Assembly (NCBI GenBank): GCA_963751455.1
Contig: CAVVUN010000015.1
Coordinates: 416,001 to 480,000 of the forward strand
DNA: 64,000 bases
Source: Nitrospirota bacterium
GTDB lineage: Bacteria; Nitrospirota; UBA9217
Direction of reading: 5' to 3'
Made by a program: the position numbers and the translations under genes
The notes under the pieces: model-generated
The model's input: only the letters and a program-made list of their open reading frames with translations
Told to the model about the DNA's origin: nothing
The model's database searches: none
Part shown: positions 1 to 64,000 of the stretch, in pieces
Layout: each line of letters begins with the position of its first letter
Position numbering within the stretch: position 1 is the stretch's first letter

Positions 1-2
1 CT

Positions 3-1097
3 GTGCGAGACCTTATTAATCAGATGAAGACGAGCAGGGAGCCGAACTATTGTGTTCGTGTAACGGCGAATGACGGCGCGCTCGGTGACCAGTACCTGAG
101 AGAATTTCAGGACAACGAAAAGAGTATCCCAACGATTCTGACCACCTCGCAAAAACTTTCGACGGGCGTGGACGCACGAAATATCCGAAACATTGTGCTG
201 ATGCGGCCGATCAACTCGATGATTGAGTTCAAGCAGATTATTGGGCGCGGAACCCGGCTGTTTGACGGCAAGGATTACTTCACGATTTACGATTTTGTGA
301 AAGCGCACCACCACTTTAGCGATCCGGCATGGGACGGGGAACCGTTAGAACCAGAGCCGTGCTCGAAATGTGGAGAAAGACCGTGCGTCTGTGAAAAAAG
401 GCCGCCTCAACCCTGCAAGGTCTGCGGCAAGCAACCTTGCGTTTGTATAAAGGAGCCTTGTGCGATATGCGGCCAACGACCTTGTGGATGCAAGAAGAAA
501 GCGAAGGTAAAGCTGGCCGACGGTAAGGAGCGAACTATTCAGCATATTATGGTGACGACTTTCTGGGGGCCGGATGGAAAGCCTCTGTCTGCTGCGCAAT
601 TTTTGGAGAGTCTGTTCGGGACGCTGCCTGAATTCTTCCAGGACGAGGACGAGTTGAGAAAGATATGGAGTGTTCCTAATACTAGGAGGAAATTCTTAGA
701 GGGTTTGGCTGACAAAGGTTTTGGAAGAGAACCATTGGCAGAGATGCAGAAGATCATCGAAGCTGAAAAGAGCGACCTTTTTGATGTCCTCGCCTATGTT
801 GCCTTTGCGCTGCAGCCGGTGACCCGTGAAGAACGGGCGAATAAGGCAAAGACGGTCATCCATGTTCAGTTCAACGATAAACAACAGGCTTTCTTAGATT
901 TTGTGCTGGCGCAATATGTAAAAGAGGGCGTTGACGAGTTGGATCAAGCAAAGCTTACGCCGCTTCTGCGGCTGAAGTATCGTGATTCACTTGCGGATGC
1001 CGTGGCCGATCTTGGTCCGGCGACTGAAATCGGCAAGGTGTTCAGCGGCTTTCAGAAGTATCTTTATCAACATACGGGGGGAACTGCGGGACGTTGA
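3..1097 (+). CDS. hsdR: Type I restriction enzyme R subunit, C-terminal part (EcoEI/EcoAI-like), 5'-truncated by the window edge
   Basis: Helicase motifs LSTGVDA and FKQIIGRGTRL; EcoEI_R_C-like tail (SDLFDVLAYVAF...FQKYLY); Cys-rich insert at ~357-492. Confidence 0.9.
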   Translation: MRDLINQMKTSREPNYCVRVTANDGALGDQYLREFQDNEKSIPTILTTSQKLSTGVDARNIRNIVLMRPINSMIEFKQIIGRGTRLFDGKDYFTIYDFVKAHHHFSDPAWDGEPLEPEPCSKCGERPCVCEKRPPQPCKVCGKQPCVCIKEPCAICGQRPCGCKKKAKVKLADGKERTIQHIMVTTFWGPDGKPLSAAQFLESLFGTLPEFFQDEDELRKIWSVPNTRRKFLEGLADKGFGREPLAEMQKIIEAEKSDLFDVLAYVAFALQPVTREERANKAKTVIHVQFNDKQQAFLDFVLAQYVKEGVDELDQAKLTPLLRLKYRDSLADAVADLGPATEIGKVFSGFQKYLYQHTGGTAGR

Positions 1098-1249
1098 TGT
1101 TTTTTGTTGCAAAGAAGACTTAGAGGATGAAGGTCACAGGGACAATAGTAGAGCCTATTAGAGGACTTTGAGATTGACATTTTAAATTGACGAAAACGTT
1201 TATTTCAACCAGTAATTGATAATTGAAGTTCCCTCTGGCGAAGTGAACA

Positions 1250-1541
1250 GTTAGCAGGTGAAATCAATAACCGTTTTTTCTCAATGTGCTCCGGTGACCT
1301 TATTTTTTCCACGATTTTGGGAGAACGCCCTCTGAATCTTATTCTTTTGTTTCCTGAAGATTTTATCCATGGCACAAATCGCGTACGGCTTGAAGGCCGA
1401 CGGTTAAAGCACGTGTTTGAAGTCCATCGGGCGAAGATCAATGACGAGCTTTGCGTCGGACTCATGAATGACCGGATCGGGACGGGACGGATCTCCGCTC
1501 TCAAGCTCCTGAATGCCTTTCGGGTGGAGAAAAGCTATTGA
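1250..1541 (+). pseudogene. Decayed partial copy of rsmE with its upstream region
   Basis: Aligns by eye to ~6010-6250, then jumps to ~6410-6440 (LLNAFRVEKSY) and ends in TGA; internal deletion. Confidence 0.85.
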
Positions 1542-1578
1542 AAACTTCTTGGGGTCAAAAACTTCTTGGGGTCAGGTC
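1542..1578. repeat. Short tandem duplication aaacttcttggggtca x2 ending in GGGGTCAGGTC (REP-like end)
   Basis: Visible directly in the sequence. Confidence 0.7.
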
Positions 1579-1755
1579 CATACTGTTGGACTTTTCCTTA
1601 AAACGTCCCACCTTGAAAAATCTGCTTTGTTAAAAGCAACACTTGTAGGTATCAATTAAGACGAAGAACAATCCGGGACGTTGATACGCAACGTGCAAAA
1701 AACCATCTGAGTAGAGCCGACGAAATCGTTCAGCCCAACCACGCCCTGATACTCT

Positions 1756-1977
1756 TTAATCCAACAGCGTTTCCCATCGGCAACCAATCGCTCTTTGAAT
1801 TCTTTTTGCCGTGGTTAAGAGAATATTGGTTTGTCCCGCCTCAATTTTTTGAACAGTCCTCACGTTTAAAAAGGTAAGCTCTGCGAGTTTTTCCTGGGTG
1901 ATATTGCGTGCGGTTCTTTCTCGCCGCAAATTCTCGCCGAAAAGCTTTAATTCTTTTTGTATTTGTTTTTTATTCAT
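1756..1977 (-). CDS. XRE/Cro-C1 family helix-turn-helix regulator
   Basis: FGENLRRERTARNITQEKLAELTFLNVRTVQKIEAGQTN HTH_3 pattern; likely start MNKKQ at 1977. Confidence 0.85.
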   Translation of the reverse strand: MNKKQIQKELKLFGENLRRERTARNITQEKLAELTFLNVRTVQKIEAGQTNILLTTAKRIQRAIGCRWETLLD

Positions 1978-2118
1978 ACGCCCTATTATGCCGTAAAATA
2001 ATTCTTGACAACACGGCATGATAGGGCGTAAAGTAATTTATTGTGGATCGCGTTTCTCAGACCCAAAATCGAGATAAATAAATGGAAAAATAAGTAACCG
2101 CGTGTTTGGGGGTCTATC

Positions 2119-2376
2119 GTGAGCACATCGAAGAAACGGGTGAAATCACTGCGAAGAAGACAGCCGGTAACGCTGGACATGATCGATCAGGCCAATGTGG
2201 ACATTGATTTTGTCGAAAGCTTCATAGATCTGCTTTCCATTGTCAGCGAGGCGGCACAGCTTGACGGCGTCAGAAGCAGCGCAATAACTTGCATGTGCAG
2301 CCAGTCGAAAATCAGGATAGACGCGATTAAAGGATTTATAAGAAGCCTTCCGGGGTGTACCGGGGTAAGCCCGTGA
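2119..2376 (+). CDS. Small hypothetical protein divergent from the XRE gene
   Basis: 85-aa ORF with GTG start; no recognised motif. Confidence 0.4.
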   Translation: MSTSKKRVKSLRRRQPVTLDMIDQANVDIDFVESFIDLLSIVSEAAQLDGVRSSAITCMCSQSKIRIDAIKGFIRSLPGCTGVSP

Positions 2377-2413
2377 CCGGACTTTAGCTTGTAACCACAT
2401 AAAGGTCGGGTCA

Positions 2414-2777
2414 TGAAATATCACTTTTTAGTTTACAGACCTTGATCTCATTCCCCTGTTTTCCTTGATTCGTAATCCCGCGACTTAGCATCCCCCGGCC
2501 CTGCCGGGATGAAACGCGCTTACTCGCGCGTGGCTTCAACGAGCCAGGCTGTCGCGAGTGCGCAGTCCCGGGAGGTCGCGACTATTTAGACCCGACAAGT
2601 CGGGATGCCGGAGGGGGCTCCACTCAGCCAGCGGCCTTGCCCATATCGATCAGCATTTTTCGATCCTGATCGACTCTCATCTCCAGCAATGCAGAAGTTC
2701 TTCCTCGATCTTCACGAAATGTCTGAACGCTTCGATCAGCTTCGGGTCCTGCATGGCTTCCGCATCATGCCTGCCCG
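2414..2777. repeat. Degenerate direct repeat, copy 1 (REP-like end plus 3' remnant of a minus-strand hypothetical gene), interrupted by a 150-nt insert
   Basis: Matches 3568-3779; minus strand reads GRHDAEAMQDPKLIEAFRHFVKIEEEL...DMGKAAG*. Confidence 0.8.
2474..2623. mobile_element. MITE/REP-like palindromic insertion, copy 1
   Basis: Absent from the second repeat copy at ~3626; homologous to 27020-27129. Confidence 0.7.
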
Positions 2778-2850
2778 TTCGATGTATTGACATCGGTCTG
2801 ATCCAAGCATATAGTCGTTACAGATAGTTTCATCGTATAGGAGACGTTAT

Positions 2851-3450
2851 ATGAGTTCTTCTCATTATCTTCCTGATAATTTGAAAGCACATACTAAGGC
2901 TATGATGTTTATCGATGGCGAAAACTTGGCAATTCGGTATAAGAACGCGATATCTGGAGATCAGCCGTTACCGCACGTCGAAGTGTTGGAGGACGTTTAC
3001 GTCTGGTCCAGAGTAGCCAATATTCCCCACCATACTCATTGTGAGGTAATGCGTAAATACTATTATACAGCAGTACAGGGAGACGAAGACAAAATTCGGG
3101 ATGTAGAGCGAAAGTTAAAAGATCTCGGCATTGAAGCGCCGAAGGTTTTTAAAAAGGTAAAAGGCCGGTCATCAAAAAGAGTGGATATAACATTGGCTAC
3201 AGATATGCTTACTCATGCAAATCGCGGAAATTATGATATCGCGATTCTTGTTGCTGGTGATGCTGATTACGTCCCTCTCGTTCAGGCAATAAAAGGCGAA
3301 GGCCGCCGCGTTGTAGTTTGGTTTTTTGAGTCAGGCGGAGGTCTAAGTGATAAATTGCAAATGGAGGCAGATTACTTTTCTGACATATCCTGGTTTTTCC
3401 TTAAACCAGCTGACAAAATTAGGGTGTATTATCCGGGGGTAGGGCTGTAA
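2851..3450 (+). CDS. NYN-domain (LabA/DUF88, PIN-like) predicted RNase
   Basis: FIDGENL, KRVDITLATDML and ILVAGDADYVPLV motifs. Confidence 0.9.
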   Translation: MSSSHYLPDNLKAHTKAMMFIDGENLAIRYKNAISGDQPLPHVEVLEDVYVWSRVANIPHHTHCEVMRKYYYTAVQGDEDKIRDVERKLKDLGIEAPKVFKKVKGRSSKRVDITLATDMLTHANRGNYDIAILVAGDADYVPLVQAIKGEGRRVVVWFFESGGGLSDKLQMEADYFSDISWFFLKPADKIRVYYPGVGL

Positions 3451-3567
3451 AGCCTGGCTTCTTTAGACCTGCCCCTCGAAAATAGTGCCATTTCCGATTA
3501 GAGTGTGACATAATATCGCCACTCGAAAAGAGAACTTTGCGAACCAAATGGGATCGCGTCTTCGTCT

Positions 3568-3779
3568 TGAAATATCACTTTTCAACTTACAGACCTGATC
3601 TCATTCCCCGGTTTTCCTTGATTCGTGGTCAGCCAGCGGCCTTGCCCATCTCGATCAGCACTTTTCGATCCTGGTCGACTCTCATCTCCAGCAAATGCAT
3701 AAGTTCTTCCTCGATCTCCACGAAATGTTTAAATGCTTCGAGCTTCGGGTCCTGCAGCGCTTCAGCATCATGCCTGCCC
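3568..3779. repeat. Degenerate direct repeat, copy 2 (empty insertion site)
   Basis: Matches 2414-2473 joined to 2624-2777. Confidence 0.8.
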
Positions 3780-3998
3780 ATGGGCAGGTCCCGGTATCCT
3801 GCCATCCGCCTTGCAGTTTTTTCAAGGTGCGGACATCTTGCGAGACAGTGACCGAAATGGGATAAAATTAATTCTGCAGCCCGTTACTTCTTCACATCTT
3901 TCACACCTTAATTGCTATTTTTTCAGCTTTAAACAAAATCAAGATTTGTAGGTGTAGTATTTATCCCGGCTCAAACCATCGCAAAATCAATCAACTCT

Positions 3999-4260
3999 TC
4001 AGTTTCCCTTTTTCAGCTCCTGCGCCACAACAGCCATTGCTACGCCGCCGAGGATCAGTATTGATGCGATCACGAGCCTGAGCGTGACGAGTTCGGACAG
4101 GAATATCACCCCGCCGAACGCGTCCAGGACAGGGACCGACAGCCGGACTGCGGCTGCGCGCGTCGAAGAAAGGCCGCGGAGCGCAGCGTACCAGATGACG
4201 TAGCCGATTCCTGAAGCAGCAGTGCCGGAGAGGACTGCGAGCAGGACGGCTTCAGCGTCC
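3999..4260 (-). pseudogene. C-terminal fragment of an EamA/DMT family transporter
   Basis: ASGIGYVIWYAALRGLSSTRAAAVRLSVPV...GGVIFLSE; N-terminal two-thirds missing. Confidence 0.75.
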
Positions 4261-4341
4261 ACATGAAGCAAAATGTCGGCACATAGTGCTCATATGCCGA
4301 CATTTTTTATCGCAAAATGGGAAGTGTGAACAAAATTTATA

Positions 4342-4387
4342 GTGTGAAACTGTTGACATTTAATTATAAGTGTGTACAATTTCACAC
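4342..4387 (+). promoter_or_regulatory. abiE promoter with overlapping inverted-repeat operator
   Basis: TTGACA(4353)-16-TACAAT(4375); inverted repeat gtgtgaaactgt / acaatttcacac spans it. Confidence 0.75.
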
Positions 4388-4993
4388 ATGAAGCGGTCAC
4401 AAGTCAACGAAACCCTAAAGTTCGCCCGGAAGCGGGGGATTTTCACTGCCGGGGAGGCGGCGCGAGAGGGCATTCACAGCCAAATTCTTACGCGGCTCGT
4501 TCAGCAGGGCGCCGTCGAGCGCATTGCCCGGGGACAATACCGTCTCCCGGAGCAACCATTCACCGAGCATCATACGCTCGCTGTGGTCGCTCGCGCCGTA
4601 CCTGACGGCGTGGTCTGTCTTATCTCTGCGCTGAGCTTTCACGAAATCGGCACCCAGCTCCCTCCCCACATCTGGCTTGCTGTTGACCGGCGAGCACGCA
4701 GCCCGAAGATGCGCTACCCTGCGCTTCGCGTCGTAAAATTCAGCGAAAAGGCTTTTACCGAGGGCATCGAAATTCACAACATCGAAGGGCAGCCGGTGAA
4801 AATATACGGCGTTGCCAAGACCCTTGCTGACCTTTTCAAATACCGCAACAAGATCGGTCTTGATGTCGCTCTTGAAGCCCTGCGCGAGGCATGGCGAGAG
4901 CGCCGCTTCACCATGAATGAAATGGATCGCTATGCGCGGATTTGCCGCGTCCAACGTGTCATGAAGCCGTATCTGGAGGCCTTGGTCGCATGA
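4388..4993 (+). CDS. abiEi: Type IV TA antitoxin, AbiEi family (wHTH)
   Basis: N-terminal LTRLVQQGAVERIARGQYRL; VCLISALSFHEI; KTLADLFKYRNKIGLDVALEAL. Confidence 0.9.
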   Translation: MKRSQVNETLKFARKRGIFTAGEAAREGIHSQILTRLVQQGAVERIARGQYRLPEQPFTEHHTLAVVARAVPDGVVCLISALSFHEIGTQLPPHIWLAVDRRARSPKMRYPALRVVKFSEKAFTEGIEIHNIEGQPVKIYGVAKTLADLFKYRNKIGLDVALEALREAWRERRFTMNEMDRYARICRVQRVMKPYLEALVA

Positions 4994-5928
4994 GAGCCAA
5001 GACCCACGGCCTTTCCCGGTCAATACACACGCGCCTTGTCAGTCACGCCCGGTCGCTGGGCGTAGAGACGGAGCTCCTGCTGACGCGCTTCGCCACAGAG
5101 CGGTTCCTCTACAGGTTGTCCCGTTCGCCTCATGCCGGGCGATTTGTTCTCAAGGGCGCGCTCCTCATGCTCGCGTGGCTTGGTGAGACGATCCGGCCGA
5201 CGCGCGATGCCGATCTTCTCGGTTTCGGAGACCTGTCGGATGAAGCGTTGGTCAATATTTTTCAGGACGTATGTGCCGTGGAAGTAGAGCCGGACGCCAT
5301 GACGTACCATCAGGACTCCATCCGGGTGGCGGCAATCCGTGATGAGGATGCCTACGGCGGAAGACGTGTAACGCTTCGCGCGCAGCTCGGGTCGGCCCGT
5401 CTTCGCGTTCAGGTGGACGTGGGCCTCGGGGATGCGATATCACCGCCGCCTCAATGGCTGAACTATCCAGGTCTGCTTAATCTACCGGAGCCGCGGTTGC
5501 GGGCGTATCGTCCGGAGACGGTGATAGCAGAAAAGTTCCATGCCATGGTGCTGCTTGGCACAAACAACAGCCGCATGAGGGACTTCTTTGACGTGTACGT
5601 GCTGGCTCAGTTCCAAACCTTTAACGGCGATCTTCTCGCGGGTGCGCTTCGCGCAACCTTCGAGCGGCGACGCACCGCCATCCCTGGCGGGCTGCCGACA
5701 GCGCTCAGGTCCGAGTTCGCAGCAATGCGGGACAAACAGGCGCAGTGGCGGGCATTTCTTACGAAGAGCGGCCTTACCTCCGCACCATCGGGACTTGCAG
5801 AGGTCATTAAGCGTCTTGCGCAATTCATGGAACCGGTCATCAAGGCTGCACGCACGGGTACACCTTACCCCAAATCATGGCCACCCGGCGGTCCATGGGA
5901 GGCGGCGAAGAATCCGCCGAGATTATGA
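4990..5928 (+). CDS. abiEii: Type IV TA toxin, AbiEii/AbiGii nucleotidyltransferase
   Basis: FVLKGALLM...RPTRDADLL, ETVIAEKF, NSRMRDFFD; ATGA overlap with the antitoxin. Confidence 0.92.
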   Translation: MRAKTHGLSRSIHTRLVSHARSLGVETELLLTRFATERFLYRLSRSPHAGRFVLKGALLMLAWLGETIRPTRDADLLGFGDLSDEALVNIFQDVCAVEVEPDAMTYHQDSIRVAAIRDEDAYGGRRVTLRAQLGSARLRVQVDVGLGDAISPPPQWLNYPGLLNLPEPRLRAYRPETVIAEKFHAMVLLGTNNSRMRDFFDVYVLAQFQTFNGDLLAGALRATFERRRTAIPGGLPTALRSEFAAMRDKQAQWRAFLTKSGLTSAPSGLAEVIKRLAQFMEPVIKAARTGTPYPKSWPPGGPWEAAKNPPRL

Positions 5929-6086
5929 GGGTCACTTCTCGATTCTTGCCAAATAGCACCTTTCAAGCAGTAAATGGTGCAATCTCACTTCTGCGCCATC
6001 TGTTTAGTTGTAGGTGAAGTCAATAACCGTTTTTGCTCAATGCCGCTCCGGTGACCTTCTTGTTTCACGATTTCGGGAGAACGCCT

Positions 6087-6798
6087 CTGAATCTTATCCT
6101 TTTATTTCCTGAAGACCTTATCCATGGCACGAATCGCGCGCGGCTTGAAGGCCGACGTTTAAAGCACGTGCTTGAAGTTCATCGCGCGAAGATCAATGAT
6201 GAGCTTTGCGTGGGACTCATGAATGACCGGATCGGCACGGGACGGATCAACGTGCTCAATGGGTCCTTCCTTGAAATGGACGTGCGGCTCGAAGCGTATG
6301 CCGCCCGCACCCTTGCCCGTTACGCTTATTCTCGCGCTTCCTCGGCCTAAAGTGCTGAAAAGGGTTCTTCGCTCCGCGTCGGCAATGGGCGTGAAGCGGA
6401 TCGTTCTTCTGAATGCTTTCCGGGTGGAGAAAAGCTATTGGGGAAGTCCGGCTCTCGCGTCCGATAATCTGCGGGAGCAGCTTATCTCCGGCCTGGAGCA
6501 GGCGCGCGACACGGTTATTCCCGAAGTGCTGTTGCGACCTCTGTTCAAGCCCTTTGTCGAGGACGAACTTCCCGGTATTGCAAAGGGCACGGTTTCACTC
6601 GTTGCCCATCCCTATGCATCATTACCCTGCCCTCGAACAGCGGAAAAAGCCGTTACTCTCGTAGTGGGCCCTGAAGGCGGATTTATTCCGTATGAAATCG
6701 AAAAACTTGCTGCAGCCGGATTTACGGCTGTCCAGGCAGGTGAGCGGATTCTGAACGTGGAAACCGCTGTGCCAGCTCTGCTGTCCCTTCTGTTCTAG
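6087..6798 (+). CDS. rsmE: 16S rRNA m3U1498 methyltransferase (frameshift at ~6295, probable sequence error)
   Basis: LILALPRPKVL, VEKSYW, VGPEGGF, ERILNVETA SPOUT motifs; probable CTG start after GGAGA. Confidence 0.88.
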
Positions 6799-6875
6799 TC
6801 TCTTCTTTAAGTATTAAAAAAATAAATAATTTTTCGCCGTTAATAAGCAATGTCTGCGTAAAAAAGTATCTCAAA

Positions 6876-7058
6876 AGTGGCGTCAAATAACGCCACTGGC
6901 GTTAAATGCCGATGCTTTTTTCGATCTTTATTATCAGATAACGGTATATCGTCGCCCGTTGTAATACTTTTGGCACACATCTTTTTAAATTAAATGTCAA
7001 AAGACGGATATTTTCTGTATTTTCCTTCTTAAACAGGTACATGGCAGTTATCGTGCAT
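6876..7058 (+). promoter_or_regulatory. Candidate sigma-54 promoter with upstream palindromic activator site
   Basis: TGGCAGTTATCGTGCAT (GG-N10-GC) at 7042-7058; agtggcgt-N6-acgccact at 6876-6897. Confidence 0.5.
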
Positions 7059-7180
7059 ATATTCTCCATGCATTTAATAATCTGTTGCAGGGAACCGAAG
7101 CAGGGTCATTTACGAGCAACTCAGCAAACTGGATTTACTCGGTCTGAATAAAACCAGGCTTTTATTTAAGGAGATCTTTT

Positions 7181-10100
7181 TTGAAGATAATTAGCCTGAT
7201 ATACCCGAGGAAATCCGGCTGGAATCACGGAAGAAGTATAACTCTCATAATCCTTGTCGCCCTTCTTTCTCTTGGCGCTGTTTTTGTTCCAAGCGCTGAG
7301 GCCTCGGACGAGACTGCATCGTTGTTAGTCAAGATGAAGAACGGCCTTTCTCCGCAAGAACAGGCTGCTGTCATCTCACGAAACGGCGGGACCGAGAAAT
7401 CATCCATTCCTGCTCTCCGGCTGCACGTTGTCCAGATTCCTGCTAATGTTCTCTCTACGGCTTTGTCGAGTTATCAGTTCGATTCCCAGGTGGAAAGAGC
7501 GGAGATAAATCAAACACGCAAGTCCGAGGCAATGCCGTCTGACCCCCGATATAATGAGCAGTGGGCCTTGCCCCAAATTTCATGGGATCAGGTTTACGGT
7601 TCAGTAACAACATCCGGCACGGCAACAGTAGCGGTCCTTGACACCGGGATAGATGCTTCTCATCCCGACCTCAGCGGGGTTCTTGTTCCCGGCACTTCGA
7701 TTCTGGACTTATCAACGGGTATGACGGACTCAAACGGCCACGGGACCTGGATGGCGGGAATTATCGCTGCGGTCCCCAATACGGAGGGAATCGCGGGTGT
7801 AGCGTTTTCCGGAGTGAGAGTCATGCCTGTGGCTGTCCTCGGCGAGGACGGTACAGGCTGGGACAGCGATATCATCGCGGGCGTCATGTATGCCGCCGAC
7901 CATGGAGCCGACGTAATATTAATGGGGTTCAGTAATCCGGGATTCAGCCAGGGTCTTCAGGACGCCATTGATTATGCATGGTCCAAGAACGCGGTCCTCG
8001 TAGCGGCAACAGGCAACGACCGATCCGGGACCCCGACGTATCCCGCGGGCGATCGCGGCGTTGTGGGCGTCTCCGCGACGAACGCCGAGGACATCCTGGC
8101 CGACTTCAGCAATTACGGGGAAGATGCCTTCCTTGCTGCGCCTGGCACGAATATCCTGACTACTAACTTAACCGGCACTTATACACCTTATACGCCAGTC
8201 ACGGGTACATCCGCATCAGCTGCCATTGTCGCGGGCGTTGCAGCGTTCATGAGGGCTGTTGATCCGAGCCTGACAAATGGCGTCATCGTCGGTCGTCTCG
8301 CAGGCACAGCCGATCCTGCGGGTTCAGAGAATCAGACCGGAAACGGACGCGTTAACATGGCACGGGCTGTGTCGAGTACGGCAACCGAATCTATCCAGCC
8401 CGTTGGCATACCGGGAGGAGGCCCGATATTAGGGCCGTATGTAGCGGGGGCTCTTGTCCTGCGCAATGTTACTCTCGGTTCACAGAACGGTACACTGGCT
8501 TCGGGCACTCCAGGCTCCGTGACATTTGCTCTCACAGTAACAAAAGTCGGCGGCTCAGGTAATGCCGCACTGACCGTTACCACGCCGCTCCCCGCCGGAA
8601 CGAGCGTCTCTTTCAGCCCGGACCCCCTTGTTTTTCTTGACAACGGCAACTATACCGAAACCTGCACATTGACAATCAGTACATTGTCCTCGACTGCTGC
8701 CAGTACTACAACCTTTACTCTGCAAACAGCAGCAAGCAATGCGGTTACAGCCACCGGTACATTGACAATCGTAAAAGGGACTCCCATTATCACCTGGGCC
8801 AACCCGGATAACATAACTTATGGAACGCCTCTCGGCGATACACAGTTGAATGCCAGCGCATCAGTGTCCGGCACACCATCAGTTCCCGGCTCATTCTCCT
8901 ATACACCGGCCGGCGGCACAGTACTTTCAGCAGGCAGCGGCCAGGGACTGCACGCAGACTTTAGCCCGGCTGAACCGAACAATTACAATACTGCTTCTGC
9001 TGATGTCCAGATCAACGTGCTAAAGGCTCCGGCGACAGTGACGTTAGGCAATCTCAGCCAGACCTACGATGGGACAGCCAGGAACGCTACAGCAACGACA
9101 TCCCCGGAGGGTCTTAATGTGACGTTCACTTACAACGGTTTATCAATAGCCCCTAACAATGCCGGCACGTACACTGTGATCGGAACGATCAACGAGACGA
9201 ATTACGCAGGCAGCGCCACGGGCACAATGATCATTGACATGGTCACGCCGAGCGTGACGACCTGGCCCACGGCGAGCGGTATCACATACGGGCAGCCGCT
9301 CTCGGCATCGTCGCTGACAGGGGGCAGTGCATCAGTTTCCGGCAGCTTCGCTTTTACCGTACCGACCACTGCACCCGATGCCGGCGCCTACAGCGCTGCA
9401 GTGACCTTTACCCCGACTGATACCACGAACTACAACCTTGTGAGCGGCAGCGTGGAGGTGGCAATTGCCAGAGCGAACCAGGAAACGCTCCTGGTTATCG
9501 CTCCCGGGACTCTTACCTACGGGACCACAGCGACGCTCTCGAGCAGCGGCGGCAGCGGGAATGGAGCGGTTTCATACAGTGCGGGCTCCTCCACAGGCTG
9601 TTCGGTGTCCGGCAGCACTCTCTTTGTTAATAATGCAAGCGGCGATTGCATGGTAACAGCGACAAAAGCCGGAGACGCTAACTACAATGAAGCTACTTCA
9701 TCAGCGGCAACGGTCGCGCTGCAGAAGGCAAGCCAGGCAACGGTCGCGCTCATTGCTCCGGCAATTCTTACCTATGGGACCACAACGACGCTCTCGAGCA
9801 GCGGCGGCAGCGGCACGGGAGCAGTGTCATACAGCGTTGGCTCCTCCACAGGCTGTTCGGCGTCCGGCAGCACTCTCTCGGTTACGAACGCAAGCGGCGA
9901 CTGCATGGTAACAGCGACAAAAGCCGGGGATTCGAACTTCAATGAAGCGTCCTCTTCAGCGGCAACGGTCGCGCTGCAGAAGGCAAGCCAGGCAACGGTT
10001 GCGATCATCGCTCCCGGAATTCTTACCTATGGGACCACAACGACGCTCTCGAGCAGCGGCGGCAGCGGCACGGGAGCAATGTCATACAGCGTTGGCTCCT

Positions 10101-13100
10101 CCACAGGCTGCTCAGTGTCCGGCAGCATCCTCTCGGTTAAGAATGCAAGCGGCGACTGCATGGTAACAGCGACAAAAGCGGGAGATTCGAACTTCAATGA
10201 AGCGTCCTCTTCAGCGGCAACTGTCGCGCTGCAGAAGGCAAGCCAGGCAACGGTCGCGCTCATTGCTCCGGCAATTCTTACTTACGGAACCACAACGACG
10301 CTCTCGAGCAGCGGCGGCAGCGGCACTGGAGCAGTGTCATACAGCGTTGGTTTCTCCACAGGCTGCTTGGTATCCGACAGCGTCCTCTCGGTTACGAACG
10401 CAAGCGGCGACTGCATGGTAACAGCGACAAAAGCCGGAGACTCGAACTTCAATCAAGCATCCTCTTCAGCGTCAACTGTCATGCTGCAGAAGGCCATCCC
10501 CATCGTGACAGCATGGCCCACAGCAAGCGGGATCACGTACGGGGAGGCGCTATCGCTCTCGACACTGACCGGGGGCAGTCCATTAGTGCCGGGCAGCTTC
10601 GCTTTTACGTCGCCGTCCTTCATACCGAATGCCGGTACCTATAGCGCCTCTGTGTCTTTCACTCCTGCGGACACGACCAACTACAACATTGTATATGGCA
10701 GCGTTTACGTTGTGGTTGCCAAGGTCACGCCGAGCGTGACGACCTTGCCCACGGCGAGCCAAATCACCTACGGGCAGCAACTTTCGGCATCGACACTGAC
10801 AGGGGGCAGTGCATCAGTTTCCGGCAGCTTCGCTTTTACCGTACCGACCACTGCACCCGATGCCGGCGCCTACAGCGCTGCAGTGACCTTTACCCCGACT
10901 GATACCACGAACTACAACCTTGTGAGCGGCAGCGTGGAGGTGGCAATTGCCAGAGCGAACCAGGAAACGCTCTTGGTTATCGCTCCCGGGACTCTTACCT
11001 ACGGGACCACAGCGACGCTCTCAAGCAGCGGCGGCAGCGGGAATGGAGCGGTTTCATACAGTGCGGGCTCCTCCACAGGCTGTTCGGTGTCCGGCAGCAC
11101 TCTCTCTGTTAATAATGCAAGCGGCGATTGCATGGTAACAGCGACAAAAGCCGGAGACGCTAACTACAATGAAGCTACTTCATCAGCGGCAACGGTCGCG
11201 CTGCAGAAGGCAAGCCAGGCAACGGTCGTGCTCATTGCTCCGGCAATTCTTACCTATGGGACCACAACGACGCTCTCGAGCAGCGGCGGCAGCGGCACGG
11301 GAGCAGTGTCATACAGCGTTGGCTCCTCCACAGGCTGTTCGGCGTCCGGCAGCACTCTCTCGGTTACGAACGCAAGCGGCGACTGCATGGTAACAGCGAC
11401 AAAAGCCGGGGATTCGAACTTCAATGAAGCGTCCTCTTCAGCGGCAACGGTCGCGCTGCAGAAGGCAAGCCAGGCAACGGTTGCGATCATCGCTCCCGGA
11501 ATTCTTACCTATGGGACCACAACGACGCTCTCGAGCAGCGGCGGCAGCGGCACGGGAGCAATGTCATACAGCGTTGGCTCCTCCACAGGCTGCTCAGTGT
11601 CCGGCAGCATCCTCTCGGTTACGAATGCAAGCGGCGACTGCATGGTAACAGCGACAAAAGCGGGAGATTCGAACTTCAATGAAGCTACTTCATCAGCTGC
11701 GGCGGTCGCGTTGCAGAAGGCAGACCAGGAAACGCTCTTGGTCCTCGCTCCCGGAATTCTTACCTATGGAACCACAACGACGCTCTCGAGCAGCGGCGGC
11801 AGCGGCACGGGAGCAGTGTCATACAGCGTTGGCTCTTCCACAGGCTGCTCGGTGTCCGGCAGCATCCTCTCGGTTACGAACGCAAGCGGCGACTGCATGG
11901 TAACAGCAACAAAAGCCGGAGACTCTAATTACAATGAAACATCCTCATCTCCGGCCACGGTCTCGCTGCAGAAGGCCGGCCCCATCGTGACAACATGGCC
12001 CACAGCGAGCGGGATCACGTATTTGCAGCCGCTGTCGGCCTCGACGCTTACCGGGGGAAGCGCATCAGTTCCCGGGAGCTTTGCCTTTAGTACGCCAACC
12101 ATGACGCCGACTGCCGGGACTTACAGCGCGCCGGTAAACTTTACGCCTACGATGGAGTACAGAACAAACTATACCACTGTAAGCGGCAGCGTGAATGTTG
12201 CGGTTGCCAGGGCTGACCAGGAAGTATTGACGATCAACGCACCGCCGACTCTTGCCTACGGGAGCACGGCTACCTTGACGACCATGGGCGGCAGCGGCAC
12301 GGGAGTGATATCTTACAGCACCGGCTCCTCGACAGGGTGTTCGGTATCCGGCAGCATTCTTTCGGTAACGGATGCAAGCGGCACATGCTCAATAACAGCG
12401 ACAAAAGCCGGAGATGTGAACTACAACGAAATAACGTCGGAGCAGGCCACGGTCTCCCTGAAGAGATCGAACCAGCAAACGCTCACCATCATCGCTCCCG
12501 GGACTCTTACCTATGGGACCACAGCGACGCTCTCAAGCAGCGGCGGCAGCGGCACGGGAGCGGTGTCATACAGCGTTGGGTCCTCCACAGGCTGCTCAAT
12601 ATCCGGCAGCACCCTCTCGGTTACGAATGCAAGCAGCACCTGCTCTGTTATTGCCATGAAGGCCGCTGACGCTGACTATACTGAAGCCACGTCATCAGCG
12701 GCCACAGTAGTGCTCCAGAAGGCGAACCAGGCAACGCTCTCGGCCATCGCTCCCGGAATTCTTACCTATGGGACCACAACAGCCTTGACAAGCAGCGGCG
12801 GCAGCGGCACGGGAGCGGTCTCATACAGCGCTGGTTCCTCTACAGGGTGCTCGGTGTCCGGCAGCACTCTCTCTGTTAATAATGCAAGCGGCGATTGCAT
12901 GGTAACAGCGACAAAAGCCGGGGATTCGAACTTCAATGAAGCGTCCTCTTCAGCGGCAACGGTCACGCTGCAGAAGGCGAACCAGGCAACGCTCTTGGCC
13001 GTCGCTCCCGGAATCCTTACCTATGGGACCACAGCGACGCTCTCGAGCAGCGGCGGCAGCGGCACTGGAGCGGTGTCATACAGCGTTGGTTCCTCCACAG

Positions 13101-16100
13101 GCTGCTTGGTATCCGGCAGCGTCCTCTCGGTTACGAATGCAAGCGGCACATGCATGGCAACAGCAACAAAAGCCGGGGATTCGAACTTCAATGAAGCGTC
13201 CTCTTCAGCGGCAACAATCACGCTGCAAAAGGCAGAACAGCAAACGCTCCTGGTCATTGCTCCCGAAACCCTTACATACGGGAACACGGCGACTTTGACG
13301 AGCAGCGGAGGCAGCGGCACGGGGGCTGTGTCATACAGCGCGGGTTCCTCAACAGGGTGTTCGGTGTCAGGCAGCATCCTTTCGGTAACGGATGCAAGCG
13401 GCACCTGCTCGGTGACAGCAACGAAATCGGTTGATAATAACTACAACGCAGTCGCCTCATCTTCAGCGACAATAACGCTGCAGAAGGCGATCCCTATCGT
13501 CACAGCATGGCCCACTGCAAGCGGTATCACTTACGGACAGCAGCTTTCCGCTTCGACGCTGAGCGGCGGCAGCGCATCGGTACCAGGCAGCTTTGCCTTC
13601 GCCGCGCCGTCTACGATACCGAATGCCGGTGTCTACAGTGCCGAGGTCACCTTTACGCCCATGGACACGATCAACTACAACACTGTGATCGGCACCGTGA
13701 ATGTTACAGTTGCCAGGGCAGACCAGGCAACGCTCTTGGTCATCGCTCCCGGAACTCTTACCTACGGGAGTACGGCAAGCTTGACCATCAACGGCGGCAG
13801 CGGTACGGGGGTTGTATCGTACAGTGTTGGTTCCTCGACAGGGTGCTCGGTATCCGGCAGCATTCTGTCGGTGACGAATGCAAGCGGCACATGCATGGTA
13901 ACAGCGTCGAAAGCCGCAGACAGCAACTATAATGCTGCAGCTTCATCCCCGGCCACAGTCTCACTGCTGAAAGCAGACCAGACAGCGCTCCTGGTCATCT
14001 CTCCCGCAAGCGTTACCTATGGGAGCACAGCGACCTTGACGAGCAGCGGCGGCAGCGGCATGGGAGCAGTGTCATACAGCGCCGGTTCTTCCACGGGGTG
14101 CTCGGTGTCCGGCAGCATTCTCTCAGTTACGAACGCAGGCGGCACGTGTTCAATAACAGCAACAAAGGCCGGAGATCCCAACTACAATGAAGCGTCCTCT
14201 TTAGCAGCCACGGTCATGCTGCGGAAAGCCAACCAGGCAGCGCTCGCGGTCATCGCTCCCGGAAGTCTTACCTATGGGACCACAACAGCCTTGACAAGCA
14301 GCGGCGGCAGCGGCACGGGAGCGGTCTCATACAGCGCTGGTTCTTCCACAGGGTGCTCGGTTTCCGGCAGCACTCTCTCGGTTACAAATGCAAGCGCCAC
14401 TTGCATGGCAACAGCGACAAAAGCCGGCGATTCCAACTACAATGAAGCGTCCTCTTTACCGGCCACGGTCACGCTGCAGAAGGCCAACCAGGAAACGCTC
14501 CTGGTCATTGCTTCTGCAACCCTTGTATACGGAAACACCTCAGGCCTGATGAGCAGCGGCGGCAGCGGGGATGGAGCGGTAACTTACAGTGCGGGTTCCT
14601 CCACAGGCTGTTCGGTGTCCGGCGGCATTCTCTCGGTTACGAACGCAGGCGGCACGTGTTCAATAACAGCAACAAAGGCCGGAGATCCCAACTACAATGA
14701 AGCGTCCTCTTCAGCAGCCACGGTCACGCTGCAGAAGGCAGAACAGCAAACGCTCCTGGTCATTGCTCCCGAAACCCTTACATACGGGAACACGGCGACT
14801 CTGACGAAGAGCGGAGGCAGCGGCACGGGCGCGGTGTCATACAGCGCGGGTTCCTCAACAGGCTGTTCGGTGTCAGGCAGCATCCTTTCGGTAACGGACG
14901 CAAGCGGCACCTGCACGGTGACAGCAACGAAAGCCGGAGACACCAACTATAATACAATAACTTCGCCGGAGGACACAATTTCCCTGCAAAAAGCGACGCC
15001 CACCGTGACGATATGGCCCCTGGCAAGCGGAATCACATATGGGCAGCAGCTTTCGGCCTCCACACTGACAAGCGGAAGCGGATCTATCCCGGGCAACTTC
15101 GGCTTCACTACGTCGGCTACAGCACCGAATGCCGGCATATACAGCGCAGCGGTTACCTTCACTCCCACGGATATGACGAATTACCTCACCGTAACCGGCT
15201 ACGTATATGTTGCGGTTGCAAGGGCGACGCCGACAATCACCTGGAATAACCCTGCGGACATCACCTATGGAACGGCCCTGGCCGGAGCTGAGTTGAATGC
15301 AGCCGCATCAGTACCCGGCACGCTCATCTATACCCCGGCTGCCGGTGTTGTGCTCACTGCGGCCGGCAACCAGACATTATCGGTGAACTTTACGCCGATT
15401 GACACGAGCAATTACAACGTCGCCTCGGCAACCGTCAGAATCAACGTGTTAAAGGCAGCAGCGACAGTGACGTTAGGCAATCTGAGCCGGATATATGACA
15501 CGACAGCCAGGAATGCCACAGGCACAACGGACCCGGCAGGGCTGACGATCGCGTTCACCTACAATGGCTCAGCCACACCGCCGATCAACGCAGGAAGTTA
15601 CACGGTGGTAGGAACAATCGAAGACACCAATTACCAGGGCAGTACAACCGGCACGATGACCATAGCAAAGGCGACCCCCACCGTGACGACATGGCCCCTG
15701 GCCGGCGAAATCACATACACGCAGCGGCTTTCCGCCTCGACGCTGAGCGGCGGCAGCGCATCGGCACCCGGCAGCTTTGCCTTCGCCGCGCCGTCTACAA
15801 TGCCGAATGCCGGCGTCTACAGCGCCGCGGTCGCCTTCGCGCCCATGGACACGATCAACTACAACACGGTGAGCGGCAGCGTGGACATTACGGTTTCGAA
15901 GGCGACTCCTGTTCTCACATGGAATAACCCTGGGGACATCACATATGGAGCGGCCCTGGGCGGAGCACAGTTGAATGCGACTGCATCAGTGCCGGGCAGC
16001 TTCATATACACACCCGCTGCCGGCACCGTCCTTCCGGCAGGCAACAGCCGGACATTATCCGCGGAGTTTACTCCGAGCGATACGAGTAACTACGACACCG

Positions 16101-18154
16101 TATCGGCAAGCGCTACAATCAACGTCTTAAAGGCAATTGCCGCAGTGACCTTAGACAACCTGGGCCATACGTACAACAGCACAGCCAAAAATGCAACAGC
16201 CGCAACAAATCCGGCTGGACTCACGGTCGCGTTCACCTATGATAGTTTGCCTACAGCGCCCACGAACGCCGGGAGCTACACCGTGGTGGGAACAATCGAA
16301 GACGAAAATTACCGGGGCAGCGCCGCCGGCACGATGACCATAGCAAAGGCGACCCCCGACGTGACGACATGGCCTCTGACAAGCGGAATCACATACACGC
16401 AGCAGCTTTCCGCCTCGACGCTGAGCGGCGGCAGCGCATCAATACCCGGCAGCTTTGCCTTCACCGCGCCGTCTACGATACCGAATGCCGGCGCCTACAG
16501 CGCTGCCGTCACATTCACGCCCACTGACGCCGCAAACTACAACACGGTAAACGGCAATGTGATTGTTGAAGTTGCCAGGGCAGACCAGGCAGCGCTGAGG
16601 GTAAGCGCTCCTGCAAGCCTTGCCTACGGAAACACGGCGACCTTGACAAGCAGCGGAGGCAGCGGTACGGGGCTTGTATCGTACAATGTTGGATCCTCGA
16701 CAGGCTGCTCGGTATCCGGCAACGTTGTCACCATTATAGCCGCAACCGGCACCTGTTGGGTAACGGCGGCGAAAGCGGCTGAGAGCAACTACAATGCAGC
16801 CATTTCACCGGCGGTTACCATTGTACCTCAGAAAGCCGGCCAGACGATTACATTCGGCGCGGTTACGGGCAAGATGTACGGAGATGCGCCGTTTATGGAT
16901 CCCGTAAGCTCAAATTCAGGCCTCGCTGTAAGCCTTATCAGCCTTACCGGCGATGTTTGTACGGCAGCCGATAATACCGTTACAATCCATGCTGCGGGAA
17001 CATGCACGCTCGAGGCTTCCCAGGGCGGAAATACGAACTATAATGCCGCACCCATCGTGAAACAGTCTTTCACGGTTGCCAAGGCCAACCAGGCTATCAC
17101 CTTCGGTTCGCTCCCCGGCAAGACAGTCGGAGACCCGGACTTCGCCCCAGGCGCTACGGCCAGCTCGGGGCTTCCGGTCTCCTACGCGAGCTCGCTCACG
17201 CAAATAGCGACGATCGTGGACGGAAACATTCATATATTGAAACCGGGGACAACGACGATCATTGCGTTCCAGGACGGTGACATGAATTATAACGCAGCGC
17301 CAAGCGTACAGCAGAGTTTTACGGTAAGTAACATAGCATCATTCATCGGCGGCGGCACGGGGGGGCGTGGTCGTTCTCATTGGCTAACATGGAGCGGGGA
17401 CCCATCGAGGGATAATACGATCAATTTTTACACTAAATTACTTTGCCCGTATGGCGACGCCTGTTCTTATAACTGGAACTTCGGCGATCCGGACTCGGGT
17501 CCGGCAAATACAACGACAGGGAGAACCGTCTTCCATACATTCAGCAGTTTCGGCACTTATAAGGTGATATTGAGTGTTACTGATGGCAGCAGGAGCCATA
17601 TGTACACTACTTCGGTATTCGTTAATACGAAACCGCTGGTGTCTCATGGTCCGATAACTACAGATCTCTATACCATAAGCTTTATTGACAAATCTTTATC
17701 CACAGATGGTGTAGCTCTGCCGAATAATGCAGTTACCGTATTTTGGGGGGACGGTGCGGTCTCACGGCAGAATGCGGGCACTGTTTTCACGCATACCTAC
17801 AAAAAGGCAAGAAAATTCAACGTCCTCCATACCGTGACCGACTCGGGAGATGAGCAGGGTCGAAGGAAGTTGAGGACTATCGAGAGGATAATGGTGTCGG
17901 TGCCCCAGAAGTTTACTGTGGAGGGGACTGTCAGCAAGAGAGGTGAAGGTCTTCCCCACGTGATTGTGTCGCTCACGTATAACGGGCGTACAAGGGCCAC
18001 TGCGAGGACAGATGCAAGCGGTAATTACATTTTCAAGAATGTTCTGCCGGGTGTGTATACGATAAAGGCATACAAGTATAACACGACCTTCTCGGACTTG
18101 CCGGATTCCATCACCGTGAATGCGGGTACGATATTAAACTTTACCGCACAATAG
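7181..18154 (+). CDS. Giant secreted S8 (subtilisin/thermitase-like) serine protease with Ig/MBG-like repeat stalk, PKD-like domains and C-terminal carboxypeptidase-regulatory-like domain
   Basis: Signal peptide; triad VAVLDTG / NGHGT / TGTSAS; many TYG-containing repeats; WNFGD and VFWGDG PKD signatures; TDASGNYIFKNVLPGVYTI. Confidence 0.88.
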   Translation: MKIISLIYPRKSGWNHGRSITLIILVALLSLGAVFVPSAEASDETASLLVKMKNGLSPQEQAAVISRNGGTEKSSIPALRLHVVQIPANVLSTALSSYQFDSQVERAEINQTRKSEAMPSDPRYNEQWALPQISWDQVYGSVTTSGTATVAVLDTGIDASHPDLSGVLVPGTSILDLSTGMTDSNGHGTWMAGIIAAVPNTEGIAGVAFSGVRVMPVAVLGEDGTGWDSDIIAGVMYAADHGADVILMGFSNPGFSQGLQDAIDYAWSKNAVLVAATGNDRSGTPTYPAGDRGVVGVSATNAEDILADFSNYGEDAFLAAPGTNILTTNLTGTYTPYTPVTGTSASAAIVAGVAAFMRAVDPSLTNGVIVGRLAGTADPAGSENQTGNGRVNMARAVSSTATESIQPVGIPGGGPILGPYVAGALVLRNVTLGSQNGTLASGTPGSVTFALTVTKVGGSGNAALTVTTPLPAGTSVSFSPDPLVFLDNGNYTETCTLTISTLSSTAASTTTFTLQTAASNAVTATGTLTIVKGTPIITWANPDNITYGTPLGDTQLNASASVSGTPSVPGSFSYTPAGGTVLSAGSGQGLHADFSPAEPNNYNTASADVQINVLKAPATVTLGNLSQTYDGTARNATATTSPEGLNVTFTYNGLSIAPNNAGTYTVIGTINETNYAGSATGTMIIDMVTPSVTTWPTASGITYGQPLSASSLTGGSASVSGSFAFTVPTTAPDAGAYSAAVTFTPTDTTNYNLVSGSVEVAIARANQETLLVIAPGTLTYGTTATLSSSGGSGNGAVSYSAGSSTGCSVSGSTLFVNNASGDCMVTATKAGDANYNEATSSAATVALQKASQATVALIAPAILTYGTTTTLSSSGGSGTGAVSYSVGSSTGCSASGSTLSVTNASGDCMVTATKAGDSNFNEASSSAATVALQKASQATVAIIAPGILTYGTTTTLSSSGGSGTGAMSYSVGSSTGCSVSGSILSVKNASGDCMVTATKAGDSNFNEASSSAATVALQKASQATVALIAPAILTYGTTTTLSSSGGSGTGAVSYSVGFSTGCLVSDSVLSVTNASGDCMVTATKAGDSNFNQASSSASTVMLQKAIPIVTAWPTASGITYGEALSLSTLTGGSPLVPGSFAFTSPSFIPNAGTYSASVSFTPADTTNYNIVYGSVYVVVAKVTPSVTTLPTASQITYGQQLSASTLTGGSASVSGSFAFTVPTTAPDAGAYSAAVTFTPTDTTNYNLVSGSVEVAIARANQETLLVIAPGTLTYGTTATLSSSGGSGNGAVSYSAGSSTGCSVSGSTLSVNNASGDCMVTATKAGDANYNEATSSAATVALQKASQATVVLIAPAILTYGTTTTLSSSGGSGTGAVSYSVGSSTGCSASGSTLSVTNASGDCMVTATKAGDSNFNEASSSAATVALQKASQATVAIIAPGILTYGTTTTLSSSGGSGTGAMSYSVGSSTGCSVSGSILSVTNASGDCMVTATKAGDSNFNEATSSAAAVALQKADQETLLVLAPGILTYGTTTTLSSSGGSGTGAVSYSVGSSTGCSVSGSILSVTNASGDCMVTATKAGDSNYNETSSSPATVSLQKAGPIVTTWPTASGITYLQPLSASTLTGGSASVPGSFAFSTPTMTPTAGTYSAPVNFTPTMEYRTNYTTVSGSVNVAVARADQEVLTINAPPTLAYGSTATLTTMGGSGTGVISYSTGSSTGCSVSGSILSVTDASGTCSITATKAGDVNYNEITSEQATVSLKRSNQQTLTIIAPGTLTYGTTATLSSSGGSGTGAVSYSVGSSTGCSISGSTLSVTNASSTCSVIAMKAADADYTEATSSAATVVLQKANQATLSAIAPGILTYGTTTALTSSGGSGTGAVSYSAGSSTGCSVSGSTLSVNNASGDCMVTATKAGDSNFNEASSSAATVTLQKANQATLLAVAPGILTYGTTATLSSSGGSGTGAVSYSVGSSTGCLVSGSVLSVTNASGTCMATATKAGDSNFNEASSSAATITLQKAEQQTLLVIAPETLTYGNTATLTSSGGSGTGAVSYSAGSSTGCSVSGSILSVTDASGTCSVTATKSVDNNYNAVASSSATITLQKAIPIVTAWPTASGITYGQQLSASTLSGGSASVPGSFAFAAPSTIPNAGVYSAEVTFTPMDTINYNTVIGTVNVTVARADQATLLVIAPGTLTYGSTASLTINGGSGTGVVSYSVGSSTGCSVSGSILSVTNASGTCMVTASKAADSNYNAAASSPATVSLLKADQTALLVISPASVTYGSTATLTSSGGSGMGAVSYSAGSSTGCSVSGSILSVTNAGGTCSITATKAGDPNYNEASSLAATVMLRKANQAALAVIAPGSLTYGTTTALTSSGGSGTGAVSYSAGSSTGCSVSGSTLSVTNASATCMATATKAGDSNYNEASSLPATVTLQKANQETLLVIASATLVYGNTSGLMSSGGSGDGAVTYSAGSSTGCSVSGGILSVTNAGGTCSITATKAGDPNYNEASSSAATVTLQKAEQQTLLVIAPETLTYGNTATLTKSGGSGTGAVSYSAGSSTGCSVSGSILSVTDASGTCTVTATKAGDTNYNTITSPEDTISLQKATPTVTIWPLASGITYGQQLSASTLTSGSGSIPGNFGFTTSATAPNAGIYSAAVTFTPTDMTNYLTVTGYVYVAVARATPTITWNNPADITYGTALAGAELNAAASVPGTLIYTPAAGVVLTAAGNQTLSVNFTPIDTSNYNVASATVRINVLKAAATVTLGNLSRIYDTTARNATGTTDPAGLTIAFTYNGSATPPINAGSYTVVGTIEDTNYQGSTTGTMTIAKATPTVTTWPLAGEITYTQRLSASTLSGGSASAPGSFAFAAPSTMPNAGVYSAAVAFAPMDTINYNTVSGSVDITVSKATPVLTWNNPGDITYGAALGGAQLNATASVPGSFIYTPAAGTVLPAGNSRTLSAEFTPSDTSNYDTVSASATINVLKAIAAVTLDNLGHTYNSTAKNATAATNPAGLTVAFTYDSLPTAPTNAGSYTVVGTIEDENYRGSAAGTMTIAKATPDVTTWPLTSGITYTQQLSASTLSGGSASIPGSFAFTAPSTIPNAGAYSAAVTFTPTDAANYNTVNGNVIVEVARADQAALRVSAPASLAYGNTATLTSSGGSGTGLVSYNVGSSTGCSVSGNVVTIIAATGTCWVTAAKAAESNYNAAISPAVTIVPQKAGQTITFGAVTGKMYGDAPFMDPVSSNSGLAVSLISLTGDVCTAADNTVTIHAAGTCTLEASQGGNTNYNAAPIVKQSFTVAKANQAITFGSLPGKTVGDPDFAPGATASSGLPVSYASSLTQIATIVDGNIHILKPGTTTIIAFQDGDMNYNAAPSVQQSFTVSNIASFIGGGTGGRGRSHWLTWSGDPSRDNTINFYTKLLCPYGDACSYNWNFGDPDSGPANTTTGRTVFHTFSSFGTYKVILSVTDGSRSHMYTTSVFVNTKPLVSHGPITTDLYTISFIDKSLSTDGVALPNNAVTVFWGDGAVSRQNAGTVFTHTYKKARKFNVLHTVTDSGDEQGRRKLRTIERIMVSVPQKFTVEGTVSKRGEGLPHVIVSLTYNGRTRATARTDASGNYIFKNVLPGVYTIKAYKYNTTFSDLPDSITVNAGTILNFTAQ
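9470..16830 (+). repeat. Intragenic 255-nt (85-aa) repeat, 19 copies by my count, with a higher-order 1482-nt duplication
   Basis: Unit ...TYGTTTTLSSSGGSGTGAVSYSVGSSTGC...DCMVTATKAGDSNFN; near-identical alternative-frame ORFs at 9465 and 10947. Confidence 0.9.
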
Positions 18155-18220
18155 GTTCATTCGCACATATTTTTATAGCCAAGAGAACTCATTGCCTATG
18201 CGGCTTGCGCTTTGCGCCCC

Positions 18221-19228
18221 CTATTCCCACCTGAAAATGTAGGAACCGACCGACAGAAAAAGCGCCGACATAACGAGCAGTATCCAGATGTGCGGAGCGA
18301 TTTCGGCAAGTCCCGCTCCTTCCGTCATGACGGCCCGGGCGCCGTCCACAAGGTGGGTCAGCGGCAGGAACCACGCAATTTTTGCCACGATCGGGTTCGT
18401 GCCTTCCAGAGAGAACCATACCCCCGAGAGCAGCATCATGGGCCATGTGATTACGTTCAGAATGCCGTTTGCAAGCTCTTCACTCGAGAACCGCGCTGCC
18501 ACGAGCAGGCCCAGGCAAATCAGGCATATCGCGCCTGCAACGGAGATGAGCAGCAGGTCCATGTACGAACCGCGCATCTGGAAATGGATAAAGTAATTGC
18601 ATCCTGCGTACACGCCCGCTGCCACGATCTGCGTCAGCAGAAGCCGCGACACCATCTGGGCGAGCAGAAATTCGAACGGGGTCAGCGGCGTTGCCTTGAG
18701 CCTCTTCAGGAAGCCGTTCTTGCGGTATCTCACGATCACGTAGCCGACGCCGAACAGACAGCTGAACATCATATTCATGGCGAGGATACCCGGGACGACC
18801 CAGTCGACGTAGCGTATCTCGCGTCCGCGCACGGTAAACCGCCGGTATTCCGAATGGGACGCCCCATTGAGCAGGCGTTCCAGCACATACCCGTTCGGGG
18901 AATTTTCATTGATCCAGTACCGTTTGACGCCTTGCACGTCCACGAGCATGTCGAGTTGGAAATGCTCCACCTTGTCGACCGCCTTCTCGAGGTTCTCGAC
19001 CGGGATGAATTGAATATACTGCATTTGCAAAAATGAAGAGTCGCGGCCCGTTACGGCCGCCCGATCGCCGACAACTCCGACCTTGAACATGGCTTTCGGC
19101 GGACCGCTGAAAACGAAGGCAAAGCCCAGCACGAGCAGGACCGGGAAGACGACGCTCCAGCCGAACGTGGACCTGTCGCGGAGAAACTCCATGTTGCGCG
19201 CGTGCAGTATGGCGAGAAAACGTTTCAT
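18221..19228 (-). CDS. ABC-2 type exporter permease
   Basis: YVDWVVPGILAM, LKRLKATPL, FLPLTHLVDGARAVM; multiple TM helices. Confidence 0.9.
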   Translation of the reverse strand: MKRFLAILHARNMEFLRDRSTFGWSVVFPVLLVLGFAFVFSGPPKAMFKVGVVGDRAAVTGRDSSFLQMQYIQFIPVENLEKAVDKVEHFQLDMLVDVQGVKRYWINENSPNGYVLERLLNGASHSEYRRFTVRGREIRYVDWVVPGILAMNMMFSCLFGVGYVIVRYRKNGFLKRLKATPLTPFEFLLAQMVSRLLLTQIVAAGVYAGCNYFIHFQMRGSYMDLLLISVAGAICLICLGLLVAARFSSEELANGILNVITWPMMLLSGVWFSLEGTNPIVAKIAWFLPLTHLVDGARAVMTEGAGLAEIAPHIWILLVMSALFLSVGSYIFRWE

Positions 19229-19431
19229 GCTAACCTCGTAATCAATCAGCCACACCCCGCACTCGCGCAGAATGCACTCCTTGCGCCGGGTGCAGGCGGA
19301 TGGACACGGATCGACTGGGATGAGGACCGAGAATCCGGTTTGCCGCGAATGATCTCGAATAAAAGCGAATTAATTGTGAAATCATGAATTACTTTGAGAA
19401 CTTTGCAGTTGTTTTCTTTTCATCTTTTATT

Positions 19432-19955
19432 CGCGAATATCCGCGTTCATTCGCGGCATGGTAGTTTTCGCTTTTATCCGTGTATTTCAGTGTTTATCCG
19501 TGGCAAAAAAGAATTTAGCTTCTTAGTCCTTTTCCCGTCAATGCAATGAACAGGTCCTCAAGGCTCCAGGAGCGCATATTCATCCGGTTCAGTGAGACGC
19601 CCCGTTCGATAAGCGTCCTGATTGTTCCGTCCACATCGTTCGTCTGGATTTCGCACCAGCCCAATGCACTCCTTGCGCCGGGTGCAGGCGGATGGACACG
19701 GATGAGGACCGAGAATCCGGTTTGCCGCGAATATCCGCGTTCATTCGCGGCATGGTAGTTTTCGCTTTTATCCATGTATTTCAGTGTTTATCCGTGGCAA
19801 AAAAGAATTTAGCTTCTTAGTCCTTTTCCCGTCAAGGCAATGAACAGGTCCTCAAGGCTCCAGGAGCGCATATTCATCCGGTTCAGTGAGACGCCCCGTT
19901 CGATAAGCGTCCTGATTGTTCCGTCCACATCGTTCGTCTGGATTTCGCACCAGCC
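19432..19955. repeat. 294-bp tandem duplication covering the 3' end of the ABC ATPase gene and REP-like DNA
   Basis: 19432-19661 nearly identical to 19726-19955. Confidence 0.9.
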
Positions 19956-20693
19956 CGCCTGCTTTGAAACGCAGAGACCGAGTCCCTCAAACTTCCCGTT
20001 GAGATCCTGCTCGGGAAACTCGAGCACGATGTTTCCGAAATGCTCCTTCAGCAACCGCTCCGGTGTGCCCTGCGCGACGATCTTCCCGCGGTCCATGATC
20101 GCTATTTCATCGCAGAGCGTATAGGCCTCGTCCATGTAGTGGGTTGTCAGTACGATTGTTTTATTTCTCGATTTTATGAGATTAATGAGGTCCCAGAAAT
20201 TGCGGCGTGACTGGGGATCCAGTCCGGTCGTCGGCTCGTCGAGAAACAGAATTTCAGGATCGTTGATGATCGCAACCGCCATGAGCAGCCGCTGCCGCTG
20301 CCCGCCAGAAAGCTTTTTGGTGTCGCGGTCAAGAAATTCCTCGAGAGAGCAGAGGCGGATCACGTCGTCGAGTTCCAGTGTCCTGGGGTACAGGTTCTTG
20401 AAGAGCTTCAGCGTCTCGCGGACGGTCAGAAATTCCTGGAGCGCGGTGACCTGGAACTGGATGCCGGCTTCCCTGCGAAATTGCGGGCCCTGCGGAGCGC
20501 CTTTGTAAAGAATGACGCCTGAATCAGGAGATTTGATGGCTTCCATCATCTCGATGACGGTCGTTTTTCCGGCGCCGTTCGGCCCGAGCAGGCCGAAGCA
20601 TATTCCCTGCCTGATGCTCAGGGTCAGCCCGTCGACTGCGCGGACGCCGGGATACAGCTTGACCAGATTTTTCACCTCGATTACGGGAACCAT
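19809..20693 (-). CDS. ABC transporter ATP-binding protein
   Basis: GPNGAGKTT, LSGGQRQR, LFLDEPTTGLD. Confidence 0.95.
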   Translation of the reverse strand: MVPVIEVKNLVKLYPGVRAVDGLTLSIRQGICFGLLGPNGAGKTTVIEMMEAIKSPDSGVILYKGAPQGPQFRREAGIQFQVTALQEFLTVRETLKLFKNLYPRTLELDDVIRLCSLEEFLDRDTKKLSGGQRQRLLMAVAIINDPEILFLDEPTTGLDPQSRRNFWDLINLIKSRNKTIVLTTHYMDEAYTLCDEIAIMDRGKIVAQGTPERLLKEHFGNIVLEFPEQDLNGKFEGLGLCVSKQAGWCEIQTNDVDGTIRTLIERGVSLNRMNMRSWSLEDLFIALTGKGLRS

Positions 20694-20961
20694 GACTTGA
20701 AACTACCACGAGGGGGTTGATACTGTCAAGCCGGGGAAATAATGGTCTTGAGTCAAGGTCGATATTCGTGTAAAGTAGCCCATAGTTGCTTTGGCGTTTT
20801 ATAGCTGCGAGCTCCTGCTTTGTCAAGCCGCGGATGGACACACCCTGCACTTGCGACGGAGCACGCCTCAACGCTGGGTGCGGGCTGATGGTCGCGGACT
20901 GATCCATTTTATCCGTGTAATCCGTGTAAGTCCTGGGCAGCTTGCGAATGGACAAACATTC

Positions 20962-21384
20962 ATGATCCAAGTTACAAGAACTATAGCGATTGACGAAAAC
21001 GAAATGGAGTTCCATTTTGTCCGTGCCTCCGGTCCCGGCGGCCAGAATGTGAATAAGGTGTCGAGCGCGGTCCAGCTTCGGTTCGATGTCGGAAATTCTC
21101 CTTCCCTGCCCGGTGACGTGAGAACCCGGCTTATCCGCCTGGCCGGCAGACGAATCACCCAGGACGGGATCCTGATCATCGAAGCCCGACAGCACCGCAC
21201 GCAGGAGCGAAACAGGGAAGACGCAATTGAACGGCTGGTTGACCTGGTACGGAAAGCAGCCGAAAAGCCGAAGCCGCGCAAAGCGACCAGGCCTTCGAAA
21301 GCGGCAAAGGAACGGCGGATAGAGACCAAGAAACTGAGGGGAGCAGTCAAAAAAACCCGCAGAAGCGCAGGATATAGTGAATAG
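20962..21384 (+). CDS. arfB: Alternative ribosome rescue peptidyl-tRNA hydrolase ArfB (YaeJ)
   Basis: RASGPGGQNVNKV, RTQERNR, basic C-terminal tail. Confidence 0.92.
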   Translation: MIQVTRTIAIDENEMEFHFVRASGPGGQNVNKVSSAVQLRFDVGNSPSLPGDVRTRLIRLAGRRITQDGILIIEARQHRTQERNREDAIERLVDLVRKAAEKPKPRKATRPSKAAKERRIETKKLRGAVKKTRRSAGYSE

Positions 21385-21517
21385 CATTGGTCGGTTTTCA
21401 CCAATAATTAACGAAAAAAATGAATAAAACTTGTCTCACGCGGAGCCGCGGAGGTCGCGGAGAATACAAATCTTGTTTGTTTCACTGTGTCCCGGTGGCA
21501 GGTACTTCTAATTCCCT

Positions 21518-22247
21518 ATGGCCCTTCCATGGCATACAATAGAAAAGGTTAATACGCGCGACGGGGTTCTCGAGCTTCGGCAGCGCGCGGAGCGCGATTT
21601 TTTGATCCTTATCAACAACCGGGTGCTGATGAACAGCAGCTCCAACAGGTCCGAGATCGCGCTGGGGGAGTCGGCATGCAAGGCCGTGCGGGAGCGTCCC
21701 GGTCCGCGCGTGCTCATTGGCGGACTCGGCATGGGGCTGACACTGAGAGCGGCTCTCGACTGCCTTCCGGCAAAGGCGCAGGTCATTGTAGCGGAGCTGA
21801 ATCCTGTAGTTCTCGACTGGTGCCGGGGACCGCTCGCGGCGCTTACGAACGGCGCGGTGAAGGACCCGAGAGTCGTGGCTGTAAGCAAGGATGTTTCGGC
21901 TGTGATACGACAGGCAGCATTGCACCGGTCCGGGCAATTCGACTCAATTATCCTCGACCTTTATGAAGGCCCTCATACAGGAACAGACCCGAGGCATGAT
22001 CCCTTTTACGGAACAGGCGCCTTGAACAAGGCCTCCGCCGCGCTGAATGCCGGAAGGAGTTTTGGCGGTTTGGGGCGAGAGTATTGACAAAGGCTTCGAG
22101 GCGCGCCTGGCTACTGCGGGATTTTCCGTCATGACCGACAGGCCGGGAAAGGGCGGGCTGCGCCACGTCATATATATCGCAAAGAAGCCTCTTAAAACGG
22201 GGAATGTTTTTTTGAAGGAGGCGCACACACTATATGATTCTCGATAG
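21518..22247 (+). CDS. Spermidine synthase-like SAM-dependent transferase (frameshift at ~22050)
   Basis: [32 protein letters not shown]; continuation GVLAVW in the next frame. Confidence 0.8.
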
Positions 22248-23028
22248 GAAACTTATTGTGATAATGCCTGCCTATAATGCGGAGAAGACGCTCCGCCAGA
22301 CGCATGCCGAACTGCCCCATGAATATGTAGATGAGGTCATTCTGGTTGACGACGCATCCCGAGACGCTACCGCAAAAGTCGCGGCTGAACTCGGCATCAA
22401 GACGATAATCCATCGGCAAAACAAGGGCTACGGAGGCAATCAGAAGACCTGTTATCGTGAAGCGCTCAGGCACGGCGCGGACATCGTTGTCATGGTCCAT
22501 CCGGACTACCAGTATTCTCCGCGGCTCGTGACAGCAATGGCTTCCATGATTGCCTCGGAGCATTACGATGTTGTGCTCGGGTCGCGGATTCTCGGCGGCA
22601 CGGCGCTCAAAGGCGGAATGCCGCTGTACAAATATATCGCAAACAGATTCCTGACGCTGTTCGAGAATATCGGCCTCGGCGTCAAGCTCTCCGAGTATCA
22701 TACCGGGTTCAGGGCATTCACCCGGGAGGTGTTGGAAACCTTGCCGCTTGAGGAGAACTCCGATGATTTTGTTTTCGACAGCGAGATGCTCGTTCAAGCC
22801 GTTTATTTCGGCTTTAGAATCGGAGAACTGAGTTGTCCCACGAGATACTTCCGGGAAGCGTCTTCTATTAATTTCAGCCGGAGTGTCAAATACGGTTTCG
22901 GAGTGCTGGGCAGTACAATGAAGTACGTGATTGCCAAATCCGGCATGAAAAAATTTATGATTTTTAACAGCGAGGGCGGGAAACTGTCCTCAGCGAAGGA
23001 AAAGCTGAAGCGGAGCGCTCCCTGTTAA
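22234..23028 (+). CDS. Glycosyltransferase family 2 (polyprenol-phosphate sugar synthase-like)
   Basis: [31 protein letters not shown]. Confidence 0.9.
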
Positions 23029-23047
23029 AACACGCAAGAGTAATTGA

Positions 23048-24961
23048 ATGGCATTGGTAAGTTTACAGAATGTAAAGGTAAGCTTCGGCGGACCGCTTCT
23101 GCTCGAAGGGGTGGATCTCTCCATCGACCGCGGCGAGCGGGTCTGTCTCGTCGGCAGGAACGGCACGGGCAAATCCACGATCCTGCGCCTGATCACCGGC
23201 GAGGTGAAGCCGGACGGCGGCAAGATCGTGTTTCAGCAGGGCGTGCGAATCACGCTTCTGACGCAGGAAGTGCCGCATGACATTCCGGGGAAGCGTGTTC
23301 GATGTCGTGTCGAGCGCCTTCGGCGAGCAGGGGAAGCTGCTTGCCGCGTACCATCATGTGAGCGCCAGGCTGGCCCATGACCACAGCGAGAAGCTGATGG
23401 CCGAGCTCGAGGATGTGCAGCACAAGTTCGAGTCAGCCGGCGGCTGGCAGATGCAGCAGCGGGTCGAGGAGATCCTGACGCGGCTGCAGCTTCCCGAGGA
23501 TGCCGAGTTCTCCGAGCTTTCGGGCGGCCTCAAGCGCCGGGTGCTGCTTGCAAAGGCGCTGGCCGGAGCGCCGGACCTTTTGCTCCTCGACGAGCCCACG
23601 AACCATCTCGATATCGATTCCATTGCCTGGCTCGAAGAATTTCTGCTTTCCTTCGGCGGCACCCTGCTTTTCGTGACCCATGACCGGGCGCTGCTTCAGA
23701 AGCTCGCGACCCGGATCGTGGATCTTGACCGCGGCCGGCTCACGAGCTGGCCCGGAAGCTACCAGGCCTATCTCGAGCTCAAACAGGCGGCGCTCGATGC
23801 CGAGGCGGTGGAGAACGCGAAGTTCGACAAGAAGCTTGCTGCGGAAGAGGTCTGGATCAGGCAGGGGGTCAAGGCGCGCCGCACCCGGAACGAAGGCCGC
23901 GTGCGGGCGCTCAAGGAACTGCGCAGGGTCAGGAGCGAACGGCGGGAGGTGACCGGCACCGCGCGCATGCAGATGCAGGAGGCGGAGCGCACCGGCAAGC
24001 TGGTGATCGAGGCGACAAAGGCTAAGCCACGGCTACGGGGAACGGCAGGTTATCCGCGATTTTTCAACGACCATCATCCGCGGAGACAAGATCGGCATCA
24101 TCGGGCCGAACGGTGCGGGCAAGACCACGCTCCTCAAAATTCTTCTCGGCGAACTGAAGCCGCAGAAGGGCACGGTGAAGCACGGAACGAACCTCGAGGT
24201 CGCCTATCTCGATCAGCACCGGGAGCAGCTTGACGACGAGAAGACGGTGCAGGACAACGTGGCCTTCGGCAGCGATCACGTCACCATCAACGGAAACCGG
24301 CGGCATGTGATCGGCTATCTGCAGGACTTTCTGTTCGCGCCCGCCCGGGCGCGAAGCCCGGTAAAGGTCCTGTCCGGCGGAGAACGGAACCGGCTGCTGC
24401 TCGCCCGGCTCTTCACCAAGCCGTCGAACGTGCTCGTGCTCGACGAGCCGACAAACGACCTGGACATCGAGACCCTGGACCTGCTCGAAGAGCTGCTCAT
24501 GGAGTATCCGGGCACGGTGCTGCTCGTGAGCCACGACCGCGCGTTCATCAACAACGTCGTAACCAGCACGCTGGTGCTCGAAGGCGAAGGCAGGGTGAAC
24601 GAATACGTGGGCGGGTATGACGACTGGCTGCGCCAGAGCAGGAACAAGAGAGAAGCCGCTGCAGATCCTGCGCGGAATGAGGAAAAAAAAGGCGTCTTGC
24701 CGGTTCCTCAAAAAGAAAAGCCCCGCAAGCTGACCTTCAAGGAGCAGAAAGAGCTCGATGCGCTGCCGAAGCGCATCGAAGAGCTTGACGCAGAGCAGCA
24801 AAAGATCATTGCGGTCATGGCTGATCCGGCTTTTTACCGTGAAAGCGGCAAGAAGGTTTCCGAGATTCAAGGCGAGGCTCGAGCAGGTGGAAAAAGAGCT
24901 TGCCGCGGCGTATAAACGGTGGGAGGAGCTTGAGGCTGTGGGTAAGAACGAGAAAAGTTGA
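23048..24961 (+). CDS. uup: ABC-F family ATPase Uup (three frameshifts, at ~23285, ~24020 and ~24860)
   Basis: Two Walker A/LSGG/DEPTN cassettes; EEVWIRQGVKARRTRNEGRVRALK linker; C-terminal coiled coil KLTFKEQKEL...RWEELE. Confidence 0.9.
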
Positions 24962-25169
24962 GCCACTTTTTAACCACGGATGAACGCGGATAAAAACTTG
25001 AGTTAGGTTCTGTCAGTCACAATCCGCCTGCGCTCAGCGTTTATGAATTCCTTGATTCCAGGACGAGCCACAACGATATGAAACATTCACGCAAAAACCT
25101 TTGCGCGCTCCTCCCCGCCTGGAAACAGCTTGCCTCTAGGCGCGGGCACAAGAGATACGGAGGCTGACC

Positions 25170-26948
25170 GTGGAAAAGAAACGAGAGAACATAAAGCCGC
25201 GCCATTCAGACCCGCCAGCGGAAAAAGTGAAACCTGAAAAAGACCGCTCCAGGCACGTGCTTGCCGGAATTGTTTCAGCACTCACCTTTCTTGTATACCT
25301 TGCGTCGCTGTGGAACGACTTTGTACTCTGGGATGACGACAGGTATGTTTACGAAAATGAGTTTATTCGGTCATTTGATAGGGATTTCTTAAAGCGGGCG
25401 TTCCTTGATTTCTACTCCGGTAACTGGCATCCGCTCACGTGGATTTCGCATGCTCTCGATTACGCGGTGTGGGGCTTAAATCCTCTGGGGCATCATTTGA
25501 CCAACAACGTGCTCCACGCGATGAATACCTATCTGGCAGTATTGCTCACGATCAGCCTGGCAGTGAAATACGGGGAACGGGCGACAGCAAACGGAACATC
25601 CCTGTTCCGGGATAAACGAAGCATATTGATTTTAGGAGGTGTTACGGGTTTATTGTTCGGTCTTCACCCGCTGCATGTCGAATCAGTAGCATGGGTTTCA
25701 GAACGGAAAGATCTTTTATGCGCTTTATTTTACCTGCTCAGCATCTATAGCTATCTGGCGTATGCGGGCTCTCTTGGCAGCGAAACAGTAAAAAAGACAG
25801 GATTAGCACAATACTTCAACAAGCACTATGTATTTGTCATCGGCTTCTTCATTCTTGCGTTACTCAGCAAGCCGATGGCGATAACGCTGCCTGTTGTTTT
25901 GGTTGTTCTGGATTGGTATCCGCTTTCTAGAATTCAGTCTTTTAAATCATTCCAGGGCGTCCTCATCGAAAAAATTCCCTTTATAGCGTTGAGTCTTGTC
26001 TCGTGTGTCCTGACTGTTCTGGCGCAAAAAGCGGGCGGGGCTTTAAGTACAGTTGTTATGGCGTTTGAGCCCTTGTCATCACGGCTTGCTCTGGCTGCCA
26101 AATCTCTTCTCTCGTATCTCTGGATGATGATTTTGCCGCTCGACCTGATTCCTCTTTATCCTTATCCGATGAAGATAGCGCCTTTATCATTTGAATACCT
26201 CGCGCCTGCAGTTCTTGTAATTGCCATAACGGTAATCTGCGTGGTCTATGTAAAGAAGCAGAAATTCTGGCTGGCCGTCTGGGGTTATTATATAATAACC
26301 TTGCTCCCGGTTATCGGCATTGTTCCGGTTGGAATTCAGGCAATGGCCGACAGATATACGTATTTGCCGAGTATCGGTCCATTTCTGATTGCGGGCTTAC
26401 TCGCATCATGGGTCTCGAAAAGAATGGATGCCGTAAAAAACAGAGGGATCCTTATCAAGATTGCGCGTGCAGCGGCAGCCCTGGTTATTGTCGTTCCGAT
26501 GACATACCTTACATTCGAACAGATCGCGGTATGGAGAAACAGTATTGCTCTCTGGAGTCATGTCATAGAAATAGAACCTGTGAAAGCGCCTACAGCCTAT
26601 GGAAATAGAGGTGTCAGCTTTACCGAAATCGGTGACTTGAATAAGGCGCTTGAGGACTATAACAGGGCAATTGTTCTCGACCCGTTCTATACCGGTATTT
26701 ATTTCGAACGAGGTCTCGTTTTTGCCGAGATGCGTCAATTCGATAAGGCAGTAGCAGACTTCGATAAGGCAATTACGCTGGATCAATATGGCGCGAAGAG
26801 CGACGTCGGCGTGCAATTTTACTTCCTTCATCGGGGGCTTGCATACCTGGAAATGCAGCAGCCCGGACCTGCCGTCTCTGATTTTAAGCATGCCTGCGAG
26901 CTCGGGAGCAACAAGGCGTGCACTGCTTTGCAAACCTTACCGAACTAA
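25170..26948 (+). CDS. TMTC-like GT-C membrane glycosyltransferase with C-terminal TPRs
   Basis: FVLWDD, NWHPLTWIS, HPLHVESVAWVSERKD, ADRYTYLP; TPRs. Confidence 0.85.
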   Translation: MEKKRENIKPRHSDPPAEKVKPEKDRSRHVLAGIVSALTFLVYLASLWNDFVLWDDDRYVYENEFIRSFDRDFLKRAFLDFYSGNWHPLTWISHALDYAVWGLNPLGHHLTNNVLHAMNTYLAVLLTISLAVKYGERATANGTSLFRDKRSILILGGVTGLLFGLHPLHVESVAWVSERKDLLCALFYLLSIYSYLAYAGSLGSETVKKTGLAQYFNKHYVFVIGFFILALLSKPMAITLPVVLVVLDWYPLSRIQSFKSFQGVLIEKIPFIALSLVSCVLTVLAQKAGGALSTVVMAFEPLSSRLALAAKSLLSYLWMMILPLDLIPLYPYPMKIAPLSFEYLAPAVLVIAITVICVVYVKKQKFWLAVWGYYIITLLPVIGIVPVGIQAMADRYTYLPSIGPFLIAGLLASWVSKRMDAVKNRGILIKIARAAAALVIVVPMTYLTFEQIAVWRNSIALWSHVIEIEPVKAPTAYGNRGVSFTEIGDLNKALEDYNRAIVLDPFYTGIYFERGLVFAEMRQFDKAVADFDKAITLDQYGAKSDVGVQFYFLHRGLAYLEMQQPGPAVSDFKHACELGSNKACTALQTLPN

Positions 26949-27019
26949 GTTCGCAGCATCGGCGAACTTTGTGAATACCTTAAAAAAGGCCCCTACCGCA
27001 TAAGAAATACCCCTTGATG

Positions 27020-27129
27020 AATCCCGCGACTTGCAATCCCCCGGCTCCTGCCGGGGGTAATGCGCCGTAGTCCGCGGGAGGTCGCGTTATTAAAGGGAGC
27101 CTCCGGCTCCTGCCGGAGGGGGCTCCACT
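27020..27129. mobile_element. MITE/REP-like palindromic element, copy 2
   Basis: aatcccgcgact...gggaggtcgcg...gccggagggggctccact shared with 2474-2623. Confidence 0.7.
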
Positions 27130-27319
27130 ACCCCGCCCCGTTGTTCGAATCCTGGGAAGCGTACTTTTGTCGAATTGATATAATTTCAGGCAGCGGTATC
27201 GTTTAAGAAGAAAATATTTTTTGAATTGGGATATAAAACCGCAGATTCGCAGATTTCGCCGATAAAAAAGGGTCCGAAATCTGCGGGATAAATATTTGTT
27301 ATAAATCAGGAGATAAGAC

Positions 27320-27979
27320 ATGAAAATACAAAAAATCGGTATCGTGGGATCAGGTCATATCGGGGGAAATCTTGGAATTCTGCTGGCAAAGGCAGGATAC
27401 GAGATTTTCTACAGCTCAAGACATCCTCATGCCCTCAAAGACCTTGTAAAGGCCGCCGGGCCCAAAGCCCGTGCCGGAAGCGTCGCCGACGCAATCGCAT
27501 TTGGAGATGTAATCGTGCTGTCAGTTCCCTTGAAGGCTATTCCGGAGCTTGACGCTGAAACCAAGGACGCCCTGAAGGGCAAGATCGTGATTGATACTTC
27601 GAATCCTTACCCTGAGAGGGACGGTCTGATCGCGGAAGAAGCAAGAAAAGAACCAGGCGGCACCGGCACCTTTGTGGCCCGTCTTCTGCCGGGTGCAAGG
27701 ATAGTACGGGCGTTCAATACGGTTTATTTTGTAGACCTCAAAAAAACGCTTAACAAAGACAATGAAAAAATCGGTATCCCCATGGCAAGCGACGATCAAG
27801 AGGGATTGAAAGCTGCCAGCGAGCTTGCGGACCGGGCCGGGCTTGAACCTGTTGTCGTTGGGGGCTTGAGCACATCAAAATTGTTTGACGTTGGAACAGC
27901 TGTGTATGCAACAAGCGCTGCGGCAAGAGAGATAAGACAGAAATTAAATTTGAAACCAGAGTCAGGGCTTGCGGCTTAA
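27320..27979 (+). CDS. NADPH-dependent F420 reductase-like dinucleotide-binding oxidoreductase
   Basis: IGIVGSGHIG, VIDTSNP, IVRAFNT. Confidence 0.85.
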   Translation: MKIQKIGIVGSGHIGGNLGILLAKAGYEIFYSSRHPHALKDLVKAAGPKARAGSVADAIAFGDVIVLSVPLKAIPELDAETKDALKGKIVIDTSNPYPERDGLIAEEARKEPGGTGTFVARLLPGARIVRAFNTVYFVDLKKTLNKDNEKIGIPMASDDQEGLKAASELADRAGLEPVVVGGLSTSKLFDVGTAVYATSAAAREIRQKLNLKPESGLAA

Positions 27980-28297
27980 CTGGCGGGCACACCCTCGCTT
28001 CTTTATGGGTCTCTTTTCATAAAGGTTTTTATCGTATTCACGGTGAACAGAGCGCCCTGCGGGTACACATGCATGGCTCCGTGCTGAACGCACCGTCAAA
28101 AATCAACTGCCTTTTCACGGTCAAGGATGCACATCGGTAATCCAACACGACCTCTCTCCCCAAAATAAGTGGGGACAATAATAGAGAAACTGTTATCAAA
28201 TCACCACAAATAATTCCATGCGAATGCTCGTCTTCCGCAAAAATAAAAACTAACGCAATGATATAATCTCCGGATAATCAAGGTGATACTGTTCGAA

Positions 28298-28326
28298 TTG
28301 ACACTGACATGAGGGTTTGGTACACT
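28298..28326 (+). promoter_or_regulatory. Sigma-70 promoter
   Basis: TTGACA-17-TACACT upstream of 28379. Confidence 0.6.
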
Positions 28327-28378
28327 TCCTTTAGTCATACGACTTTTGTAGTATTAATGAAGCGAGAACGGGGATCAA

Positions 28379-29272
28379 ATGAGAAAAGCAATTCTCGGGT
28401 TTTTGGTTTTTGCCTTCATCTTGGGGGTTCATACTCCGGCATTTTCAAGGGAGAGCTATGGAGCTCTTCCAAAATATGCCGCGGACGATCAAATAATCAA
28501 TCGGCCGGTTAACATGCAGGGTTTGACAGGACTCCTGTTCACGAACTCTGCCTACACCCAGCCCGCAGGCAGCGTTACGTTCGGTATATCCGGGCTCGGT
28601 GAAAACAGCGATATACCTGACTACAGTGTCGCGCAGGGAGCGGCCACCATTACGATCGGACTTACGGACCGGGTGGAGGCAGGCGTAAGGGGAAAGATGT
28701 TTGGAACGAATTTCGGGAGTTCAACGGGCCCTGAAACGGGTACAGGTGATACTGATCTGCTCTTAAAGTGGAACTTCTCCGCACAGGGAGAAAACATGCC
28801 GGCTCTGGCATTCGGGTTTGGATGGACATTTCCCACAGGTGACCCCGAAATGGGCTTCACGGAGATAAAATATGAAAGTATTAAGCTGATGGTAATCGCT
28901 GCGGGCGAGAACAAAGTTCTCAACGACGGGTTTTTGGGTATTTATATGGAGGCGCAAGCGGTCTTCAATGACCAGCTGCACAAAGACGGTGACAGCCCAT
29001 ATAAGGAAAAGTACGGGGTGGTGAATGCAGGGATTTTGTTTCCCCTGAGTGACGACAATCACCTGCAGTTATTGTTTGAGTATACCAGCGTATTGAAAAG
29101 AGATTACGCGTTGCTGTATGACCGTAATTATAGAGGCGTGGTTCCAAGCCTGCGCTATGTCACAGAGAACTTTAACCTCACGCTTGGCTTGCAGCGAATA
29201 AGCAGAGCGGATGCCGGGCCCGGAGCGAATGAAGCTAATAGATTTGCGGGCACAATGAGTTACCGGTTTTGA
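28379..29272 (+). CDS. Putative outer-membrane beta-barrel protein
   Basis: Signal peptide, GLTGLLFTNSAYT N-terminal motif, amphipathic strands, C-terminal YRF. Confidence 0.65.
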   Translation: MRKAILGFLVFAFILGVHTPAFSRESYGALPKYAADDQIINRPVNMQGLTGLLFTNSAYTQPAGSVTFGISGLGENSDIPDYSVAQGAATITIGLTDRVEAGVRGKMFGTNFGSSTGPETGTGDTDLLLKWNFSAQGENMPALAFGFGWTFPTGDPEMGFTEIKYESIKLMVIAAGENKVLNDGFLGIYMEAQAVFNDQLHKDGDSPYKEKYGVVNAGILFPLSDDNHLQLLFEYTSVLKRDYALLYDRNYRGVVPSLRYVTENFNLTLGLQRISRADAGPGANEANRFAGTMSYRF

Positions 29273-29365
29273 TCCTGCGGTTTTGCCGCAGATTCTGCCA
29301 GACCGAAGCGGAGAGCACGAATGATCGATGCGCTCCGCTGTCGTCTGGTAGATCCTTATTCGGCC

Positions 29366-29917
29366 TTACGCTGCCTTGTGAGCGACGGCTTCTTTGCGTG
29401 TAACCGTCATCTCCATTACCTTCTCTTCCTTCCCCCCCTCGGGGATGAAATACATTTCATATTCCAGCGTATTGTCATCCTTGATCCTGCTCACACTGCG
29501 CCAAACCATGGGACCTCTGACAGGGTCGTCATAACTGCTTTCCTGTGTAATGGTTTTATCATCCGCGCTGGCAGTTCCCTCAAAATAATAGATACCGGTG
29601 CTCATGGTATCGATCCAGGTAGACATATACTTTTTAGTATGGTTGTCGTACCCCATGATGTTGATTCCGGTGAATGGTTCCCCCATCATGTCGCCGGTAT
29701 ACTCCTGCTGCAGATAACGTCCGCCGAGGAGCATCTTCTGCTCGCACGTGCCGGTCGTTTCCACGGGGGGCGTGCCAGGTTCCATCCATGATTTTGTCCT
29801 GGTAGTCCAGGTTCCCTCCAGGCCGGCCAGCAGCTTATGAGGCTCGCCCGGAGTTCCCACCTTCTTGTACACTTCCATCATTGCCTGCATGTCCATTTTG
29901 GCTTCTTGTTTTGCCAT
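29366..29917 (-). CDS. DUF1579 family protein
   Basis: TPGEPHKLL..LEGTW, LLGGRYLQQE, GYDN..KKY.STWIDTMST. Confidence 0.8.
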   Translation of the reverse strand: MAKQEAKMDMQAMMEVYKKVGTPGEPHKLLAGLEGTWTTRTKSWMEPGTPPVETTGTCEQKMLLGGRYLQQEYTGDMMGEPFTGINIMGYDNHTKKYMSTWIDTMSTGIYYFEGTASADDKTITQESSYDDPVRGPMVWRSVSRIKDDNTLEYEMYFIPEGGKEEKVMEMTVTRKEAVAHKAA

Positions 29918-29947
29918 CGTTCTAAGCCTCCCTATTTTAAGGGCGTC

Positions 29948-30160
29948 CTATGGCCTCGGACCAGAACCGGATGCCCTCGAGCGCTTAAGGAGTTTCCGCC
30001 TTCGCTTCTCTGCCTCCAGTTGCTTCGTCTTTTTTTTCACCGAGGGCTTTTCGTAAAAGCGGCGCTTCTTCAACTCCCCGAATAAACCATCAACCTGGAG
30101 TTTCTTTTTCAGGTTCCGAAGCGCTTTTTCTATGTCACGGGAGAAGACTTTTATCTCCAA
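29948..30160 (-). CDS. rpsU: 30S ribosomal protein bS21
   Basis: IEKALRNLKKK...ELKKRRFYEKPSVKKK; TTG start at 30160 after GGAGGAGG. Confidence 0.9.
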   Translation of the reverse strand: MEIKVFSRDIEKALRNLKKKLQVDGLFGELKKRRFYEKPSVKKKTKQLEAEKRRRKLLKRSRASGSGPRP

Positions 30161-30475
30161 GACCCGCCTCCTCCACCGCCATAGCCGCCGCGGCCGCCAC
30201 CTCTGCCGCCCGAAGCCGAACGCCTCAGTCTTCGGCCGGGCCTCATTCACGGTGATTGACCGGTCCATGAACGTTGTGCCGTTCAGCGATGAGATCGCCT
30301 TTTGTGCGTCCTCATCCGACGCCATTTCCACGAAACCGAACCCCTTAGACCTGCCGCTTGACTGGTCGACAATCAGCGTTGCAGATACTACTTCGCCGAA
30401 CTTCGAGAATGCCTCCCGCAAATCCTCCTCATGGGTGTTGTACGACAGATTTCCGACATAAAGCTTCTTAGCCAT
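30151..30475 (-). CDS. RRM RNA-binding protein with Gly-rich tail (one extra base at ~30224 fuses it in frame to rpsU)
   Basis: RNP2 LYVGNL, RNP1 KGFGFVEM; shifted frame reads SGGRGGGRGGYGGGGGGSWR*. Confidence 0.9.
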
Positions 30476-30781
30476 AATACTCTCCTTTGTCGTTTCAAGT
30501 TAGCGCTGTGGGTCGTTGCCGCACAGCGTGGATACGTCCCTTTTCGAATCAGGGCATTTCCCCCGAAGGGGAACGCATAATCGTCGATGACCAGCAAATC
30601 CACATCGTTCACCAACATGCTTTGCCGTCGTTTTTTTGCGAGAAAAGGTGAGAGCAGAGAAGTCAGTGACCGATGATAGGTGCAGAAGACATTTTGCGGA
30701 AAAACAAAGTCCTGCCCGTTCAATTATGTATGTTTATATTATACCGCATTTACCGTGAGTTGCTCTAGGCGGAAAGTGCTA

Positions 30782-30952
30782 CTCAAGTCCACCCCTGTTT
30801 TGCATGGGCGTCTCCCGGGCTGCCTCTGTATGTTGCTCCCAGTGCATTTCAGGCAGCGCTAATGATGATTCCGTTTTCGCAAGGGAGAGACGGAGCATTT
30901 TTCCGATAACGACCCGGCCGGGGCAAACTCACAGGGGTTCAGGAACACTGAG
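30782..30952 (+). ncRNA. Candidate ~170-nt structured RNA
   Basis: Closing stem acccctgt/acaggggt, tttgc/gcaaa, ccggg/cccgg; inner hairpins gctgcct/aggcagc and tccgt/acgga. Confidence 0.45.
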
Positions 30953-30998
30953 CGTGCTATAGTAAAAGGGGAGGGAGGTTCCCGAGGAGGTGGCGTTT

Positions 30999-31232
30999 AT
31001 GGCAATAAAAGCGTATGTGCTTATCGAGGCGGATCCGGGCGCGTCGCGAGACGTTGCCGCAAGAGTAGGAAAAATCGATGGGGTAAAATCCGTGTCTGTT
31101 GTGACGGGGCCCCATGATGTGATCGCCGTTGTAGAGACAACCGATGCAAAGGCCCTGGGCGACGTCCTGATCACAAAAATCCAGAAGATTGAAGGCATTG
31201 CCCTGACGATCACGGACGTAGTTATCGATTGA
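30999..31232 (+). CDS. Stand-alone Lrp/AsnC ligand-binding (RAM) domain protein
   Basis: KAYVLIEA, VVTGPHDVIAVV, KIQKIEGI..TIT. Confidence 0.85.
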   Translation: MAIKAYVLIEADPGASRDVAARVGKIDGVKSVSVVTGPHDVIAVVETTDAKALGDVLITKIQKIEGIALTITDVVID

Positions 31233-31485
31233 GTCAGGGGTGACAATGCCTATTTAGGCCTCACGGCGCGCCGTCGACTGCGATGCCCACAGGCGCATTA
31301 AGGTTAGCGTTATTGGCTCAAGGGTCAAGAAGACAATATCGGCTGCAGATCATGATTCAATCCGACAGAGGCACCTGCTGCCTCACGTGGGTCTCTTGAA
31401 ATACCCGGCTTTTGATCATTCTCGAAGCTGCTGTTGCTGGGGCGAAGGACGGAGCGGCGGTGATGATGATGAGGTAGAGAGGCCC

Positions 31486-32355
31486 CTAAACCGCGCGCAT
31501 AACAATATATATAGCTCCGGAAAAGAGCATGCCCAGCAGGACGCCAAAGACCTCCAGCCAGAGCAGATGCGATCGTATATTCTCTTCAATAATGTCGCGT
31601 ATCTTTGACGGCGCGTACGTCGTAAGCTTGTCGGCGACCATGCCTTTTATATCAAGGCTGTCGAAGAGCAGTTGCGCAATCGATTTGTCCGAATGGTAAT
31701 GGCGGACGACAAGCTCGTTGTTCGGCCTGAACAGGAAATCCTCAAGCGTGCCGACCTTGTGAATGGTCTTGAGGATCATCGGTTTTGACACTTTTAACCG
31801 GTTTATTCTCTCATGGAGTTCCCCCACTATTGCATCGGTCATCTCGTCATATTCCTTGATGCGCGTGACGTTCAGGAACTTTCCGAGAAATCCCAGCTTC
31901 GTCTTGAGCGCGTCTGTGATCTCATCGTGGACCTTCTGCGATTGAAGGTACTCGCGGAGAGCGTCACGGAACTCATCAATCACTTTATTAATGATCTGCT
32001 CTGCCTTGTCGGTATCGACCTGTTGGAGCAGTTTTTTCATTTCAGCCTGGAGCATTTCGCTGTTCACCAGGTGTGTCTCCACCGTCCGCGCGAGGGAACG
32101 TATGATGTCCTTGTGCTTTTTGATCAAGACACCGGATCCGGGCAGGTACCACTTCTTTTCAAAGAGCATCGTAATGGCGATCTTGTTCGTGATGCCGCCT
32201 ATGAACCCGCCCAGCAATACCTGTATCACGAGATCTAGCTGAGGGACGGCAATGCCGGAGAAAGATGCAATCAGCGTAAGCGCCAGGCAGGCGAATACGA
32301 TAAGGATCAGACCGGAAGCTAGGCGATCTGTTAACCTGGAGTATAGATATTTCAT
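31486..32355 (-). CDS. DUF445 family membrane protein
   Basis: GGFIGGITNKIAITMLF N-terminal motif and HLLWLEVFGVLLG C-terminal motif. Confidence 0.8.
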   Translation of the reverse strand: MKYLYSRLTDRLASGLILIVFACLALTLIASFSGIAVPQLDLVIQVLLGGFIGGITNKIAITMLFEKKWYLPGSGVLIKKHKDIIRSLARTVETHLVNSEMLQAEMKKLLQQVDTDKAEQIINKVIDEFRDALREYLQSQKVHDEITDALKTKLGFLGKFLNVTRIKEYDEMTDAIVGELHERINRLKVSKPMILKTIHKVGTLEDFLFRPNNELVVRHYHSDKSIAQLLFDSLDIKGMVADKLTTYAPSKIRDIIEENIRSHLLWLEVFGVLLGMLFSGAIYIVMRAV

Positions 32356-32506
32356 GAAGTTACCATCCTCTAATAGAGAGGGGAGAGGGAAGGTGTAATC
32401 GAAGAGCAGCGCTTCTCCGACGCACATTACAGTTTCAAGTTTTTAGTTTTGAGTTGTCAGAAACACGTCGTTTGCCGCTTCCACACCCTGCCTTGGCGGG
32501 AGCACT

Positions 32507-32896
32507 CTAGGATTTGTCATCTTTATTCTTAAGCAACTTCTCAAGACCTGCGAATGGTTTGTACGTAGCGGCTGCTTCTTTTTCGCTTGCCGGTTTAGTC
32601 TTGCCGAAAGATTCTTCATCGAGATATTCCTGGTGCTCATTGTCATGGCAATAAAGGCACAACAGCTCCCAGTTGCTGCCGTCAGGCGGGTTGTTGTCGT
32701 GGTTATGGTCCTTGTGATGGACCGTGAGTTCACGAAGCTTCTTTCCGGCAAATTCCCGTCCGCACCGGCCGCAGATATGCGGATACATTTTGAGCGCCTG
32801 CTCACGGTATTCCTTTTCCCGGGCTGTGCGATTGCGGCGTGCTTCGGCAATCAGCCGCTCCGTATCATTACCGTTCTGAGATTCGTTTTTTGTCAT
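32507..32896 (-). CDS. yajD: YajD family HNH nuclease
   Basis: YREQALK..PHICGRCGREF, LTVHHKDHNHDNNPPDGSNWELLCLYCHDNEH. Confidence 0.9.
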   Translation of the reverse strand: MTKNESQNGNDTERLIAEARRNRTAREKEYREQALKMYPHICGRCGREFAGKKLRELTVHHKDHNHDNNPPDGSNWELLCLYCHDNEHQEYLDEESFGKTKPASEKEAAATYKPFAGLEKLLKNKDDKS

Positions 32897-33103
32897 ACTT
32901 TGCTCCGCTTACTTCGATATATACCGCAAAGCAGAATTAAATGATAACAAGGCTTTTTTATTGTTTTTTGAAATCTTTGTACATCTGCGAAATCTGCGGC
33001 TAATGTCCTTTTGTCGTTCTGAAAGGAGCACAATGGCGCACCTTGACGCATTTTGGAATCGGAGCTATGGTTTAATTGATAAAATTCTTAAAGGAGAATA
33101 CCT

Positions 33104-33346
33104 ATGAACCAGAGAACAGGTATGCTTGCAACAATATCGATCATCGCAGCTATTGCGAGCTATTTGCTCACGTTTTCAGGACACTGGGGCTTTGCAATTG
33201 TTGCCGCGGTGATTTCGATTCCCTTTGGCATCGGCGGTTTTGTCATGGCTGCTTCACCCCGGGTAAGCGGGGGTATTATGAGCATCATCTCGATTCTTCT
33301 CGGGGTTTTCGCAATCGGAATCGCGATTATGTCCATGGTTTTCTAA
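33104..33346 (+). CDS. Small membrane protein (about 3 TM helices)
   Basis: Hydrophobic 80 aa; AGGAG RBS; TTGACG-17-TATGGT upstream. Confidence 0.7.
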   Translation: MNQRTGMLATISIIAAIASYLLTFSGHWGFAIVAAVISIPFGIGGFVMAASPRVSGGIMSIISILLGVFAIGIAIMSMVF

Positions 33347-33368
33347 AGTTGTATCACGTGCTGTCCAA

Positions 33369-34355
33369 TCATGATGGGGCGGCAGCTCCGGCCCTGATAT
33401 GCATGAAGTATTCCGAGAGTTGCCGCTTTACATCGACGACCCGGGCAAGCTCATTTACTTTGGCCCTGAATTCCGCTCCGTCGGGCAGTCCCTTTGTGTA
33501 CCAGCACAGGTGCTTTCGCATCTCGCGTACACCAACCTCTTCCCCCACGAGTTTCACCATGTCATCCAGGTGGCGCATCATTACTTCTTCCCGCTCATCA
33601 AGTGCGGGAGGCAAGGGCGCAATGCCTGTTGCGAGATGCTCTTTTGCCTCACGGAATATCCACGGGTTTCCCTGGATCGCCCGGCCGATCATTACGCCGT
33701 CGCAGCCGGTTTCCATGAGCATGCGCTTCGCGTCGCTGCCCGAACGGACGTCGCCGTTCCCGATTACCGGAATCGTAATTGACTCCTTGACCAGTTTGAT
33801 CCCCGACCAGTCAGCCTGTCCGGAAAAACCCTGCGCTTTCGTCCGTGCGTGAACAGTTACTGCAGCGACTCCCATGGTTTCCGCTGCCTGTGCCATTTCA
33901 ACAGCAACAATGTTTTTCGCATCCCACCCCATCCGGATCTTGATTGTTACAGGAACGCGGGAAGCTTCAACCACGGCTGTCATGATTTCTTTTGCCAGGG
34001 GAATGTCGCGCAGGAGCTGCGAGCCGGACCCCGATTTGAGCACCTTGGGAACAGGGCACCCCATGTTGATATCGATAAAGTCGACTTCACCGCGCGAGAC
34101 AATTGCGGCTGCCTCTGCCATGGAGCGGGGCTTTGAACCGAAAATCTGGAACACGACCGGCCTCTCTGCCGGGTCCGTATGCAGCATCGTATGCGTATGC
34201 ATATGCTCGCGGATAAGCGCCTCGGCGCTCACCATTTCCGAGAAAAGCAGTCCGGCGCCCATTTCCCTGCAGAGCTTGCGGAAGGGAAAGTCGGTGATGC
34301 CCGCCATCGGCGCGAGCACCAGCGGATTCTCTTTCAGAATTTCACGGATCGACAT
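33369..34355 (-). CDS. dusB: tRNA-dihydrouridine synthase B
   Basis: LAPMAGITD, IDINMGCPVPKV, VHART, VIGNGDV, MIGR. Confidence 0.92.
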   Translation of the reverse strand: MSIREILKENPLVLAPMAGITDFPFRKLCREMGAGLLFSEMVSAEALIREHMHTHTMLHTDPAERPVVFQIFGSKPRSMAEAAAIVSRGEVDFIDINMGCPVPKVLKSGSGSQLLRDIPLAKEIMTAVVEASRVPVTIKIRMGWDAKNIVAVEMAQAAETMGVAAVTVHARTKAQGFSGQADWSGIKLVKESITIPVIGNGDVRSGSDAKRMLMETGCDGVMIGRAIQGNPWIFREAKEHLATGIAPLPPALDEREEVMMRHLDDMVKLVGEEVGVREMRKHLCWYTKGLPDGAEFRAKVNELARVVDVKRQLSEYFMHIRAGAAAPS

Positions 34356-34942
34356 GCGGGTATTATAACGCATGTCGAGAGAACAGGAAAGTTTTTTGAA
34401 CGAGGTGCCGGATGGAAAAACGGACAAACTCTTCACCACTTAGGACACTATTCGTGGTCTTCGTGTCCTCCGTGGCGAGGGTTAGTCAAATCAATTTTGA
34501 CTATTCTAAGCCTCTCTGTGCCTTCTCTGAATTTTGTGGCTAAAATTCTTCATGCTTTTATGTCTTCCTGGGTTTATCACAGGCGGAGCTATCAGCATCA
34601 ACTTCCTGCCGGGATGTTCACGATCTTTGTCTTTTTTCTGCACCGCCGTTCGCAGCGCCGCGCAGACATGACAGGTTATTTTCATCTTTACCTGTCAATA
34701 CAGCTGCCCATAGCGCTGAGCTTCGCACGCGCATGCATGATTTGCGATTTGCCGACTCTAGTCCCGGTCATGTAAAGCGCGGCCGCTGATCACGCCCTAC
34801 TCTCGCGCTGCGCACTCGAAGTCGTTGGGTGCAGGCGGGATGCAGGGGGTTCTGGAAAAGCAATGGCAAAAGGAGCGTGAACATCCAGAAGCAACCAGGA
34901 GATTCAGATTTTATTCTTGTTCTGCACATGCTCAAAACCGCT

Positions 34943-35377
34943 TTACTTCCTGAACACCTGGTGGCACTGGACGCAGCCGTCCAGGAGCTGCTTCGACAGT
35001 GTCAGCAGCTGCTTCTGATCGTTCAGCTGCCCGGCCTTTGCAAGGGCCTCGAGCTTCCCGTGGAACTGTTTGTCCATCTTTACGAAATCTGCCAACCGCT
35101 GGTTGTTCTTCGGCAGCTTTACCGACCCTGCATGAATGCCTTCGTGCGTCTTTTCCCTGCTGCCGTGCATCGACTCGAGCGCCCTATGAACTTTCGGCCC
35201 GTCTCCCAGCGCTACTGCAGAGACAACTTCCCGGAATGCGCTGTCCAAGGCCGTCATTTCCTCGATCAGCGGATTTGCTTCGCTGCCGTGAACATGGTTT
35301 TCGTGGGCGAGGAGGCTATTTTCCCTTGAAAGCAACAGAATAGCAAAGAACATTGAAACGCGAAGTATATTTTTCAT
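34943..35377 (-). CDS. Cytochrome c' (class II) like periplasmic protein
   Basis: Signal peptide, helical body, C-terminal CVQCH..FRK. Confidence 0.85.
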   Translation of the reverse strand: MKNILRVSMFFAILLLSRENSLLAHENHVHGSEANPLIEEMTALDSAFREVVSAVALGDGPKVHRALESMHGSREKTHEGIHAGSVKLPKNNQRLADFVKMDKQFHGKLEALAKAGQLNDQKQLLTLSKQLLDGCVQCHQVFRK

Positions 35378-35424
35378 GGTGCCCTCCGTTTACCCCTTTA
35401 CAGGGTGATAGAAAAACCCGGATA

Positions 35425-35492
35425 TCATTGCGAGGAACGATTTTTGTGACGCGGCAATCTCGACGAGATTGCTTCCCTATGCTCGCAATGAC
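35425..35492. repeat. REP-like palindrome (TCATTGCGAG...GCAATCT/AGATTGC...CTCGCAATGA type)
   Basis: Nested inverted repeats visible directly. Confidence 0.7.
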
Positions 35493-35602
35493 TGCGAAAG
35501 ACCTGTTCGCAAGGATGGGACGGATAAAAGACTTTTGCAATTTTGACATTATTATATTAATTATAGCGAAGAGGAAGCTGCAAAAAGGGATTCTATAAAA
35601 AG

Positions 35603-35633
35603 AAAAAACCCCGGTGACTTGCATCGCCGGGGC
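35603..35633 (-). terminator. Intrinsic terminator of the rhodanese gene
   Basis: ccccgg(t)ga...tcgccgggg stem followed by a U-tract on the minus strand. Confidence 0.75.
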
Positions 35634-35651
35634 TAAAAAGGGGGAGTCCCT

Positions 35652-37058
35652 TTACTGCTTCTCGATTTTGTAGTTTCCGTCCTTGTCGATATCGAGCTTG
35701 GCGTTTACAAATTTGACGTTGTAGCCTTTTTCCTTGAGCTTATGGTAGGCCATTTCCGCACGCACCCCGGTTGAGCAATGCGTCACGATCACCTTGTCCT
35801 TCGGCAATTCCGAAGCACGGTCCACTATGTTTTCGTCAGGGATGTTCTTTGCGCCTTTGATCATGCCGGCACCAGCTTCATCCGTGTTCCGGACATCAAC
35901 AATGACTGCCTCGGGCCTGGTTCCTTCGGCAATTTTATTGAATTCCTCGATCGTTATTTCACCCGGCCGCAGCTTCGGCACGTAAACGATGGCCGCAGCA
36001 AGAGTTCCTGTTGCGACAGGATACGAGGCAGTCTGCCATGCGTCCATGCCGCCTGTAAGCAGGCTTACGCCGGTATAACCGGCTGCCAACAGCGACTTTG
36101 CAGCGGTCTTCGCAGAATCACCGCCGTTTTGGTCATAGATGATTATCGGGGGCTTCTTGTCTTTTGGCGGGAACTTAGCGATGTTGGCAGCGACGTCGGC
36201 AGCAGGCATTACTACGGCGCCCTTGATGAAGCCCTTTTGCGCTATTGCCGGCGGCCGCACATCGAGAAGCACAGCAGGAATCTCTTTATCGATAAAAGCT
36301 TCTTTCATTGATTGTACAGACAGTACCGTGTAGTTCTTTTTGGTCCATTCGGGAAGGCCTTCGTGGTACACCTTGACATTTGTATAACCGAGCTTTTCCG
36401 CCCGACCGGCGGAGTTAGGGCTCATTGCTCAGGTCATGCCCGCGCAGTAGTAGACGATGAGAGCGTTCTTGTCTTTGGGGAGTTTATCAACCATCTTTTC
36501 GAAGGCCGGGAACGGAATGTTGATGGCCGTAGGAATGGCGCCTTCCATGAATTTCGGCGCGGGCCGCGCATCGATCAGGAGATATTTGCCCTTCTCGGGA
36601 CCCTTGGCGACAAGCTTCTCTACATCCGCGGTGCCCAGGAGTTTTTCGGGCGCGACTTTGATGGGAGGCTTGGAAACGACGAGCGTTGCGAATTTTTTGC
36701 CGTCCTTCTCAGTGTACTCGACCCTGACCTCTTTCCCTTTCTTTATGGAACGCAGGGGCTCGTCCGGGTTCTCGGCCTGGACATTCCGGACCACGAGGGC
36801 GGCTTTATCGAACTTCAATATTTCGGTTGTTTCGTCGATCTTGATCTGTATCGACTGTGTTTTGTACGCTACGCTGTCGAAATTTCCCCGTAAACTTCCC
36901 GGCTGGGGAGTGTGACAGTTGCCGCAGACCTTGCCGATTATGGGCTTTGCCTGCGCGGCACCAGGTACGTTTTTGTCCTGGGCGCTTGTCTGGCTTATCG
37001 TTAAACTGAATACTAATGCTGCTCCAAATATGGTAATGCTTAAACCTTTTAACGACAT
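35652..37058 (-). CDS. Selenocysteine-containing multi-rhodanese periplasmic c-type cytochrome (468 aa, Sec at TGA 36429-36431)
   Basis: The two ORF-track ORFs are in the same frame, joined across TGA: YYCAGMT-U-AMSPNS; CGNCH haem motif; three rhodanese domains; SECIS-like hairpin. Confidence 0.85.
36390..36423 (-). promoter_or_regulatory. Bacterial SECIS-like hairpin
   Basis: GAGC..UCCGCC-GGUCG-GGCGGA..GCUC; loop G follows a 21-nt spacer after the UGA. Confidence 0.75.
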
Positions 37059-37112
37059 CTTTTCCTCCTTCATTATTGTAAAAAAAAAGAAAAAAACTAC
37101 AACATAGGTCTT

Positions 37113-37268
37113 ATTATAACTATAGATTTAGTATTGTCAACCAATATCTAATATCCTTAACAATAAGGGAATCATGTTTTTAAGTATGGAAAAAAGCTGT
37201 CCAATGACGGAGAATATATATTCCAAGGAGAGAAAATCCTTGACAATAATGGACTTATCTTATATATT
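37113..37268. promoter_or_regulatory. Divergent sigma-70 promoters (rhodanese and ffh)
   Basis: Minus: TTGACA(37140)-16-TATAAT. Plus: TTGACA(37240)-17-TATATT. Confidence 0.65.
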
Positions 37269-37297
37269 CAATATTCTTTTTCGGGGCGGTGTTTTCC

Positions 37298-38642
37298 ATG
37301 TTTGACTCCTTATCCGGCAAATTAGAGGCTGTTTTCAAGAAGCTCCGGGGCAGGGGCGTCCTTAAAGAGGATGATGTCAAAGAGGCCATGCGCGAAGTGC
37401 GCCTGGCGCTCCTCGAAGCCGACGTCAATTTCAAGGTCGTCAAGGACTTCATAGGCCGGGTCCAGGAACGGGCAATCGGCCAGGAGATCCTCAGCAGCCT
37501 TACGCCCGGCCAGCAGGTCATCAAGATCGTGCATGAAGAACTGGTGACCCTGCTCGGAACCACCGCGGCAAAATTGTACCTGTCGCCCAACCCGCCCACT
37601 GTTATTATGATGGTCGGATTGCAGGGCTCGGGCAAAACAACCACGGCCGGCAAACTGGCCAGGAACTTCAAGAAGGACGGCCGCAGGGTCCTCCTTGTTC
37701 CGGCTGACACGCGAAGGCCTGCAGCGGTCCAGCAGCTGGTAACCCTCGCAAAGCAGGTCGGCGTCGACGCGTACTCGTCTTCACAGACAGGACCCTGTAG
37801 TAATCTGCCGGGAGGCGGTGAAACAGGCCGCGTCGTCCTTGTACGAGATCGTCATCCTGGACACGGCCGGCCGGCTCCAGATAGACGAACCGCTGATGGA
37901 AGAACTCCGGCAGATCAAGGCCGGGGTAAAACCTCACGAGGTCCTGCTCGTGGCCGATGCAATGACCGGCCAGGAAGCGGTGAATATCGCCACGAAGTTC
38001 AATGCGGACCTGGGCTTCGACGGTGTGGTCCTTACCAAGCTTGACGGAGACGCCCGCGGCGGCGCAGCGCTGTCGGTCAGGGCCGTTACGGGCAAGCCGC
38101 TCAAGTTCGTGGGTATGGGCGAAAAGCTCGATGCCCTCGAAGCGTTCCATCCGGACCGGATGGCCTCGCGTATTCTCGGCATGGGCGACGTAATGTCGCT
38201 TATCGAAAAGGCGCAGGAGACCGTCGACCACGAAGAAGCGGTCAAGCTTGCAAAGAAGCTCAAGAAGAATTCATTCGACCTGGATGATTTCAGAAACCAG
38301 CTTAAGCAGGTGAAAAAAATGGGCGGTCTCGAATCGCTCATGGGCATGATTCCTGGCATGGGCAAGATGAAGCTGCCGGATGCCGACGTGAACGAGAAGG
38401 AACTGACGAAGGTGGACGCCATCATCAGTTCCATGACGCCGAAAGAGCGGGCGGACTACATGGTTATCAACGGGAGCCGGAGGGCGCGCATCGCAAAAGG
38501 AAGCGGCACCCAGGTCCAGGACGTAAACCGGCTTCTGAAGCAGTTTGCCGAGATGCGCAAGATGATGAAGTCCATGACCAGCGGCAAAATGGGCAAGATG
38601 GGTAAAATGGGCAGGATGTTCGGCGGAAGGATGCCGTTTTAA
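37298..38642 (+). CDS. ffh: Signal recognition particle protein (frameshift at ~37790, probable sequence error)
   Basis: [25 protein letters not shown], Met-rich M domain. Confidence 0.95.
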
Positions 38643-38769
38643 GATAACCAAGAAAAGATCCGCAGATTTAAAAATAGAATACGAGATTTGCACTTCATCG
38701 GCGAAATCTGCGCAATCTGTGGATAAAGCAGTTAAGTCAGCTGGAATTGAAAACGAAAGAGGTGAACAA

Positions 38770-39036
38770 ATGTCAGTAAAGATCAGACTGAAGAGGATGG
38801 GCACCCACAAGAAGCCGTATTACCGGCTCGTGGTAGCCGATTCCCGGTCCCCGAGAGACGGCCGCTTTATCGAAATGGTGGGGACGTATGATCCGCTCAA
38901 GAAGCCGGCGGAGATCAAAGTCGACCAGACCAAGACCCTCGCATGGCTGAAAAAGGGCGCGATCCCCTCGGATACGGCGAGGACCCTGCTTTCGAAGGTC
39001 GGGGTCATGAAGCAGTTCGCTGAAGCAGCAAAGTAA
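38770..39036 (+). CDS. rpsP: 30S ribosomal protein S16
   Basis: [31 protein letters not shown]. Confidence 0.97.
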
Positions 39037-39090
39037 TCAGTTTCGCGACTTTACGCGCATGCGCTATGCTGGTAACTGATTTTACGCGCC

Positions 39091-39594
39091 ATGCTCATTT
39101 CCATCGGCAGAGTGATTAAACCCTTCGGAGTCAAAGGCGAGATGAAAATCGAGCCAATGACCGATTTCCCCGGGCGCTTCAACGATCTCCGGCGTATTTA
39201 TCTGGTTTCGCCGAATGGCGCGGAGATCGAGTGCGAAGTACGGTCGGTTCGACATGCAGGCGTGGTTCCTATCCTTCTCTTTGCCGGCTATGATTCGCCC
39301 GAGAAGGCAAAGATACTGAACGGGTGGTTCCTTAAAGTGCCCCAGGAAGAGGCTGTCCCGCTCCCCGAAGGGACCTTCTACCAATATGAGTTGATAGGTA
39401 TGGAAGTCTTCTCCGAAAGCGGCGACAAACTCGGGAAGATCGTGGACGTGTTCGAGACAGGCAGCAACGACGTCTATGTAATGAAGCAGGGCAGTAAAGA
39501 GACGTATATCCCTGCCACCAAAGAAGTGGTGAAAAAGATTAACAAGGCCGAGAAGCGCATGATTATCCGCCTGATCGACGGCCTGATGGAGTGA
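39091..39594 (+). CDS. rimM: Ribosome maturation factor RimM
   Basis: IGRVIKPFGVKGE, FYQYELIGMEV, ETGSNDV; synteny. Confidence 0.95.
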   Translation: MLISIGRVIKPFGVKGEMKIEPMTDFPGRFNDLRRIYLVSPNGAEIECEVRSVRHAGVVPILLFAGYDSPEKAKILNGWFLKVPQEEAVPLPEGTFYQYELIGMEVFSESGDKLGKIVDVFETGSNDVYVMKQGSKETYIPATKEVVKKINKAEKRMIIRLIDGLME

Positions 39595-39675
39595 ACCTGA
39601 AGACGGATGCAGGATGCATGATACAGTCAGACGGTCATTCTCTATCCTGCATCATGGATCGGGGCTTTTCCGGCA

Positions 39676-40431
39676 ATGCGAACATTGAATTTCGAGGTGC
39701 TCACCCTGTTCCCGGGCATGCTTCAGGGACCGCTGAACGAGAGCATCCTGAAGCGCGGCCGGGAAAAAGGTCTCCTGAATGTCGGTGTCCGGAACATCAG
39801 GGACTATACAGAAGACAAACATAAGACGGCCGACGACAGCCCGTACGGCGGCGGGGCCGGAATGGTCCTGAAGCCGGGTCCGATCTTCAAGGCGTTGGAA
39901 GCGCTTCGGGACGAACATCCCGGAGAAGAGTTTCTGACGGTCCTGCTTTCGCCCCAGGGAAGGATTTTCGACCAGCAAAGGGCTGAGCTGCTTTCCGGGG
40001 AAAAACGCACAATCATCCTGCTGTGCGGCCACTACGAGGCGATCGATGAACGGGTGATTGAATCGCTCGTGGATGAGGAGCTTTCGATCGGCGACTATGT
40101 GCTGACCGGGGGAGAACTGGCGGCCCTGGTCGTGATCGACGCAGCGGCGCGGTTGCTGCCGGGCGTTCTCGGAGATGAAGAGTCAGCGTACCGCGATTCT
40201 TTCGGCGACGGGCTGCTCGATCATCCCCACTATACACGGCCGGCCGAATTCCGGGGCATGAACGTGCCGGAAGTCCTTCTTTCCGGGAACCACGCGGAAA
40301 TTGAAAAGTGGCGGAGACGCGAATCGCTTAAGGCCACGCTGATAAAAAGACCCGACCTCCTTGAAACCGCCGACTTGACGGATGAGGACAGGGAGATAGT
40401 AGAGGAACTGAAGAAACAATTCAAATTGTAA
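39676..40431 (+). CDS. trmD: tRNA (guanine-N1)-methyltransferase
   Basis: DDSPYGGGAGMV, CGHYEAIDER, SIGDYVLTGGE, LLSGNHAEI. Confidence 0.97.
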   Translation: MRTLNFEVLTLFPGMLQGPLNESILKRGREKGLLNVGVRNIRDYTEDKHKTADDSPYGGGAGMVLKPGPIFKALEALRDEHPGEEFLTVLLSPQGRIFDQQRAELLSGEKRTIILLCGHYEAIDERVIESLVDEELSIGDYVLTGGELAALVVIDAAARLLPGVLGDEESAYRDSFGDGLLDHPHYTRPAEFRGMNVPEVLLSGNHAEIEKWRRRESLKATLIKRPDLLETADLTDEDREIVEELKKQFKL

Positions 40432-40508
40432 ATTGCAAATTGCAAAATGCAAACTGATACGGCCATTTCAATTTGAAATTTGAACTTTGCAATTTTCACT
40501 TTGCAATA
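40430..40508. repeat. Inverted 7-mer tandem arrays (aattgca / ttgcaat type)
   Basis: aattgca-aattgca-aaatgca ... ttgaaat-ttgaact-ttgcaat-tttcact-ttgcaat; related array at 57001-57040. Confidence 0.75.
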
Positions 40509-40534
40509 ATGTTTTCGAAATAGGGAGGTTTGCA

Positions 40535-40924
40535 ATGAACATCATACAGTCTTTGGAAAAAGCGCAGTTGAAAGAAGGCATCCCGAGCTTCCACGTGGGA
40601 GATACGGTCCGCGTTCATGCGAAGGTCGTCGAAGGAGACAAGGAAAGGATCCAGGTCTACGAAGGCGTTGTCATCGGCCGGCAGGGATCGGGCGCACGCG
40701 AGGTTGTGCGGGTCCGCAAGCTGTCCTATGGCGTCGGCGTGGAAAGGCTCTTCCCGCTCCATTCGCCGATGATCGATAAAATCGAGCTTGCGAAGCAGGG
40801 CAAGGTCCGGAGAGCGAAACTCTACTTCCTGCGTGACCTGCGGGGCAAGGCGGCTCGGATCAAAGAGAAAGAACGCGTTTATGCAGCGGTGGCAGGCGCT
40901 ACAACCGAACCAGAGCAGAAGTAA
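40535..40924 (+). CDS. rplS: 50S ribosomal protein L19
   Basis: [33 protein letters not shown]. Confidence 0.97.
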
Positions 40925-41030
40925 CAAACTGCAAGGCACGCACATCGAAATCCTAAACGTGATCGGCATCAAACCGCATCTGTTTAGGATTTCGCATTTA
41001 ATTATTCGGATTTTTCAGTAAGAGGTTGTT

Positions 41031-41723
41031 ATGCCCCGTGGCCGGCCCAGCCGGAACAAACCGCATTCGAACCGTACCGGCGATCTGTTTGGCGACCAAC
41101 TGGCCTGCGATCCGCTCTGGTTTGAAGACCGGGCACGGCAATCGGGATATACATGCATAGCGGGGCTTGACGAGGCGGGGAGAGGCCCCCTGGCCGGTCC
41201 TGTGGTCGCAGCCGCAGTTGTTCTACCCGAGGGCCTGCTTATAGCGGGCTTGACCGATTCGAAACAGGTTACGGAACCCGAACGAGACCGCCTGTTTGAC
41301 GTTATCCGCACGGTCGCAATCTGCTACGGCATCGGTATCGTCGATGAACGGACGATCGATGAAGTCAATATCCTTCAGGCCAGCATCCTGGCTATGGAGC
41401 AGGCGCTGGAAGTCCTCGACCCCCGGCCGGATTACCTGCTCCTCGACGCCGTTACCCTACCGCGTGTGATGCTGCCGCAGAAGCCGCTTATCAAAGGAGA
41501 CAGCCGCAGCCACAGCATTTCTGCAGCGTCGATCCTCGCGAAAGTTACCCGTGACAGGCTGATGTGTGAATTACACGAAAAATTTCCCTTGTACAATTTT
41601 CATAAACACAAAGGATACGGGACCCGCGAACACATGGCCTTGCTCGAAAAGCACGGCCCGTGCGATGCTCACCGCAAGAGCTTCAGCCCGGTTTCCGAAC
41701 TGATCAGGGGCGGGACCAGGTGA
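41031..41723 (+). CDS. rnhB: Ribonuclease HII
   Basis: AGLDEAGRGPLAGPV, DSKQ, SAASILAKVTRD, KGYGT. Confidence 0.95.
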   Translation: MPRGRPSRNKPHSNRTGDLFGDQLACDPLWFEDRARQSGYTCIAGLDEAGRGPLAGPVVAAAVVLPEGLLIAGLTDSKQVTEPERDRLFDVIRTVAICYGIGIVDERTIDEVNILQASILAMEQALEVLDPRPDYLLLDAVTLPRVMLPQKPLIKGDSRSHSISAASILAKVTRDRLMCELHEKFPLYNFHKHKGYGTREHMALLEKHGPCDAHRKSFSPVSELIRGGTR

Positions 41724-42091
41724 GCCTCTTTAAGAAGCAGCTCGGCAAGGAAGGCGAAGACCATGCCGCGAAGTTTTTAACCAGGCGCGGGTACAAGATC
41801 CTCGAACGGAATTACCAGACCCGGAGCGGCGAAATAGACCTTGTCGCGCTGCATCAGGGATACGTGGTCTTTGTCGAGGTAAAAACGAGGACCAGTGACG
41901 CATATGGTGCTCCGGAGATGGCCGTGAATCCACGGAAGCAGCAGCGGATGATCAAGGCAGCGCTCGGCTATATCAAATACAAGAAGCTGCATCAGGTCCC
42001 CTGCCGTTTTGATGTGGTCGCGATCAGCGGCGCAGGGCAGGACGTCGAACTCATAGAGAACGCATTCGAGGTGGACAGGACGAATCTGTAG
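41720..42091 (+). CDS. yraN: YraN (UPF0102) family endonuclease-like protein
   Basis: LGKEGE..A, GEIDLV, FVEVKTR, RFDVVAI. Confidence 0.92.
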   Translation: MSLFKKQLGKEGEDHAAKFLTRRGYKILERNYQTRSGEIDLVALHQGYVVFVEVKTRTSDAYGAPEMAVNPRKQQRMIKAALGYIKYKKLHQVPCRFDVVAISGAGQDVELIENAFEVDRTNL

Positions 42092-42177
42092 TAGCAGTGT
42101 CAAAGAAAAAGCACCAAATGTCAAAGATTTTACTCCGACACTCTGATACTTTGATTTCTTGTTCTGAGGGGATTCCC

Positions 42178-42635
42178 ATGATCGACTTGCTAAAAAAGAT
42201 CCATCTGTTCGAAACTCTCACCGGACCCGAGCTGGAGAAGATACTCAAAATCTGCGTGAAGGAGACCTTTCCGAAGGACGCTGTTATCTTCAAGGAAGGC
42301 GAACCGGGGGACCGGTGCTACATCATTACGAGCGGCGCAGTCCGAATCAGCAAGTTCATTCCCAATATCGGGGAGGAAGCGCTGGCCGTTCTCAAAAGTA
42401 TGACTATTTCGGCGAGATGGCGCTGATAGACAATTTTCCGCGCTCGGCGCACGCGATTGTAAACGAAGACGCCGATGTATTCGCGATCAACAAGACCGAC
42501 CTCGACAAGATCCTTATAACCGACCATGAACTCGCGTACAAAATATTCTGGACCTTTACCAAGACGCTGTCGAGACGGCTCAGGGAAACGAATGAGAAAC
42601 TGGCAAGCTTTCTTGCCATGTCCGGCGGCTTTTAG
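42178..42635 (+). CDS. Cyclic nucleotide-binding domain protein (frameshift at ~42398)
   Basis: IFKEGEPGD..YIITSGAVRI; YFGEMALIDNFPRSA in the next frame. Confidence 0.85.
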
Positions 42636-42694
42636 GATTGGCTGTTGTCAGGTCCCGAATGCGGTGGTATAGTGATCTTGCGTTTTTTTAATTC

Positions 42695-44012
42695 GTGACA
42701 AAGAAATCATTTAAAATAGGAATGGTAAGCCTGGGTTGTCCCAAAAACCAGGTTGACGCCGAGCAGATGCTCGGTGTGCTCTCAGGCTCGGGCTTCGAAA
42801 TTACTCCGGACCAGGGTGATGCAGATCTGATCGTCGTCAATACATGCGGATTCATCGAGTCCGCCAAGGAAGAATCGATCGAGGCCATCCTCGAAGCGAC
42901 AGGAATGAAAAAGAGCGGCCGCTGCACGAAAGTAGTCATAGCGGGCTGCCTGGCACAGCGCTACAAGGATGAACTTCTGAAAGAGCTGCCCGAGGCCGAC
43001 GCGGTGATCGGCACTGCCGAAATCGGCCGGATCAGTGAGATTTGCGAAGAGGTCCTGGAAGGAAAGAAACCGTTTTTCAGGGTATACATCGCCTGAGATG
43101 GTATATGGACTTCCCCGCCTGAGCACCACGCCTGCCCACTATCGCTATCTCAAGATCGCCGAGGGCTGCAGCAACCGGTGTTCCTACTGCGCGATACCGA
43201 TAATACGCGGAAATTTCAAAAGCAGGCCGTACCTCTCTATCATCGAGGAAGCGCATGCACTGGCCGCCCAGGGAGCGAAAGAACTGGTCCTTTTGGCTCA
43301 GGATTCTACTGCTTACCGGGACGGGGATAAAGATCTTCCGGCATTACTGCAGGACATGACAGCAGTCGCCGAAATCGAGTGGATCCGGCTGATGTATGCG
43401 TATCCCGGCCGGATCAGCGAGAAGCTGGTCAGCGTATTTGCTGAACAAGAGAAGATCTGCAAATATCTGGATGTGCCGATACAGCATGTAGACGATGCAG
43501 TGCTGACCGCCATGAACCGGCGAGGAACGGCAGATGATATAAAAAAGACGATCGAGCTTCTTCGAGCGCGCGTGCCCGGGATCGTTCTTCGCACTTCACT
43601 GATCGTCGGGTTTCCCGGAGAGACGGACGCGGCGTTCAAGCGGCTGCTGGCATTCGTGAAAGAGGCGGAGTTCGAGCATCTCGGAGTTTTTGTCTACTCG
43701 CCTGAAGAAGGAACACCTGCCCGCGATCTCAAACAGGAAGTTCCGCCGGAAGTTGCAAACGACCGGCTCGACCGGATCATGAAAGCCCAGGCCGGGATAT
43801 CGCTCAAGAAGAACCGAGCCTTGATCGGAGCAAGGCGAAGAGTCCTTGTCGACGGGATCGAGGACATGGCGCTTATCGGCAGGCTTTCGACGCAGGCGCC
43901 GGACATCGACGGAGTGGTGTATCTCTCCAAAACCGAAGCAGCGCCGGGCCAGTTCGTGGAAGTCACGATCATGGATGCGACAGAGTATGACCTGGTGGGA
44001 AAGGCACAGTAG
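42695..44012 (+). CDS. rimO: Ribosomal protein S12 methylthiotransferase (frameshift at ~43080)
   Basis: SLGCPKN, NTCGFI..AKEES, KIAEGCSNRCSYC radical-SAM motif, APDIDG TRAM domain. Confidence 0.93.
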
Positions 44013-44019
44013 AATACCA

Positions 44020-44277
44020 TCCGCAGATTTCGCAGATTACACAGATAAAAAATATTTTGTAACTACTCAGGTCATTTTTTACCCGCAGATTACGCAAATT
44101 TCGCAGATAAAACAAAACCAGAATTCCGGTTTTAGAATCTGCGTCAATCTGCGAAATCTGCGGATAGAAGGGCTTTTTCTTAAGCGATGGAAAGATTTAA
44201 AGAGTGGTTTTTCCGATTATGCCGATGTTAACACCCGGCGATTAATATAATCTGCGAAATCTGCGTAATCTGCGGCT
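44020..44277. repeat. Cluster of inverted 9-mer arrays (cgcagattt / aatctgcg type)
   Basis: ccgcagatttcgcagattacacagat ... aatctgcgaaatctgcgg; related copies at ~27240, ~32985 and ~38660. Confidence 0.8.
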
Positions 44278-44289
44278 AAAAATATAAAT

Positions 44290-45513
44290 ATGGAAAGGGA
44301 CTTTATGGATACCAATAATCATGTTGCAGATGTAACAACCGGCGAAGAGAACTTCGCGGAGATGTTCGAGAAGAGCATGGAGAAGAAGCAGGGAAGACTC
44401 CAGCCCGGCCAGATGGTCGAAACCGTCATCGTAAAGATTTCCGAAGACTGGATTTTTCTCGATCTCGGCGGCAAGGGCGAAGGCTATCTTGATAAAAAGG
44501 AAATGGTCGATGAAGCCGGAAACCTCACTGTCAAGGAAGGCGAAACCGTCCGTGCGTACTTCGTGTCTTCCGATAACAATGAGATGCATTTTACGACAAA
44601 GATAGGCTCAGGCCCCGGGAAGCAGACCCAGATAGAGGACGCCTGGAGAAATCAGGTCCCGGTAGAGGGCACGATCTCGAAAGAGATAAAGGGCGGGTTC
44701 GAGGTGAAGATCGGCGGCAGCGTTCGGGCCTTCTGCCCTTTTTCGCTGACCGGCATCCGGAGGGAAGAACAGTCGGCTGATTACATGGGGCGATCGCTCA
44801 CCTTCAAGATTGTGGAGTACGCCGAGGACGGCAGGAATATTGTTTTGTCCCGGAAAAGCATACTGGAAGAGGAGCGGCAGGAGAAACAGCGTGCACTAAA
44901 AGAGAGCCTGAAAGAAGGCATGAAAGTGCGGGGAAAAGTAACCTCTATACAGAAGTTCGGCGCATTCGTGGACATCGGAGGCCTTGAGGGCTTGCTTCCG
45001 GTCTCGGAGATCGCATGGACCAGGACCGAGAAGGTGAGTGACATACTTTCCGCCGGACAGGAAGTGGAAATTATCATCAAGAAGCTCGATTGGGACAACA
45101 ACAGGTTCTCGTTCAGCCTGAAGGACGCGTTGCCGGATCCCTGGAACCGGGCCGCGGAACTCTTTCCGCTCGGCTCGTACCACACGGGAACGGTTTCCCG
45201 CCTGATGGCGTTCGGAGCGTTTGTCACGTTGAAAGAGGGAATCGACGGGCTTATTCACATTTCAAAACTTGGCGCAGGCAGAAGGATCAATCATCCCCGT
45301 GAGGTTGTGAAAGAAGGTCAGGCTGTCGAAGTCAAGATTGAAGCAGTTGATTCGGCACAGAGAAAACTCTCACTGTCGCTCGCGGATGTCAGCCGTGCGG
45401 AAGAAGAAGCGGCCGCAACCTTGAAGGACTATCAGCAGCAGGAAGCGGAGGCTCCGAAGACCATGGGAACCCTGGGCGATCTTTTGAAGGCGAAGATAGA
45501 GCAGAAGAAGTAA
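44290..45513 (+). CDS. rpsA: 30S ribosomal protein S1, short form with about 4 S1 domains
   Basis: S1 repeats FGAFVDIGGLEGLL, FGAFVTLKEGIDGLIHIS; C-terminal TLGDLLK. Confidence 0.88.
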   Translation: MERDFMDTNNHVADVTTGEENFAEMFEKSMEKKQGRLQPGQMVETVIVKISEDWIFLDLGGKGEGYLDKKEMVDEAGNLTVKEGETVRAYFVSSDNNEMHFTTKIGSGPGKQTQIEDAWRNQVPVEGTISKEIKGGFEVKIGGSVRAFCPFSLTGIRREEQSADYMGRSLTFKIVEYAEDGRNIVLSRKSILEEERQEKQRALKESLKEGMKVRGKVTSIQKFGAFVDIGGLEGLLPVSEIAWTRTEKVSDILSAGQEVEIIIKKLDWDNNRFSFSLKDALPDPWNRAAELFPLGSYHTGTVSRLMAFGAFVTLKEGIDGLIHISKLGAGRRINHPREVVKEGQAVEVKIEAVDSAQRKLSLSLADVSRAEEEAAATLKDYQQQEAEAPKTMGTLGDLLKAKIEQKK

Positions 45514-45539
45514 AATAACTCAAACAAATTGTCATGCCG

Positions 45540-45574
45540 AAAACCGCTGTCTCTGTATCCTGACAGCGGTTTTT
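45540..45574 (+). terminator. Intrinsic terminator after rpsA
   Basis: aaaaccgctgtc-loop-gacagcggttttt. Confidence 0.85.
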
Positions 45575-45960
45575 CAGTTTACAAGCCGTTGACGCCATTT
45601 TCGACCGCCCTATCTTCCAGACTACGGATTTTTATAAGCGGGCGGAAATTCCGAAGGCAAGCGTCATGCGCATTCTCGATGCACTAAAAAACATAGTATC
45701 CTGGTCCCTCTACGCGTCGGAAAAGGGAGGCAGACTTCGATTCTTATGTTTAAAAAGCTCATTGATATTGTTGAGAAATAGTGTTCGCGCCGCAGGGATT
45801 AGTTACTATTCTCTTCGTGTCTCACAAATAGCGTTTTATGAGACACAAATTATTTAGCGTCTCACGGGTGAGTTGCAACAGCTGATACCAATCAATTAGA
45901 TAAAATTAAGATCTGTGAATCATCGAGCCGTATCATGGAACGGTGTTAGACCCCGCCTGC

Positions 45961-46078
45961 GGCTCGGGCCCCGGGAAACAGACCCAGATAGAGGATGCCT
46001 GGAGAAATCACGTTCCGGTAGAGGGCACGATCACGAAAGAGATAAAGGGCGGGTTTGAGGTGAAAATCGGCGGCAGCG
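45961..46078 (+). pseudogene. 118-bp internal fragment of a diverged rpsA allele
   Basis: Matches 44605-44722 with 8 substitutions, 6 of them synonymous. Confidence 0.88.
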
Positions 46079-46167
46079 CTCCTAATCTCCCCTGTAACTA
46101 GTCTTTCTTTTCTGCTTTATATCCTAAAAAAACTAGGCTATACTCCTATACATCCAAGTTTTCGATA

Positions 46168-46494
46168 ATGGATATTCTTCCCGATGCATGGCTGCATCAA
46201 GTAAAGATAATGGGCAAAAGCATTGAGGAAGAAGGGAAAGAAAAAATATTGGAGGTTGATTCAATTTTCGTTATTGAAGATGAAATAAGTGGAGAGCAAG
46301 GTCGAGGCGAGGGCCGCTCCTTCTGGGAATCAGCGTCGTTGGAAGAGTTAGCCGAGGAGCAAGCTGTTGCCCCGGTATCGGCTCTTGATGAACTTTTCGA
46401 TCTGTGGCCTGGCGATGATAATCCTGATGATTTGATGCGCTTTGTATTAGAAGAACGAACAGGCAGGCGAAAAGTAAATGCCGGGGGAGCCTGA
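46168..46494 (+). CDS. Hypothetical protein, possibly antitoxin-like (may be a fragment)
   Basis: Acidic 108 aa; TGATG overlap with a PIN-like start. Confidence 0.5.
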   Translation: MDILPDAWLHQVKIMGKSIEEEGKEKILEVDSIFVIEDEISGEQGRGEGRSFWESASLEELAEEQAVAPVSALDELFDLWPGDDNPDDLMRFVLEERTGRRKVNAGGA

Positions 46495-46572
46495 TGGACG
46501 CAGTCCTGCTCGATACCACGGTTAGTCTTCTTCACCCCAAGAAAAAAGGCAAGCCTTCATTTCGTACGTAAA
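46494..46572 (+). pseudogene. N-terminal remnant of a PIN/VapC toxin
   Basis: MDAVLLDTTVSLLHPKKKG then premature stop; hhhDT PIN motif. Confidence 0.55.
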
Positions 46573-46760
46573 TTATCCGCTAAGGCAGCACAGCACTCGC
46601 GGTAATTTGGAAAAAATAACGCTTCTCCGCATTTTTATCACTCTCCGACCATTTAGCTTCTCCTTGCAATTTCGAGCGATATGTAATATTTTAGTTTCAT
46701 AATTTCACCCCCTTCAAAGAGTTTCGGATTGGGAGCCGGCTGTCTTTATTCTCAAGGGTT

Positions 46761-47534
46761 ATGACAAAGTTCCGTATATACGTTGATGAAGTCGGGAACC
46801 CGGATCTGAACAGCTCGGACAATCCGAATCATCGGTTTCTTAGCCTGACCGGCGTAATACTTGATCTCAGATATGTGGAATCAGTCGTGCATCCTCAAAT
46901 GGAGGCGTTGAAGACCAAATATTTTAACTCTCATCCGGATGACCCAATCATTTTCCATCGAAAAGAAATGGTGAATGCATGGCCGCCTTTTGAAATTTTG
47001 AAGGAGCCGGATCAATTGGAAGGGTTTGATCGAGAACTTCTTGCGCACATGACAACATGGGATTACCGCGTCATATCGGTTTGTCTTGATAAAAAGAATC
47101 ATAAGGAAACCTATGCCACATGGAGATACGACCCTTATCATTATTGTCTCGCCGTGCTGCTCGAACGTTTTGTCTTTTTTCTAAATCAACATGAGAGCCA
47201 GGGAGACGTGATGGCTGAATCCAGAGGCGGCAAGGAAGACAGGCGTCTGAAGGATTCCTTTGCCCGCTTATGGGAAACAGGAACTGACTATGTTGCGCCT
47301 GATCAGTTTGAGAAGGCTCTTACGAGTAAACAGCTTAAGGTAAAGCAGAAGACAAATAATATTTCCGGTCTTCAACTTGCAGATTTGCTGGCGCACCCGA
47401 GCAGAAATGAAATCCTGCATGAGCGGGGGCTACTGGATAAAAAGATGGGGTTTTTTGCTCAGAAAGTAATTGAGGTTTTGCAGGGTAAGTATTACCAGCG
47501 AGATGGGCGGATATACGGAAAGAAATTCATGTAG
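46761..47534 (+). CDS. DUF3800 family protein (predicted RNase H-like fold)
   Basis: N-terminal IYVDEVG, FHRKE, ESRG, C-terminal GLQLADLLA. Confidence 0.85.
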   Translation: MTKFRIYVDEVGNPDLNSSDNPNHRFLSLTGVILDLRYVESVVHPQMEALKTKYFNSHPDDPIIFHRKEMVNAWPPFEILKEPDQLEGFDRELLAHMTTWDYRVISVCLDKKNHKETYATWRYDPYHYCLAVLLERFVFFLNQHESQGDVMAESRGGKEDRRLKDSFARLWETGTDYVAPDQFEKALTSKQLKVKQKTNNISGLQLADLLAHPSRNEILHERGLLDKKMGFFAQKVIEVLQGKYYQRDGRIYGKKFM

Positions 47535-47539
47535 GCAAT

Positions 47540-47597
47540 AAAAAAGGCCCTCAAGGGGCCCGATGGCTTTCGCCATCCACCTCCGGTATCCCGGATT
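47540..47597 (-). ncRNA. Candidate DUF3800-associated small RNA (three hairpins, own promoter and terminator)
   Basis: TTGACT-17-TATAGT at 47632-47604; UCCGG-GAUA-CCGGA, GAUGGC-GAAA-GCCAUC, GGCCC-CUUGA-GGGCC-UUUUUU. Confidence 0.75.
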
Positions 47598-47677
47598 GAT
47601 ATTACTATAACCGTAAGAAATGACTAAGTCAACAAATTTATTCATTTTTGGATAATCGAAAAACTTGCTGAGGCAAT

Positions 47678-48616
47678 ATGTATTCAAAGGGCGATCGAGT
47701 AAAACATCCGGCAAGACCTCAATGGGGAATCGGGGAGATCCGGGAAGTCCTGCCGGACTCCAAGGTAAAGGTATTTTTTGTCAATGATGGAGAAAAGACG
47801 CTGTCACTAAAGGAGCTAAAACTAATCCAGGTCGAAGGGCCGGACGCTGCTCATCCGCTTCTCGATAATCCGCAGCCTCAAAAGTCGCTAAAATCTCGAA
47901 GAACGCAAAAGAAAAAAACAAACGCGAACAAACGATTCAACAATCTGCAAGGGGCGATAGGATATTTTTTAAGGCTCTTCCCTGAAGGGTTTGATGGCAA
48001 GGAGTTTCTGGACAACGAGCGCAACTATAAAATTGCGGAGCGAGATCTCCTTCTGAGCCTGTTAAACGAGAATGATCTGTCCAGCTTGCTGAAGGCAGAT
48101 AATCACGCTGAAATATGCAAGCGCGCCAGACAGGTGACAAATAAAACGAACCTCATATTTAAAACGGAAAGAGCCTCTTTTAACGACGGACTGAAATCAG
48201 CAGATAATCAGATGGAATTCTCCGGGACGCTTTTCGATTTATTATATGGAAAAGGAGAGCTTGAACACCGATTTTCAGCTTTGGCGGATTGCCTGCAGCG
48301 GATCGGCGCGGCCAAATGGCCGGTTGCCTCGTATTTTCTCTTTATGAGATATTCGGATGAGCACATGTTTTTGAAGCCTAGGTCAGCACAACGTCTCGCC
48401 GATGTATGCAATTTTGAATTGAACTATCATCCCGATCCGAACTGGCTCACGTATAAAAGTCTTCTGGAATTCGCCCGCTATCTTTACGAAGCATTGAAGG
48501 CAGACGGTCTTAACCCGAGGGACCTGATCGACGTTCAGTCCTTCATATGGTGCGTTGACGATAATGCGTATCAAAAAAAACAAGTAAAAGAAGCACAAGT
48601 TTTATCAGGAGAATGA
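47678..48616 (+). CDS. DUF3553-domain protein
   Basis: GDRVKHP..PQWGIG...V.FVN.G.K N-terminal domain; C-terminal [12 protein letters not shown]. Confidence 0.7.
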
Positions 48617-48620
48617 TCTT

Positions 48621-50222
48621 ATGTCGCGCAATGACAAGGAAAAAAAGAACCAGAATGATGAACCGCTCGAGAAAAAGCTTTGGAGGTCGGCCGATAAGCT
48701 TCGGAAGAACATGGATGCAGCCGAATATAAGCACGTCGTATTAGGCTTAATCTTCCTCAAATACATTTCCGACGCCTTTGAGGAACTCTACGACAAGCTC
48801 AAGGAAGGCAAGGGCGACTATTCGGGCGCTGATCCTGAAGATAAAAATGAATATACTGCGGAAAAGGTATTTTATGTGCCGCCGTCAGCCCGGTGGCGAT
48901 GGCTTCAAGGGAGGGCCAAACTTCCGACCATCGGCAAGGATATAGACGATGCCATGGATGCTATCGAAAAAGACAACCTCTCTCTTCGAGGAGTGTTGCC
49001 GAAGGTTTATGCGCAGGAGAAGTTGGACAAGCAAAGTCTGGGCGGGCTGATTGATTTGATCGGCAGCGCAGCAATCGGGACTATGGAAGCGCGGAGCAAG
49101 GATGTGCTTGGCAAAGTGTATGAATACTTCCTTGGCGAATTTGCGCTGGCCGAAGGCAAAAAGGGCGGACAGTTCTATACGCCGGGGAGCGTGGTAAAGC
49201 TGTTGGTCGAGATGCTGGAGCCTTACGAAGGCCGCGTGTTCGACCCGTGCTGCGGTTCCGGCGGTATGTTTGTGCAGAGCGAAAAGTTCGTTGAGGCTCA
49301 CCGGGATTACTACAAGAAAAAAGGCAACGGGTTATCTCTCAATCCGGCAGATCGCATCTCAATTTACGGACAGGAGAGCAATCAGACTACCTGGCGTCTT
49401 GCAAAGATGAATCTTGCCATCCGTCATATCGACAGCAGTAACGTAAAGTGGAACAACGAAGGTTCATTCCTGAATGACGCGCACAAGGATCTAAAAGCCG
49501 ATTATATTATTGCCAACCCGCCTTTTAATGACAGTGACTGGAGCGGCGACTTGGTCCGCGATGACGCCCGTTGGAGCGTGCTGGGCAAAAAACTCCCGCC
49601 GCCACCTGCCAATGCCAACTATGCCTGGATACAGCACTTCCTCTATCACCTTGCTCCTACAGGCATGGCGGGCTTTGTGCTGGCAAAAGGCTCTCTCACA
49701 ACCAGAACGAACAACGAAGGCGAGATACGCAAGGCGATGGTGGAAAACGATCTGATCGACTGCATCGTGAATCTGCCCACTAAGCTGTTCCTCAATACTC
49801 AAATACCAGCCTGCCTGTGGTTCCTACGCAGAAACAAGCAGAAGCGTAAAGGCGAGATTCTCTTTATTGATGCCCGCAATATGGGTTTTTTGATCAATCG
49901 CAGAAACAGGGAATTGTCCGACGATGACATTACTCTGATTGCGAGCACGTACCACAACTGGCGCACGGGCGAAGGTGAATACAAGGACGTTCCTGGATTC
50001 TGCAAAGCGGCGCCGGTGCCACAAGTGAAAGCATTGAACTATGTGACGATACCCGGCAGATACATCGGTTTGCCTGATGATGGTGACGATTTTAATTTCA
50101 CTGAAAGATACAAGTCCTTGAAGGCGGAGCTGGAACAGCAGATGGCTGAAGAAGCATCACTTAATAAGAGCATAGAGACAAACCTTGCAAAAATCAATTT
50201 AACGGCCGACATTAATGAATGA
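48621..50222 (+). CDS. hsdM: Type I RM methyltransferase (m6A)
   Basis: [31 protein letters not shown]. Confidence 0.95.
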
Positions 50223-51381
50223 ATTTATAAGTACAGAGCTAGGGGAAGTCAATAAAGATTTTAGCCGTTTTAAGATTGAAGATATATCAATCAAAATGGC
50301 AGACGCTCCTTTTGGCTCTTCCATAAAAAATTACGACTACACTTCTGCAGGTGTAGTTGTTGTTCAAGGGAACAACATCAACGGTCGCAAATGCGACTGG
50401 TCAAGCTTAAGATTTGTCGATGAAGAAAAATATAAGTCATTGCCGAGAAGTCACTGCTTCATAGGGGATTTAGTTTTCCCTAAAGTTGGGACAATAGGGA
50501 AGGTAGGAATTCTTACAAAATATGATTTGCAAGAAAAATATCTTCTATCGACGAATACGATGATGCTGAGGGCAGATCCAGAAAAAGCAGATCAGCATTT
50601 TGTGTATTATTATTTTTCATCTCGAAGAGTAAGGGAATATATAGAGCTAATAAATGCAAACTCAGTCCAACCCGTGTTCAATTTTACATCATTAAAGAAT
50701 TTTCCGATTTATCTTCCCACCCTGCCCGAACAAAAATCTATAGCTGCTATACTCTGCAGCCTGGATGACAAAATAGAACTGTTGCACCGACAGAACACAA
50801 CTTTGGAAACTTTAGCGGAGACATTGTTCCGACAGTGGTTTGTGGAGGAGGCGGGTGAGAGCTGGAAGGCCGGGCGGTTGGGGGATGTAATAGAGCTTGT
50901 ATATGGGAAAGCCTTAAAAGAAGAACTCAGAGTTGGAAGCGGATTTCCTGTTGTTGGTTCAAGTGGCGTCGTAGGATATCATGGGGAGTTTTTAGTTGAA
51001 GGACCAGGCATTGTCATCGGCAGAAAAGGTACACTCGGCCGGGTAATTTATCTTTTTGAAAACTTCTTCCCGATTGATACGACCTATTTCATAAAATCTA
51101 AGGTCAATTCGGTTGGCCTGTTCTATGAATATTTTTTATTAAAGACATTAAATTTTGAAGAAATGAATTCAGATTCAGCAGTTCCAGGTCTTAATAGAGA
51201 CCTTGCACTATCTACTGAAATTAAAATAGCACCATTTGATAAATTAAAGCAATACAATGATTCTTGTGCTTCTTTATTTGAAAAACTAAAAACAAATAAC
51301 GTTCAAATTCGTACCCTGGCTCGCCTGCGCGATACACTATTGCCGAAGCTTATGAGTGGTGAGGTGCGAGTCAGTTCTTAG
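50215..51381 (+). CDS. hsdS: Type I RM specificity subunit
   Basis: Two TRDs; [21 protein letters not shown]; [13 protein letters not shown]. Confidence 0.95.
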
Positions 51382-51388
51382 CGGATGA

Positions 51389-52039
51389 ATGGATAAACTC
51401 AAATCAATCATAGAGCAACACAGTCGATGGCAGCCTTTGACTGAATACGTGAGGCGTATCGAAGGCTATAGGGAAACTGATTTTGTTCTTTGTGTTGAGA
51501 ACGCAAAATCATTACTCGAAAGCATTGCAAAAGAAATCTGTACACAAAAAACGCAGTCTTACTCGAACGATGATAATACGGGCAAAATACTGAAACTGGC
51601 TTTTGCCTGCATGGGCTATGACGATACTGCGGCAGTCCGGCAAATCGGGGGAGCTATAGCAAACATCGGCCAGCAGATGGGAAACTTGCGCAATGACATC
51701 GGCGTAACCTCTCATGGCAGGCCGCTTTCAGAGCTTGAGGATCGCAAGGAGGTAATAAGCAAGGTTTCGTCCGATTTTTTACTTGGCGCAACGGAATTAC
51801 TTGCTTGCTTGCTAATCCAATTATTCGAGACAGAGTTTCCCCGGAAAACGGAAGAGCAGGAAGCCGTTGGTTACGATGACCATGAAGACTTTAATGAGGC
51901 ATGGGATGAACTATATGGTGAGTTTCAAATGGCTGATTATTCTTATGCGGCAAGTGAAATTCTGTACAACTTGGACCCCAAAGCATATCAAACAGAGTTA
52001 GACGCCTATAAGGTGGGCTCGAATGAAGATGTTAACTGA
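51389..52039 (+). CDS. Abortive-infection C-terminal (Abi_C-like) family protein
   Basis: ENAKSLLESIAK, LRNDIG..SHG (HEPN-like R...H); position inside the hsd operon. Confidence 0.65.
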   Translation: MDKLKSIIEQHSRWQPLTEYVRRIEGYRETDFVLCVENAKSLLESIAKEICTQKTQSYSNDDNTGKILKLAFACMGYDDTAAVRQIGGAIANIGQQMGNLRNDIGVTSHGRPLSELEDRKEVISKVSSDFLLGATELLACLLIQLFETEFPRKTEEQEAVGYDDHEDFNEAWDELYGEFQMADYSYAASEILYNLDPKAYQTELDAYKVGSNEDVN

Positions 52040-55000
52040 GAACGCAATAGAAAAATTCGCTATTGAAGTGCTTGGAGCTTTGGGCTGGGATTATCTGGCG
52101 GGAGTATCAATTGCGCCTGGAGCCGAGCACACTGAAAGAAAGAATTATGAGCAGGTGCTTTTAGTTGATAGGCTGAGAAAAGCTATAGCTCGCTTAAATC
52201 CCGCGATTCCCGACGCTGCCCGGGAGCAAGCCCTTCGTGAAGTCCAGCGTATCAATTCCCCAGAACTGCTTACCAATAACGAAACATTTCACCGTTTTCT
52301 TACCGATGGCGTCCCTGTTCAGTATCGCTTAAACGGCAGTGAGAAAAGCGATTATGTCTGGCTCATTGACTTTGCCAACCCTCTCAACAATGAATTCCAA
52401 GTAATCAACCAGTATACCGTTTTAGAGAACAACCAGAACAAGCGGCCCGATATTTTGCTCTTTGTCAACGGCATTCCCCTTGTGCTGATCGAGTTGAAGA
52501 ACGCGGCGGATGAAAACGCCACCACGCTGAAGGCCTTTGACCAGATACAGACTTATAAGGCCACTATCCCAAGCCTTTTCACCTTCAATGCATTCTGCGT
52601 CATTTCGGACGGTATGGAGTGCAGAGCGGGGAGTCTCTCTGCTGATTTCAGCCGTTATATGATATGGAAATCCGCGGATGGTAAATCGGAGGCTTCGCGG
52701 TTTGCTCCGCAGTTGGAAACCCTTTTAAAAGGGATGCTGAACCCCACTACGTTATTAGACCTTGTCCGCAACTTCATAGTATTTGAGAAATCAAAAAAGG
52801 AAGATCCCAAGGACAGGCTTAACGCAGGTCGTAACCGTTAAAAAGCTGGCTGCTTACCATCAATATTATGCGGTCAATAAAGCAGTTGAAAGTAGTCTTA
52901 AAGCGGCCTCTGAGGATGGAAACCGCAAGGGCGGCGTTGTGTGGCATACGCAGGGCAGCGGTAAATCCATCTCCATGGTTTTCTACACAGGCAAGATCGT
53001 GTTGAGCCTCAACAATCCTACCGTGGTGGTCATCACCGACCGCAATGACCTGGATGACCAGTTGTTCGATACCTTCGCGTCCTCAAAGCAGTTGCTCAGG
53101 CAGGAGCCGGTACAGGCAAAAGATCGCGAACATTTAAAAGAGTTGCTCAAAGTCGCTTCGGGCGGGATTGTGTTCACCACTATTCAAAAATTTCTTCCTA
53201 GTGCGGGCAAGGCGGAGCATGATCGGCTTTCAGACAGAAAAAACATCGTTGTGATCGCTGATGAAGCCCATCGGACGCAATACGGTTTCGAGGCAAAGCT
53301 AATTGATGAAAAAGACAAGATAACCAAAGAGGTGATCGGCAAGCGCATTGCGTATGGGTTTGCGAAATATATGAGAGATGCATTGCCCAATGCAACCTAT
53401 ATCGGGTTTACGGGCACTCCGATTGAAAATACGGACATCAACACGCCGGCGATATTCGGGCAATATGTCGATATATACGACATTGCGCAATCTGTCGCCG
53501 ACGGCGCAACCGTTAAGATTTACTACGAAAGCCGTCTGGCAAAAGTAAATCTCGATGATGAAGGCAGGCGCTTGATCTCAGAGTTCGACAAAGAGCTTGA
53601 AGAAGACGAAGAGGTAAGTGACAAGCAGCGAGCAAAAGCCAAGTGGACGAAACTCGAAGCTATTGTAGGCAACGAGCAAAGAGTAAAAAACCTCGCGAAA
53701 GACCTGGTTACGCATTTTGAGCAACGGCAGGCTGTATTTGAAGGCAAGGGCATGTTTGTCGCTATGAGCCGCAGGATCGCGGTTGATCTTTACAATGAAA
53801 TCATCAAGCTGAAGCCGGAATGGCATAGCGATGACCCAGCCAAGGGCGCGATCAAGGTTGTTATGACGGCATCCAGTGCCGATGGCCCGGTCATGCAGAA
53901 GCATCATACAACAAAGACCCAGCGCAAGGCTTTATCAGACAGGATGAAAGACCCGGCAGACCCTTTGAAGCTAGTCATTGTCCGGGACATGTGGCTCACG
54001 GGTTTTGACGCGCCCTGCTTGCACACGCTTTATGTTGATAAGCCGATGAGAAACCATACTCTCATGCAGGCAATCGCGAGGGTGAATAGGGTATTTAAAG
54101 ATAAGCCGGGCGGCCTGGTTGTGGATTACCTTGGTATCGCAACAGATCTGAAGAAAGCATTGGCGTTTTACTCTGATTCCGGTGGCAAAGGAGACCCGGC
54201 GGAGGGACAAGAAAAGGCAGTGCAGGCAATGCTGGAGAAGTTGGAAGTCGTGCGCCAGATGTTCTTTGAGAAAAGCAAGGCCACGGAAGCTATTTTGGTG
54301 GCGGAACCCGCCGCGTATTACGGCGAATATCCCGGAACCGGATTCAATTACCGCAGGTTCTTTACAGCAGCATCGAAAGAAAAACTCTCGATCATTCTGC
54401 AGGCCGAAGAACACATATTGGGCTTGGCCGGAGGTAAGGAGCGCTATATTAATGAAGTGACTTTGCTGAGCAAAGCTTTTGCCCTGTCCATACCCCATGA
54501 ACAGGCAATGGCGGTGAAAGATGAGATTGCGTTCTTTCAGGCAGTCAAAGCCAGGCTGTCAAAGTTTGTCGGTGACGGCTCAGGGAGATCGTATGCGGAG
54601 ATTGAAACGGCAATAAAGCAGATTGTCGATGAGGCGCTAAGTTCAGATAAGGTTGTCGATATCTTCGACGCCGCGGGGCTAAAGAAGCCGGAAATATCCA
54701 TTCTGTCGGAAGAGTTTCTGTTAGAGATAAAGGGGATGAAGCATCAGAACCTTGCTCTTGAATTGCTGAAAAAAATTCTGAATGACGAAATCAGAGCGCG
54801 CGCCAAAACCAATCTGGTAAAAAGCAAGGCGTTGCTTGAAATGCTCGAAACCGCTCTTAAAAAGTATCAGAATAATCTGCTTTCAACGGCGGAGATCATC
54901 CAGGAACTGATACAAATAGCAAAGGAAATCAAGGTTGCTGACCAGAGAGCGGTTAAGCTCGGTCTGTCTGAAGAAGAAATGGCTTTCTATGACGCGCTGG

Positions 55001-55257
55001 AGGTAAATGACAGCGCGGTGCAGGTGTTGGGCGATGAGACGCTGCGAATCATTGCACGGGAAGTCGCTGAGAAAGTACGGACTAATGCAACAATAGACTG
55101 GACTATCCGTGAAAGTGCAAGGGCAAAGCTAATGGTTGTCGTCAGGCGCACGTTGAATAAATACGGATATCCGCCGGACAAGCAGAAGAAGGCTGTTGAG
55201 ACGGTCCTGAAGCAAGCTGAGTTGCTGGCGGATCATTTTCTGCAAAATACTCTATAA
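52023..55257 (+). CDS. hsdR: Type I RM restriction subunit (frameshift at ~52810)
   Basis: [48 protein letters not shown]. Confidence 0.95.
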
Positions 55258-55344
55258 AGCGGTCCTTTATTGCCCGTCCTGATGACTTTTTTGGATTCCC
55301 CTAGCCACTTGAATTTCTCTCCCTGTCTATGATAGAGTTGCTGC

Positions 55345-57006
55345 ATGGCTACAGCGCTCATCATCTTCGTTATCACCTACATCTTCATCGGCTTGCGCCA
55401 GATCCCGCGCCTGCATATCAACCGTCCGGCTGGGGCGCTCGTAGGCGCAGTGCTGATGATCGTTTTCGGCGTACTTACGCTGGAGCAGGCGTTCGCAGCC
55501 ATTGACATGAATACCCTGTTGCTTCTGCTCGGGATGATGATCATCACCGTTTATTTGAGAGCAGCGGGATTTTTCGAATTGATGGCGGATCGTATCATCT
55601 CGCTCTCCCGTACTCCCCTGCAGCTCCTTACCCTTGTTGTCCTGTCCTCCGGGCTGCTTTCCGCCCTGTTTGTCAACGATACGATCTGCCTGCTGTATAC
55701 CCCGATCATCCTGGAGGTTGCCGTACAACTCAGTGTTAATCCGATGCCGTACCTGCTCGCGCTCGCGACATCCTCAAATATCGGGAGTGTCATGACAATC
55801 ACCGGTAATCCCCAGAACATGCTGATCGGGATTTATTCGAAAATTCCGTATCTGTCCTTTCTCGGGGCGCTTTTCCCCATTGCCTTTGCCGGACTTGTAA
55901 TCTGCGTTGTAGTGATCAGGTTTGTTTACCGGAAAGAGATGAACGCGGGTGCGTTCCCGCACAAGCCGAAGACGCCGGAATATCATATAAGGAAACCGCT
56001 GCTCGTAAAAGCGCTTTTCGTGTGCATTGCCGTGCTTATCGGGTTTTCAATGGGATATTCCTATTCGCTGGTAGCCGCGGCGGGCGCAGTTACTCTGTTG
56101 CTGGTCGGCGGCGTGAGCACGGAAGCCATCCTCGAAGAAGTGGACTGGACCCTGCTCCTGTTCTTTTCGGGGCTATTCGTCGTTATGCACGGTGTCGAAA
56201 CATCGGGTCTTGCCGGAGCTGTAATCGGAAAGATGGGGGACCTCACAGCGTATTCTCCTGCAGGCAGTATTGCCTTCCTCTCCGCAGTCTCCGCGGTGCT
56301 TTCCAATCTCGTAAGCAACGTACCCGCAGTTATGCTTCTGAAGCCTCTCACAGAATCACTTGGAAGCGGATATTTTTTCTGGCTTGCACTCGCCATGAGC
56401 AGCACCCTGGCCGGAAATCTTACCCTTATCGGCTCGGTCGCAAACCTTATCGTGGTCCAGCAGGCGAGGCGAAGAGTCGAGATCGGCTTCATGGAATATT
56501 TCCGGGTAGGCGCGCTTATTACGGTGGCGACTGTGGCGATAGGAATTTTGGTATTGGCGATAGAAGTGAGAATCGCGCATAGCGCAGAGAGCATGGCGCA
56601 TAGCGAAGAAATAATAAAACAGGATCAAAAAAACAAGTTAGAGGTGACGGTTACTCCAGCCGATTCCACAGGTACTGCACGGACGTACCGGGTCGTCCTT
56701 TATTGCGATACAGATGAGGAAAGGGCCACGGGCCTGCAAGGCTTCAGGCAGCTCGCCCGCGATGAAGCAGCCCTGTTCATTTTTGACAAGCCGGAGGAGA
56801 CGAAGTTCTGGATGGGGACTGTCACGTTTCCGATTGACATAATTTTCGTGGATCCCGATAATAAAGTCGTTCGATTATATCGTGATCGCAGACCGGGCAG
56901 CCGGGACCTCTACCCTTCAATCGAGAAGGTCAAATGGGTGATAGAGACAGCAGCAGGGTCGGGGATAAAGGCAGGGGACAGGGTGAGCTTCATAACCCCT
57001 AATTGA
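55345..57006 (+). CDS. ArsB/NhaD (SLC13-like) anion transporter fused to a C-terminal DUF192 domain
   Basis: LFVNDT, TITGNPQN, LVSNVPAV, STLAGNLTLIGSVAN; ERATGL, FWM..VTFPIDIIFV, WVIE..AG. Confidence 0.85.
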   Translation: MATALIIFVITYIFIGLRQIPRLHINRPAGALVGAVLMIVFGVLTLEQAFAAIDMNTLLLLLGMMIITVYLRAAGFFELMADRIISLSRTPLQLLTLVVLSSGLLSALFVNDTICLLYTPIILEVAVQLSVNPMPYLLALATSSNIGSVMTITGNPQNMLIGIYSKIPYLSFLGALFPIAFAGLVICVVVIRFVYRKEMNAGAFPHKPKTPEYHIRKPLLVKALFVCIAVLIGFSMGYSYSLVAAAGAVTLLLVGGVSTEAILEEVDWTLLLFFSGLFVVMHGVETSGLAGAVIGKMGDLTAYSPAGSIAFLSAVSAVLSNLVSNVPAVMLLKPLTESLGSGYFFWLALAMSSTLAGNLTLIGSVANLIVVQQARRRVEIGFMEYFRVGALITVATVAIGILVLAIEVRIAHSAESMAHSEEIIKQDQKNKLEVTVTPADSTGTARTYRVVLYCDTDEERATGLQGFRQLARDEAALFIFDKPEETKFWMGTVTFPIDIIFVDPDNKVVRLYRDRRPGSRDLYPSIEKVKWVIETAAGSGIKAGDRVSFITPN

Positions 57007-57048
57007 AAATTTCAAAATGCAAATTGCAAATTTAAAATTGAGGATTTT

Positions 57049-57804
57049 GTGATGGAACTGGGTTATCGCGTAATGAGGCCCGATGATGTCGGAAAACAGC
57101 CGCTTCAATTTGTGCAGATATCGCTGTGGCGACAGGCGGGTTGGGGCATAGCTGACGGAGAACGCGGCGTCAAAGAGGCCATTGAAATGGCGGCAAACTG
57201 TAAACGTCGGGGTATCCGAAGCGTTTTTCATCCGCTTGAATATTCGCTCTCGAACGAGAACGGACCTGAAACAGTGGATGTCATGCGGAGGCTTGCAGCG
57301 GCGGCTGATCTGGGCATCATTGTGCACGACGAGGGAAGGTCAAGACAGAGGCTTGGTTCAAGCGAGGCAGAACAGTATGAACGGAACGTGGCCGAAATCG
57401 GCAAACTTTGCCCTGTATCAATCGAAAATTCCTACAACTCAACTGATATCGCATGGTTTTGGGAACGGTTCGTAGTTCCGGCGCAGGAAAGCGTCTCAAT
57501 AACTCTCGATATCGGGCATCTTGAACTCGGCGGCATCGACTCGATTTCTTTTGTCCGCGATATGCCCCAGCGCCTGGTCAATCGTTTGAGATTTGTACAT
57601 ATGCATCATCACAACAGCGACGAGCGGAGCGACGTGAAAGATCATCGACCGCTCGTACCGGGTTGCCGGGAGATTGAAGCCCTCGAACTGCTTCTGCAAA
57701 GAAAGAGCGATATCTGGGTTGTGCTGGAACTTGATGCAGCAGACGAGGGAATGCGGCGGAGCATTGAAGTGTTGAAAAGGACTTTTGGAAACGATTCAAT
57801 CTGA
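57049..57804 (+). CDS. Xylose isomerase-like / AP endonuclease 2 TIM-barrel protein
   Basis: VSIEN, ITLDIGH, FVHMH, DH, VVLE metal-binding pattern. Confidence 0.75.
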   Translation: MMELGYRVMRPDDVGKQPLQFVQISLWRQAGWGIADGERGVKEAIEMAANCKRRGIRSVFHPLEYSLSNENGPETVDVMRRLAAAADLGIIVHDEGRSRQRLGSSEAEQYERNVAEIGKLCPVSIENSYNSTDIAWFWERFVVPAQESVSITLDIGHLELGGIDSISFVRDMPQRLVNRLRFVHMHHHNSDERSDVKDHRPLVPGCREIEALELLLQRKSDIWVVLELDAADEGMRRSIEVLKRTFGNDSI

Positions 57805-58050
57805 GAAGACGTTGACGGAGCGGCTCCCAATGGATATTGTACCTGTCCCGAAATATCGGTTGTCGCCTGGGTTCCAGAAATTCAACCGGAACCTCCAAAA
57901 CGGACCTTCTCGCAACCGTTTTAAACATCCTTGTCGAGAAGTTGCATAGAAATACAGAAAACTGAATTATGTCTCCATCCATTCGGAAAAGAATAGTTTA
58001 TTTTCATGATTTTGTTGACTTTGTACGCTGTATCGGCATAATAGCCGGTT

Positions 58051-58929
58051 ATGAAACAAACACGGAATCTCTTTATGGCGTCTATTCAAGCAGCGTTCTT
58101 TCTGCTTGTTACAATGATATCGCCGCCCGGTCTGGATGCTTCCGGTGAAGCATTCATACGCATCGGCGGTACAGGCGGAGCATTGGGTGGTATAAAGGAA
58201 GTGGCCAGGGCATATCAGAAAAAGCATCCCCACGCGATTGTCAGCATTGCGCCCAGTCTCGGAAGCAACGGAAGCATAAAAGCGGTTCTGGCCGGCTCTC
58301 TGGATATCGCTCTGAGTTCACGGCCTGAAAACGATGAAGAGCGCAGACAGGGAGCGGTCTCCAGAGAATATGGACGAACGCCGATTGTCTTTGTTACTTC
58401 AGCAAAGGGAGCCCCGTCTGAGATATCGCTGCAGGAGCTGGTCTCTATTTATACCGGCCGGTTCCAAAGCTGGCCCGACGGGACTCCTGTCCGGCTGATA
58501 TTGCGGCCGGCGGGCGACACCGATTATATGTATCTCAGAGAAATGTCTCCCGAGATGAACACGGCGGTTCAGGCGGCCCTCTCGCGAGAGGGCATGGTAA
58601 CCGCTGTAACCGATCAGGAGAACCTTGATATTATTCAGCGCATACGGGGCGGATTCGGGGCCTCAACGCTGGCACAGGTAAAGAGTGAACAAAGACCGGT
58701 AAAGATTTTCCGGCTGAACGGAGTTACTCCGAGCCTTTCAAGCCTCAACGACGGATCTTACAGCTATTATAAATGCTTCTTTGCTGTTACCGGGATGCAG
58801 GTCAGGCCAGAGGTCCAAGCCTTTGTCGATTTTTTGAGTTCGAAACAAGGTCGCGCCATTCTTGTGAAAACCGGCCATCACGTTGGTCCATTCTCGTCCT
58901 GCCGCAACCGGTCCTGTTATAAAGAATGA
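58051..58929 (+). CDS. PstS-like periplasmic substrate-binding protein
   Basis: IRIGGTG, SLGSNGSIKAV..G.LDIALSSR, WPDG. Confidence 0.8.
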   Translation: MKQTRNLFMASIQAAFFLLVTMISPPGLDASGEAFIRIGGTGGALGGIKEVARAYQKKHPHAIVSIAPSLGSNGSIKAVLAGSLDIALSSRPENDEERRQGAVSREYGRTPIVFVTSAKGAPSEISLQELVSIYTGRFQSWPDGTPVRLILRPAGDTDYMYLREMSPEMNTAVQAALSREGMVTAVTDQENLDIIQRIRGGFGASTLAQVKSEQRPVKIFRLNGVTPSLSSLNDGSYSYYKCFFAVTGMQVRPEVQAFVDFLSSKQGRAILVKTGHHVGPFSSCRNRSCYKE

Positions 58930-60962
58930 AAAAAACGACAACAAATATCATTAAAATAACGAATGTTCTCGCACTGGCATTGTCGCTGATCGTTGCCATT
59001 GGTGTACCCGCCGGTTATATCGTGCTCGTGTATGAATATCAGGCAACGGTGCTTAAGACCGAGGCCGCCTCTGAAGCGTACGAGGCGTCCCAGATCATAA
59101 GTTCGAATCCCGACTTCTGGCAGTTCGAGCAGCATCGCCTTTCGGAGTTTCTCTCTCGGCGCACCCCGGGTCAACCCTACGAAACACGCCGGATAGTGAA
59201 TGCCGAAAACAGGATTGTTGCAGAGAGTGTGCATGAAGAAGTCCTTCCGCCGTTGATGACCCGCACTCATGATTTGTATGATTCAGGCAAGAAGACCGCA
59301 AGGATCGAGATCACCCGCTCCCTTCGCCCGGCCCTTTCCGTCACATTTCTGCTCATGGTTATCGGTCTTTTTCTCGGGATCGGAATGCTTATCTTTCTCA
59401 GGAAATTTCCTTTAAGGGCGCTCTCGCAGGCGCTGCAATCCCTTCAGGAAAGCGAGGGCAAGTTCAGGGCCATGGCTTCAACGGCAGCGGATGGTATCAT
59501 AGTCATGGACAGTCGCGGCCTGATCACATACTGGAACTCCGCAGCCGAAAAGATCTTCGGATATTCATCCCCGGAAGCACACGGCAGGGAACTGCATATG
59601 CTGATCGCGCCGGAAAGGTACCGTGACGACTACAAAAAAGGGTTCAAGAAATTCGAGCGCTCTGGAGACGGCCCGGCAATCGGCAATACGCTCGAATTTA
59701 TGGCGCTTAGAAAAGATGGGACGGAATTCCCGATTGAGGTTTCTACATCCACCATTCCGGCAGCGGACCAATGGCACGCTGTCGGCATCGTTCGCGATAT
59801 TTCCGACCGCAAAAAGACCGAACAAGAGCTGCTGAAACTCGAGAAGCTGGAGTCGCTCGGAGTGCTTGCGGGCGGCCTGGCCCACGACTTCAACAACCTG
59901 CTTACAGTCATGATGGGCAATATTTCCCTTGCCATGCTGGACACGAACCCGGAAGACGGCCTGTATAGCCGGCTGACTAATCTTGGAGAGGCGGTCGTAA
60001 GGGCACAGGACCTCACGCGGCAGCTGCTGACTTTTGCCAAGGGCGGCGCCCCGATCAAGAATACCGTTCTGCTGCAGGCAATCATCGAGGAAGCATGCCG
60101 TTTTTCGCTCAGCGGATCGAATGTAAACTGCAGCTTCGTGTTCTCTCCTGACTTGAAACCCGCAGATGTCGATGCGGGTCAGATCGGGCAGGTCATGCAT
60201 AACCTGGTCCTGAACGCTGTTCAAGCCATGCCGAAAAGCGGAAAGATCGAAGTGCGGGCTTCCAATACGACGATCGGACCTCAGGACGGGTTTCCGCTCG
60301 TTTCGGGCCCGTATCTGCGGATATCGGTCCGTGACGAGGGGACGGGCATGCCGCAGCGGGACCTTTCCAAGATATTCGACCCGTATTTTACAACCAAGGA
60401 AAAAGGGAGCGGACTGGGATTGGCCACGTGCTATTCAATCATAAAGCGGCACGGAGGACACATCACGGTGCATTCCACCCGGGGTGAAGGTTCGGTCTTT
60501 ACGTTCTTTATACCGGCGTCCCTTCGGGAACCATCCGCCGACGAACCGCCTGAGCACGTTTTGGCAAAAGGCAAGGGAAAAGTGCTGGTCATGGATGATG
60601 AAAAAGCCTTCCGAATGGTTGTCGGAGAAATATTACAGGCCATCGGGTACGAATACGAACTGGCCAAAGACGGTGCGGAAGCAATAGACTTGTACCAAGC
60701 CGCGATGCTGTCGGGGCGCCCCTTTGACGCCGCAATAATGGACTTGACCGTCCCCGGCGGAATGGGCGGCAAGGAAGCAGTGAAAAGACTGATCGAGATA
60801 GACCCTAAGGTCAAGGCCATCGTGGCCAGCGGCTATTCGAACGACCCTGTAATGGCTGATTTTAAAGCTCACGGCTTCGTGGGCGTTATTGAAAAACCTT
60901 TCGACCTCCGCAGTCTGAACAGGGTACTGCAAGCTGTTCTCAATGTAAACTCTCCAAGCTGA
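58926..60962 (+). CDS. Membrane PAS hybrid sensor histidine kinase / receiver
   Basis: 2 TM helices, PAS, GLAHDFNNLL, FTTK..GSGLGL, receiver VMDDE / IMDL. Confidence 0.93.
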   Translation: MKKTTTNIIKITNVLALALSLIVAIGVPAGYIVLVYEYQATVLKTEAASEAYEASQIISSNPDFWQFEQHRLSEFLSRRTPGQPYETRRIVNAENRIVAESVHEEVLPPLMTRTHDLYDSGKKTARIEITRSLRPALSVTFLLMVIGLFLGIGMLIFLRKFPLRALSQALQSLQESEGKFRAMASTAADGIIVMDSRGLITYWNSAAEKIFGYSSPEAHGRELHMLIAPERYRDDYKKGFKKFERSGDGPAIGNTLEFMALRKDGTEFPIEVSTSTIPAADQWHAVGIVRDISDRKKTEQELLKLEKLESLGVLAGGLAHDFNNLLTVMMGNISLAMLDTNPEDGLYSRLTNLGEAVVRAQDLTRQLLTFAKGGAPIKNTVLLQAIIEEACRFSLSGSNVNCSFVFSPDLKPADVDAGQIGQVMHNLVLNAVQAMPKSGKIEVRASNTTIGPQDGFPLVSGPYLRISVRDEGTGMPQRDLSKIFDPYFTTKEKGSGLGLATCYSIIKRHGGHITVHSTRGEGSVFTFFIPASLREPSADEPPEHVLAKGKGKVLVMDDEKAFRMVVGEILQAIGYEYELAKDGAEAIDLYQAAMLSGRPFDAAIMDLTVPGGMGGKEAVKRLIEIDPKVKAIVASGYSNDPVMADFKAHGFVGVIEKPFDLRSLNRVLQAVLNVNSPS

Positions 60963-61086
60963 ATCCCCTTTTTGGCTGAAATTCCGGGATATAACCCTGA
61001 AAACTATCTAAAAACGCTTGTTTTTATGCTGCTTATTGTTTATAATATAAATTCATTTTCTATAAATAAATAGTGGAGGTTAGGCT

Positions 61087-61413
61087 ATGCCGGTGTATGA
61101 ATATGAGTGCGAAAGCTGCGGAGGCCGCTTCGAAGTAATGCAGAAATTCAGCGACCCGGCGATTGCGGAGTGCAAGCTCTGCAAAGCGGCAAAAGTGAGG
61201 AAAATCCTTTCTCCCACCGCGTTTGTCCTGAAGGGTTCCGGATGGTATGCTACGGATTACGCTTCCAAAGAGCGGAAAAAGGAGTGCGCCGAAAACAGCT
61301 GCAACGAGTCTAAGAAGGATGTCAAGCCTGCGGAAACGAAGAATGCCAAACCTGCGGAACCTGCGTGCTCCAGCGGCACCTGTCCATCGGGAGGGTGCGC
61401 GGCAAAAGGCTGA
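61087..61413 (+). CDS. FmdB family zinc-ribbon protein
   Basis: MPVYEYECESCG..FE, CKLC, LKGSGWYATDY. Confidence 0.9.
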   Translation: MPVYEYECESCGGRFEVMQKFSDPAIAECKLCKAAKVRKILSPTAFVLKGSGWYATDYASKERKKECAENSCNESKKDVKPAETKNAKPAEPACSSGTCPSGGCAAKG

Positions 61414-61419
61414 CCCCTG

Positions 61420-62190
61420 ATGGAGCCCATACACGTTCATATTCCGTATCCCCAACTGAAAGATTATTTCGAATTATTCCGGGTCCGCCGCTACGATCTC
61501 GAAATTTATTTTTCCGCGGCTGTGCTCGATCAGCTTGAGCGGCAGGACCTCGAAAAACTGAGCATGAGCCTGGATTGGAAGCCCGCGTTGACCCTTCATG
61601 CTCCTTTCATGGACCTTAATCCCGGAGCTGTGGACGCCATGGTCCGGTCCGCGACTCAGGTACGGTTCCGCCAGCTGCTGGACGTCGCAGCCATACTGAA
61701 GCCTCGTGCAGCCGTCTTTCATGCCGGGTACGACCGTTGGCGGTATGCGGGCAGGAAAGATATCTGGCTCGAGAACAGCATTGACACCTGGCGAATGGTT
61801 ACCGATGCGGCATCGAACATCGGAATGCGGGTAGCGGTTGAAAATGTGTTCGACGAAGACCCGGAGGCGCTTTTCTTGCTGATCGAAAAGATAGCGAAGC
61901 CCGACTTCGGGTTCTGTTTCGATGCCGGGCACTTTAATCTATTTTCCTCAGTTTCGATGGAGCAATGGTTCGCACGTCTCGGCCGATACCTGATCGAGGT
62001 GCATTTGCACGACAACGACGGAGCCGAGGATTCGCACTGGGCCATCGGGCGCGGCAAGATCGACTTCGAAAAGTTTTTCAGCCTCCGGCGAAAATACTCT
62101 CCCACCCCCGTCTATACCGTGGAGGCGCACAACAAGGAAGACATCCAGGTCAGTATCGAGAGAGTAAAGCATTTCCTGCGGGTGAAGTAG
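61420..62190 (+). CDS. Sugar phosphate isomerase/epimerase (AP endonuclease 2) family TIM barrel
   Basis: LHAPF.DLN, VENV, CFDAGH, VHLHDN. Confidence 0.85.
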   Translation: MEPIHVHIPYPQLKDYFELFRVRRYDLEIYFSAAVLDQLERQDLEKLSMSLDWKPALTLHAPFMDLNPGAVDAMVRSATQVRFRQLLDVAAILKPRAAVFHAGYDRWRYAGRKDIWLENSIDTWRMVTDAASNIGMRVAVENVFDEDPEALFLLIEKIAKPDFGFCFDAGHFNLFSSVSMEQWFARLGRYLIEVHLHDNDGAEDSHWAIGRGKIDFEKFFSLRRKYSPTPVYTVEAHNKEDIQVSIERVKHFLRVK

Positions 62191-62349
62191 TTTCTTAAAC
62201 CGACCCTGCATCATGAAAAACCGGTCAAAGAAGCTGCAGGGACGATATACCAAGAGAAGTGAAAATAACTTTTTAAGAGAAAAGGAAGAACTCCGGTCTC
62301 TCAGACGGGTAACCTTGACACTCCAGCACTGTTACCTTAAACTATTATC

Positions 62350-64000
62350 ATGAAGAAATTGATGTTTTTTTCTCTAATCCTGATTGCAGCTTCATCGTGC
62401 GCTTCAGCCCCGAAAATGCCGCAGGCGCACTCTGCCAGCGTAAGCCCTGAAGAGCGGAAGCAGGCGGATGCCTATTACCATTTCATGGTCGGCACCCTGC
62501 TGGAGCAGGACGGCGAATACGACGCAGCAATTGCGGAGTTTCAGTCCGCAAACCGGCTGGATCCCGAATCCTCCGAGGTCTCACTATCCCTCGCTTCCCT
62601 CTATCTTCGCAAGGGACAGGTTGAGCAGGCGACTGTTCTGGCAAAAAAGGCGGCAGAACTCTCTCCGAACAAAACGACAGCGCTCCTGCTGCTCGCGAAC
62701 ATCTCTGCCGGTAAAAAAAAATACGACGATGCAATTGAACTGTATCGGAAGATACTGGCAATCAACCCTGCGAAGGAAGAGACCTATATCTACCTGGGTT
62801 CACTGTACGCCGGCTTAAAACGCTATGAAGAAGCCGTTTCCATATTCAAAGAGCTGGAAAAGATCAACAGCACGTCGCTGATGGCCCCCTTCTACCTCGG
62901 CCGCATATATACGGAACGGCATATGTATCCCGAGGCTGTCGTTGAATTCAAGAAAGCGATCTCTCTGCGTGACGATTTTGCGCCTGCCTATACGAGCATG
63001 GCGTTTGTCTACGAACTTCAGGATATTGCCGAGGAAGCGATACAGTACTACAAGCAGGCGCTTGAGATTAATCCGCACGATACCGACATTATGACCCGCT
63101 TGGCCCAACTTTACATACAGCAAAACGCCCTCGATGACGCACTGGACCAGTTTACGAGGCTCCTCACGATGGACCCCGGCAATTATGAAGCCCGGGTCAA
63201 GATGGGTCTGATCTACATCGAGAAAAAACAGTTTGAACGGGCAATGGAGTCATTCAAGGTAGTGGTTCTGGCGCAGCCGAACGACCTGAAAGCACGAAAG
63301 TATCTCGCGTCTACGCTCGTTGCTCTCGATAAATATGATGATGCGCTCGAACAATACAACGCGATTCTTACGATGGCGCCGGACGATATGGATACGATCC
63401 TTCAAATTTCCTTTATCTATGCACAACAGAAAAGAACTGCGCATGCGATACCGCTTCTCGAAAAAGCGATCAACGAACAGCCCGGAAAGGCCGAACTCTA
63501 TTTATATCTCGCCAACGCCTTCATCGACATTGAAAATTACCGGCAAGCAGTTGCCGTTTTAAGCAAGGGAATACAGCTGGCTCCGGACCGTGACGAACTA
63601 CTGTTCAGCTTGGCCGTTGCTTATGAAAAACTGGGGCAGCGCGATGAGATGATTAATGCCCTCAAGAAAACGATACAACTCAGACCCGATAATGCGGATG
63701 CGCTTAACTATCTCGGCTACAGCTATGCAGAAAAGGGGGAAAACCTCGATGAGGCCATTCAACTGATAAAGCGGGCGCTGCTGATCAAAAAGGACAACGG
63801 CTATATTCTCGACAGCTTGGCATGGGCTTATTATCAGAAAGGAATGCTGAACGAGGCGCTCGATGTGATGACAAGGGCGGTCTCAAAATCGTCCGGTGAC
63901 GACCCGGTCATGAGGGAACATTACGGCGATATTTTTCTGAAACTTTCGCACAAGACAAAAGCCCGTGAACAATGGCTGAAGTCGCTTGAACTGGATCCGA
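62350..64000 (+). CDS. TPR-repeat lipoprotein, 3'-truncated by the window edge (not in the ORF track)
   Basis: MKKLMFFSLILIAASSC lipobox; consecutive TPRs; ADALNYLGYSYA, YILDSLAWAYY. Confidence 0.85.
   Translation, partial: MKKLMFFSLILIAASSCASAPKMPQAHSASVSPEERKQADAYYHFMVGTLLEQDGEYDAAIAEFQSANRLDPESSEVSLSLASLYLRKGQVEQATVLAKKAAELSPNKTTALLLLANISAGKKKYDDAIELYRKILAINPAKEETYIYLGSLYAGLKRYEEAVSIFKELEKINSTSLMAPFYLGRIYTERHMYPEAVVEFKKAISLRDDFAPAYTSMAFVYELQDIAEEAIQYYKQALEINPHDTDIMTRLAQLYIQQNALDDALDQFTRLLTMDPGNYEARVKMGLIYIEKKQFERAMESFKVVVLAQPNDLKARKYLASTLVALDKYDDALEQYNAILTMAPDDMDTILQISFIYAQQKRTAHAIPLLEKAINEQPGKAELYLYLANAFIDIENYRQAVAVLSKGIQLAPDRDELLFSLAVAYEKLGQRDEMINALKKTIQLRPDNADALNYLGYSYAEKGENLDEAIQLIKRALLIKKDNGYILDSLAWAYYQKGMLNEALDVMTRAVSKSSGDDPVMREHYGDIFLKLSHKTKAREQWLKSLELDP

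Follow-up and report, generated by a model that had tools for sequence, protein, structure and literature searches.

A triple-rhodanese gene of a Nitrospirota bacterium with an in-frame UGA, very likely read as selenocysteine, and a likely c-type haem site

Results and Discussion

Organization of the locus

Within the window (the whole 64,000-nt stretch of DNA that was analyzed), the reverse strand carries a single frame of 468 codons (37058-35652, -) whose sequence and translation contain only one internal stop, a TGA at codon 210, and which is closed by a TAA at 35654-35652 (-). Residues and codons are numbered here from the ATG at 37058. An earlier note on this DNA had held that two open reading frames are in fact one frame joined by TGA and that standard pipelines would split the gene. 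Both points were borne out, since calling with translation table 11 broke this frame into an ORF of 214 residues and another of 257. Judging by the frame, Pfam matches, and homologues, the gene (35652-37058, -) encodes a predicted selenoprotein of 468 residues with a signal peptide, a CxxCH motif, a beta-barrel, and three rhodanese domains. The motifs that had been read from it (YYCAGMT-U-AMS, CGNCH, IYDQNG, and HCSTG) were each found in their places.

A putative promoter, divergent from ffh and matching the sigma-70-type consensus TTGACA-16-TATAAT at 12 of 12 positions, lies 55-82 bases upstream of the ATG at 37058 (37113-37140, -), and a ribosome-binding site, AGGAGG (37064-37069, -), is situated 5 nt 5' of that codon. 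Because of the position of the AGGAGG site, 37058 was preferred as the start over an in-frame ATG at 37073. The gene is followed by a terminator-like hairpin and U-run (35595-35634, -) that was absent from the output of a terminator pattern scan, despite a fold z of -3.82, and it looks monocistronic. Farther downstream on the same strand is a gene for a 144-aa cytochrome c'-like protein (34943-35377, -) with a C-terminal CVQCH and a weak match to Cytochrom_C_2 (24.6 bits vs a cut-off of 26.5). In close relatives, the rhodanese gene stands alone beside a divergent ffh block and the gene downstream varies. The ffh neighbor was confirmed as an SRP54 match, and the stable block is presumably ffh-rpsP-rimM-trmD-rplS.

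Decoding of the in-frame UGA

The in-frame UGA of codon 210 (36429-36431, -) is very likely read as selenocysteine. A protein search in which 7998 candidates were scored gave 1010 relatives, and in an alignment of the best 120 of these 1010, all full-length, the UGA position was occupied by Cys in 120/120 and the upstream loop Cys (C205) was present in 119/120. When 110 genomic loci were examined (some genomes having been fetched twice, and the window itself being counted), 109 of them spanned codon 210, which was TGA at 48 of these loci and TGC at the other 61. The nearest of the named relatives come from uncultured Nitrospirota, most of the Cys forms that were fetched are from Betaproteobacteria, and three of the four Cys-form genomes tested gave no SelB match. 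Cys forms occurred in five places among the TGA rows of a quick, midpoint-rooted tree of 68 rows. The gene was carried by 65 of 301 genomes in a sample of the host phylum, with exactly one TGA in 64 of 74 matches, and by 40 of 401 genomes in a second (deltaproteobacterial) phylum, with one TGA in 30 of 42 matches. Where checked, the TGA of relatives fell at the equivalent of codon 210, the exception being G560, which has TGC there.

The earlier note had proposed looking for the selenocysteine machinery, and the host genome was found to carry adjacent selA and selB genes, a selD, and a canonical tRNA-Sec, all scoring over their cut-offs. Only one SelB did so, and selD has a TGA of its own as well as a frame break in the assembly. 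Among relatives with the rhodanese gene, selA was present in 62 of 64, and the two genomes lacking it are 86% and 74% complete. A SECIS-like hairpin at the canonical distance had also been described, and folding together with family comparison supports a bacterial SECIS apical hairpin, UCCGCC-GGUCG-GGCGGA, with a G-led loop (36397-36413, -) that starts 15 nt 3' of the UGA. Taken alone, the hairpin is weak, with z values of -1.29 (52-mer) and -1.72 (29-mer) relative to shuffled sequences; 228 of 5000 synonymous recodings folded as well as the native SECIS region, and 1155 of 5000 formed a stem of 6 bp topped by a G loop. Across the family, however, the stem tracks the TGA: a fixed 5-bp stem was fully paired in 62 of 66 distinct TGA 45-mers vs none of 64 Cys-codon 45-mers, in sets that include kin and so are not independent. 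The marks of a bacterial selenoprotein are thus present together, namely a UGA opposite a conserved Cys, a G-led SECIS hairpin, and sel machinery. SelB would read the SECIS and insert Sec210.

The host also possesses a second UCA tRNA, of Cys-type identity, which had previously been overlooked. It lies at c3947-4041 of contig G000:C13 and has a G1:C72 pair, a long variable arm, and a U discriminator. Such features are given for selC* tRNA-Cys, which was reported from Nitrospirae, and that of a Desulfococcus species suppressed UGA in E. coli (PMC5389517). Similar DNA was detected in 21 of 63 host-family genomes, and five more copies that were checked all have the UCA anticodon. This tRNA could conceivably read the UGA as Cys, at least under selenium shortage, in which case the product would partly be a Cys protein, as its match to the selC* description and its recurrence in the family would suggest. 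We consider this improbable, however, in view of the canonical tRNA-Sec and full Sec machinery of the host, the single SelB over cut-off, and the 42 of 63 family genomes in which the second tRNA found no match. That the TGA is a genuine stop or an assembly error, leaving two genes or a pseudogene, has next to no likelihood: the assembly does contain frame breaks in ffh, selD, and dsrA, and an ATG lies two codons 3' of the TGA, but a split would cut a rhodanese domain within its active loop, SECIS pairing follows the TGA through the family, and the lone TGA of most matches is common to two phyla, which rules out assembly error as its cause.

Architecture of the predicted protein

Pfam recognized three Rhodanese stretches (E = 4e-49), and an alignment-based model (mean pLDDT 88.4) opened with a disordered leader and the CxxCH segment, which were followed by a beta domain of six strands and then by the rhodanese domains, again three in number. 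Residues 1-26 (36981-37058, -) form a predicted signal peptide, being the most hydrophobic stretch of the protein and of low pLDDT, with an Ala-rich cleavage region in homologues. From this N-terminus we infer that the protein is exported, in agreement with the secretion proposed earlier. Rhodanese domain 1 (36336-36632, -), defined by Pfam, homologues, and the model, bears the loop C205-x-G-x-x-U210-x-x-S, with the C205 codon at 36446-36444. By alignment, domain 2 (36000-36329, -) has Asp309 in place of the active Cys (IYDQNG, 36140-36123); among the best 120 of 1010 homologues the residue is Asp in 112, and Cys is not among the commonest residues there. Domain 3 (35706-35963, -), also placed by alignment, has a canonical HCSTGVR loop (HCSTG, 35780-35766) containing C428, and in the same 120 homologues the Cys and Gly of this loop were kept in 120/120 and the Arg in 117/120. 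The description of a triple rhodanese whose middle domain lacks the catalytic Cys and whose third has HCSTG therefore stands.

Between the CxxCH and the first rhodanese there is, in addition, a beta-barrel that the first reading of the sequence missed. It is a small, all-beta domain of OB-fold-like strand order (residues about 55-129; 36672-36896, -) that was modeled as six strands and one short helix at pLDDT 83-91; a single-sequence model of the N-terminal part reached a pLDDT of only 42. A profile built from 67 N-terminal segments gave no significant match in the PDB (best E = 0.065) or in Pfam, where DUF5666 appeared in 3 of 67 at E = 0.027, and the likeness of the barrel to a small neighboring protein of locus L147 was not significant (probability 4.8%). 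Sequence searches, and fold searches with the whole model, which have no bearing on the barrel, yielded chains of the rhodanese fold alone, and in none of these are the domains packed in the same way.

The haem motif

As the earlier note had observed, the protein carries CGNCH (36912-36926, -; C45, C48, and H49), a putative c-type haem attachment site whose two Cys and His were kept in 119, 120, and 120, respectively, of the best 120 of 1010 homologues. Loci that were partial, duplicate, or mis-aligned or that contained N were set aside; of the 134 distinct, full-length members of the family that remained, 118 have CX2CH, 10 have CX4CH, and six have neither. The ten CX4CH rows formed one clade in the quick, midpoint-rooted tree of 68 rows. 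Retention of Cys-His while the spacer changes is how a haem site would behave, and CX4CH binds haem in hydrazine dehydrogenase (PMC6469936). The machinery for haem attachment is present in the host genome, which has three CcsA-type loci. Haem c is likely bound at CGNCH. Comparison of the 134 members, of which only six lack the motif, revealed no His or Met specific to those that have it; consequently, Cys205 or Sec210 could supply the sixth ligand, or there could be no such ligand.

Relation to known families

A 2026 review distinguishes five forms of rhodanese selenoprotein, of which form 1 has a UxxS motif and WP_010941598.1 as its representative (PMC13188914). The protein described here has a PF00581 domain, the motif U-A-M-S, and one TGA, and on its sequence the gene belongs to this catalogued form 1 family and does not found a selenoprotein family of its own. 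In the form printed by the deep-Sep supplement (PMC12013277), WP_010941598.1 likewise has a leader, a beta domain, and three rhodaneses, with a YC-x-G-x-T-U-x-x-SP loop, no Cys in the middle domain, and HCSTG in the third. Compared by eye with the present protein, it is identical at 22 of 38 positions of the stretch that starts with the YC of the Sec loop and at 9 of 10 positions of the loop in domain 3. Our protein searches and cluster look-ups did not bring up WP_010941598.1. As a proxy, a haem-less relative judged by eye to be similar to it was aligned with the present protein and proved 39% identical over 392 columns (E = 8e-79). The printed representative lacks a CxxCH, whereas this gene has CGNCH. 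Under the same name, however, supplementary file 1 of deep-Sep includes two Sec-containing sequences in which CMQCH occupies the N-terminal position of CGNCH, and the main text makes no mention of rhodaneses (PMC12013277). A fragment with the same loop (25 of 38 loop residues identical by eye) is filed under 'Sulfurtransferase COG2897' in a 2008 ocean-metagenome supplement (PMC2398784), and a 2016 survey counted 28 such selenoproteins in 23 organisms (PMC5029168). Given these listings, the family and the Sec form with the haem motif are already on record as predictions, and in those parts of the catalogues that were searched the haem motif passes unremarked. The "hidden" selenoprotein of the earlier note is therefore a real Sec gene that gene calling misses, but its novelty was overstated.

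None of the NCBIfam models recognizes the family at the model cut-off. This, together with the table-11 split, which affects most Nitrospirota and deltaproteobacterial genomes with the gene (the 64 of 74 and 30 of 42 matches with one TGA), would explain how a common periplasmic protein of sulfur-cycling anaerobes went unnoticed. Membership of two modeled families was rejected. TsoB (NF045694, form 5, UxxxxU) shares the five-residue spacing of the loop chalcogens and matches domain 1 (E = 7.6e-21), but it is a rhodanese/DsbD fusion with two Sec, whereas the present protein has no DsbD part and one Sec in a C-x4-U motif; the match scored 73.8 bits vs a cut-off of 805 and covered only model positions 44-160 of 572. 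The model rhodanese_LYCAU (NF041203, form 3, CxU) scored 85.4 vs 115 bits, again with C-x4-U here in place of its motif. YnjE, EanB, and Pseudomonas 1yt8, the top structure matches, also have several rhodanese domains per chain, but they differ in how the domains are packed (TM-score about 0.2, overall rmsd 10-22 A), are 16-24% identical, and have no Sec loop.

We know of no Sec, haem motif, or barrel in Sud of Wolinella succinogenes, which is nevertheless comparable in its rhodanese fold, its export, and a proposed role beside polysulfide reductase. The Sud structure (PDB 1qxn) gave a profile match to domain 3 (E = 3.8e-4) and a structural Z of 11.7. Like a Sud-type protein, the present one is a putatively exported rhodanese with conserved active Cys residues (C205 and C428); unlike Sud, which in the PDB entry is a 137-residue, single-domain homodimer, it has three rhodanese domains and a barrel. 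MccSep/ExtKL (NF040886) resembles it in another way, being a periplasmic protein that combines Sec, Cys, and c-type haem and cleaves S-S bonds, and its genes partly co-occur with the rhodanese; however, it has five haems, an unrelated fold, and a demonstrated activity (PMC13510729), and NF040886 was not among the NCBIfam matches of our protein.

Gene neighborhood

The earlier note had placed a cytochrome c' gene downstream on the same strand, past a terminator, and had tied the rhodanese to haem electron transfer. The position of the gene beyond a terminator-like hairpin was confirmed; the functional wiring was not. Among 63 genomes of the host family, the rhodanese was found in 27, the cytochrome c' in 34, and both in 16, so that no cytochrome c' was found in 11 of the 27 relatives with the rhodanese. 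There was no co-occurrence of the two genes (16/27 vs 18/36, p = 0.61), and they were adjacent in only three of the 27 (G194, G239, and G254). With a terminator-like hairpin between them as well, we rejected the cytochrome c' as a partner; the link is probably incidental.

Wider neighborhoods were surveyed at 40 loci, for which 140 of 197 selected neighboring proteins were scanned (five of the 140 being from other loci), and most of these were housekeeping or regulatory. At two of 20 distant loci, both with the Cys form, the gene is followed immediately by one for a molybdopterin subunit, which PhsA matched best in NCBIfam (below cut-off), and by an NrfD/PsrC-family gene, and is preceded by a DUF3373 gene and a small exported protein. 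In three small-genome Nitrospirota, the gene lies beside further rhodaneses, and in two of them beside a multihaem cytochrome as well.

Proposed function

The literature searched contains catalogue entries and no measured activity or haem study for any family member. With moderate confidence, we regard this form 1 protein as a likely periplasmic, haem c-tagged carrier of polysulfide sulfur, similar to Sud, that feeds a sulfur-respiring enzyme. The chemistry that follows is modeled on that of rhodaneses and MccSep. The protein would be exported and haem attached at C45/C48 by the CcsA-type machinery. The selenolate of Sec210 would attack the S-S bond of a polysulfide, and the sulfane sulfur would then go to Cys205, at a distance of five residues, or this Cys would form an Se-S bond. 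Cys428 of domain 3 would act as a second persulfide site from which the sulfur is handed on. Scaffolding or a docking surface would be provided by domain 2 and the barrel, and the haem would hold the Cys/Sec pair reduced. The likely acceptor in the host would be MccSep and, in some Cys-form relatives, PsrA, as with the Wolinella Sud, which acts with PsrABC (PMC2628731). The host genome has three MccSep/ExtKL selenoprotein genes with TGA and also dsrAB, while its PsrA-like matches are distant only (24-28% identity).

A carrier is favored because of the Psr/Phs-type and rhodanese neighbors, the MccSep and dsrAB genes of the host, and the co-occurrence of the rhodanese with MccSep. The last was seen both in selA-positive genomes (46/62 vs 43/82, p = 0.009) and in the host family (24/27 vs 21/36, p = 0.011), in each case among kin that are not independent; 17 of 64 genomes with the rhodanese gave no MccSep match, and 50 genomes have MccSep without the rhodanese. 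The MccSep paper, in its Discussion, leaves room for more periplasmic sulfur-transfer components, and in 2026 the delivery of polysulfide to periplasmic reductases such as MccSep was stated to be open (PMC13510729). Against a carrier, most loci have no sulfur-related neighbor, many Cys forms are from Betaproteobacteria, in which sulfur reduction is not the expected metabolism, and a carrier needs no haem, yet the motif is present in 128 of 134 members.

The near-universal motif speaks for the main rival, which we think doubtful, that the protein is itself a haem-dependent redox enzyme. In such an enzyme the N-terminal haem would pack on the loop of Cys205 and Sec210, either of which might be its axial ligand. 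The protein would cleave or form S-S bonds alone, as a rhodanese-fold analogue of MccSep, TsdA, or SoxA. The monophyletic switch of ten members to CX4CH, a real haem motif (PMC6469936), preserves the CH, and with no His or Met peculiar to motif-bearing members, Cys205 or Sec210 is left as a possible ligand; moreover, MccSep reduces polysulfide with a His/Cys haem and Sec (PMC13510729). However, the six members without the motif, and the catalogued representative, keep the whole C-x4-U/C loop and C428, which indicates that the loop works without haem. In addition, a lone haem can hold just one electron, and the neighboring genes include none for a conserved electron donor. Extended to the family, it is a tentative and rather unlikely proposition that the haem-bearing majority branch constitutes an unrecognized class of periplasmic haem-selenium sulfur enzymes, in which one haem c, attached at CX2CH or, in thermophile-like lineages, at CX4CH, is wired to a Cys-x4-Sec rhodanese loop for MccSep-like S-S chemistry, and whose hosts may switch the UGA between Sec and Cys by means of the second UCA tRNA.

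It is less probable still that the protein acts on selenium or a metalloid oxyanion instead of sulfur, as a periplasmic binder of selenite or selenide or as a C-x4-U reductase. The rhodanese fold does cover arsenic and antimony reductases and Cdc25-type enzymes (2j6p, Z 12.7), and the rhodanese-like ExtH of Geobacter belongs to a cluster tied to selenite reduction; however, no NCBIfam ExtH model matched, the only enzyme neighbors in operon position are of the Psr/Phs type, and Cys forms occur in the three of four tested genomes without a SelB match. A further point in its favor is a haem-less double rhodanese of the host genome, with the same loop in Cys form, which adjoins the second UCA tRNA and a gene that we take to be YedF-like. 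As a putative polysulfide carrier, the family is a testable candidate for sulfur delivery to periplasmic reductases such as MccSep, and its naturally occurring Cys forms need no Sec machinery for their expression.

Probable selenoprotein genes and a second UCA tRNA in the source genome

The source genome (G000) carries two further rhodanese genes with an in-frame TGA, each followed on its 3' side by a hairpin. One of these, on the plus strand of contig C15 (1669106-1669387), encodes an exported, single-domain protein with the loop C-x4-U-x-x-S, and the other, on the plus strand of C2 (598672-598950), is of the UxxG form, with an additional domain fused to it. A single TGA is also present in each of the three genes for multihaem selenoproteins of the MccSep/ExtKL family (C15:1355435-1356709, C7:6495-7718, and C1:52374-53594), and this family has matches in 98 of the 301 genomes of the phylum sample.

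A second tRNA with a UCA anticodon is encoded on the minus strand of C13 (3947-4041; locus L189/L191). Its U discriminator and long variable arm resemble those of selC* tRNA-Cys, and similar DNA occurs in 21 of 63 family genomes. Upstream lies a double-rhodanese gene, whose exported product has the loop C-x4-C, together with what we take to be dehydratase/activator-like genes and a YedF-like gene.

Cys-form loci and short-loop paralogues

Rhodanese paralogues in two other genomes (L129 in G431, L180 in G250) have the loop C-x-G-G-C-x-S, one residue shorter than the C-x4-U form. At betaproteobacterial loci, such as L113 (9003-10388), Cys-form rhodanese genes have FadL/TodX-type porin genes nearby in seven cases, and genes that look like isc or RuBisCO-like genes in several. 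In both Psr-like operons, the DUF3373 and rhodanese genes flank a gene (L146:5433-5876; L147:5612-5932) whose product is a small, exported beta protein with KKTAGC at its C-terminus. The protein had no match in Pfam or NCBIfam; its C-terminal Cys arm could serve as a sulfur carrier.

Assembly quality and a local repeat

Reading frames are broken in ffh (window 37289-38642), a cyclic-nucleotide-binding gene (42097-42635), and a rimO-like gene (42695-44012), as well as in selD and dsrA on C2, which suggests indel errors in the assembly. Separately, a long inverted repeat (window 35440-35500; fold z -2.62), possibly a small mobile repeat, lies in the gap between the terminator and the cytochrome c'-like gene.
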